Assembly (NCBI GenBank): GCA_965209055.1
Contig: OZ242374.1
Coordinates: forward strand, 2,336,001-2,400,000
From: Acidobacteriota bacterium
Lineage (GTDB): Bacteria > Acidobacteriota > UBA6911 > RPQK01 > JAJDTT01
Reading direction: 5' to 3'
Length of the DNA: 64,000 bases
Under the pieces are notes generated by a model. The model ran no database searches and was not told the DNA's origin. It saw only the letters and a program-made list of their open reading frames with translations. Made by a program: the position numbers and the translations under genes. Positions 1 to 64,000 of this stretch are shown piece after piece; the stretch's first letter is position 1, and each line of letters begins with the position of its first letter.

Positions 1-1
1 C

Positions 2-2005
2 GCGTTGGTGGAGGCCCGGGACGAGGTCTTCATCCTGGCTGCCGATCTGGTCCCCCGCGTTTCCAAGGAGTGCGATCTGGGCGACTACCGGATTCTGGGA
101 CGCCTGCGGGGCGCTGCCCTCGGCGGTCTCGAGTGCCGGCACCCATGGCTACCGCGCCGGTCCGCGGTCGTATTCGGGACTCACGTCACGCTGGACCAGG
201 GCACCGGCGTGGTCCATACGGCACCCGGACACGGAGAAGAGGACTACCGCCTGGGGGTCGACAACGGTCTCGAAGTGTATTGTCCGGTGGACGATTCGGG
301 CCGGTTCCTGCCGGAGGTGGATCACTTCGGTGGCATGCCCGTGTTCGAGGCCAACCCTTCCATCAACGCCCTTATGGCCCGGGAAGGCCATCTGGTCCGG
401 GAAGAGCCGTTCCGGCACAGCTATCCTCATTGCTGGCGCTGTCACAACCCGGTCATTTTTCGCGCCACGGCGCAGTGGTTCATCAGCATGGACCGGGAAG
501 ACCTTCGCGGCCGGGCCCTGCGCGAGATCGCCAGGGTGAAGTGGCTTCCGTCCTGGGGCCGGGAGCGGATCCACAACATGATCGCCACCCGGCCGGACTG
601 GTGTATCAGCCGGCAGAGAACCTGGGGTGTTCCGATCATCGCCTTCTACTGCAGGGCCTGCGCCAAGATCCTTTTGGAGAGCGGCATCATCGAGCATGTA
701 TCGCGCATCTTCGAGCGGGAGGGAGCCGACGCCTGGTACCGGAGGCCCGCGTCGGAGCTTCTCCCGAAGAACACCCGTTGCGCCTGTGGAAGCGAAGAAT
801 TCGAGAAAGAAAAAGACATATTGGATGTCTGGTTCGACTCGGGGGTCAGCCATCACGTGCTGCGGGAAACGCCGGGACTCGATTGGCCCGCGGATCTCTA
901 CCTGGAGGGTGGAGATCAGTTCCGGGGCTGGTTTCACAGTTCCTTGCTGGTCGGGGTCGGCGTCAGCGACGGAGCTCCCTACCGGTCGGTTCTGTGCCAT
1001 GGATGGACGCTGGATGCCGAGGGGAAAGCCATGTCCAAGTCCCGGGGCAACGTCATTTCTCCGCAGGACATCACCAAGCGGGACGGCGCCGAGATCTTGC
1101 GCCTCTGGGTTGCGTCCATCGACTACACCGAAGACGTCCGTCTGGGGGAAGAGATTCTTTCCCGACTCCGGGACGCCTACCGCAAGCTGCGAAATACGAG
1201 CCGCTTCCTCTTGGGCAACCTTCACGACTTCTCTCCGGAAATGGCAGTGCCGGACGAGGAACTGCTGGAGTTGGATCGTTGGGCTCTGGCCCATACCGCC
1301 GCCACGGCACGGCGGGTGGAGGAGGCCTACCGGAATTTCGAGTTTCACACCGTCTATCACTCCCTGTACCACTTCTGTGTGGTGGGGCTTTCCAGCTTTT
1401 ATCTCGACGTGCTGAAGGATCGCCTCTACGTCTCGGCGGCCGATTCCACGGAACGAAGGTCGGCCCAGACGGCCCTGTTCCGGATCGCGGACGCATTGGT
1501 CCGGCTGCTGGCTCCGATCCTGCCCTTTACCACCACCCAGATCTGGGAAGAGCTCCACGGCCGGAATCCTCCCGCCGAGTCGGTCCACATGGCCGAGTTC
1601 TCCCGGGAGCTGGACCGTCATGAGGACCCCGAGCTCCTGGAGCGGTGGGAGCCGCTCCTGCGGATCCGCCACCAGGTCAGCAAGTCACTGGAGGAATGCC
1701 GCCAGCAGAAGCTCATCGGGAATTCCTTGGAGGCGTCGGTCAGGATCGAGGCCGGCGCGGAGACTTGCCGGTACCTCAGCCGGTATGCGGACGATCTGGC
1801 CACCGTCTTCATCGTCTCCGAGGTCGAGATCGGACTGAGGGAGGACTTGGCGGGGGATGAGACGCGGATCGAGGTGACCCGAACCCAGGCGGAGAAATGC
1901 GCGCGGTGCTGGAACCATCGGCGCTCGGTGGGGACCGATGCCGATCTGCCGCACGTCTGCTCCCGTTGCCGCACGGTGCTGGAACGGATCGGCGCCCTCG
2001 ATTGA
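2..2005 (+). CDS. ileS: Isoleucine--tRNA ligase (5'-truncated by window edge)
   Basis: GTGVVHTAPGHG editing motif, DWCISRQRTWG, DVWFDSG, KMSKS-like KAMSKS, C-terminal CxxC...CxxC zinc finger; followed by lspA as in the usual ileS-lspA arrangement. Confidence 0.97.
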   Translation, partial: ALVEARDEVFILAADLVPRVSKECDLGDYRILGRLRGAALGGLECRHPWLPRRSAVVFGTHVTLDQGTGVVHTAPGHGEEDYRLGVDNGLEVYCPVDDSGRFLPEVDHFGGMPVFEANPSINALMAREGHLVREEPFRHSYPHCWRCHNPVIFRATAQWFISMDREDLRGRALREIARVKWLPSWGRERIHNMIATRPDWCISRQRTWGVPIIAFYCRACAKILLESGIIEHVSRIFEREGADAWYRRPASELLPKNTRCACGSEEFEKEKDILDVWFDSGVSHHVLRETPGLDWPADLYLEGGDQFRGWFHSSLLVGVGVSDGAPYRSVLCHGWTLDAEGKAMSKSRGNVISPQDITKRDGAEILRLWVASIDYTEDVRLGEEILSRLRDAYRKLRNTSRFLLGNLHDFSPEMAVPDEELLELDRWALAHTAATARRVEEAYRNFEFHTVYHSLYHFCVVGLSSFYLDVLKDRLYVSAADSTERRSAQTALFRIADALVRLLAPILPFTTTQIWEELHGRNPPAESVHMAEFSRELDRHEDPELLERWEPLLRIRHQVSKSLEECRQQKLIGNSLEASVRIEAGAETCRYLSRYADDLATVFIVSEVEIGLREDLAGDETRIEVTRTQAEKCARCWNHRRSVGTDADLPHVCSRCRTVLERIGALD

Positions 2006-2063
2006 AGCCGGGAGCGATGGGAGAGGATATCCTTCGGAGGCCTTTGGCGCGGTGGAGAAGACG

Positions 2064-3353
2064 ATGAAACTCGTGGCGCTGGGAGTGGCGGCGACGGTGC
2101 TGGCGCTGGATCTCCTCACCAAGTGGTGGGTCAAGAGCACGCCTTGGCTGCACTACCACAAGGTGGTCGATGGATTCTTCGCCATCCACTTCGTCCGCAA
2201 TGAGGGCATTGCCTTCGGCCTGTTCCATTCCAATCCGTCGGCGTGGAAACCGGTGATCCTTTCCGTCCTGGCCGTCGCGGCGGCGGTCATGGTGTTGTAT
2301 TACATCTGGACCAGCCCTCCCGAGGAAAGAGGCGTCCAACTGCTCATGGGGCTCCTGTTGGGAGGGATCCTGGGGAATTTCTGCGACCGGCTGTGGCGTG
2401 GGTATGTCGTCGATTTTCTGGATTTTCATTGGCAGGACCGTTTCGCCTGGCCGACCTTCAATCTGGCCGATGCCGCAATCACCTGCGGAGTCGCGGTGAT
2501 TCTCTACCAGGGCTTTTTCGGAGCGGGCAGCGGAGACCGGGCATCGAGCCGGCCCAGCCGGAAAAACTCCGGCTCTTTGGGCGCGTTTCTCCTGGCGGGA
2601 CTGCTCTCGGCGCCCCTGTTGGGAGAATCGGCCTCTCCCGGCGCGCTGGAAATCGTGGACCGGGTCCAGGCCCGGTACGATCGGGTCGAAAGCTTCTCCG
2701 CCGATTTTCGGCAGGTCTTCCAATCGCAGGGGGTCTTTTTCGAAAGCGACTGGGGCGAGGGGGTCCTGCTGATGAAGCGCCCTGGAAAAATGTACTGGGA
2801 GTACCGGCGCCCCACCAGGAAGCTGTTCGTGGCCGACGGCAAGCAGACCTTCTTCTACGTCCCCGGCGAGAACCAGGTGACGATCGCCGACCTGGACCCG
2901 GAGACTGCGGATACGCCGCTGCTTTTCCTGCTGGGACCCAAACGGATCCGGGACGATTTCATGGTGGAGTTCGAAACCGGGGAAGGACCGTTGGACGAAT
3001 CCAACCTGCTCCTGCGGTTGACGCCCGTTCAGGCCCGGCCTGAATTCAGCTATCTGCTCTTGGAGCTGTCCTCCCGGACCTGGCTCATCCAGAGATTGTC
3101 CGTAATCGAGCCCATCGGTAATCGCAACGACTACATCTTCAGCCGTTTCCGGGAGAACGTCACGATTCGGGACAAACAGTTCCGCCTGGAGTTGCCGGAT
3201 GGAGTGGAGATCATCCGAATCGGATCCGGCGCCGGCCGGAGGCCGGACGGGGAGCCCGGCCGGTTTCTTCATCGCAGCGGGATCGAGACCGCGCTGGAGT
3301 TCACAGTCCGTGACGACTTTTGCCGCGGTCGGTTAAGGAGAGTGCCCAGTTGA
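2064..3353 (+). CDS. lspA: Fusion: lipoprotein signal peptidase II (N-terminal ~155 aa) + internal signal-like helix + LolA-family outer-membrane lipoprotein carrier
   Basis: LspA motifs DLLTK, NEGIAFG, GGILGNFCDR, GYVVDFL, PTFNLAD; LolA motifs KRPGKMYWEY, FVADGK, FYVPGENQV, FRLELPDGVEII; one frame with no stop; ATG 2064 preceded by GGAG. Confidence 0.88.
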   Translation: MKLVALGVAATVLALDLLTKWWVKSTPWLHYHKVVDGFFAIHFVRNEGIAFGLFHSNPSAWKPVILSVLAVAAAVMVLYYIWTSPPEERGVQLLMGLLLGGILGNFCDRLWRGYVVDFLDFHWQDRFAWPTFNLADAAITCGVAVILYQGFFGAGSGDRASSRPSRKNSGSLGAFLLAGLLSAPLLGESASPGALEIVDRVQARYDRVESFSADFRQVFQSQGVFFESDWGEGVLLMKRPGKMYWEYRRPTRKLFVADGKQTFFYVPGENQVTIADLDPETADTPLLFLLGPKRIRDDFMVEFETGEGPLDESNLLLRLTPVQARPEFSYLLLELSSRTWLIQRLSVIEPIGNRNDYIFSRFRENVTIRDKQFRLELPDGVEIIRIGSGAGRRPDGEPGRFLHRSGIETALEFTVRDDFCRGRLRRVPS

Positions 3354-4354
3354 GCGAAATTCGGGCGAACATAACGGCCGTGGGGATGTACGTTCCGGAG
3401 AAGCGCGTCACCAACCACGACTTGAGCCGGGTACTGGAAACTTCCGACAAGTGGATTCGAGAGCGAACCGGGATCTCGGAGCGCCGAATCGTCGGCAAGG
3501 ACGAGGCGAACAGCGATCTCTCGGTTCGAGCCATCCGAGACGCTCTGGATGGCACGCCACATCGTCCTGAAGACATCGATCTCATCATCGTCACCACCGT
3601 CACGCCGGACATGATGTTTCCTTCGACCGCTTGCCGGATCCAGGAGAAGATCGGGGCCACCAACGCGTGGGGGTTCGATCTTTCCGGGGCCTGCTCCGGA
3701 TTCCTTTTCGGCCTCTCGACGGCTGCGCAGTTCATTCGGACGGGGACCCACAAGAAGGTCCTTGTGGTGGGAACCGATGTGATGAGCTCCATCATCGACT
3801 TCGAGGACCGGGCCACCTGCGTGCTCTTCGGAGACGGCGCCGGGGCGGTCCTCCTTGAGCCCACCGAAGAGGAGGATGTCGGCATCCTGGACGCGACCCT
3901 GGGATGCGACGGGTCAGGAGGCAAGTTCCTGTACATGCCGGCCGGAGGGAGCCAACGCCCGGCAAGCCATGAAACCGTGGACAAGCGGATGCACTATGTC
4001 CATCAGGACGGGAGGAACGTCTTCAAGTTCGCGGTTCGGGTCATGTGCGACACTTCCGTCGGATTGCTCCGGCGAAACGGCATTCCCACCGATCAGCTTT
4101 CCCTGTTCGTCCCCCATCAGGCCAACATGCGAATCATCAAGTCGTCCATGTCGCGCCTGAAACTGGGCGAGGAACAGGTTGCCGTCAACATCGACCGCTA
4201 CGCCAACACGACGGCGGCGACCATCCCCACCTGTCTGGCGGAAGCTCACCGGCAGGGACGACTGAAGAAACGGGACAAAGTCCTCATGGTCTCCTTCGGA
4301 GCGGGATTCACCTGGGGAGGCATTCTGCTCGGCTGGGGAATGGATCCGCCGTAA
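3350..4354 (+). CDS. fabH: 3-oxoacyl-ACP synthase III
   Basis: ACSGF catalytic Cys, VLFGDGAGA, PHQAN His, YANT Asn, FGAGFTWG; TTG start after TAAGGAG, overlapping the upstream TGA. Confidence 0.95.
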   Translation: MSEIRANITAVGMYVPEKRVTNHDLSRVLETSDKWIRERTGISERRIVGKDEANSDLSVRAIRDALDGTPHRPEDIDLIIVTTVTPDMMFPSTACRIQEKIGATNAWGFDLSGACSGFLFGLSTAAQFIRTGTHKKVLVVGTDVMSSIIDFEDRATCVLFGDGAGAVLLEPTEEEDVGILDATLGCDGSGGKFLYMPAGGSQRPASHETVDKRMHYVHQDGRNVFKFAVRVMCDTSVGLLRRNGIPTDQLSLFVPHQANMRIIKSSMSRLKLGEEQVAVNIDRYANTTAATIPTCLAEAHRQGRLKKRDKVLMVSFGAGFTWGGILLGWGMDPP

Positions 4355-4405
4355 CTCGGAATACTTGGCGGGAGTCTCGTCAAAGAGACACTCGGGCCGG
4401 CGGCG

Positions 4406-4930
4406 TCAGATGAAGAGTTCCTCTTCGGGCGACTTGGTTGTGGTCTTTTTCTCTCGCCGCCCCAACAGAAACGACAGTCCCGACTGGATCCCCTTGAAGA
4501 AGGAACCGATTTCCAGAATGGGTTTCAAGACGTCCTTCTGAATCACTTCGCTGGTCTGCTCGAACTTCTCGACCGTGTCGGTGACCAGTCCGTCCACTCT
4601 CTGGGCCTGTTCATGCCCCAGACGGATCACGTCCTTCACCAACACGTCCACCTCTTCGGTGGTTCTCCGGAAGGCGCCCATCACGAAGCGGACGTTGTCG
4701 TTGAACTCGTTGCCGAGTTGCCGCACCGGCTCCAGGCTCTCGGACACCTGGGTCAATTTGACGCTGACGGAATCGACGGCGGCTTGAAGGTTCCGGGTCT
4801 CCTTTTGCAGCTCCTCGGCCACCTTTCGAACCGTCTTGGCCGCCCGCCACACGGAGAGGGCCTGTAGGCTCATGGAGAGGGCGGTAATGCCGATGAACAG
4901 GATCAACAGGAGTTCAGCGCTCACGTGCAT
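4406..4930 (-). CDS. Membrane-anchored helical protein, DUF948/YtxG-like
   Basis: N-terminal TM helix followed by amphipathic coiled segment; adjacent to a YtxH-like gene. Confidence 0.6.
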   Translation of the reverse strand: MHVSAELLLILFIGITALSMSLQALSVWRAAKTVRKVAEELQKETRNLQAAVDSVSVKLTQVSESLEPVRQLGNEFNDNVRFVMGAFRRTTEEVDVLVKDVIRLGHEQAQRVDGLVTDTVEKFEQTSEVIQKDVLKPILEIGSFFKGIQSGLSFLLGRREKKTTTKSPEEELFI

Positions 4931-5008
4931 TCCCCGCGGTTGCGACTGGATTGCCGGAGGGCAGGCGCGCCCTCCCCGGAATCGGGAAGCTTGGCTTCTG
5001 TCCGGACC

Positions 5009-5344
5009 TTAGTCGGCGGACTCTTCCTGCGTCCGCGACTCGCCCCGATAGGTGCGTCGCGCGGCATCCAGGACGACTCCGAGTTGTTCCTTCTTCTTCC
5101 GGAGGCTCTCCCGTTCCCGGTTCAGGGTCTCACCGGCCCGGCCGGCAAGCTCTCGCCCCTTTTCCTCCAATGTGTCCCTGCCGTCCCGGAGCCTCCGGCC
5201 GACCCTGTCGGCACCCTCCCGGGCCTTGCCTTCCAACAGCTCCCGAGTCTGTTCACCCGATTGGGGAGCCAGCAGCAGCGCCGCACAGGCGCCCACAAAG
5301 CTGCCGATGAGAAAATAGACCAGCTTGTCTCCACTTGAGGCCAT
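5009..5344 (-). CDS. YtxH domain protein
   Basis: FLIGSFVGACAALLLAPQSGEQTRE signature; AAGGAG RBS. Confidence 0.85.
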   Translation of the reverse strand: MASSGDKLVYFLIGSFVGACAALLLAPQSGEQTRELLEGKAREGADRVGRRLRDGRDTLEEKGRELAGRAGETLNRERESLRKKKEQLGVVLDAARRTYRGESRTQEESAD

Positions 5345-5493
5345 AGCTGTTACTCCTTCCCGTCCCGGCCAGGATTCATCCGTTCAAGGTTATCATAGCC
5401 ATGACGGGGCGTGACGAACTCGGGCCGCGGCCCGGTTTGTGGAAGCGGACGGGTGTCGGGTAGAATACCCGGCTGTCAGGGAAGGAAGCTGCG

Positions 5494-5736
5494 GTGATCA
5501 ACGATTTACTGCCGAGACAGGTCGTGTGCAACGAAAAAAACGCCAAGGGCAAGGCCTGCCACGGCAAGTTGAAGCGATATTATCCGTTTGCCGGATACTA
5601 CAACGAGCCGGATGAAACGCTCCGCCAGGAAATCGAGAGCGAGTTCGGAAAGAAAAAAACCTTGGTGCTGATCAAGTGCGAGGATTGCGCCGTCGTATTC
5701 CGGCTGCCGGTGGAATTGAAGGTCAAGTTCGGCTGA
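5494..5736 (+). CDS. Small hypothetical protein with four Cys (possible zinc ribbon)
   Basis: 80 aa, C-x9-C and CxxC; AAGGA RBS and TAGAAT at 5461-5466 upstream. Confidence 0.6.
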   Translation: MINDLLPRQVVCNEKNAKGKACHGKLKRYYPFAGYYNEPDETLRQEIESEFGKKKTLVLIKCEDCAVVFRLPVELKVKFG

Positions 5737-5845
5737 ACCGAGTCGGGACCCCGCACCCAAATACTGCGTAGTACCGTTTCTGCCTCTATCAACCGGGACT
5801 GCTGGCCGGGTCTGCCGGCGGCCCCTGGCTTCATTCGCGCTCCAG

Positions 5846-6460
5846 ATGAAGATCTACACCGATTTCGACGGAACCATTACCGATCGCGACTCCATCGTCC
5901 TGCTGGTTCAGGAGTTCGGCGGCGGCGACGGCTATCGGCGAGACCTGCTGTCCGAATTCGAGAATGGCACCCTGTCGGCGGCCGAGGTGATTGCCGAGGA
6001 GGTCGCCTCGGTCAACGCCTCCTGGGATGAGGTCGCCGCCTGCCTCAAGGAGACGGTCCGAGTCGACCCTACGTTTCCCGGATTCGTGAACTGGTGCCGC
6101 GAGTCTTCGATTCCCCTCTGCGTCGTCAGCTCGGGGCTGGAGCAGATCATCGCCTTCATGATCGGAGACCTGGGGGTTCCGGTCGTGGCGCATACGGCCC
6201 GGATTGAGGGCCAGAGTTGGCGCTACCATCGGCGGCCGGAGTGCGAGAAGGAGTTGGTGGTGCGGGCGGCCAGCGAGGCCGATGAGGTCGCCTTCATAGG
6301 CGACGGCATATCGGACATCTGTGTTCTTCCCTATGTGGATCGCGTCTTCGCAAAACGCTACCTGGCGAAGTATTGCCGGAAGCGGGGCATCGACTTTTTC
6401 CCCTACGATACCTTCCGGGAGGTCCGGAACCGGTTGCAGGACGAGTTGCAGGCGGACTGA
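5846..6460 (+). CDS. HAD-IB family phosphatase, MtnX-like
   Basis: DFDGTIT motif I, VVSSG motif II, GDGISD motif IV. Confidence 0.85.
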   Translation: MKIYTDFDGTITDRDSIVLLVQEFGGGDGYRRDLLSEFENGTLSAAEVIAEEVASVNASWDEVAACLKETVRVDPTFPGFVNWCRESSIPLCVVSSGLEQIIAFMIGDLGVPVVAHTARIEGQSWRYHRRPECEKELVVRAASEADEVAFIGDGISDICVLPYVDRVFAKRYLAKYCRKRGIDFFPYDTFREVRNRLQDELQAD

Positions 6461-6462
6461 TT

Positions 6463-7491
6463 TCAGACCGGCCAATACGGGTTCAGGACGGGACGGATCT
6501 GATCCATATAGGGCCCTGAATTGGGACTGGATTCCAGTTCGGGACCCGCTTCCGGCGGATCCAGGCCGGCGGCCACCGTCGTCTCCACCGACGCCGCCAG
6601 GGCCTTCAGGTTGTAGCCCCCTTCCAGCACGTAGAGAATCTTGCCGCCGCAGATTTTCGCTGCCGCACGGTTCAGGTCCACCGCCATCCCGGCATAGCCC
6701 CGCTCATTCAACAGCATGCCGGCCAGGGGATCATCCCGGTGGGCGTCGAATCCCGCTGAGACCAGGATCAACCCGGGTTCGTAGCTGGCCAGGATGGGCA
6801 GCACCATGCCGGCCAGCAGGGAGGAATAGAAGCCGTTGGTCTGACCGGCGGGAATTGGGAAATTGACCGTCATCCCCTTGCCCTTTCCCACGCCCACTTC
6901 GGTGTAGTAGCCGGTTCCCGGGTAAAGCGGGTGCTGGTGCAGGGAGACGTACAGGACGTCGTCCCGGTGGTAGAAGGCGGCCTGGGTGCCATTGCCGTGG
7001 TGGACGTCGAAGTCGACGATGGCCACGCGCCGAACCAGGCCCTGGTCCAAGGCCCACTGGGCGCCCACGGCCACGTTGTTGAAGAGGCAGAAACCCATGG
7101 CCTTCCCCGGTTCGGCGTGGTGGCCGGGCGGCCTGATGGCCGCGAACCCGGAGTCGAGGTCTCCTCGAAAGAGAAGGTCGATCATTCGAATGACGCTCCC
7201 CGCTGCCAACAGCGCCACGTCGTGCGAGGCTCCGCCCGAATAGGTGTCCCAGTCCAGGGGATGGAGCGGCTGAAGCCGCGTTCCCCGGATGTGGGCCAAA
7301 TGATCTCGTGTGTGGACCCGAAGTATGGCTTCCTCGGCGGCCGGAGCGGGGGACACCTTCACCAGCCGTTTGAACGACGCCTGGGCGGACAGTCCCTCTG
7401 AGATGGCTCGCAACCGGTCCGGACGCTCGGGATGTTCAGGTGGGACCCGGTGTTCGAGGAAGACCGGATCCAGAACCAGGCCGTAACGCAT
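6463..7491 (-). CDS. Histone deacetylase family protein
   Basis: HPERPDRL, RPPGHH, GFCLFNN, DFDVHHGNGTQ, GFDAHRDDPL, LEGGY; ATG overlaps the queE stop. Confidence 0.93.
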   Translation of the reverse strand: MRYGLVLDPVFLEHRVPPEHPERPDRLRAISEGLSAQASFKRLVKVSPAPAAEEAILRVHTRDHLAHIRGTRLQPLHPLDWDTYSGGASHDVALLAAGSVIRMIDLLFRGDLDSGFAAIRPPGHHAEPGKAMGFCLFNNVAVGAQWALDQGLVRRVAIVDFDVHHGNGTQAAFYHRDDVLYVSLHQHPLYPGTGYYTEVGVGKGKGMTVNFPIPAGQTNGFYSSLLAGMVLPILASYEPGLILVSAGFDAHRDDPLAGMLLNERGYAGMAVDLNRAAAKICGGKILYVLEGGYNLKALAASVETTVAAGLDPPEAGPELESSPNSGPYMDQIRPVLNPYWPV

Positions 7492-8165
7492 CAGACCCCC
7501 TTTGCCTCGGCTCCCCAGAAGATCTTGTGCAGTTGCACCTGGATGCGGACGGGCAGTCCGTCCTCCAGGATCCAACCGGCCAGCCGGGCCGCGTCCATGC
7601 GGTTCCATTCCGGCGAAAACAGAACCAGGTGCCTCCTGGTCAGCTCCAGTTCCAGGGTCTTTTGCTTGGCCCACTCAAAGTCGCGCCGCGATGAAATCAC
7701 GAACTTGATTTCATCGTGCGGTCTCAGGTGATTCAGGTTCTCCCACCGATTTCTTCCCTCCATGAGGCTGTCCGGACACTTGATGTCGTAAATCAGGACC
7801 GCTCTGGGATCCACCGGACGGATGTCCAGGCTGCCCCCGGTCTCGATCAGGACCCGCTTGCCCGCGTCCAGCAAGCTGCTGATGAGAGTGTGCGCCAGAG
7901 GGTGAAGCAGAGGCTCTCCTCCCGTAATCTCCACCAGGTCGGTGGGATACCGGTCCAATCGGGTTGTGATCTCCGCCAGGGGCATGGGGACGCCCCCCTC
8001 GAAGGCGTACTCGGTATCGCAATAGCTGCACCTGAGGTTGCAACCGGTCAGCCGCACGAAGGCGCAGGGCTGTCCGCTGTAGCTGGACTCTCCCTGGATG
8101 CTGAAGAAGATCTCGGTGACGGGGAGAGTCTTGGACAATCGGTCCGGTGCGGCGGTGCTCGTCAT
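7491..8165 (-). CDS. queE: 7-carboxy-7-deazaguanine synthase (radical SAM)
   Basis: EIFFSIQGES, FVRLTGCNLRCSYCDT, ITGGEPLL, QVQLHK; start position uncertain. Confidence 0.88.
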   Translation of the reverse strand: MTSTAAPDRLSKTLPVTEIFFSIQGESSYSGQPCAFVRLTGCNLRCSYCDTEYAFEGGVPMPLAEITTRLDRYPTDLVEITGGEPLLHPLAHTLISSLLDAGKRVLIETGGSLDIRPVDPRAVLIYDIKCPDSLMEGRNRWENLNHLRPHDEIKFVISSRRDFEWAKQKTLELELTRRHLVLFSPEWNRMDAARLAGWILEDGLPVRIQVQLHKIFWGAEAKGV

Positions 8166-8280
8166 TGGTGGCGCCCGTAGTATACCTGGGAAGAAGAGGC
8201 GAGAGGAAAAGAGGATACGGGAAGAAGAGAACGGGAGAAGGCTCGGACGGGCTCGTGCAGTGACGGATTTCACCTCCGGC

Positions 8281-8289
8281 TGCTAGAAT
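8281..8289 (+). promoter_or_regulatory. Putative extended -10 promoter element (TGcTAGAAT)
   Basis: TGn-TAGAAT about 30 nt upstream of ATG 8319, which has an AAGGAG RBS. Confidence 0.4.
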
Positions 8290-8318
8290 CGAATGAAAGA
8301 GGTCAAGGAGACACCGAG

Positions 8319-10076
8319 ATGAAATGGACTGGCCGGGTGGCCGTCGGCATGGTAGCGGTCGCGGCGTTTTCGTACGTTTATCCCCGGGTCGCCCGGGAAA
8401 TTCGGGACGAATACGTTCAACGCTTCGAGAACAAGGCGGTCTTTCTCAAGGTCCCGGTTCGGGGACTGCAGCAGGTGATCCATGTCCTGGATACCGGCGC
8501 CAAGCTGGACCGGGGGAACCTGAACCAGCCGGTGAGCTTTAAGGTCGGGGATCAGGTCCGGATCATCGACGTGAATTTCAGGGACAGAACCGTCCGGTTC
8601 CGGTTCTCATCGGTGGGCACGAACCGTGAGGGTTCGTTGGAATTCCGGTTTCCCGCCTCGACTCAACAGACCTTTCCCCAGAGAGAGAACTTCGAAAAAA
8701 GCTTGGCGAGCAGCCTGACCGAAGGACTTTCCTACAAGGAATTGGAATCCGCCAAGGGAGAGTTCATCCGGGGACAGGTCAAGACTCTGGTCCGCGAATT
8801 CGCCACCACCACCAACACTTCGGATGAGGTGGTGCTGCGGACCATCGTGGAGGACAGCCCTCAGTACCAGGAACTGGAGCGGGAATTTTCTCAGCTCCAG
8901 AAGGAACACCGGAGCCTCGATCGGAACGCGTCCCGTTTGGGACAGGCCAGCCGGGAGCAACGCGCGCAGATCACGGAAATGACGGTCGAACTCGACCGTC
9001 TCAGAACCCAGGTCCGAGAGCTGGAGCGGGACAAGACGCAGTCGGCCAGGACCCGCCGATCTCTGGAAGAGCAGTTGAAGGACACCCAGGTCAAGATGAG
9101 CGGGCTCTTGAGCAGCCTGAACGTCGAAGAGGCCTCGAACGCCGAGCTGGACAACAGGATGCAGTCGTTGAGTGAGGGCATCGAGTCGGCACGCCGGAAG
9201 CGGGAGGAGCTCTCGGAGGAGTTGGCGCAGGCCCGCGCCGACCTGAACGAGCGGGAAGCGGCCAATACGAGGCTCACCGCCGATCTGAAGAAGGTCCAGG
9301 GCCGCAACCGGCGGCTCTCCACGGAACTCCGGAGTCTGACCTCCAACAAGGACAGCATTCAAGCCCAGTTTCTCAAGGCCAAACGGCAGAGCGACGCCAT
9401 GGAGATGGCCTCACGCCTGAGTGCCGGCTTGCGGCTGGAGCGATCGGTCCAGGAGCGGGACGGTCAGCCGTTGGATATTGCCGACCTCTATCTGCTTTCC
9501 AAGCGGGTCGGCCGGCTCCAGATCGAGACTCCGGAACACCCGGGACAGATCTGCCGGGTGAAGTTCCTATTGGAGTCTCCGGACCTGGTGGAATTCCAGG
9601 AGGAAGAGCGGGTCCTGTTTGATTCCCTCGGTGGCACTTTCAAGGTTGAGCCCTCCTGGACCTTCGACAGCGACCGGCTGAGGGCGGTTCTCATGGAGGG
9701 GGAGGCGGCCCGGGAGGCCAAGCCCCGGGAGGAGATCGAGTGGGCCTGGATCCTGGACGGTGAAATCCTGGAACCGGAGCGGGCTCAGTTGCGGGTTGAG
9801 TTCGTCAACTCGGACGACCAGAAAATCTCTCTGGATCCCCATGAGTTCTACTTGACGCCGCCGGGCCTCATGTCCTACCTGACCCGGAGCTTTTCTCCCA
9901 TCTCCCTGGGGGCGGGGGTGTTCGTGGGTCTGGTTTTCGCCGGGATTGCCGGGGTCTTTCGGAGACGGTCTTCTCGCCGGCCTCCCAGAACTTCCAGGCA
10001 TTCCAAGCGCAAGACGACTCCTCCACCGGATGCGGAAGAGCCGGATCGCGAATACGTGATCCAGAAGAAGCTCTAG
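8319..10076 (+). CDS. Hypothetical coiled-coil protein with N- and C-terminal hydrophobic anchors
   Basis: N-terminal hydrophobic stretch, long heptad-rich E/R/L/Q region, C-terminal TM followed by RRRSSRR; strong RBS. Confidence 0.75.
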   Translation: MKWTGRVAVGMVAVAAFSYVYPRVAREIRDEYVQRFENKAVFLKVPVRGLQQVIHVLDTGAKLDRGNLNQPVSFKVGDQVRIIDVNFRDRTVRFRFSSVGTNREGSLEFRFPASTQQTFPQRENFEKSLASSLTEGLSYKELESAKGEFIRGQVKTLVREFATTTNTSDEVVLRTIVEDSPQYQELEREFSQLQKEHRSLDRNASRLGQASREQRAQITEMTVELDRLRTQVRELERDKTQSARTRRSLEEQLKDTQVKMSGLLSSLNVEEASNAELDNRMQSLSEGIESARRKREELSEELAQARADLNEREAANTRLTADLKKVQGRNRRLSTELRSLTSNKDSIQAQFLKAKRQSDAMEMASRLSAGLRLERSVQERDGQPLDIADLYLLSKRVGRLQIETPEHPGQICRVKFLLESPDLVEFQEEERVLFDSLGGTFKVEPSWTFDSDRLRAVLMEGEAAREAKPREEIEWAWILDGEILEPERAQLRVEFVNSDDQKISLDPHEFYLTPPGLMSYLTRSFSPISLGAGVFVGLVFAGIAGVFRRRSSRRPPRTSRHSKRKTTPPPDAEEPDREYVIQKKL

Positions 10077-10087
10077 TCCGGCGCACT

Positions 10088-10741
10088 ATGGTCAACCGAA
10101 AGGAAGCCCGCCGCGTCTTTGAAATCATCCGTCTCTTGGAGCAGGAGTACGGCGAGGCCACCTGCGCACTCCATCACGACGGTGCGTACCAGCTCCTGGT
10201 GGCCACCATTCTTTCCGCCCAGTGCACGGACGCCCGGGTGAACATGGTGACCCCGGCCCTCTTTCGCCGATACCCGGACGCCCGTGCAATGGCAGAGGCG
10301 GATCTGGACGAGCTCCAGGAGATCATTCGGAGCACGGGTTTCTTCCGCAACAAGTCCAAGAGCCTTCACGGGTCCGCCACGAAGCTGGTCGACGAGTTCG
10401 ATGGAGAAGTCCCATCCAACATGCGGGACCTTCTGAAGCTGCCCGGAGTGGCCCGCAAGACGGCCAACGTGGTGTTGGGAACCGCTTACGGCATCGCCTC
10501 AGGGGTGGTGGTGGATACCCACGTGGGCCGTCTCTCAAGGCGTTTGGGGCTGACCCACCAGAAGACGCCGGTAAAGGTGGAGAAGGACCTGATGGACATG
10601 ATCCCCCGCGACGAGTGGATCAATTTCGCGCATCGGCTGATCCACCATGGGAGGCGTGTCTGTCAGGCTCGGCGTCCCCGTTGCGAAGAGTGCGCGTTCG
10701 CCGACCTCTGCCCGAGAGTCGGAGTGACTGCCCCGAAATAA
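10088..10741 (+). CDS. nth: Endonuclease III
   Basis: ILSAQCTDARVN, HhH LPGVARKTANVV, VDTHV, C-x6-C-x2-C-x5-C 4Fe-4S motif. Confidence 0.96.
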   Translation: MVNRKEARRVFEIIRLLEQEYGEATCALHHDGAYQLLVATILSAQCTDARVNMVTPALFRRYPDARAMAEADLDELQEIIRSTGFFRNKSKSLHGSATKLVDEFDGEVPSNMRDLLKLPGVARKTANVVLGTAYGIASGVVVDTHVGRLSRRLGLTHQKTPVKVEKDLMDMIPRDEWINFAHRLIHHGRRVCQARRPRCEECAFADLCPRVGVTAPK

Positions 10742-10789
10742 GAGAGCATGAGGTGTGTTCCTCCTCAACTCTTCGACTATCGTTTCCCA

Positions 10790-11590
10790 TCAGTTCCCCA
10801 ATGCATGGAAATGTCCCAGTGGTCCGCTCCCTGTTCCCAGGCGTAGCGAATGGCGGATCGCCTCCGTGACGTAGTCCTTGGCGCGGCGAACCGATTCCTC
10901 CAGTCCGCTTCCCCTGGCCAGATGCGCGGCGATGGCGGAAGCGAAGGTGCAACCGCTGCCGTGGGTGTCCCGGGAGGAGAGACGAGGCCCCTTCAACCGG
11001 ACCCGGCCGGTGCCGGTGAAAAGCAAGTCGGTCGAGCTCTCCGGGTCCCGGAAGTGGCCCCCCTTGATGACGACGGCTCGGGGGCCCATGTCCAGCAGCA
11101 GGCGAGCCGCTTGGACGGCGTCTTCCTCGGAGCGGATCTCTCGTCCGGTCAGCAGCTCCGACTCGTGCCGGTTGGGAGTGAGGACCAGGGTGAGGGGAAA
11201 GAGGAGGGATTTCATCCGTGAAACGGCTTCCCCGCCGGCCAGCGCATGGCCGTATCCGCTCCGGATGACCGGGTCCACCACGATCCGCTCCAGGCGATGG
11301 AATCGGATCCTGTCCGACACCGCTTCCACGGCCTCGGGGGAGGGGATCATCCCGGTCTTGACGGAATCGACTCCCGGGTCCCCGACGGCGGCATCGATCT
11401 GGCGGGCGACATGGTCGGGAGGAAGGGGGAGAATCTCATGCACCCGGCGGGTGTCCTGCACCGTGGACGCCGTGATGGCGCTCATCCCGTGCACTCCCAG
11501 CGCCGCGAAGGTCTTCAGATCGGCCTGGATTCCGGCACAGCCGCCGCTGTCGGAGCCGGCGACCGTGAGTGCGCAGGGAATCGACCTCAC
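10790..11590 (-). CDS. thiD: Hydroxymethylpyrimidine/phosphomethylpyrimidine kinase
   Basis: [31 protein letters not shown], TPNxx[13 protein letters not shown]; GTG start overlaps the upstream stop. Confidence 0.94.
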
Positions 11591-12798
11591 CGGGGCCGGT
11601 TCCCGGATCGCCCCCTGCCGCTGCGCAGCCGCAAGAGCCGGCGCCGGGCCTCGGCCAACACGTCCATGGTCTTGCAGTAGGCGAAGCGGATGAGTCGTTT
11701 TCCCTGCTGCCTGCCGGGGCGGTAGAAGCTGCTGCCGGGGACGGCCGCGACCCCGTAGTCCCGGACCAGCTCGGCGGCGAAGGCCACGTCGTCCTTGTCG
11801 GTCACCTGGGAGATGTCCGCCATGATGTAGTAGGCTCCGGCCGGTTTCCAGACCCGGAAACCCAACTGGACCAGCGCCTCCATGAGGAAGTCCCGGCGTT
11901 CGAGATAGTCTCGGGCCAACTGGTCGTAGTAGCCGGATTCCATCGCCAGAGCCGTGACTCCCGCCTCCTGCAGCGGCGCCGGGGAACCGACCGTCAGGAA
12001 GTCGTGCATCTTCCGGATGGCTCCGGCGAGGTGGCCCGGTGCGATGGTGTATCCGACGCGCCACCCGGTCACGCTGAAGGTCTTGGAGAGGGCGCTGATG
12101 GTCACGGTCCGCTCTCTCATTCCCGGAAGCAGCGCGATGGGCTGGTGGACGTGTCCATCATAAAGGATGTGTTCGTAGATCTCGTCGGTGAACACGTAGA
12201 AGTCGTAGCGGACCGCCAGCTCGGCGATCCGATTCAGCTCGTCGCTGTTGAAGACCTTTCCCGACGGGTTGTTGGGCGAGTTGAGGATGAGGGCCCGCAG
12301 CCGGCCCCGGTCGCAGGCTTCGCGGATGGTTCGTTCCAGCACGTCGAAGTCCAGAGCCCAGTCCGATTCCGACTCCAGGGAAACATAAATGGGAGTCGCT
12401 CCGGCGATGATGGAATCGGGACCGTAGTTTTCGTAGAAGGGTTCGAACACCACGACCTGTTCGCCCGGATTGACCAGGGCCAGCATGGTGGAAATCATGC
12501 ACTCGGTGGAACCGCAGGCGACCGTCACCTCCACGTCGGGATCGACGTCCCAGCCGTAGACGCGGCGGTACTTTTCGGCCACGGCCCGGCGAAAGGACGG
12601 GGCCCCCCAAGTGACGGCGTATTGATTGATGTCCTCCTGGATCGCCCGGCAAGCGGCATCCTTGACCACCTGAGGTGCGGCAAAATTCGGATAGCCCTGG
12701 GCCAGGTTGATGGCGCCGTGTTCGTATGCCAGACGAGTCATCTCCCGAATCACCGACTCGGTGAATCGGGAGGCCTTCTCACCGATGTATTTGTTCAA
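11587..12798 (-). CDS. PLP-dependent class I/II aminotransferase (YbdL-like)
   Basis: [40 protein letters not shown]. Confidence 0.92.
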
Positions 12799-13018
12799 TT
12801 CAACTGCCTCGAATCCGGACCACGCGGTCCCGAAAAGCGCCGCGCTCCGGGGACCTCCCGAAAAGAGTACGCTTGCAATGGTCCGTCCCGCAAGAGCCCG
12901 CCGGGAGCATGCACGAGGATGGGGTCCGCCGCCGCCGAAACTTGACTAAACCTCGCCGGGTTGGCTATGTCATGGGCCGGAAAACGCGTTCGATCGGATG
13001 GGTCTGCGGAGAAATGCC

Positions 13019-14155
13019 ATGAGGAACCTGACGATTCTGGGGGGAGGGAATACCGCATTCGCCGCTGCCGCCAATTTGAGCCTGCGCGGCTTCCAGGTGA
13101 CGATCTGCGAGCACCCCGACTTCGCTTACACGCTCGACCCGGTCCGGAACGGGGGCGGGATCGTGCTGGACGGCGTGGCGGCTCGAGGCCGAGCCCCCAT
13201 TCACGCCCTGACCACCGATTTCCAGGAGGGGTTGCAAAACGACCTGCTCCTGCTCATCGTTCCCGCGTACGCCCACCGCCCCTTCGCCCTGGCCTGCGCT
13301 CCCTACCTGAGAGAGGGCCATACCCTGGTCCTGCTTCCGGGAACGCTGGGGGCCCTGGAGTTCCACGCGCTCTTGCGGGAGGAAGGCGGGGATCCGTCGC
13401 GGATCACGCTGGCCGAGACCGATACGGCGCCCTACGTCTGCCGGAAGCTCACCCCCGACACGGCCCATATCTGGGGAGTCGTCTCCGCGTTGGGTCTCGG
13501 CGTGCTCCCGGCGTCGCAAACGGGCCGGACCAGGGACCTGCTGCGGTCCATTTTCACTGTCGACGGTTTGGGTGAGCCGGACGGGGAGGACAACTCGGCC
13601 GTCTCCTGCTACGGAAACGTTTTCGAGTGCGGTCTGAGCGCCATGAACCCCGTGGTTCACCCTCCCGGAGTCCTCATGAACGCCGGCCGGGTGGAGTATT
13701 CCAGAGGAGATTTCTACTTCTACGAAGAGGGCGTCACGCCGGGCGTGTGCAATGCCATTTACGGCGTCGACCGGGAACGCCGGCAGGTGGGCCGGGCACT
13801 CGGCTTCGAGCTTTCGGTCGTGGACGAGGCCTTTTTCCTCGCCGGTTTCGGTCCCCGGGGCGACCTCTGGAGCACCATCAACGGCAGCCGCATGCTGACC
13901 CAGTTGAGGGCTCCCGGCGAACTGAACACCCGCTGGCTGACCGAGGACGTGCCCTATGGACTGGGAGCATGGAGCTCTCTGGGCCGGCACCTCGGTGTGG
14001 CGACCCCACTCATGGATGGATTGGTGGCGCTCGCGTCAGCGGCGCTGGGTGAGGATTTCAGGGCCTCCAGCCGGACCGTCCGGCGGCTGGGAATCGCCGG
14101 GATGGGACGGGACCAGTTGCTCCGCTTCGCGGAAACCGGGGAGATGCCGGGATGA
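13019..14155 (+). CDS. NAD/NADP octopine/nopaline (opine) dehydrogenase family protein
   Basis: ILGGGN Rossmann start, NPVVHPP, FYFYEEG, DRER, RWLTEDVPYGL. Confidence 0.85.
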   Translation: MRNLTILGGGNTAFAAAANLSLRGFQVTICEHPDFAYTLDPVRNGGGIVLDGVAARGRAPIHALTTDFQEGLQNDLLLLIVPAYAHRPFALACAPYLREGHTLVLLPGTLGALEFHALLREEGGDPSRITLAETDTAPYVCRKLTPDTAHIWGVVSALGLGVLPASQTGRTRDLLRSIFTVDGLGEPDGEDNSAVSCYGNVFECGLSAMNPVVHPPGVLMNAGRVEYSRGDFYFYEEGVTPGVCNAIYGVDRERRQVGRALGFELSVVDEAFFLAGFGPRGDLWSTINGSRMLTQLRAPGELNTRWLTEDVPYGLGAWSSLGRHLGVATPLMDGLVALASAALGEDFRASSRTVRRLGIAGMGRDQLLRFAETGEMPG

Positions 14156-15198
14156 GAGCGTGCCGGATCGCCGAGTCCAGCGTCGGCGGGATCAAGAGCC
14201 TGGTCCTGGAGAACGGGCACCTGGAGGTGGTCGTCCTGGTGGGGAAGGGGACGGACATCTTCTCCTTTCGCCACCGCGCCAGCGGTACGGACTTTCTTTG
14301 GAAGGCTCCTTGGGGGGTGCGAGATCCCGCCACCACCATCCAGGACACGGCCAACCCGGCTTCTTCCTTCCTCGACTACTACTTCGGAGGCTGGCAGGAG
14401 CTCTTTCCCAACGCCGGGGCCGCCTGCACCTATCGGGGTGCCGAGCTGGGAGTTCACGGCGAGGCCTGCAAGGTGCCCTGGACCTGGCGGATCGTGGAGG
14501 AAACCTCTCGCAGGATCTCGGTCCAATTCCGGACCCGCATGGTGCGGACTCCGTTTTTGCTGGAAAAGCGGCTGACCCTGGAGGCCGGCCGGGCCACGCT
14601 CCTGATCGAGGAGACGGTGACGAACGAGGGTGCGGACGCCGCCGATTTCATCTGGGGCCACCATCCGGCCCTGGGGGCTCCCTTCTTGAGCGAACATTGC
14701 CGCCTTTTTACGCCGGCGCGGGTGGTGGAGACGGATGACTCCAACCTCTTCCTGGCCCCCGGGCGGCGTTTCGAGTCCTATCCCATGGTCGAGACAGTGG
14801 ACGGGGAGCCGTTCGACGTCTCCCGGATCCCGCCCCCGGCGGCGCGGGTCACCATGCAGAGCTTCCTGCGGGAGTTCTCGGAGGGTTGGTACGCCCTGGT
14901 CAACCAGGAGAGCGGACTCGGGTTCGCCATGTCCTGGGACCGGGAGGTGTTCCCCTGCCTCTGGCTCTGGGAGGAGCTGTGCGGCTCCGCCGACTATCCA
15001 TGGTGGGGACGATGTTACGTGGCCGGGATCGAGCCCAACACCACGCCGGCGGGCGGAGGTCTGGCCGAGGCGGTGCAAAACGGGACCCAACACCGTTTGC
15101 CGCCGGGAAAATCGCGCCACTCCGTTCTGTGCGCCACGGCGTTCGAGGTCCAGGGAGAACCGCGGCGCGTCGACCCCGAGGGCCGGATCGAGTATTGA
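14152..15198 (+). CDS. Aldose 1-epimerase / DUF4432-like protein
   Basis: GGWQELFPN, HGE, WGHHPA, GIEP; ATGA overlap with the upstream gene. Confidence 0.75.
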   Translation: MRACRIAESSVGGIKSLVLENGHLEVVVLVGKGTDIFSFRHRASGTDFLWKAPWGVRDPATTIQDTANPASSFLDYYFGGWQELFPNAGAACTYRGAELGVHGEACKVPWTWRIVEETSRRISVQFRTRMVRTPFLLEKRLTLEAGRATLLIEETVTNEGADAADFIWGHHPALGAPFLSEHCRLFTPARVVETDDSNLFLAPGRRFESYPMVETVDGEPFDVSRIPPPAARVTMQSFLREFSEGWYALVNQESGLGFAMSWDREVFPCLWLWEELCGSADYPWWGRCYVAGIEPNTTPAGGGLAEAVQNGTQHRLPPGKSRHSVLCATAFEVQGEPRRVDPEGRIEY

Positions 15199-15252
15199 AC
15201 CTGAGGCCGCCGCCCTGGAGGCCGGCATCAAGGCGCAACTAGGGAGGATCTG

Positions 15253-16779
15253 ATGCAGAGCAGAACCGGGTTTCCCCTGCTGGCCGGCATATTCTTGTTT
15301 CTGGCCGGCTCGACCGAGGTTTCAGGCAGCGAAGTGCGGCACCTCGGCGGACGGCTGCAACTGTTTCTGGATGACTGGCTCGTCGAGTCTGCCGACGACG
15401 TTCGCCGTGTGCTCCACCGTCCCGAGCGCCGCGAGGCGGCGATTCGGGTCGACCGGCCCTGGGAAGACATCTACATGTACAACCCGGTGGTCATCAAGGA
15501 CGGGCATCGCTACCGCATGTGGTACCGCGCCAAATACCTGGCAAGGCCCTTTCTGACCGCATACGCGGAGAGCCTGGACGGGATCCATTGGGTGAAGCCC
15601 AATTTGGGACTCATCGAATTCGACGGCTCCCGCAACAACAACATCATCTGGCCCATTGCCGGGGCGGACGGGAGGTCGTTCTCCGTTTTCAAGGACGAAA
15701 ACCCCGATGCCCGGGCCGATGCGCGGTACAAGGCCATCACCAATCTGAACGAGATCACCGAGTCGGGGAAACGGCGGGCGGTGATCTACGGACTTGGCTC
15801 TCCCGACGGCTTGCAATGGCGGCATCTCCACAAGGAGCCCATGGTGAAGGCCCTGGTGGAAGATCCCCAGTTTGATTCCCACAACATCGCCCTCTGGGAC
15901 TCGGTGCGCCGACACTACGCCATCTACGCGCGGGGCTGGTACCGGAAGGGCTTGCCTCCCCCGGGATCGGACCGGGTTGGCCGCACTGCGCACACGGTGA
16001 CCATGAAGCTTCCATCGGGAGAGACGAGGGAAATGACCCATATCCGGGACATTCGCCGTTACGTCTCCAAGGACTTCTCGAATTGGTCGCCACAGGAGTA
16101 CATCGGATTGGGCGGAGCGCCGTTGGAGCACCTCTACAAGAACTCCGCGACTCCCTACTACCGGGACCCCGGCCTCCTGCTCATGTTCCCGAAGCGGTTT
16201 CTTCCCACGCGAAAAGCCGATCCGGACTGGGAACACGTCGGTCTTTCCGACATCGTCTTCATGTTCAGCCGGGACGGCCTGAACTTCGACCGCCGATACA
16301 TGGAGGCTTTTCTCCGTCCGGGCCGGGACCCGTTGGCCTGGCACGAACGTTCCATCCACGTGGGCACCGGCCTGGTCCCCACCGGAGAACGGGAAATGTC
16401 CCTCTATTTCATCGAGCACGGCAAGACAGCTCGGATGTCCATCCGGCGGGGAGTGTTGAGAGTGGACGGCCTGGCATCGTTGCGGGCGCCCTTTTCGGGA
16501 GGGACGGTCCTGACCCGTCCCCTGACCTTCTCCGGTTCCCGCCTGGTGCTCAACTACTCCACCTCGGCCGCCGGCCAAATCCGGGTTGAGGTCCAGGACG
16601 AAACGGGGGCGCCGTTGCCGGGATTCGGGATGGAGGACTGTCCCGAGATCTACGGAGACGAGATCGAACGGGTCGTCGCCTGGCGGACCGGTTCCGACCT
16701 GACCTCCTTGGCGGGGCGCACCGTGCGCCTCAGGATCGAGATGAAAGACGCCGACCTGTTCTCCCTGCGGTTCCGGTAG
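15253..16779 (+). CDS. Secreted beta-propeller (glycosidase-like) protein with C-terminal beta-sandwich, paralog 1
   Basis: Signal peptide; QLFLDD, YRMWY, repeated SxDGxxW Asp-box-like motifs, LRVDG...LVLNYSTSAAG...DADLFS tail. Confidence 0.7.
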   Translation: MQSRTGFPLLAGIFLFLAGSTEVSGSEVRHLGGRLQLFLDDWLVESADDVRRVLHRPERREAAIRVDRPWEDIYMYNPVVIKDGHRYRMWYRAKYLARPFLTAYAESLDGIHWVKPNLGLIEFDGSRNNNIIWPIAGADGRSFSVFKDENPDARADARYKAITNLNEITESGKRRAVIYGLGSPDGLQWRHLHKEPMVKALVEDPQFDSHNIALWDSVRRHYAIYARGWYRKGLPPPGSDRVGRTAHTVTMKLPSGETREMTHIRDIRRYVSKDFSNWSPQEYIGLGGAPLEHLYKNSATPYYRDPGLLLMFPKRFLPTRKADPDWEHVGLSDIVFMFSRDGLNFDRRYMEAFLRPGRDPLAWHERSIHVGTGLVPTGEREMSLYFIEHGKTARMSIRRGVLRVDGLASLRAPFSGGTVLTRPLTFSGSRLVLNYSTSAAGQIRVEVQDETGAPLPGFGMEDCPEIYGDEIERVVAWRTGSDLTSLAGRTVRLRIEMKDADLFSLRFR

Positions 16780-16795
16780 GCGAAAGGAGTCCTCA

Positions 16796-18445
16796 ATGAA
16801 TGCAGCGACGCGATTCCAACGCCGCCCCCTGGCCGGGGACCAGGCGGCCGGCATCGGGAGCTCCAGGGGGAGAAGGACCTTTTTGAAGGCCGCCGGCCTG
16901 GGGATCTTTGGAGTTGCGGCCGAACGCCTGCGGGCTCAGGTTCGTGGCCACGAGGGACCGGCCTGGTTTCCGTTGGAGGATCTCTATCGCCGGATCCGGC
17001 GGTTGGGCCGCGAGCACGGGGACTTTCTGAGGCTGGGGGATCTGGGGAAGAGCGTCCAGGGCCGTCCCCTGGTGGCGGTCCGTCTGAGCGACTGGTCCAT
17101 CTCCGGCGAGCACAAGGAGCACGTCCTCCTCACAACGCTCCATTCCGGAGGCGAGCGGATCGGCCCCAGCGCCATGTTGGAACTGGTGGAGTGGCTGCTC
17201 TCCGGCCATCCCCTGGCCCGGCGGATCCTGGCCCGCCAGGAGGTGGTATGCGTCCCCATCGTCAATCCGGACGGATACGTGAGCGGCAGCTTCCACAATG
17301 CCAACGATCTGGACCCGTACAACAACTGGACCCTGGACGGCCCGGTGCAGCCCGAGAAGCATCCGGAGGCCGTAGCCGTCCGGCGTCTCATGGATGAACT
17401 GCAGCCTGAAGTGCATGCGGACATGCACGGCTCCTTCCTCGAGTTCTACGGCTCCATCCACGCCGATACGGCGGCCGCCTACTCCAACGTCTCACTGCGT
17501 CCGTATCATCACGAAATCATGCGGCTCATGAACGAGGCGGCGTTGGAGGAGGGCTACCCGGCCGACTGGCTGGAGGAGGACTCGGAGCGCATGTTCTGGG
17601 GTCCCGATCTGGACGGGATGCGGGAGAAGACCTGGAAGGGCCGGCCCCGGGTCTACGCCGCCACCTATTGCTACAACCGGTACCACTCCCTGGTGACGGC
17701 CAACGAGAATGCGTGGGAACGAAGCGCCCTGCTCCGCTATCGCCGGCTGCTCCAAGTGGGGAACGAAGTCTGGCCCGGAGAGTACTATCCGGGTTATCCG
17801 ACCCGGGTGATGATGGGCAACGACCTGCATCGTCTGACCGCCTACGGAACCACGGCGGGCGACCGCCGGAGGAGCAGGGTGGAGCTGTGGAACAAGCTGC
17901 GTCAGCTCAGCTTCGGCTTCGACTGGCCGGAGGTGGAGGGCATGGCGCTTTGCGTCTGCGCCACCTCCCGGGAAGCGGCCCGCAAATGGTTGGGAGACAA
18001 CACGCTCCTGGACATGCTCTCCCGTATCGAGGGTCATCCCGGGATGAACCTGGAGCCCATCCGGCGCCTGGTCCATCGTCATCCCCTGGACGACGGCAAG
18101 CGCCCGGCGCGCTTTCTGGTGGAGGGGGGAGGCGCCAAGTTCTACCGGCAGGACTCGGGACCCGACCGCCTGGAGACCGGGGAGAGCGGCCCCGTTCGCC
18201 ACGGAATCTGCGTGCGGCTGCGAATCCCCTACCAGAACGCCCGGATTCTCGACCTCAGGCTCAACGGGCATGTCGTGGACCCATCCGAAACGGATGGGTT
18301 CGTCACCTGGGTGGCCCGGGGGTTCACCCATGTCCAGGTCGCCATTCCTCCCCGCACGACACGGGCCGGGGAGATCTTCCTGGTGACCTGTGAATACGAC
18401 CCCCGGGAGAGGCGCCGGCAGGGGAAGGTCCACTTCACGAACTGA
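16796..18445 (+). CDS. Tat-exported M14-family zinc carboxypeptidase-like protein
   Basis: RRTFLK twin-arginine motif; GKSVQGRPL, HSGGE, PIVNPDG, DMHG. Confidence 0.7.
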   Translation: MNAATRFQRRPLAGDQAAGIGSSRGRRTFLKAAGLGIFGVAAERLRAQVRGHEGPAWFPLEDLYRRIRRLGREHGDFLRLGDLGKSVQGRPLVAVRLSDWSISGEHKEHVLLTTLHSGGERIGPSAMLELVEWLLSGHPLARRILARQEVVCVPIVNPDGYVSGSFHNANDLDPYNNWTLDGPVQPEKHPEAVAVRRLMDELQPEVHADMHGSFLEFYGSIHADTAAAYSNVSLRPYHHEIMRLMNEAALEEGYPADWLEEDSERMFWGPDLDGMREKTWKGRPRVYAATYCYNRYHSLVTANENAWERSALLRYRRLLQVGNEVWPGEYYPGYPTRVMMGNDLHRLTAYGTTAGDRRRSRVELWNKLRQLSFGFDWPEVEGMALCVCATSREAARKWLGDNTLLDMLSRIEGHPGMNLEPIRRLVHRHPLDDGKRPARFLVEGGGAKFYRQDSGPDRLETGESGPVRHGICVRLRIPYQNARILDLRLNGHVVDPSETDGFVTWVARGFTHVQVAIPPRTTRAGEIFLVTCEYDPRERRRQGKVHFTN

Positions 18446-18478
18446 AAATCTCGAATAATGAAGGGCGGAGAGACGAGA

Positions 18479-18552
18479 CAGGTCATTGAGGAGCATGGAG
18501 TTCGAATATCCGGGGTGCACGGGGCGGTGCCTGGTAATCCGGAATGACCCTG
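18479..18552 (+). ncRNA. Candidate structured leader RNA upstream of nhaA
   Basis: GGTCATT (18481-87) pairs with AATGACC (18543-49); inner stems TATCCGG/CTGGTA and GCAC/GTGC; family not identified. Confidence 0.35.
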
Positions 18553-18604
18553 AGATCCCGCGTCGATCCGCATGAGATGAACCCATCGAAATAAAGGTTG
18601 TATC

Positions 18605-19816
18605 GTGGCTGCAAGCGAGTCCAAGAACGGCGTCATCGCCTTCCTCTTCGAAAACTCGGTCTTTCTCATCGCCGGAGCGTTCGGCGCGCTGGTGTGGGCC
18701 AATCTGGACCACGACTCCTACCACCACCTGGTCCACCTGAAGCTGTTCGAGGACACGTTGTTCGGGACGCTGAAACCCGACGGCACGCGTGTCTTCGACC
18801 TCCACTACCTGGTCAACGACGTGCTGATGGCGTTCTTCTTCGCCATCGCCGGCAAGGAGGTCTGGGAAGCCACCCTTCCCGGCGGTCCTCTCAGCAGTCC
18901 CAGGCGGGCCGCCGTGCCCCTCGTCGCAGCGGTGGGCGGAATGGTGGCGCCGGCTCTCCTCTACCTGTTGGGCGCGGCTCTGGTCGGTCGCTTCGATGAA
19001 CTGGCCAACGGCTGGGCCATTCCGTGCGCCACCGACATTGCCTTCAGCTACATGGTGGCCAGGATCGTCTTCGGCGCCGGCCATCCCGCGATTCCATTCC
19101 TGTTGCTCCTGGCGATCGCCGATGACGCCATGGGCCTGCTGATTCTCGCGGCCTTCTACCCCCAGGGGGAAGTGCAGATGCTGTGGATGGTCCTGGCTGT
19201 CGCGGGCGTGGGAGTCGCCTTCCTGTTTCAGCGCCTCCGCCTCCGCAGCTTCTGGTGGTATCTGGCCATTCCCGGCTCGCTGTCATGGGTCGGGTTCGCC
19301 ATGGCCGGACTGCATCCGGCTCTGGGCCTGCTGCCCGTCATTCCCGCCATGCCTCACCACCACTCCGACCGGGGCCTCTTCGATTGGAAGGAACTGGAGG
19401 CGACGGACACGCTGAACCAATTCGAGCACTGGTGGCAGAAGCCGGTGGAATTGATCCTGATGCTCTTCGGCCTCTTCAACGCCGGCGTGCTGTTGAGCGC
19501 CGTGGATTCCCCCACCTTCCTGGTCCTGATCGGGCTCCTGGCGGGCAAGCCCATCGGCATCTGGGGCGGAGCCATGCTGGTGGCCAGAGGGTTCCGGTTG
19601 GGACTCCCCGACGGGATCGCCTCCCGGGATTTGGTGGTTGTGGGGTTCGCCGCCGCCATCGGGTTCACCGTGGCGCTCTTCGTGACCACGGTGGCATTCC
19701 CGCCGGGACAGATCCAGGACGCCGCCAAGATGGGCGCGCTGGGTTCCTTCGTCGCGGCCCTGCTCACATACGTCGTGGCCCGGACCACGGGCATTAGGCC
19801 GAATCCGGTGAAATAG
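18605..19816 (+). CDS. nhaA: Na+/H+ antiporter NhaA
   Basis: VNDVLMAFFF, GGMVAP, GWAIPCATDIAF, LAIADD, GKPIGI, IGFTVALF. Confidence 0.92.
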   Translation: MAASESKNGVIAFLFENSVFLIAGAFGALVWANLDHDSYHHLVHLKLFEDTLFGTLKPDGTRVFDLHYLVNDVLMAFFFAIAGKEVWEATLPGGPLSSPRRAAVPLVAAVGGMVAPALLYLLGAALVGRFDELANGWAIPCATDIAFSYMVARIVFGAGHPAIPFLLLLAIADDAMGLLILAAFYPQGEVQMLWMVLAVAGVGVAFLFQRLRLRSFWWYLAIPGSLSWVGFAMAGLHPALGLLPVIPAMPHHHSDRGLFDWKELEATDTLNQFEHWWQKPVELILMLFGLFNAGVLLSAVDSPTFLVLIGLLAGKPIGIWGGAMLVARGFRLGLPDGIASRDLVVVGFAAAIGFTVALFVTTVAFPPGQIQDAAKMGALGSFVAALLTYVVARTTGIRPNPVK

Positions 19817-19838
19817 ACGTCGTCTTGCGGCGTTCGGA

Positions 19839-21302
19839 CTACGCCAGCAGGGGCTTCACCACTTCCCCGTGGATGTCGGTGAGCCGGTAGTGGCGTCCCT
19901 GGAACTTGAAGGTGAGCTGGGTGTGGTCGATTCCCAGGCAGTGCAGGACGGTGGCCTGGAAATCGTGGACGTGGACCGGATCCTTCACCACGTTGTAGCT
20001 GAAGTCGTCCGTCTCTCCGTAGCTGATTCCGGGACGGATGCCGCCTCCCGCCATCCACATGGTGAAACAGCGGGGATGGTGGTCGCGCCCGTAGTTGTCG
20101 TCGGTGAGCTTCCCCTGGCAATAGACGGTTCGCCCGAACTCGCCTCCCCAGATGACCAGCGTCTCGTCCAGCAATCCCCTCTGCTTCAGGTCGGTGACCA
20201 GCGCCGCCGAAGCTTGGTCCGTGTCCTCGCACTGCCCCCGGATCTGGGCGGGGAGGTCGTCGTGCTGGTCCCAACCACGGTGGTAGAGCTGGACGAAGCG
20301 GACGCCCGCTTCGCTGAGGCGGCGGGCCATGAGGCAGTTGGCGGCGTAGGTTCCGGGCTTTCTCGAGTCGGGGCCGTAGAGCTCGAAGATATGGTCCGGC
20401 TCGTTGGAGACGTCGGTCAGCTCGGGGACCGAGAGCTGCATCTTGTAGGCCATCTCGTACTGGCTGATCCGGGTCGTGATCTCCGGGTCGCCGAAGGCCT
20501 CGGCCCGCAGCCGGTTGATCTGACCGATCCCGTCCAGCATCCGTCTCCGGCTGCGGTGGTCCACGCCGGGCGGGTTGGACAGGTACAGGACCGGGTCCCC
20601 GACGCCCCTGAACTTGACCCCCTGATGGTCGGAGGGAAGGAAACCGGAGCCCCAAAGGCGGGAGAAGATGGGCTGGGGATTGGTCTTGATCCGGCCGATG
20701 GAGACCATCACCACGAAGCTGGGAAGATCCAGGCTCTCGCTGCCGAGCCCGTAGCTGAGCCAGGCGCCCAGGCTGGGGCGGCCCGGCTGCTGACTTCCGG
20801 TCTGGAAGAAGGTGATGCCCGGGTCGTGATTGATGGCTTCGGTGTGAAGCGTCTTGACGATGGCGATGTCGTCCACGATCTGCGCGGTCCGCGGCAGGAG
20901 TTCGCTCACCCAGGCTCCCGACTCCCCGTGCCGGGAGAACTTGAAGAGGGAGGGAGCCACGGGGAGGGTCTTCTGCCGCGAGGTCATGCCGGTGATCCGT
21001 TGTCCCCGGCGCACCGAGTCGGGCAGGTCCGTCCCCCGATGCTTCTCCAGTTGGGGCTTGTAGTCGAGCAGGTCCATCTGGGCCGGCGCGCCCGACTGGA
21101 AGAGGAAGATGACCCGTTTGGCCTTGGGAGCGAAGTGGGGCAGGTCGGGCCGGATGCCGTGAGGTATCCCATTGCCGGTCCGGCCTGAGAACAGATGGGG
21201 ATTCAGGATCGAGGCCAGCGCGGCCGTGCCGATGCCGGTGCTGGTCCGGCCAAAGAACTGGCGCCGCGTGATCTCCAGCGGCAATCGATTTTCCGGGTCC
21301 AC
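19839..21302 (-). CDS. DUF1501 domain protein (alkaline phosphatase/sulfatase-like fold), Tat signal
   Basis: TRRQFF, HFAPKAKRVIFLFQSG, INHDP, GWDQH, WGGEFGRT, GRDHH. Confidence 0.9.
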   Translation of the reverse strand: MDPENRLPLEITRRQFFGRTSTGIGTAALASILNPHLFSGRTGNGIPHGIRPDLPHFAPKAKRVIFLFQSGAPAQMDLLDYKPQLEKHRGTDLPDSVRRGQRITGMTSRQKTLPVAPSLFKFSRHGESGAWVSELLPRTAQIVDDIAIVKTLHTEAINHDPGITFFQTGSQQPGRPSLGAWLSYGLGSESLDLPSFVVMVSIGRIKTNPQPIFSRLWGSGFLPSDHQGVKFRGVGDPVLYLSNPPGVDHRSRRRMLDGIGQINRLRAEAFGDPEITTRISQYEMAYKMQLSVPELTDVSNEPDHIFELYGPDSRKPGTYAANCLMARRLSEAGVRFVQLYHRGWDQHDDLPAQIRGQCEDTDQASAALVTDLKQRGLLDETLVIWGGEFGRTVYCQGKLTDDNYGRDHHPRCFTMWMAGGGIRPGISYGETDDFSYNVVKDPVHVHDFQATVLHCLGIDHTQLTFKFQGRHYRLTDIHGEVVKPLLA

Positions 21303-21307
21303 GTTTC

Positions 21308-24300
21308 TCACTCCCGGGTAATGGTTTCGTCCAGGTTCAGAATGCTGCCGGTCACGGTGGTCCACGCGGCCAACTCCACCGGGTCCAGGCTCGGATCGAA
21401 CGGGGATTCGCCCACCTCGATCAGACGCCGGGCCGCCTCGGGATCGGACCTGTAGTAGCTTCGCTGCTGTTGGAGGATCCGGTCCAGGATCGGGGCCTCT
21501 CGCGGGTCGGGCGCCCGTCCCGTCGCCAGACGGAAAGCGAGGCGGATCCGATCCTCCGTGTCCGAGGCCGTTCCCTTCAGAGTGCGTTGGGCCAGGGATC
21601 GGGCCGCCTCCACGTAAGTCGGGTCGTTCAGCAGGATCAGCGCCTGCAACGGAGTGTTGGTCCGCGGCCGCCGCATGGTGCAGGTTTCCCGGTCGGGGGC
21701 GTCGAATGCCATCAACGTGGGCGGAGGAATCGTCCGCTTCCAGAAGGTGTAGAGGCCACGGCGGTAGAGGTCCGGTCCCTCTCCCTGAACATATTCCTGG
21801 GCCGTGTACTTCTCGCCGTAGGCCATCTCCTTCCACAGTCCGGGGGGCTGGTATGGATAGACGCTGGGTCCACCGATCGTGTTCACCAGAAGGCCGCTGA
21901 CTCTCAGGGCGTTGTCACGAACCAGCTCGGCCGGCAACCGGAAGCGGGAGGCCCGCGCCAGCAGCCGGTTTTCCGGGTCCCTCTCCAGCAGCTCCGCCGT
22001 GACGCGGGAACTCTGGCGGTAGGTGGCGGACGTGACCAGGAGCCGTTGCAGGCCCTTCACGTCCCATCCTGAGCCGACGAACTCGGAGGACAGCCAGTCC
22101 AGAAGTTCCGGGTGGCTGGGTTGATCTCCCTGGGAGCCGAAGTTCTCCGCCGATTTGACGAAGCCGTTGCCGTAGTACATCTGCCAGAACCGGTTCACCG
22201 TGACTCGCGCCGTCAACGGGTGGTCCGGGCCGACCAGCCAGCGGGCCAGGCCCAGGCGGTTGGGAGGCGCATCCTGCGGGAATGGCGATAGCGCGGCAGG
22301 AACACCCGGCTCGACCTTCTCCCCGCTATTGCGGTAGTCACCCCGATCCAGGACCATCGTCTCCCGCGGTTCTTCCATCTCCTCCATCACCATGATGGTG
22401 GGGACGGCCGCCTGCAGCTTCTGCTCGTCCCTGCGAAGCTTCTCCTGCTCCCGGTGCAGTTCGCGATAGAGGGCGGGAGCGTCTCTATCCAGGTAAAACC
22501 GGAGCAGGTCCTCCTGCTTCTGTTCGGACCGGTCCTCTTCCGGTTCCCGGAGGATGGCCCGGATGGGATGGTAGACGGCCAACTGCTCCACTTCGTTCGC
22601 CGACAGGGTCCGATCGTAGATGCGCACCTCGTCCATCCGGCCGTCGAACATCCCCTTGGCGTGGCGCCGGCCCAGCAACAGCGGGCGCTCGGACCGGATG
22701 GAGCCGGTCAGGGTGTCGTGCAGGACCTCCACTTCCTGAAGCTTGCCGTCCAGGTAGAGGGCCACGCCGGAGGCTCGTCCGGAGCCGTCGTAAGTGAGAG
22801 CCAGGTGATGCCACTCGTTCAAGGACACCGGGGTGTGCGAGCGGACCTTGATGGCGTTGTCCGGCCAGTCATGAACCAGGTGGGCCATGAGGAGGGGCCC
22901 GCTGTATTTGGGGCCCTCGTGCTCCTTGAAGTCTCCGACGAAGAGGTCGTAGCCGCGGAGACCGTCCAGATCATCCATCCGGGCGACGACGGCCTGGTCC
23001 CCCTCGTTCCTGAGCCGGACCCAGGCCAACAGAGAGAAGGCGTCGGTCCGCTCGAACCCACCCAGGTCGCCCAGGTCCACATGGCTGCGGATGGTGAATT
23101 TGATGGCGCCGCCGACCTTGCCCTCGGCCGGGACCAGTTCCTCGCCTCTGGGTTTTCCGTGACGGTAATGGCCGCTGGTGTCCGAGGTGTGGTGATCCAA
23201 TTCGTAATGGGCCAGGAGGCCTTGGCGGGGACTCTCGGGAAGCTTGGCCGAAGTGGGCGCCTCCCACTCCCGGACCAGGGACTTCAAGCGGCTTTCCGGC
23301 ATCTGGTTCTCGATGGCCTCCAGCCTCTCCCGCAACTCCTGCAGTCGGCTTGACTGGTCGGGATAGGGCATTTCCATGACCGGCGCCGCGTTGCCTTTCC
23401 GTCCGTCCAGACCCTTTTCGGGAATGGTGTTGAAGAAAGCCGAAAAGCGGTAGAACTCCCGCTGCCGAATGGGGTCGTACTTGTGGTCGTGGCAGCGGGC
23501 GCACCCCATGGTCAGGCCCATCCAGACCGTCGACGTCGTGTTGACCCGGTCGACCACGTACTCCAGCCGGTACTCCTCGGGAATGGCGCCTCCCTCGAAG
23601 TTGATCATGTGGTTGCGGTTGAATCCGGTGGCCAGCTTCTGTTGGGACGTGGCCTTGGGGAGCAGGTCGCCGGCCAGTTGCTCGATGGTGAATTCGTCGA
23701 AGGGCTGGTTCCGGTTAAAGGAATCGATGACCCAGTCCCGCCAGAGCCACATGTCCCGGTGGCTGTCGATGTGGTAGCCGTGGGTGTCGGCATAGCGGCT
23801 GGCGTCGAGCCACTCCAGGGCCATCCGCTCACCGTAGTGCCGGGAGGCGAGGAGTCGTTCCACCACCTTCTCGTAGGCTCCGGAGCTCCGGTCCGCCAGG
23901 AAGGCGTCCACCTCCGCCGGTGTGGGGGGCAGTCCGGTCAGGTCCAGCGTCACCCGGCGGATCAAGGTGACGCGATCCGCTTCGGGTGACGGTTCGAGCC
24001 CCTCGCTTTCGAGACGGGCCAGGATGAACCGGTCGACAGGATTGCGGACCCAGGAGACGCGTTTCACCTGCGGGAGGGAGGTCCGGCGCGGCTTGACGAA
24101 GGCCCAGTGATCCCTGGCCTCGGCGCCTTCGCTGATCCAGCGCCGAATGAGGTCGACCTGGTTCCGGTCCAGCTTCCGGTCGAATCCGGGCGGCGGCATC
24201 CGCGCCGCCTCGTGGTCCGCCGAAATCCTCTGGTACAGGCGGCTCGAATCGGCGTCTCCCGGAGTGACGATCCTGTAACCGTCCCGGTCCTGGAACAGCG

Positions 24301-24532
24301 CTTCCTTCGAATCGAGGCGCAGGTCCGCCTGCCTCACCTTTTCGTCCGGGCCGTGGCAGGCGAAACAGTGGTCGGAGAGGATGGGGCGAATCTGGCGGTT
24401 GTAGTCGACGGCAGTGGCCGCCGGCTCGGCGTGGACCGTTGACGGAATTGCGCCGAAGGCGAGCAATCCTGCCAGAACCACAGTTCTCGCCGTCCGTTTT
24501 GCGATGCCGGCCGTCACGTCTGATTGACTCAT
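21308..24532 (-). CDS. Planctomycete cytochrome c / DUF1549 / LamG / DUF1553 protein
   Basis: IRPILSDHCFACHGPD and CARCHDHKYDP CxxCH motifs, WLDASRYADTHG, LamG-type WHHLALTYDG...MDEVRIY insert, TNTPLQAL. Confidence 0.92.
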   Translation of the reverse strand: MSQSDVTAGIAKRTARTVVLAGLLAFGAIPSTVHAEPAATAVDYNRQIRPILSDHCFACHGPDEKVRQADLRLDSKEALFQDRDGYRIVTPGDADSSRLYQRISADHEAARMPPPGFDRKLDRNQVDLIRRWISEGAEARDHWAFVKPRRTSLPQVKRVSWVRNPVDRFILARLESEGLEPSPEADRVTLIRRVTLDLTGLPPTPAEVDAFLADRSSGAYEKVVERLLASRHYGERMALEWLDASRYADTHGYHIDSHRDMWLWRDWVIDSFNRNQPFDEFTIEQLAGDLLPKATSQQKLATGFNRNHMINFEGGAIPEEYRLEYVVDRVNTTSTVWMGLTMGCARCHDHKYDPIRQREFYRFSAFFNTIPEKGLDGRKGNAAPVMEMPYPDQSSRLQELRERLEAIENQMPESRLKSLVREWEAPTSAKLPESPRQGLLAHYELDHHTSDTSGHYRHGKPRGEELVPAEGKVGGAIKFTIRSHVDLGDLGGFERTDAFSLLAWVRLRNEGDQAVVARMDDLDGLRGYDLFVGDFKEHEGPKYSGPLLMAHLVHDWPDNAIKVRSHTPVSLNEWHHLALTYDGSGRASGVALYLDGKLQEVEVLHDTLTGSIRSERPLLLGRRHAKGMFDGRMDEVRIYDRTLSANEVEQLAVYHPIRAILREPEEDRSEQKQEDLLRFYLDRDAPALYRELHREQEKLRRDEQKLQAAVPTIMVMEEMEEPRETMVLDRGDYRNSGEKVEPGVPAALSPFPQDAPPNRLGLARWLVGPDHPLTARVTVNRFWQMYYGNGFVKSAENFGSQGDQPSHPELLDWLSSEFVGSGWDVKGLQRLLVTSATYRQSSRVTAELLERDPENRLLARASRFRLPAELVRDNALRVSGLLVNTIGGPSVYPYQPPGLWKEMAYGEKYTAQEYVQGEGPDLYRRGLYTFWKRTIPPPTLMAFDAPDRETCTMRRPRTNTPLQALILLNDPTYVEAARSLAQRTLKGTASDTEDRIRLAFRLATGRAPDPREAPILDRILQQQRSYYRSDPEAARRLIEVGESPFDPSLDPVELAAWTTVTGSILNLDETITRE

Positions 24533-24691
24533 GATATTCAGACCCGAGTGTAGCCCAAATGGGTCGGCTCCGCTCCGGGCAGCGGCCGGTCGAACTGTAC
24601 GGTGAGTGTACGCCGGGCGAAGACCGCGCCGCAACCTGTGGATACACCGAGATTTCAAGTGATCTTCACGGCTCCTTAAATCCCGCAACTT

Positions 24692-25042
24692 ATGCTCTGG
24701 ACGGTTCTTCCCCAGGTCATTCGCGGCGTGCAGGTGGCAGTGGGCGAGGCGGCCTTCCAGGACGTGGCCTTCAATCCGTTGGGCGGCGTCGATCGGGGCG
24801 AGGTCACCGTGGTGGCCGAGGCCGGCCAGGACTCCGAAGCCGCCCTGCTGGTGGAACGAAAGACGGCCCCCACCGTGAGCGACGCCATCGGCGCACAGGA
24901 GATGTCCCGGATGGTGGGATCAGACGCCAGCGACGTGATGCAGCGGGTCACCGGCGTCTCCTTCGTGGACAGCAAGTACGCCCATATCCGCGGCTCGGGA
25001 GAGCGCTACAGCTCCACCATGCTCAACGGCGCCGCACGCTGA
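24692..25042 (+). pseudogene. Fragment of a TonB-dependent receptor (plug-domain start)
   Basis: EVTVVA...VSDAIGAQEMSR...DASDVMQRVTGVS...IRGSGERYSSTMLNGA then stop; no barrel follows. Confidence 0.7.
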
Positions 25043-25500
25043 GCATCCGGAGACGCCGAATTTCGTCGCCGGGCGACCTCAACGGCACTGGGCGCTCGCA
25101 CCTCCCAACGGTTTCATTTCCCAGTGACTCATTCCTCAATTGGTTCGGAAACCGCTGCCGCCTCACAGGCGACCAACGTCCAAAAGTACCGGCCGAATGA
25201 ACTGCTCAGCCGGATAGTTGCTCGCGATTCTGGTCCCCGGGGTGGACGGCAGGTATTCTCCAAGACTACCGGCCGCGTCATGAAGGGCTCGGGAGACGCC
25301 ACGTCCACGCGTTCCAGGCTGCAGCAGGAGTTTGCTTGATTAGTCTTCTACTCGGCTCATTTTCGAGTTCATTTTTGGCTTGGTGGCTGTTTTTCGCCCT
25401 CTCACCGCCGCAAGCCGGCGGTCCCCCATCAGAGCATGGTCGCCGGGTGGACGGATCGATCGCCCAACAGGCGCAGGAACAGGAAGAGGCGGCTCTGTAC

Positions 25501-26820
25501 TTTCCGGACTACGTGGACGGAGGCGGATGGTCGGTACAACTGGCGCTCAGCAACGTCGACCCGGACGCGGCAGCCGAGGTCCGGGTCGAAGTCTACGATC
25601 CCGAAGGACAACCGGTCCTGGATCTGTTCGATTCCGATTTGACGTTGGAGATTCCAGCGCTGGGCAGCCGAGTCATGAGAAGCGCCGGCTCCGGAGCCAT
25701 TCGGCGGGGTTGGATCCAGGTCGGGGCCGACGCGCCCACGATCAGTGGACTGTTGACCTACCGGCACGCCGAATCCGGAGTCGAAGTCGGCGTCCAATCC
25801 GTCGAGCTGGGGAACGAATTTGCGCTGTTCGTCGAGGAATCGACGACGGTCGGCGCCGGAATCGCCATTTTCAAGCCGGACGCCTCGTCTGGGCTCGAGC
25901 TTCGAATCCGCGACGAGGAAGGGAACGACCCCCTGGAGGGCGGGTTCGTCCCCTGGTCGGATTTCCACCAGTCGGCGCTCACGCTTCCGGAATGGTTCTC
26001 GGTGGAAGGAGTCGCTACGGGATTCCTGGATGACTTTCGCGGCCTGTTGTTCCTGGAGACCGGGGACGAGTCTCCGTTCGCCCCGCTCGGGTTGCGGTTC
26101 GGCAAAGGGACTTCTTCGCTCTCGGCCGTGCCGGCGGTCCGGACCCGGAGTCAGGAACCTAAGGAATCTGCCCTGATCTTCCCCGACTACGTGGATGGAG
26201 GCGGATGGTCGGTGCAACTTGTGCTCAGCAACGTCGGCCCCGAGGATGCAGCCGGCGTGCGCGTTGAAGTCTACGATCCCGAAGGACAACCGGTCCGGGA
26301 TCTGTTCGATTCCGATTTGACGTTGGAGATTCCCGCGCTGGGCAGCCGAGTTTTGAAAAGCGCCGGCTCGGGGACCATTCGGCGGGGTTGGATCGAGGTC
26401 GAGACCGGTACGGCAGCGGTGAGTGGTTTGTTGACCTACCGGCACGCCCGGTCGGGGATCGAAGTCGGTGTCGAGCCCGCCCGGTTGGGGAAGCAATTCG
26501 CTCTGTTCGTGGAGGAATCGGGAACCGTCGGAGCGGGACTCGCCCTCTTCAAACCGGATGCGGAATCCAGGGTCGAGCTGAGAATCCGCGACGAGGAGGG
26601 GAACGATCCGTTGAACGGATTGTTCCTCCCCTGGAGAGACTTCCAGCAGTCGGCGCTCACGCTCCCGGAGTGGTTCGACGTGCCCGGGGTGGATGCGGGA
26701 TTTCTGAGGAACTTTCGAGGTCTCCTGTTTCTGCGGACGGAGGATGAATCCGGCTTCGCCCCGCTGGGGTTGCGTTTCGGGAAGGAATCCTCTTCGCTCT
26801 CGGCGGTGCCGGCGATTCGG
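25501..26820 (+). repeat. Tandem duplication, period 678 nt (226 aa)
   Basis: Units start at 25501 and 26179 (FPDYVDGGGWSVQL...SSLSAVPA) with long identical nucleotide runs. Confidence 0.92.
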
Positions 26821-27291
26821 ATCCCGGACGGCGGCGGCATCGGCGGCGGCCATGCCCCCCCGCCGACGGTCACGCTGTCCGCCTCTCCGAGTTCCATCGA
26901 ACGAGGCCAGAGCACGACGCTGACCTGGTCGTCGACGAATGCGGAAAGCGCTGAGATCGAACCGGACATCGGTAGGGTGCCGGCATCCGGGTCTCGAAAG
27001 GTGTCGCCGAACGTCACCACGACCTACCGCATCACGGTTACGGGAGCGGACGGACGGACGGCCAAGGCGGCGGTCACGGTGACGGTGGCCGTTTCCGCGC
27101 GGGCGGCCCTAGGCGCGCTGTACGATGCCCTGGGCGGATCGGATTGGACCCATAGCGACAACTGGCTGACCGAGGCCCCGCTGAGAGATTGGTATGGGGT
27201 CCAAGTCGACAGCCAGGGCCGGGTGACCGGACTACGGTTGTTCACATGGATCGTTTCTGAAGAGGGGAACCGATCAAGGCAGGGGATCGGT

Positions 27292-28010
27292 TTGACCGGG
27301 GAGATCCCGCCGGAACTGAGCTCGCTCCTTCACCTGAGTGTCCTGGATTTCACTGGGAACCAGTTGACAGGGGAGATCCCGCCGGAGTTAGGCGGACTCG
27401 CCCAACTTGAGAATCTGTATCTCCATGGGAACCAGCTGACGGGAGAGATCCCGCCGGAACTGGGCGCTCTTGTCCAACTCGAGAATCTGTATCTCCATGA
27501 GAACCAGTTGACAGGGAGGATCCCACCGGAGTTGGGTGCCCTCGGTCGCTTGAAGATCCTGAATGTCGGTGTTAACCAGCTGACGGGGAAGATCCCACCG
27601 GAACTGGGCGCTCTTGCCCAACTAAATAATCTGTCTCTACCTGACAACGAACTAGTAGGGAAGATCCCGCTGGAGCTGGGCGCGCTCACCCAACTGGAGT
27701 TCCTGTACCTAAGGAGGAACAATCTGACGGGAGAGATCCCGGCGGAGTTGGGCGCGCTCGCCCGACTGGAGATCCTGTCTCTCGGCAAGAACAGTCTTCA
27801 GGGGGAGATCCCGGCGGAACTAGGCATGCTCGTCCACCTGAGGAACCTGAGTCTCTGGGCGAACAATCTGACGGGAGAGATCCCGGCGGAGTTGGGCGCG
27901 CTCACCCAACTGGAGAGCCTGTACCTCCACATGAACCAGCTGACGGGTCCGATCCCACGAAGTTTCCTGAACCTGGGCCAGCTCAACGTTTTCAATTTTC
28001 TAGATACTAG
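27292..28010 (+). repeat. LRR block 1, about 10 x 72-nt plant-type LRR units
   Basis: LTGEIPxELGxLxxLxxLxLxxNx repeated; 27717-27759 identical to 27861-27903. Confidence 0.93.
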
Positions 28011-28439
28011 AGCTGCTGGTCTTTGCGCCCCCGGTACGTCCGATTTCGTCAAATGGCTGAAAGGGATGGAACGATACGATGGATCGTTCTGTAACGAGTC
28101 TGATGTGACCGTGCTCGACTACCTGTATCGAAGCACCGGCGGAGAGGATTGGACGAACTCTGACGGCTGGGTTGCGGATGGCGTATTGAGTGAACGTTAT
28201 GGGGTCCGGACCGACTCGCTGGGACGGGTCACAGGACTCAACTTGAGTGGCAATGGGCTTGTGGGACGGCTCCCGGGCAGCTTGTTTCGACTGGGCCAGT
28301 TGACTGAATTGCGGGTCGACGGCAACAGTCTATCTGGCCGGTTGCCGTGGTCTTTGACCCGTTTGCCCTTGCAAGGATTCCACTACGCAAACACGGATCT
28401 GTGCATCCCGAACGAGGTGTCGTTCCGCGCTTGGGTTAA

Positions 28440-29630
28440 GGAAGGTCTGAATAAGTCCTCATACGGGGCGAAACAGACCTTGTATCTCTGCCTTTTTCGG
28501 ATCCAGGCGTTGTAACGTGGGATTTGCAACCCTGAATTGGTCTTGACCAAGCGATTGCGAGACGGTTTCCCCAGCCTCAAACACAGCCGTGCCGCATTCC
28601 GATCAGGCGGTCACACCGGAGCGCTCGGCGATCATCAGATTGGCGAATCCCACCAGCAGATAGATCCGTTGGGTGTTTTTCGCCAGCCCGCGGTAGCGCA
28701 CCTTGGCGTAGCCGAAATGCCGTTTCAGGTACCCGAACACATGTTCGGCCTTCGCCCGAACCGATGCCTTGCGCCGCTCGGCCAACGCCGCCTCACTCTC
28801 CGGCGACAGCTGCCAACGCTTCCCGGGCTTCATCATCACCTGCCAATCCATCGGCCGATCTCGATTCTCCGACCGCTTCTGCACTCCCTGGTATCCGGAA
28901 TCCCCCCAAACTTGCGACTCCGAGCCGTGCAGCAATTCGGAGGCCCGCGTCACGTCATGCTCGTTGGCCGGAGCCGTCACCACCGTGTGCGCCACCCCCG
29001 TCTGGGCGTCCACCCCCAAGTGGGCCTTCATTCCGAAATACCACTGTTTTCCCTTTTTCGTCTGGTGCATCTCCGGATCCCGCGCCCGATCCTTGTTTTT
29101 CGTCGAGGAAGGCGCCGCCAGGATACTCGCGTCGACGATCGTCCCACGGCTCAGCCGCAGGCCTTGCCGCTGCAGGTGAGAACCGATCTCCTCGAACAGC
29201 GCCTCCCCCAGACCATGCTCCTCCAGCCGATGACGGAACTTCAGAATCGTCGTCTCGTCCGGCAGCGGCCCCGTGAGCTTCAGGCCCACGAACCGCCGCA
29301 CCGATTCCACCTCATAGAGCAGATCTTCCATCCCCGGATCGCTCAGGTTGTAAAACAGCTGCACGCAGTGAACCCGCAGCATCGTCGAGAGCGGGTAGGG
29401 ACGCCGGCCCCGTCCCGCTTTCGGGTAAAACGGCTCAATCCGGGCTTCCAAATGCTCCCACGGAATCAACCCGTCCATGCGGGCCAGAAACTTCTCTCGA
29501 CGGGTCACCCGCTTCTTGGTGTCGTATTCCAGATCTGCGAACGTCCGTTGCGACATCGTCTTTCCCCCCAACGCAGTGATGATGAAAGAATTATCGTGCA
29601 GAACGCTGACTCGACTTAATCAGACCTTCC
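28440..29630 (-). mobile_element. IS5-family insertion sequence, 1191 bp
   Basis: Terminal IRs GGAAGGTCTGAATAAGTC / GACTTAATCAGACCTTCC (17/18 match); TTAA duplicated at 28436-28439 and 29631-29634. Confidence 0.96.
28603..29556 (-). CDS. IS5-family DDE transposase
   Basis: TRREKFLARMD, GRRPYPL, PDETTILKFRH, GTIVDAS, WYFGMKAH, GDSGY, RAKAEHVF; intact frame. Confidence 0.96.
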   Translation of the reverse strand: MSQRTFADLEYDTKKRVTRREKFLARMDGLIPWEHLEARIEPFYPKAGRGRRPYPLSTMLRVHCVQLFYNLSDPGMEDLLYEVESVRRFVGLKLTGPLPDETTILKFRHRLEEHGLGEALFEEIGSHLQRQGLRLSRGTIVDASILAAPSSTKNKDRARDPEMHQTKKGKQWYFGMKAHLGVDAQTGVAHTVVTAPANEHDVTRASELLHGSESQVWGDSGYQGVQKRSENRDRPMDWQVMMKPGKRWQLSPESEAALAERRKASVRAKAEHVFGYLKRHFGYAKVRYRGLAKNTQRIYLLVGFANLMIAERSGVTA

Positions 29631-49470: not shown

Positions 49471-50973
49471 ATGAAACCTAGACCTATTCCGGGATTCGTC
49501 CTGATCCTGCTCTGCTTGACCGTGACAGGCTTTCCGGCCAAACCGCTCACCTACGTGCACATCCCTACGGGACAGCATCAGTTGTTCCTCGATGACTTCC
49601 TGGTCAGCGGCCTGTACCGGGTCGAGCGCCGCGTCAATCCTCCCGTGAAATACGAAGGCAACCCGGTGGTCCGGGCGGACCGGCCCTGGGAGCATTCGCC
49701 GGGTCCATGGTGGAATCCGGGGGTCGCCAAGTCGATCCAGATTCGGAGCGCGCCCTGCTGGGACCCCGAAGAAAAGGTCTGGAAGATGTGGTACTCGGCT
49801 GGCAAGACGGCGTTCGCCCGCTCCCGCGACGGGATCCACTGGGAGAAGCCGTCTCTGGGGAAGCAGGAGTTTCAGGGATCCACGGACAACAACCTGGTGG
49901 TGGTTCGAGGCGAGCCCGAGACCCGCATCCAGCATGTGTTGCTGGACCCCGACGCCGGACCCGAGCGGCGGTACAAGGCACTGACCGGTCCCCACAACCG
50001 GCATCCCCTGATCTCCTCCGACGGGTACGAGTTCACCAAGCTGGACGTCCCCGTGATCCCCAGCCAGGACGAGTCCCATCTCAACTACGATGAGGTGAAG
50101 AAGCGGTTCATCGCCACGGTCAAGCACCGGGGCCCCTTCGGCCGATCGGTTTTTCTCTCGCTGAGCACCGATTTCGAGAACTGGACCGATCCCGAGCTCA
50201 TCTTTCACGCCGATGCCTATGACCAGTTGTTGGGTGAGCAACGGATCCGGGAGCATCTGGTCAATCCCAAGCTCCGCCTGATGACCATCAACCAGCCGGA
50301 GCATTACAATACCGAGATCTACAACATGCCCATCTTTCCCTACGAGGGGATCTACATCGGGTTGCCCAACCACTTCGAAGCCAGCGGCCTTGCACCCAAC
50401 CGGAACCAGGAAGGGATCAACTCGGTGAAGCTGTCCACCAGCCGCGATCTCCGGCGGTGGGTCAAGGTGGGCAACCGGGGATCCTTCATTCCGGTTTCGG
50501 AGTTGGGTGAAGGAGTGATCGATACGGGTCAGGTCCTGGCCGCGTCCCGGCCCCAGGTCCACGGAGACGAACTCTGGTTCTACTACACCGGCTTGAACCA
50601 TCGTTTCCAGACCGACGATCCCTACCGGGGCGGCATTCACCTGGCGAAGCTCAAACGGGACCGGTTCGCCTTTTTCGGCGCCGACCAGGAGGGTGGATTC
50701 GTGGAGACGCGGGCCATCCGTTTTGACGGGAGCCGGCTCTTCATCAATGCCGACGCCTCGGACGGAGAGGTCCGGGTGGAGGTGATCGACCAGCGGGGCC
50801 GCCGCGTGCTGGAGGGGTGGAGCCGGGACCGGTCCCAGCCGATCCAGGGCGACCATTTGCGAGCCGAGGTGAAATGGACCGGCAAACCGGACCTGGGCGC
50901 CTTTCATGGCGAGACGATCCGGTTCCGTTTCCGCCTCTACAACGCCCGGCTGTTCTCGTTCTGGCTGGAATAA
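49471..50973 (+). CDS. Secreted beta-propeller protein, paralog 3
   Basis: Signal peptide; QLFLDDFLV, WKMWY, SRDGIHWEKP, LKRDRF...NARLFS tail; AAGGAG RBS. Confidence 0.72.
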   Translation: MKPRPIPGFVLILLCLTVTGFPAKPLTYVHIPTGQHQLFLDDFLVSGLYRVERRVNPPVKYEGNPVVRADRPWEHSPGPWWNPGVAKSIQIRSAPCWDPEEKVWKMWYSAGKTAFARSRDGIHWEKPSLGKQEFQGSTDNNLVVVRGEPETRIQHVLLDPDAGPERRYKALTGPHNRHPLISSDGYEFTKLDVPVIPSQDESHLNYDEVKKRFIATVKHRGPFGRSVFLSLSTDFENWTDPELIFHADAYDQLLGEQRIREHLVNPKLRLMTINQPEHYNTEIYNMPIFPYEGIYIGLPNHFEASGLAPNRNQEGINSVKLSTSRDLRRWVKVGNRGSFIPVSELGEGVIDTGQVLAASRPQVHGDELWFYYTGLNHRFQTDDPYRGGIHLAKLKRDRFAFFGADQEGGFVETRAIRFDGSRLFINADASDGEVRVEVIDQRGRRVLEGWSRDRSQPIQGDHLRAEVKWTGKPDLGAFHGETIRFRFRLYNARLFSFWLE

Positions 50974-51000
50974 CTCTCGCGCCGTGGAAGGAACGAATGC

Positions 51001-52173
51001 ATGAAGGACAGGCCCAGAATCACCAGCATCGAAGTGGTTCAGTACGAAAAGAACATCATCGATGTCGGGGTTGAGCCCTCCATCGGCATTCTCATCTATC
51101 AGCCGGGCGGGGTTCAGAAGTTCCGCGGCCGCGGCCTTCGGATCCATACCGATGTGGGAGTCACCGGGGAGTATTTCGGGGGATTCGAGGCGGACTACGC
51201 GGTCATCGGCGGGTTGGCCCACACCCTCATCGGGCGCAACGCCCTGGAGCGGGACGCCATCTATGACGACCTGAAGCAGGCCACCCGGCAGCAGTCCCGA
51301 ATGGGGATGGGGGTGGTGGACATCGCTCTCTGGGATCTTGCCGGCAAGTACTACGACGCGCCCATCTATGAGCTGCTCGGCGGATCGGCCGGCAAGAAGC
51401 TCCCCTGCTACGCCAGCACCTACGTCGGCGACTACGAGGAGGGAGGCCTCAACACACCCGAGGCCTACGCGGACTTCGCCGAGGCGTGCCTGGAACTGGG
51501 GTATCCCGGTTTCAAGATTCACGGCTGGCAGGACGCCCCGCTGAAGGACCAGATCGAGCTGGTCCGGGCCGTGGGCCGGAGGGTGGGGGACAGAATGGAC
51601 CTGATGCTGGACCCCTTCTGCGCCATCAAGACCTTCGCCGAGGCCCTGAAACTGGGCCGGGCCTGCGACGAGTTCGACTATTTCTGGTACGAGGACCCGT
51701 TCCGGGACGGCGGGGTCTCGGCGTTCGCCCACCGGAAACTGCGCCAGCTCATCAAGACGCCGCTCCTGCAGTTGGAGCACCTGAGGGGGCTGGAGCCGCA
51801 TGTGGACTTCATCGTGGCCGACGGAACCGACTTCGTGCGCATCGATACCGACTATGACGGCGGCATCACCGGGGTCATGAAGATCGCCCACGCCGCCGAA
51901 GGGTTCGGCCTGGACGTGGAGCTGCATGGACCGGGTCCGGACCGGCGGCACGTGATGGCCGCCGTCCGCAACACCAACTACTACGAAATGGGCCTGCTCC
52001 ATCCGCAATTGGGCCCCTTCCACATGGCGCCCTTCAAGTGCGGCTATCGCGACGCCATCGACGCCGTCGATGCCGACGGCTGCGTCGTCGCGCCCGACGG
52101 TCCGGGACTGGGCGTCGAGTATGACTGGGACACCATCATGGACCACTGTACGGACCGGGCGGAGTACAAGTAG
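51001..52173 (+). CDS. Mandelate racemase/enolase superfamily protein
   Basis: DIALWDLAGK, FKIH, MLDP, WYEDP, ELHG, PGLGVEYD. Confidence 0.9.
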   Translation: MKDRPRITSIEVVQYEKNIIDVGVEPSIGILIYQPGGVQKFRGRGLRIHTDVGVTGEYFGGFEADYAVIGGLAHTLIGRNALERDAIYDDLKQATRQQSRMGMGVVDIALWDLAGKYYDAPIYELLGGSAGKKLPCYASTYVGDYEEGGLNTPEAYADFAEACLELGYPGFKIHGWQDAPLKDQIELVRAVGRRVGDRMDLMLDPFCAIKTFAEALKLGRACDEFDYFWYEDPFRDGGVSAFAHRKLRQLIKTPLLQLEHLRGLEPHVDFIVADGTDFVRIDTDYDGGITGVMKIAHAAEGFGLDVELHGPGPDRRHVMAAVRNTNYYEMGLLHPQLGPFHMAPFKCGYRDAIDAVDADGCVVAPDGPGLGVEYDWDTIMDHCTDRAEYK

Positions 52174-52214
52174 GGCGCGCTCGAGCCGATTCGAGACCGG
52201 AGGATCGCATTGAG

Positions 52215-53606
52215 ATGGGTACGCAGAATTGGCAGGAATATCTGAGGGATCGTCAGGGCCGTTGGATTCGGGAACTGAGCGAGTTTCTGACCATTCCCAG
52301 CATCTCGGCGCTGCCCGATCACGCTGCCGACGTCAAGCAGGCGGCCCGTTGGGTCGGCGACCGGCTGCAGGCGGCGGGCGTGGAGAACGTCGAGGTCCTC
52401 CCCACCGAAGGGCATCCCGTGGTCTACGGCGACTGGCTCCATGCTCCGGGGCGCCCCACGCTCCTGGTCTACGGGCATTTTGACGTGCAGCCGGTGGACC
52501 CGGTGGATCTCTGGAGCCACCCTCCCTTCGAGCCGGTGGTCCGGGACGGCCGAATCTACGCCCGAGGCTCGTCCGACGACAAGGGGAACATGCTGGCTCC
52601 GATCCTGGCCGTGCAGGCCCTGCTGGAGACCACGGGGACCCTTCCCCTGAACCTCAAATTCCTGCTGGAGGGGCAGGAGGAGATTGGAAGTCCCCATCTT
52701 CCCCCCTTCATGAAGGCCGAGGCGGGACGGTTCGCATCCGACGTGGCGGTGAGCGCCGACGGTTCCCAGTGGAGCGAGGAGGAGCCGGCCACGTGGGTGT
52801 CGCTGCGCGGTCTCTGCGGTCTTCAGATCAATGTCCACGGACCTTCCCGGGACCTTCATTCCGGCCTCTTCGGAGGTGCGGTGCAGAATCCTGTGCACGC
52901 CCTGGTGCGGCTGCTGGACTCCATGCGCTCGCCCGACGGCAGGGTTCTGGTCCAAGGATTCTACGATGAGGTCCGAGAGCCGGATGACCGGTTGAGGACC
53001 GAGTTGGCGAGAGTCCCTTACGAGGAGGAGGAGCTGCTCTCCTCCATCGGCGTGACCGAGACGTTCGGCGAGCCGGGCTTCAGCACCTACGAACGGGAGT
53101 GGATCCGGCCGACCCTGGAGATCAACGGCATCTGGGGCGGTTTCCAGGGAGATGGCATGAAGACGGTCCTGCCCCGCCAGGCTCACGCCAAGGTCACCTG
53201 CCGCCTGGTTGCCGATCAGCATCCGGACCAGGTCGTCAGGGCCGTTGTCCGGCACGTGGAGGAAAACACTCCTCCCGGCGTCGAGACGGAGGTCGTCGTG
53301 CTGGATTCTTCGTCCGTGCCCTACTCCATCCCCATCGATCACCCCGGAAACCGGGCGGCCGCCCGGGTGCTGGAAGAGCTCTACGGCAGAAGGCCCTACG
53401 TGGTGGGATCGGGAGGGAGCATCGCCACCTGCGGCCTCATCCTGGAACACCTGGGGATCCACACCGTGAATCTCTCCTTCGGGCTGGATGACGAATGCGC
53501 CCACAGCCCCGACGAGTTCTTCCGGCTGGCCAGCTTCGAGAGGGCCCAGATCGCTCACGGACGGTTCATCGAGGTCCTCGCCGCCGACTCCGGTCAGGGA
53601 TCTTGA
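52215..53606 (+). CDS. M20 family dipeptidase
   Basis: YGHFDVQP, ARGSSDDKG, EEIGS, DLHSG, AHSPDE. Confidence 0.92.
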   Translation: MGTQNWQEYLRDRQGRWIRELSEFLTIPSISALPDHAADVKQAARWVGDRLQAAGVENVEVLPTEGHPVVYGDWLHAPGRPTLLVYGHFDVQPVDPVDLWSHPPFEPVVRDGRIYARGSSDDKGNMLAPILAVQALLETTGTLPLNLKFLLEGQEEIGSPHLPPFMKAEAGRFASDVAVSADGSQWSEEEPATWVSLRGLCGLQINVHGPSRDLHSGLFGGAVQNPVHALVRLLDSMRSPDGRVLVQGFYDEVREPDDRLRTELARVPYEEEELLSSIGVTETFGEPGFSTYEREWIRPTLEINGIWGGFQGDGMKTVLPRQAHAKVTCRLVADQHPDQVVRAVVRHVEENTPPGVETEVVVLDSSSVPYSIPIDHPGNRAAARVLEELYGRRPYVVGSGGSIATCGLILEHLGIHTVNLSFGLDDECAHSPDEFFRLASFERAQIAHGRFIEVLAADSGQGS

Positions 53607-53656
53607 CGAATTAAAGGCACTGCAGATCTACCCTCCACTTGGGGCAGTCGTTGGGG

Positions 53657-54892
53657 TCAGAGGCAGGCGGCTGGAATTCCCACCAGGCGCTGACCGTAGA
53701 GGCGGGGCCTCTCATCGTTGTTGATGACGACGCCGAGGCGACAGCCGTAATCGTCGACAAAGTCGTTTATGGGGCGGAGTTCACGGGTGCGGACGGTCTG
53801 AGGGTACTTGATCACGATGGGGACGACGCCAAAGGACCCCTCCAATACAAGATCGACCTCGGCGCCACCGTGGGTCCGGTAGTGAAAGGGGTCACAGGCG
53901 ATTCCGCTTGCCGCCAGCCCTCTGAGAATCTGTTCAACGATCGTTCCTTCCCACGACCGGCCCATTTGGGGATGTCCCCGTAAATCGTCCAGTTCGCCGA
54001 TTCGAAGCAGGTGGTGGAGCAGGCCCGAGTCGCGAAGATACCCGCGCGGGCTCTTGACCACGCGCCTGAGGACGTTGCGTGTGAAGGCCGGCAGGGTCCT
54101 CCAAAGGAAGGAACCGTGCGCGATCTCGAAATACTTGCGGGCGGTGGGCTGGGAGACGTTCAGGAAGCGAGCGACGTCCGAGTAGTTCAAAATGGTGCCT
54201 GAAAGACCTGCGAGCAACTGGACGAAGCGGCGAAAGCGGTTTCGGTTCAGACCGGGGAAGAGGGTCCCGATATCGCGGTGCAGGTAGGTTTGAACGTACT
54301 GTTCCATCCAGACTTGGCGAAAGCGATCTCCACCCTCGACCCAGGGTTGGGGATAGCCGCCCCGGAACCAGTATTCGTGGAGTTTCCGAATTCCCGCACG
54401 GGGTGTCAGCTCCTTGACGAAGCGTTCCGGCTTCCAGCCCTGCGACAGGCCGGAAAAAAAATGGCTCGGAGGCTTGCGGATCGCTTCCGCCAGGGAAAAG
54501 GGGCTCATCTCGATCAGTCCGATCCGGCCGGCCAGACTCTCCGATATCCGCCCGGTGAGGTCAGGCGAACTCGAACCGGTTATGACAAATCTGCCGGTTC
54601 GGGAGCGATCGGCATCGATGGCGACCCTCAAGGCCTGGAAGAGAGGAGGAAAGGCCTGTGCTTCGTCGATGGCCACTCGATCAGGATGAAGACGGAAAAA
54701 CAGGTCGGGGTCGCGCGCAATGGCTTCGAAGTCCGATTGCCGTTCCAGGTCGAAATGCAACCACCCTTTTCCCAGCTCTCCCAGCAGAGTGGTTTTTCCA
54801 CACTGTCGTGGTCCGATAAGACCGACACAGGGGAAGAACCCCAGATATTCGAGCAGAAGTTTGGTGGTATGGCGTGGAAACACACCTGACAT
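53657..54892 (-). CDS. AAA ATPase with DUF4143 domain
   Basis: Walker A GPRQCGKT, IDEAQ, TGSSS, ESLAGR, RGGYP, DSGL, YRTHGGAEVDLV. Confidence 0.9.
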   Translation of the reverse strand: MSGVFPRHTTKLLLEYLGFFPCVGLIGPRQCGKTTLLGELGKGWLHFDLERQSDFEAIARDPDLFFRLHPDRVAIDEAQAFPPLFQALRVAIDADRSRTGRFVITGSSSPDLTGRISESLAGRIGLIEMSPFSLAEAIRKPPSHFFSGLSQGWKPERFVKELTPRAGIRKLHEYWFRGGYPQPWVEGGDRFRQVWMEQYVQTYLHRDIGTLFPGLNRNRFRRFVQLLAGLSGTILNYSDVARFLNVSQPTARKYFEIAHGSFLWRTLPAFTRNVLRRVVKSPRGYLRDSGLLHHLLRIGELDDLRGHPQMGRSWEGTIVEQILRGLAASGIACDPFHYRTHGGAEVDLVLEGSFGVVPIVIKYPQTVRTRELRPINDFVDDYGCRLGVVINNDERPRLYGQRLVGIPAACL

Positions 54893-55079
54893 ATTGAAAG
54901 TCTAAGTTTGAAAATGCAAGGTTGGTTTTCACGATCGACCTTGCTGCAGACGCATACGACTCCGGCCGATATGGGAAAAACTTGAAAAGAATGGTCGCCG
55001 TGAAGACCTTGCGGTTGCGGTGCCGCGCCGGCCCGTCAAAGCAGGCAGCGGGATTCTGACCGCTCGTTGCGCGGCCGCA

Positions 55080-56399
55080 TCAGGCGACTCCGCACCAGTC
55101 CATGGCCACCTGGGCATAGGCCTTGGTGGCGACCATCAACTCCGAGATGTCCAGGAACTCGTCCACGGCGTGGGCCTGGAGCAGGCTCCCGGGGCCGTAG
55201 ACCAGGCTGGGAATGCCCTTGGCGCTCAGGAACGCCGCGTCGCACACGGCGTAGAATCCCTGCATGGCGGCGGGTCCCTCGAAGGGCGTGCCCCGGGCGG
55301 CGGTTTCATGGGCCGCGGCCATGGCCTTGCAGATGGGATGCTCCCGGTCCACCGAGAAGGGTGGCCAATGCAGCTTCCACTCCACTTCCGGGGGGTTCTC
55401 GCGGAGCCACTCGTCCAACTGGGCGGCGTGATGGATCTGGTTTTCCACCTCCCGCTTCACCTCTTCCTCCGACTGTTCCGGGTGGTACCAGATGGCGTAT
55501 TCGATGGTGCAGTACTCGGAAATGAAGAAGGGGACTCCGACGCCGTGCGGCGCGCCCATGACCACTCCGGGATGGAGAGTGAAATGACCCGGCTTGAAGA
55601 GGTCGTGGATCTTGGTGAGACCCCACTCGTCCTCCAGCTTGCGGAGGCATTCGAAGATGAACATGCCCTTGTCGATGGCGTTGACGGCCACGCTGGAACC
55701 GAAGCCGCCGGCCCGGAAGGTCTCCGCCCGGGTGGAGGCGTGACTCGACTTGCCGCGGCAGGTGACCGCCATCCAGAGGAGTCCCGGACTGATGGGAACG
55801 ATCGCCAGGGGCCGCACCGGAGCCGAGGCCTCGGAGACCACGGCCGCATCCGCCCGGTAGCCTCTTCGAACCGTGGCCGTGACGCCCGCCTCGTGGTCCA
55901 TCACCTCTTCGCCCACCACGCTCTCCAGGAGCAGATCCCCCTTGAGCCGGATCCCGAGCCTTTGAAGGGCCAGGGCCGCCATGGCCTGGCTCACCACCGG
56001 TCCCTTCATGTCGCAGGAACCGCGGCCGTAGATTTTCCCGCCGTCCACCTTGCCGCTGAAGGGGTCCGACCATCTCCAGTCTTCCGGCCGTCCGGTGGGT
56101 ACGGTATCGATGTGGCCGTTGAAGATGAGGGACTTCCCTCCGCCGGCTCCCTGGAGGACTCCCACGGCGTTGGCCCGGCGGGCCTCCGCTTCCCAGACGT
56201 CCACTTCGCAGCCGATGGTCCGGTAGAGCTCGGCCACGACCTGGTTGGCATCGGTCTCCCCTCCCAGGACCTCTTCCGCGACCACTCCCGGATACTTGGG
56301 ATTGATGCTGGGAATCCGGACGACTTCGCTGATCTTCTCGACGATCTCGTCCCGCATGCCGTCGATGGTCTCGAACACCTTGGCCGTGAGTTCCGTCAT
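55080..56399 (-). CDS. ArgE/DapE family deacylase (M20)
   Basis: FNGHIDTV, YGRGSCDMKG, GEE, AHAVDE. Confidence 0.92.
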   Translation of the reverse strand: MTELTAKVFETIDGMRDEIVEKISEVVRIPSINPKYPGVVAEEVLGGETDANQVVAELYRTIGCEVDVWEAEARRANAVGVLQGAGGGKSLIFNGHIDTVPTGRPEDWRWSDPFSGKVDGGKIYGRGSCDMKGPVVSQAMAALALQRLGIRLKGDLLLESVVGEEVMDHEAGVTATVRRGYRADAAVVSEASAPVRPLAIVPISPGLLWMAVTCRGKSSHASTRAETFRAGGFGSSVAVNAIDKGMFIFECLRKLEDEWGLTKIHDLFKPGHFTLHPGVVMGAPHGVGVPFFISEYCTIEYAIWYHPEQSEEEVKREVENQIHHAAQLDEWLRENPPEVEWKLHWPPFSVDREHPICKAMAAAHETAARGTPFEGPAAMQGFYAVCDAAFLSAKGIPSLVYGPGSLLQAHAVDEFLDISELMVATKAYAQVAMDWCGVA

Positions 56400-56524
56400 G
56401 AATGACTCCTTGATGGTCCTGTCTGCCTGAAACCTGGAAGTTGATTTGGCGGTCTGGATGCTATGGGCTCACCGAAGCCCGGTCAAGCCCCCGGGGACCG
56501 GATCGCCGGACCTGTGATCGCGCC

Positions 56525-59227
56525 TTACAGAGAAACCCCGAGGGGCCCCCGCGTGATCTGAAAGTCCACGTTTCCCTGGCTCTGAAGAACCGGGCTGTAT
56601 CTTCCCGAAGCCAGGTCCAGAACCAGCGCCGACAACCTGTCCTCCCACGAATCGGGGGGCCCGGTGAGCATCAGATCCAGGTCCTGTCCCCGGTTCCCGG
56701 CCATGCTGCCGGCATTGGAAACCTGCAGCGTCGGGACCATGACATGACCCGGCAGTGGTTCCCGGCCGACCCATGCCAGGAGGATCTCCGCTCCTGTGGC
56801 CCCAAGACCGGTCAGTAGCTCGACTCCGTGATCGGTAGCGGCTTCCATGATCTGCAGGCCCGACGCGCGCGCTTTCTCCCCGAAGAGGAGCGTGGGCGCC
56901 AACGGGTCCGGTTCCACGAGGATCTCCCGCCATGCCGGGCTCTCCATCAGGATGTCCCCCTCCGGGATCACGATCGTGGCCCCGGCGTGGACAAAGCGCT
57001 GCACGAGACCGCTCAGAGTCCGGCAGGCGGCCTCGGCCGGACGGCCCGACGTCAGGACCGCCATCCTCAACGATTCCACCCCCACGGCTTGCCGCCGGGG
57101 AGCGGACCGGCCCGAGAGCGCACTCTGAAACCAGGATTCCACCCGGTATCCGACCTTCTCGATCCCCCCGTCCAACTGGATGCTGGCCTTGCCGTAGTCC
57201 TCGACGTCGCCGCCCATTCGGGTCAGTTGGCCGGTCATGTAGTCGTTGTGGGTCGCCTCGCAACCGTGCTCCAGAAAGAGGCCGGCCGCGACCGTGGGAT
57301 GGGTCAGATGGCCCAGGAGGGTGCGCGAGTAGAGTTGACGCGTCTGACCTCCCGAGCAACCGCAGCCTTCGGTGTGAGGGAGCGCCACGAACCGGGAAAC
57401 CGCGCTGTTCCCTCCGGCCTGTCGGTGGGTGAGCCGCTGGGCGAGGAGACGGGCAATCTGGCTGGAGCAGAGACTGGTGGGAAGGATCAGTCCGATCTGA
57501 TGGGTGACCCATCCTCCGGGAGTCCGGATTCCGTCGAACCGGAGCCGAGAACCGGAATCGGGGGGCTTGAGCCGAATCGGGACGTCGACGCAAGGCCGCC
57601 GCGCATTCTGGAGACGGACCAGGTTGGAACCGTCAGTCTGCTGCCAGTTTCGCCAGAGCGAGACCTGGGAATGGCCCGCCTTCTCGCCGACGCTCCGGCG
57701 ACCCGAGGCCACCTGCAGAGTCAGGTCGAACAGTTCCCGTCCCAGATCCTCGAGGGGCGTCCCTTCCAAGTAGGCGCCGGCATTGAAATCCATGTCCCGG
57801 GAAAGGAGACGGAATCGTCCGCTCGTGGTGACGATCTTGATGGTGGGGACGAAGGGGAAGTTGGTGACCGATCCGTTGCCGGTGGTGAAGAAGATGAGAT
57901 TGGTTCCCGAGGCCACTTGACCGGCAAGGCTTTCCAGGTCGTTTCCGGGGCTGTCCATGAAGTAGAACCCGGGTTCCGTCATCCGCTGGGCGTACTCGAT
58001 GACGCGATCGAGCCGCACGCCGGGGTGGCGCTTGGTGGCGGCTCCCAGGGACTTGATCACGATGTTGTAGAGCCCTCGAAGGATGTTGCCGCCGGAGGGG
58101 TTGCCCTGAGCCGATTCACCGTGCCACGCGACCCTTTCCTTGAAATTGGCCACCTTGGACAGGAAAGCCCGCGCCGTCTCCAGGTCGCGGGCGTTCTGGA
58201 GGACGTAGGCTTCGGCTCCGATGAGCTCGTCGGTCTCGGCCAGATTGGCCGATCCGCCCTGACGCAGAAGCTCCCTGGCGACCCAGCCTGAGAGAGGGTT
58301 GGCGGATATGCCGGAGAAGGCGTCCGAACCGCCGCACTGGAGCGCCAACCGGAGGTTCGTCATCGGCTGAGGCGTCCGCCGGCAGGAGTCGACCCGGGGA
58401 AGCCAGTCCCGCACGATTCGCTCGCTCCGGCTCAATTCGTCGCGGAAGCTGTCTTTCAGGGTCAGGAAATGGTGCGGGACGTCTCCGAGGGGGAAGCCGT
58501 TTCGCAGCAGGTGCCGTCTCAGGCGGTCGTTGGTCACGGCTTCGGTGCCCCGGTCCACGCAGAGCACGGCTCCCACGTTGGGATGGACCACGAACCCCGA
58601 GAGGGTGGAAAGAACCAGTTCCAGGTTGTTGGGCTCCGTATCCTGTCCCCCCTCGGTGTGGGCCACGGCAACGATGCCGTCCACGTTTCCCAAGGGTTCG
58701 GCTTCCCCCTTGAGCCGTTCGGCCAGGACCCGGGCGAAGCTCCCGGTGCGGGAGGAAGTCCCCAGGATCACCACGTAGTTGCGGGTCCCGACGCCTCGGT
58801 CCGGAGACCTCTGGTAGCCCGGAAAGGTCCCGCCCGGAAGCTCGCGGGATGTCTGGAGACCCGGCTCGAATCCTGCCTCGTCCATAAGGTAGGGGTCGAT
58901 TCGATCGGTGAAATTGGGAGCCTCGGGCAGGGAGATATCCAGGTTCCGTCCGGAAAGAGCCTCCACGGCCCTTCGATTGCAAACGTAGTTTCCGGGCGCG
59001 ATGTTCCGGCAGGCGAATCCGAAGGGAAATCCCCACGACAGAAGCGCTTCCCCCTCGGCGATGGGAGAGACGGCGAATCGATGCCCCTCCATGACGGTGT
59101 GATCCAGAACCAGCTCGCCGCCCTGGTATTCGATCCGGGTCCCCGGAGGCAGGGTGCGGATTGCGATGGCGACGTTGTCCTCGGGGGCGGGGAGTCTTCC
59201 GATCTCCTGGAACCGGTAGTGAGGCAT
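56525..59227 (-). CDS. UxaA/GarD-family dehydratase with internal duplication (900 aa)
   Basis: SAF domain DNVAIA...GHRFA; GTRNY, HPNVGA, QCGGSDAFSGISANP, NPSGGN, DSPGND, FTTGNG; second degenerate copy from about 57510. Confidence 0.88.
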   Translation of the reverse strand: MPHYRFQEIGRLPAPEDNVAIAIRTLPPGTRIEYQGGELVLDHTVMEGHRFAVSPIAEGEALLSWGFPFGFACRNIAPGNYVCNRRAVEALSGRNLDISLPEAPNFTDRIDPYLMDEAGFEPGLQTSRELPGGTFPGYQRSPDRGVGTRNYVVILGTSSRTGSFARVLAERLKGEAEPLGNVDGIVAVAHTEGGQDTEPNNLELVLSTLSGFVVHPNVGAVLCVDRGTEAVTNDRLRRHLLRNGFPLGDVPHHFLTLKDSFRDELSRSERIVRDWLPRVDSCRRTPQPMTNLRLALQCGGSDAFSGISANPLSGWVARELLRQGGSANLAETDELIGAEAYVLQNARDLETARAFLSKVANFKERVAWHGESAQGNPSGGNILRGLYNIVIKSLGAATKRHPGVRLDRVIEYAQRMTEPGFYFMDSPGNDLESLAGQVASGTNLIFFTTGNGSVTNFPFVPTIKIVTTSGRFRLLSRDMDFNAGAYLEGTPLEDLGRELFDLTLQVASGRRSVGEKAGHSQVSLWRNWQQTDGSNLVRLQNARRPCVDVPIRLKPPDSGSRLRFDGIRTPGGWVTHQIGLILPTSLCSSQIARLLAQRLTHRQAGGNSAVSRFVALPHTEGCGCSGGQTRQLYSRTLLGHLTHPTVAAGLFLEHGCEATHNDYMTGQLTRMGGDVEDYGKASIQLDGGIEKVGYRVESWFQSALSGRSAPRRQAVGVESLRMAVLTSGRPAEAACRTLSGLVQRFVHAGATIVIPEGDILMESPAWREILVEPDPLAPTLLFGEKARASGLQIMEAATDHGVELLTGLGATGAEILLAWVGREPLPGHVMVPTLQVSNAGSMAGNRGQDLDLMLTGPPDSWEDRLSALVLDLASGRYSPVLQSQGNVDFQITRGPLGVSL

Positions 59228-59291
59228 CGTCTCCAGTAAACGACGTTTAGGCGCTTCGTTCCCGGCGGTTACGCGCCGCCGGAACGCTTCC

Positions 59292-59849
59292 CTACTTGAT
59301 GAGGGAAGCCACCTGCTTGAATTCGGCGGTGCCCGAGACTTCCAGGAGTTCGAACAGAGCCGACTCGACGCTGGTCAGGATCACCCCCGACCGTGCCATG
59401 CGGTCCAGCGCCGTCCGGTAGTCCAGCTCCTTGCGTGAGGCGACGGCGTCCACGGCCAACTGGACCTGAAAATCCCGGGAAAGCAAATCCAGGGCCGTTT
59501 GCTGAACGCAGACGTGCGCCTCCGTCCCCGAGACCAGAATCTGCCGGATTCCCCGGCTCCGGATGCCGGAGACCAGGTCCGGGGCCCCACAGCAACTGAA
59601 GGTGGCCTTCACGACGGCGGAGTTGCCGCCGAGCACCTCCAGGATGCTGGGCTCGGTATGGCCCAGTCCCTTGGGGTATTGCTCGGTGACGAAGACGGGA
59701 AGGCCCAGGATCCGGAATCCGCGGACCAGCTTGACGATTTCGGCGACCATCGCCTGGCCGTTTCGGACCGCCTGGATCAGCCTGGTCTGGACGTCCACGA
59801 CCAGCAGGGCCGTGTGAGCCCGATTCAGAATTTGCGGGTGGCGCTTCAT
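59292..59849 (-). CDS. Isochorismatase-family hydrolase
   Basis: LLVVDVQ, TEQYPKGLG, KATFSC, EAHVCV. Confidence 0.92.
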   Translation of the reverse strand: MKRHPQILNRAHTALLVVDVQTRLIQAVRNGQAMVAEIVKLVRGFRILGLPVFVTEQYPKGLGHTEPSILEVLGGNSAVVKATFSCCGAPDLVSGIRSRGIRQILVSGTEAHVCVQQTALDLLSRDFQVQLAVDAVASRKELDYRTALDRMARSGVILTSVESALFELLEVSGTAEFKQVASLIK

Positions 59850-59866
59850 GGCGATTTCGGCGCGCC

Positions 59867-60559
59867 TCAGTCGTCACGGCCTCCCAACAGCCCGGCTCGG
59901 AGCAGGAAGTAGAGCAGGGTCATCAAGGTGGAGACGGCGGCGGCCACATAGGTCAGAGCGGCCGCGTTGAGGACGCGGTCCACGCCGCGCCGCTCCTGAG
60001 CGGTGACGATGCCCTGTTCCACGGCGAGCCTCTTGGCCCGGGCCGACGCATCGAACTCCACGGGAAGGGTCACGATCTGGAAGGCCAGGACGGCGGAAAA
60101 GAGGATCGCTCCCACCAGGACCATATTCTGGCTGGCCATGAAAAGGCCCACCAGCATGACGATATACCCCACCGACGACCCGATGTTGGCCGTCGGAACC
60201 AGGATCGACCGGAGCCAGAGAGGTCCGTAGCCTTCGGCGTGCTGGATGGCATGTCCGGCTTCGTGGCAGGCGACGCCGATGGCGGCCACCGAAGAGGAGC
60301 GGTAGACGCTCTCGGACAGCGCCAGGGTCTTGTTCGTGGGATTGTAGTGATCCGACAACATTCCCGACGTCTGCACGATCTTTACGTCGCTGATGCCGGC
60401 GTAGTTGAGTAGATGCCGAGCCGCCTGGGCCCCGCTGAGTCCTCGCATGGACAGGACTTTTGAGTATTTGTTGAAAGCCGATTTGGTCTTGAAGCTGGCC
60501 CACAGGGAAAGGCCCAGGGCCGGCAGAATCATGAGCAGATAAAGCGGATCGAAGAACAT
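59867..60559 (-). CDS. YugP-like membrane zinc metallopeptidase
   Basis: LSDHYNP, HEAGHAIQH, TLPVEFDASARA, AAALTYVAA; GGAGG RBS. Confidence 0.92.
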   Translation of the reverse strand: MFFDPLYLLMILPALGLSLWASFKTKSAFNKYSKVLSMRGLSGAQAARHLLNYAGISDVKIVQTSGMLSDHYNPTNKTLALSESVYRSSSVAAIGVACHEAGHAIQHAEGYGPLWLRSILVPTANIGSSVGYIVMLVGLFMASQNMVLVGAILFSAVLAFQIVTLPVEFDASARAKRLAVEQGIVTAQERRGVDRVLNAAALTYVAAAVSTLMTLLYFLLRAGLLGGRDD

Positions 60560-60773
60560 GGATTCACCTCCATCGGGATGGATTGCCGACCGCGCCGGCA
60601 TCCGCTCCCGCTACTATCCCGTATTTCCCGCGTCCCGTCCACCCGGTCCGTAGCGGGTGGAAACCGGGTCCGGTGAACCCGGCTCGATTGCGGGAAGCCG
60701 ATCCGGCGTATGCAATCCGGCCGGTAGGATATTATACGTAAGTAGTTGAGAAACGGTTTCCTCAGAGAGGCTT

Positions 60774-63203
60774 ATGGACGATCATCCCGAGTCCGAGATC
60801 AAGTCGGAAGAATTCCAGCAGCCGCCCGGAGAGGGGGCCGGCACGGAGCACGGGGACGGCGAGGGACTGGTCCTGGTCTCGGAGCTCCTGCCCGAAGAGA
60901 TCCCCATCTTTCCCATGGCGGTCCGTCCCTTCTTCCCCGGCCTGCCGGTCCCCATGGAGTTGGGAGGCGACCAGTTGCGGCTGGTGGAGCATGCCATCGA
61001 AGCCTCGAACAAGACCTTGGGGCTGGTTCTGGTTCGCGATCCCGAAGGCAAGAGCTCTCCCGAGAATCTCCATCGAATGGGTGTGGCGGCCAAGATCGTC
61101 CAGGCGGGTCAGTCCGAGGACCACGAGGGGGCCCATCTGGTGATGAACTGCATCGAGCGTTTCGAGATCCGGGACGTCCGGTCGATCCCGGCCGGGATGG
61201 TGGCCCGGGTGGAATACCATCCGGCGCCGGGACTGTCGGTCAATCCGGAGCTCAAGGCCTACTCCATGGCCATCGTCGCCACGCTCAAGGAACTGATCAA
61301 GCTGAATCCCCTCCAGTCGGAAGCGATCCGCATGTTCCTGAGCCGCTCCACCCTGGACGACCCGGGCCGGCTGGCCGACTTCTCCGCCAGTCTGACCACG
61401 GCCAGCGGCCAGGAACTGCAGAAGATCCTGGAGACTCTGGACGTCCGCCGGCGCATTGACCGGACCCTGGTCCTGCTGCGGAAGGAACTGGACCTGACCC
61501 GCCTCCAGAACAAGATCACCAAGCAGATCGAGAAGAAGATCTCCAGCCAGCAGAGGGAGTTCTTCCTGCGGGAGGAATTGAAGGCCATCAAGAAGGAGCT
61601 GGGCCTGGAGAAGGAGGGGAAGGACACCGAGGTCGAGAAGTTCCAGCGCCGGTTGCGCCGGTTGCAGCTGAACGAGGAGGCGGAAGATGCCATCGAGGAC
61701 GAGATCCGGAAGTTTCAGGTGCTGGAGGCCGCCTCTCCCGAGTACGCGTTGACCCGAAACTACCTGGACTGGCTCACCATCCTCCCGTGGGGCCGGTTCA
61801 GCAAGGACTCGTTCAATCTGAAACGGGCCAGGCGGGTCCTGAACCGGGACCACTACGGCCTGGAGGACGTCAAGGAGAGGATCCTGGAGTTCGTGGCCGT
61901 GGGCCGGATGAAGGGCGGCATCACCGGCTCCATCATCTGCCTGGTGGGTCCGCCCGGTGTCGGGAAGACCTCCATCGGACGGAGCATCGCCGCGGCGCTC
62001 AACCGCAAGTTCTACCGTTTCTCCCTGGGGGGGATGCGGGACGAGGCGGAGATCAAGGGGCACCGCCGGACCTACATCGGGGCCCTTCCGGGGAAGTTCA
62101 TCCAGGCCATGAAGACGGCGGGCACCTCGAATCCGGTCATCATGCTGGACGAGATCGACAAGGTGGGCGCCTCCTTCCACGGCGACCCGGCGTCCGCGCT
62201 GCTGGAGGTCCTGGACCCGGAGCAGAACCAGTCCTTCCGGGACCACTACCTGGACGTGCCCTTCGATCTCTCCCACGTCCTTTTCGTGACCACCGCCAAC
62301 CAGATCGACACCATTCCCGGTCCTCTCCTGGATCGAATGGAGGTGATCCGCCTTTCAGGCTACATCCTGGAGGAGAAACTGGAGATCGCGCGGCGTTTTC
62401 TGATTCCCAAGAACCTGGAGCACCACGGTCTCAAGAAGGGGCAGCTCCGGATCCACAAGCTGGCTCTGGCCCGAATCATCGACCACTATGCCCGGGAAGC
62501 CGGAGTGCGCGGCCTCGAGAACCAGATCAAGAAGATCATGCGCCGGGCGGCCGTGACTCTCTCCGAGAATGGCGACGGACCCGTCGTGGTCCTGAAAAGG
62601 CACGTGGAGGCCTACCTGGGGCATCCCCTCTACGAGGGAGACGAGATCTTCGACTCGGCGCCCGGCGTCGTGACCGGACTGGCATGGACGAGCCGGGGCG
62701 GAGCAACGCTGCAGGTGGAGGCCAGCGCCGTCGCCGCCAAGTCCAAGGGGTTCAAGCAGACGGGTCAACTGGGCGACGTGATGGTGGAGAGCTCGGAATT
62801 GGCCTACTCCTACGTGAGGGCCAACGCGGCGGCGTACGGGAGCGAGGCCGGGTACTTCGACCGCCACTTCATCCATCTCCACGTCCCCGCGGGCGCCACT
62901 CCCAAGGACGGTCCCTCGGCCGGAATCACCATGGCCACGGCATTGATCTCCATGGCCACCGGCACGACGGTCCGCAAGGGCTTGGCCATGACGGGCGAGT
63001 TGACCTTGACCGGCCGGGTGCTGCCCATCGGCGGAGTCAAGGAGAAGGTCATCGCCGCTCGCCGGGCGGGTTGCAGGACGCTCGTCTTTCCCGAGGAGAA
63101 CGAGAAGGGCTTCCGGGACCTTCCCGACTATCTCAAGGAGGGCCTGGAGGTGCACTTCGCCCGGGAATACGAAGACGTGTTCCGGGTCGCGTTTCCGGTC
63201 TGA
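60774..63203 (+). CDS. lon: ATP-dependent protease La
   Basis: GPPGVGKTS, GHRRTYIGALPG, LDEIDK, PKDGPSAG (Ser), GGVKEK (Lys). Confidence 0.97.
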   Translation: MDDHPESEIKSEEFQQPPGEGAGTEHGDGEGLVLVSELLPEEIPIFPMAVRPFFPGLPVPMELGGDQLRLVEHAIEASNKTLGLVLVRDPEGKSSPENLHRMGVAAKIVQAGQSEDHEGAHLVMNCIERFEIRDVRSIPAGMVARVEYHPAPGLSVNPELKAYSMAIVATLKELIKLNPLQSEAIRMFLSRSTLDDPGRLADFSASLTTASGQELQKILETLDVRRRIDRTLVLLRKELDLTRLQNKITKQIEKKISSQQREFFLREELKAIKKELGLEKEGKDTEVEKFQRRLRRLQLNEEAEDAIEDEIRKFQVLEAASPEYALTRNYLDWLTILPWGRFSKDSFNLKRARRVLNRDHYGLEDVKERILEFVAVGRMKGGITGSIICLVGPPGVGKTSIGRSIAAALNRKFYRFSLGGMRDEAEIKGHRRTYIGALPGKFIQAMKTAGTSNPVIMLDEIDKVGASFHGDPASALLEVLDPEQNQSFRDHYLDVPFDLSHVLFVTTANQIDTIPGPLLDRMEVIRLSGYILEEKLEIARRFLIPKNLEHHGLKKGQLRIHKLALARIIDHYAREAGVRGLENQIKKIMRRAAVTLSENGDGPVVVLKRHVEAYLGHPLYEGDEIFDSAPGVVTGLAWTSRGGATLQVEASAVAAKSKGFKQTGQLGDVMVESSELAYSYVRANAAAYGSEAGYFDRHFIHLHVPAGATPKDGPSAGITMATALISMATGTTVRKGLAMTGELTLTGRVLPIGGVKEKVIAARRAGCRTLVFPEENEKGFRDLPDYLKEGLEVHFAREYEDVFRVAFPV

Positions 63204-63260
63204 TGTCGAAACCGTCGCGGCTGGCCTTTACGGTTCCCACGATCCTTGTTCTCGTAATTC

Positions 63261-64000
63261 TCATAGATCCCCTCTTGTCTCCAAGAACAGTCCATCGTAC
63301 AGAAACGCTCCACGGATCAGTTCGCAATCCCTTCCGGTGACACCGGCACGACGCATCGTCGCGTGCCATGCGGTGCGGATCACCGAGGAGACACGATCGA
63401 AAATGGCATTGGCTTCAGTGCGATCCAGCAGGAAGCTGCCGGCAACGCCAAGTAGATTTGTCCGGTTGGCCAGTCGGCCTGCAGGGCCGCAGACCATAGC
63501 CAGATCGCGGCGTTCGACCGAAACCACCGGCGACGGCGTCAGGTCGTAGGCGGGGCTGAGCCGCCAATCGCGGCCTCGGGCGAGCAATGCGTGATTGCGT
63601 GGGTGATCGTCGAGATTGGAGACTGCCGCATTGAAGCACATCCGCCCGAAGAGCTCCCGCAGATCTTCTCGGGGCCTTGCGCTCGTGCGCCGCAACTCAT
63701 CGGCAAGCAGGGGGTAAGACCAGCGACTGCGGTTGGTCAGGGCAGTGTCCGATTTCAAGAGAGTGAGGGCGCTGACCACGCGGTGGCGATGATACCCGTC
63801 GCCGGCCCATTCGCGGTCGAAGCGGCGTACGAGAAGCACGTCACGGTCGCCGATTCGCTCGACCCGGCTGTCGGCGGCGTTCAGACCGCATTTTCGCGCC
63901 AGTTGCAGCAACGCGTGCTCTACGAGGGGATGGTTCCATCGATCATCAGGTTGCCCGAACTTGGCTAGCCACAGCACGTGATCTGCTTCGACGACGACCT
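63261..64000 (-). CDS. HipA-domain kinase/toxin (5'-truncated by window edge)
   Basis: WLAKF, VRRFDR, NLDDHPRNH, LSPAYDL; frame stays open to the window end. Confidence 0.88.
   Translation of the reverse strand, partial: VVVEADHVLWLAKFGQPDDRWNHPLVEHALLQLARKCGLNAADSRVERIGDRDVLLVRRFDREWAGDGYHRHRVVSALTLLKSDTALTNRSRWSYPLLADELRRTSARPREDLRELFGRMCFNAAVSNLDDHPRNHALLARGRDWRLSPAYDLTPSPVVSVERRDLAMVCGPAGRLANRTNLLGVAGSFLLDRTEANAIFDRVSSVIRTAWHATMRRAGVTGRDCELIRGAFLYDGLFLETRGDL

Follow-up and report, generated by a model that had tools for sequence, protein, structure and literature searches.

A single reading frame encoding signal peptidase II and the lipoprotein carrier LolA in an Acidobacteriota lineage

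The lspA-lolA locus and its two protein domains

In the window, that is, the whole stretch of 64,000 nucleotides that was analysed, the genes for signal peptidase II (lspA) and for LolA are joined in one frame at positions 2064-3353 of the forward strand. The frame comprises 429 codons followed by TGA and is stop-free throughout its translation. The claim of an uninterrupted LspA-LolA frame, made in an earlier note on this DNA, was thereby borne out, with a product of 429 aa in which both families scored above their NCBIfam equivalog cut-offs. The features of the locus are the following:

2..2005, forward strand: 3' part of ileS, an open frame to 2005, upstream of the fusion
2054..2057, forward strand: Shine-Dalgarno-like GGAG, 6 nt 5' of ATG 2064, read from the sequence
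2064..3353, forward strand: lspA-lolA fusion gene, based on translation, Pfam and NCBIfam matches and two-domain relatives
2064..2522, forward strand: LspA (signal peptidase II, peptidase family A8) domain, residues 1-153, with four membrane helices
2412..2414, forward strand: Asp117 (GAT) in GYVVDF, read from the sequence
2469..2471, forward strand: Asp136 (GAT) in FNLAD, read from the sequence
2535..2576, forward strand: predicted cytoplasmic basic loop, D158-S171, with R159, R163, R166 and K167, equivalent to a signal-peptide n-region
2577..2621, forward strand: hydrophobic core L172-L186 (LGAFLLAGLLSAPLL), putatively the retained h-region of the LolA signal peptide and a fifth membrane segment
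2622..2642, forward strand: c-region and start of mature LolA, G187-G193 (GESASPG), with candidate signal peptidase I sites
2643..3221, forward strand: LolA domain, residues 194-386
3222..3350, forward strand: C-terminal tail, residues 387-429, predicted to be disordered, genus-specific and variable in length
3350..4354, forward strand: fabH-like gene downstream of the fusion, from the list of open reading frames and the sequence

The upstream frame, which we take to be ileS, was named from its translation and from the ileS-lspA operon, the usual neighbourhood of lspA. A longer frame for the fusion starting at ATG 1938 was rejected, as it runs into the end of ileS (stop at 2003-2005) and has no homologue support; the relative P0002 is 429 aa long. 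The downstream gene presumably encodes FabH, its name and the choice of its start resting on a reading of the translation. The likely start TTG 3350 overlaps the stop of the fusion (TGA 3351-3353, giving TTGA), and AAGGAG is found at 3335-3340.

The LspA half matched Peptidase_A8 (PF01252) in Pfam at residues 9-152 (E 4e-38, 131.2 bits, cut-off 25) and lspA TIGR00077 in NCBIfam (113.3 bits, cut-off 73.95), and a sequence search of PDB returned the LspA entries 9emz and 5dir (E 2e-18). In the AF2 model, helices were predicted at residues 2-25, 62-83, 89-112, and 134-152 and strands at 31-46 and 115-132, so that both the four membrane helices and the periplasmic beta element expected of LspA were present. 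The pLDDT of the residue blocks in this half was mostly 74-95, with a minimum of 63 at residues 51-60. The motifs GYVVDF and FNLAD were found as the earlier note had claimed, and D117 and D136 were invariant in 31 of 31 aligned fusions; we take these two residues to be the catalytic Asp dyad of LspA structures.

The LolA half matched LolA (PF03548) in Pfam at residues 207-375 (E 1e-25, 90.9 bits, cut-off 23.6) and lolA TIGR00547 in NCBIfam (123.3 bits, cut-off 112). PDB matches were 2w7q (E 2e-16), 1iwl (E 3e-10) and also 8orn. An N-terminal helix followed by strands between residues 211 and 386 was predicted by AF2, corresponding to the LolA fold, an open beta-barrel with helices, at block pLDDT values of mostly 78-92 that dipped to 59-60 at 221-230 and 281-290. 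Beyond the domain, residues 389-429 had a pLDDT below 50, and the 10-residue blocks from 391 on were at about 29-35. The length of this tail varied from 13 to about 145 residues within the genus, while relatives outside the genus mostly end few residues past the LolA domain (many of them 2, and about 17 in the sister-genus group). In a contig of sequencing run X7, 11 other letters stand in place of positions 3287-3333 of the tail.

By its matches, the fusion encodes a complete LspA, predicted to cleave diacylglyceryl-prolipoproteins, and a complete LolA, predicted to carry lipoproteins from the Lol transporter to the outer membrane. Both halves match canonical LspA (PDB 5dir, 9emz, 6ryo) and LolA (1iwl, 2w7q) by sequence; the canonical pair are, in contrast, two proteins from unlinked or separate genes, and LolA shuttles freely once its N-terminal signal peptide has been cleaved off.

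The linker and the predicted fate of the product

Between the two domains, a basic loop (158-171), a 15-residue hydrophobic core and a c-region of small residues follow the polytopic LspA in n-h-c order. Both the basic RASSRPSRK (residues 159-167) and the hydrophobic run from L172 to L186 are as the earlier note described them. Residues 171-185 were predicted to be helical with low confidence, and residues 155-170 had a pLDDT below 50 (AF2). The linker of the fused proteins occupies the position of the signal peptide in 82 stand-alone LolA proteins, an uneven sample dominated by one 212-aa family, and in both sets the first LolA helix follows the core after only a few residues. The median core length was 14 residues (IQR 12-15) in fused and stand-alone LolA alike, with 15-16 residues in the window's genus, and the 10 residues ahead of the core carried a median net charge of +1 in the fused (n = 95) as well as in the stand-alone proteins (n = 82). 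Core length was discarded as a discriminator between signal peptide and anchor: helices TM1-4 of LspA, with medians of 13, 19, 14, and 12 on the same metric, score like the linkers, and the metric therefore cannot separate the two. From position and composition, we interpret the internal helix as the retained signal peptide of a once-separate lolA.

A simple -3/-1 rule places candidate signal peptidase I cleavage behind G187 and behind S189. In the alignment, S191 falls in the column where small residues are commonest in both the fused and the stand-alone sets, but Pro comes next; for a site at A190, the -3 residue in most members of the window's genus is E, K or Q. Outside the genus, most fused proteins carry textbook sites, e.g. 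after VNA before S, after VRA before Q, or after LNA before Q. A site that satisfies the rule was present in 81 of 95 fused vs 73 of 82 stand-alone proteins. When a narrower range was searched, 76 of the 95 fused proteins had such a site against a mean of 67.4 in shuffled sequences (2 of 200 shuffles reached 76), and 69 stand-alone proteins had one against a shuffle mean of 52.8 (0 of 200 reached 69). The enrichment in the fused proteins thus appears modest and weaker than in stand-alone LolA. Processing of the linker by LspA itself at a lipobox was also considered and rejected, as the window's linker contains no Cys; a Cys in the c-region was found in a few relatives only (P0036, P0089, and P0096), without lipobox-like context.

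The genes of the lipoprotein pathway were inventoried in the genome, which is one contig and 98.4% complete. The fusion is its only match to PF01252 and its only match to PF03548, and LolB had no match in this genome. Lgt (two genes) and Lnt are present, one lolC/E-like permease gene adjoins a lolD-like gene, and two signal peptidase I genes scored 167.9 and 165.7 bits (TIGR02227, cut-off 47). Three LolA_like (PF17131) genes lie elsewhere. With no canonical LolA besides the one in the fusion and no LolB match, a free LolA carrier would be needed.

The C-terminus of LspA presumably lies on the cytoplasmic side, as in LspA structures. The topology claimed earlier, in which the four helices of LspA and a cytoplasmic basic loop are followed by an extra segment that leads LolA into the periplasm, fits the secondary structure predicted by AF2, where the four LspA helices are followed by one at 171-185. 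A LolA tethered to the membrane and a polyprotein cut by signal peptidase I, the two products that the earlier note had envisaged, are the readings still in play. The evidence leans towards the polyprotein without deciding the matter: signal peptidase I probably cuts the product into an LspA with five helices and a free LolA. The whole chain would be translated as a single polypeptide, the four helices of LspA would insert while the basic loop at its C-terminus stays in the cytoplasm, and the former LolA signal peptide would insert as a fifth segment, threading the LolA domain into the periplasm. Signal peptidase I would then cut past the short c-region. LspA would be left with the spent signal peptide for its fifth helix, and the released, soluble LolA would shuttle lipoproteins from the single-permease LolC/E-like and LolD-like transporter to the outer membrane. 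In this way the fusion would set a 1:1 synthesis of both proteins, and the export of LolA would ride on the membrane insertion of LspA. The metatranscriptome gave one 165-nt contig covering 2364-2528 only, which is silent on the transcript or the product.

It is possible, though we rather doubt it, that LolA stays permanently tethered, the fifth segment being an uncleaved anchor that holds it at the inner membrane beside LspA. Such a LolA would take up newly processed lipoproteins or hand them on without leaving the membrane, and delivery to the outer membrane would need another carrier or contact site. The maintenance of the fusion over deep divergence (down to 40% identity), with an all-fused clade of 49 rows in the LolA tree, speaks for a tether, but with so few residues between the core and the LolA fold, the outer membrane would be out of reach for a tethered domain. 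The three PF17131 genes could in principle supply other carriers; one of them, however, adjoins an FtsX-type permease pair, which suggests another system, and the fusion remains the only canonical LolA next to a missing LolB match. The AF2 model of the whole fusion (pTM 0.48, linker pLDDT 42-53) had no fixed interdomain pose and no predicted LspA-LolA interface. The cleavage sites weigh on both sides, since the enrichment below that of stand-alone LolA and the 14 of 95 fused proteins without a site would agree with an anchor, as would the 15-16-residue core and the poor -3/-1 residues of the window's genus, while the textbook sites in most fused proteins outside the genus argue for cleavage. 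That the fifth segment is uncut at least in the window's genus, with its poor c-region, so that LolA is anchored in the membrane beside LspA, seems doubtful to us.

Internal initiation at TTG 2577 is unlikely. According to this explanation, to which we give little credence, ribosomes would restart at TTG 2577 as in ancestors with coupled genes (ATGA), producing a separate LolA precursor, and the read-through fusion would be a by-product. TTG 2577 encodes L172, the first residue of the hydrophobic core and thus exactly at its start, and the codon is TTG in six of six genus genomes while adjacent codons vary synonymously. ATG stands at this position in P0002 (96% identical), and many fused relatives have a Met just ahead of the core. 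However, P0005 has Trp there, and the linkers of genomes G250 and G336 contain no ATG, GTG or TTG anywhere. No SD-like 4-mer precedes TTG 2577 at -18 to -5, nor is there an SD-like motif before it in five of the six genus genomes, and a start at codon 172 loses every basic residue of the n-region; the earlier note, which had pointed to both the missing SD and the lost n-region, was right on this TTG. The in-frame read-through product would, moreover, arise regardless.

Conservation and origin of the fusion

Both domains were present in 94 of 98 database relatives, from 96% down to 40% identity, and the carriers form a group of uncultured Acidobacteriota. Of 401 genomes sampled from the phylum, 16 have the two genes in a single open frame: 6 from the window's own genus, 2 from the sister genus, and 6 and 2 from two other families. 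Each of the five further genomes from the window's genus has the frame open. The architecture of Peptidase_A8 plus LolA, which the earlier note proposed to look for in relatives, is hence conserved in 94 of them together with the linker, and the opposite case raised there, relatives that all carry separate genes without a conserved linker, was not encountered. Support for the assembly came from sequencing runs. Contigs of run X1, possibly the source sample, span 2000-3400 with 0 differences, and a contig of run X5, from a different study, differs across the same region by 13 substitutions, with 0 gaps; none of the four runs compared had insertions or deletions listed. The junction, for which the earlier note had advised a check of the reads, shows no stop or indel. 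We conclude that lspA-lolA is a genuine inherited gene fusion. That two normal genes were joined by faulty sequencing or assembly, or by a recent mutation that disabled them, is scarcely credible and refuted as far as sequence data allow: one-base changes at ATGA overlaps arise easily and one relative was called as two pieces (P0081 and P0182, both listed on a 10,761-nt longest contig), but the contig of the independent study has 0 gaps, 16 genomes from four groups and 94 database clusters share the open frame, the catalytic and core residues do not vary, and the genome has no second lspA or lolA to substitute.

Among 16 split neighbouring loci, lspA directly precedes lolA; its stop overlaps the lolA start as ATGA in 10 of them, and in 2 a single in-frame stop lies between the genes. 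An SD-like 4-mer preceded the lolA ATG in 6 of 12 split loci. The separate genes of sister Acidobacteriota families (e.g. genomes G393, G385, G190, and G112) have the same gene order, are 51-59% (LspA) and 41-47% (LolA) identical to the fusion, and encode a LolA signal peptide at the position of the fused linker, but they keep their own stop and start, whereas the window's frame is continuous. Since close sister families have separate adjacent genes, the fusion is most likely a lineage-specific derived state. The ancestral state would have been two translationally coupled genes, with an ATGA overlap or a single in-frame stop, as survives in the sister families, and a small change of frame or stop would have joined them. 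The LolA tree (FastTree, with many open forks) needs nine state changes, of which the starred branches force only two; two "split" rows inside its genus clade are fragments. Myxococcus loci with long matches were set aside, as they hold a tandem lspA-lspA followed by an lgt-like gene instead of LspA-LolA.

Known systems and implications

LspA and LolA belong to one essential pathway, yet have been treated as physically unconnected steps. The evolutionarily kept fusion implies that a single chain can supply both. A comparable arrangement is the cytochrome b-c1 polyprotein FbcH of Bradyrhizobium japonicum, in which a single chain comprises a polytopic membrane protein, then an internal signal peptide and then a periplasmic protein, with signal peptidase cutting the two proteins apart. 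The mechanism is the same as that proposed for LspA-LolA, while the proteins and the pathway are unrelated; cleavage of FbcH was reportedly shown experimentally, that of LspA-LolA is inferred only.

In agreement with the earlier note, which knew of no such protein, literature searches found no description of an LspA-LolA fusion. Passages on Lol pathways of the LolDF type or without LolB, possibly with a bifunctional LolA (PMC9963962, PMC11784454, PMC13575116), describe a situation that the window's genome resembles with its one pair of lolC/E-like and lolD-like genes and no LolB match; in the passages of PMC9963962 and PMC11784454 that were searched there is no mention of a fusion or of Acidobacteria.

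Relatives of the fusion are mostly annotated only as "signal peptidase II", and with this naming lolA seems, in gene-content surveys, to be missing from these genomes. The fusion offers a ready test case for whether bacteria employ internal signal peptides to obtain an enzyme of the membrane and a carrier of the periplasm from a single polypeptide. Without cleavage, it would be a test case for whether LolA can work without diffusing: anchored, LolA would receive lipoproteins at the inner membrane as soon as their signal peptide is removed, and the transfer of outer-membrane lipoproteins in these bacteria would proceed without a freely diffusing LolA shuttle. If it is simply cleaved, its biology would be ordinary, and the gene would illustrate clearly how two genes coupled through ATGA turn into a polyprotein.

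A single frame encoding LspA and LolA

As the earlier note had read it, signal peptidase II (LspA) and the periplasmic lipoprotein carrier LolA are encoded by one uninterrupted frame. Both Pfam and both NCBIfam families match it. The gene, its neighbours and the parts of its linker, the segment joining the two halves, are listed here.

2064-3353, + strand: lspA-lolA fusion, single open frame of 429 codons
Upstream, stop codon at 2003-2005: 3' end of ileS
Downstream, likely start TTG 3350, overlapping the fusion stop TGA 3351-3353 as TTGA: fabH-like gene
Residues D158-S171: basic loop with four Arg/Lys
Residues L172-L186: hydrophobic core of 15 residues
Between hydrophobic core and LolA: small-residue stretch GESAS

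The Pfam Peptidase_A8 family matched residues 9-152 (E 4e-38) and the Pfam LolA family residues 207-375 (E 1e-25), while the NCBIfam equivalog models for lspA and lolA scored 113.3 and 123.3 bits, against curated cut-offs of 73.95 and 112. The nearest solved structures by sequence were 9emz and 5dir for the LspA half (E 2e-18) and 2w7q for the LolA half (E 2e-16). Across 31 aligned fusions, no variation was seen in the LspA motifs, D117 and D136 included. Judged by sequence, each half is an ordinary family member, and the unusual part is the arrangement: four LspA helices, the basic loop, the hydrophobic core, the small-residue stretch and LolA. An AF2 model built from the same alignment folded both halves (block pLDDT mostly 74-95) and placed a 15-residue helix at 171-185 within a linker (155-190) of pLDDT 42-53; with a pTM of 0.48, the interdomain pose is undefined.

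The 43-residue C-terminal tail (window 3222-3350) is confined to the genus and predicted to be disordered, the final 41 residues having a pLDDT of about 29. Its length within the genus varied from 13 to about 145 residues (proteins P0001-P0017), with a stretch of roughly 55 residues directly repeated in the tails of P0008 and P0017, and one contig of sequencing run X7 had 11 other letters in place of 3287-3333. From the sequence, the fabH-like gene probably starts at TTG 3350, which follows an AAGGAG (3335-3340), and not at TTG 3320 or ATG 3386.

Reality, spread and origin of the fusion

Support over the junction, where the earlier note asked for a check of the reads, came from assembled contigs. 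Contigs from run X1, possibly the source sample, showed zero differences over 2000-3400, a 33.6-kb contig from run X5, of a different study, showed 13 substitutions and zero gaps, and no insertions or deletions were listed across the four runs compared. The lspA-lolA join is genuine. Runs X5, X6 and X10, whose DNA is labelled sponge metagenome, contain window 2000-3400; sponge-associated communities seem to harbour this organism or a closely related strain. The FNLAD-coding stretch at 2447-2483, with spikes in depth and loose ends to either side, was common to other organisms' contigs in X1, X5 and X7; this sharing reflects DNA-level conservation of the LspA motif, not a repeat in the window's genome.

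In a collection of 5.8 billion proteins, both Pfam domains were present in 94 of the 98 matches of 235-751 aa (96% to 40% identity). The six organism-named matches were all Acidobacteriota MAGs annotated "signal peptidase II", and four matches carried the JGI annotation "lipoprotein signal peptidase/chaperone LolA". Weak matches P0097 (695 aa, tRNA-synthetase domains with Peptidase_A8) and P0099 (456 aa, Peptidase_S41 with Peptidase_A8) had other LspA architectures. Among 401 sampled Acidobacteriota genomes, 16 held both domains within one open frame, each read directly: six from the window's genus and two from the sister genus (every sampled member of each), plus six and two from two further families of the same order. 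The fusion of two lipoprotein-biogenesis steps is real, conserved and lineage-restricted. The earlier note knew of no described LspA-LolA fusion, and a full-text literature search found no mention of one, nor did term searches in PMC9963962 and PMC11784454; as far as could be found, the fusion has been flagged by automatic annotation and seems undescribed in print.

Myxococcus loci found through LspA motifs were rejected as LspA-LolA genes: that of Myxococcus sp. Y35 (L063, 2797-4065) holds tandem lspA paralogues of 208 and 212 aa followed by a gene called lgt-like from translation only, with no LolA part, and L072, L074, L082, L088, L091 and L093 are similar.

Other families within this order and class carry a separate lolA directly after lspA (16 loci read), and such adjacent pairs in sister families are the fusion's closest relatives. 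The lspA stop overlaps the lolA start as ATGA in ten of these loci, a single in-frame stop separates the genes in two (genomes G327 and G063), and in the remainder they overlap slightly or leave a small gap; in genomes from outside the class, lspA and lolA are usually found on separate contigs. Stand-alone LolA proteins that share 38-73% identity with the LolA half of the window's fusion (93 matches) start with ordinary signal peptides. The hydrophobic segment of the fusions, the internal signal-like helix of the earlier note, lies exactly in their place, only a few residues ahead of the first LolA helix, which is conserved; many fusions retain a Met directly ahead of the segment, and in the window this codon is TTG 2577, for which a 96%-identical relative has ATG. 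From the shared position and the retained Met or start-like codon, the helix can be identified as LolA's former signal peptide; given the split loci, the fusion amounts to a minor frame or stop change between two translationally coupled genes. Fused and split forms clustered strongly in a FastTree of the LolA domain (9 changes versus a shuffled mean of 61.7); since its well-supported branches require no more than 2 changes, and two rows scored "split" within the genus clade are fragments, we do not read from this tree how many events occurred or in which direction.

Lipoprotein genes of the genome

The 6.08-Mb, one-contig genome (98.4% complete) contained lnt, two signal peptidase I genes and, downstream of lysS, a single lolC/E-like permease (317.7 bits, just below the cut-off of 362) adjoining a lolD-like ATPase. 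Two lgt-like genes (genome positions 5986798-5987553 and 4155232-4155948) scored 136.7 and 115.8 bits against a cut-off of 118.9; the second, just under it, is separated by about 18 kb from the lolC/E-like gene and by about 38 kb from lnt. This inventory, proposed in the earlier note, yielded no LolB and no DUF2092 match in the genome, and the fusion was the sole match to PF01252 and to PF03548. The looser LolA_like family PF17131 matched three genes, listed here by genome position.

120208-120759, + strand: LolA_like, 209.7 bits, in a 477-aa open frame
534744-535295, - strand: LolA_like, identical copy, 209.7 bits, in a 477-aa open frame
5594145-5594690, - strand: third LolA_like gene, beside an FtsX-type permease pair

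The two same-score genes face opposite ways with about 414 kb between them, which suggests a duplicated segment. With one Lol permease and LolB not found, the Lol context of the genome resembles the LolDF and LolB-less pathways treated in PMC13575116, PMC9963962 and PMC11784454.

Fate of the junction

The product is probably a polyprotein: the fifth segment would insert with its C-terminal end outside, taking LolA across the membrane, and signal peptidase I would then cut, giving free LolA and an LspA bearing a fifth helix. We favour cleavage because the fusion is the only canonical LolA of the cell, LolB was not found in the genome, and the outer membrane would be beyond the reach of a domain fixed only a few residues away from the inner one. 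FbcH, the cytochrome b-c1 polyprotein of Bradyrhizobium, is the closest known mechanistic precedent.

The junction resembles the signal peptides of stand-alone LolA: hydrophobic cores of fused (n = 95) and stand-alone (n = 82) proteins were equally long (median 14, IQR 12-15), with equal net charge ahead of the core and an equally short spacer to the LolA fold. Hydrophobic length is the main difference between signal peptides and signal anchors according to PMC2120157, but it is not cleanly measurable with our core-length metric, which fails its control, as LspA's own helices score 12-19. A -3/-1 site was present in 81 of 95 fused and 73 of 82 stand-alone proteins, and many fusions outside the window's genus carry textbook sites (VNA|S, VRA|Q, LNA|Q).

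That LolA instead stays permanently tethered by an uncut fifth segment is a less likely reading, at odds with these textbook sites and with the reach of so short a tether. It draws on the modest -3/-1 enrichment in fused proteins (76 proteins with a site over a narrower stretch, versus a shuffle mean of 67.4, the observed count being reached by 2/200 shuffles), which is clearer in stand-alone LolA (69 versus 52.8, 0/200), and on the 14 of 95 fusions with no rule-satisfying site. The c-region is also poor in the window's genus, where S191 precedes Pro and, for most members, the -3 residue of the neighbouring A190 site is E, K or Q; in the window the rule is satisfied by G187|E and S189|A only. 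Internal initiation at TTG 2577 (codon of L172, the first core residue) is very improbable: the one point in its favour is that the codon stays TTG in 6/6 genus genomes, amid synonymous variation in nearby codons, but, in line with the missing Shine-Dalgarno (SD) sequence of the earlier note, no SD-like 4-mer precedes it in 5/6, against 6/12 split loci with one ahead of the lolA ATG, one relative has Trp there, two fused genomes lack ATG, GTG and TTG throughout the linker, and the entire basic n-region would be lost.

The interest of the fusion depends on the fate of its junction. Cleavage there would make LspA-LolA a clear case of a natural polyprotein, as well as a trap for annotation; an uncut junction would leave LolA working as an anchored module, a surprising outcome.
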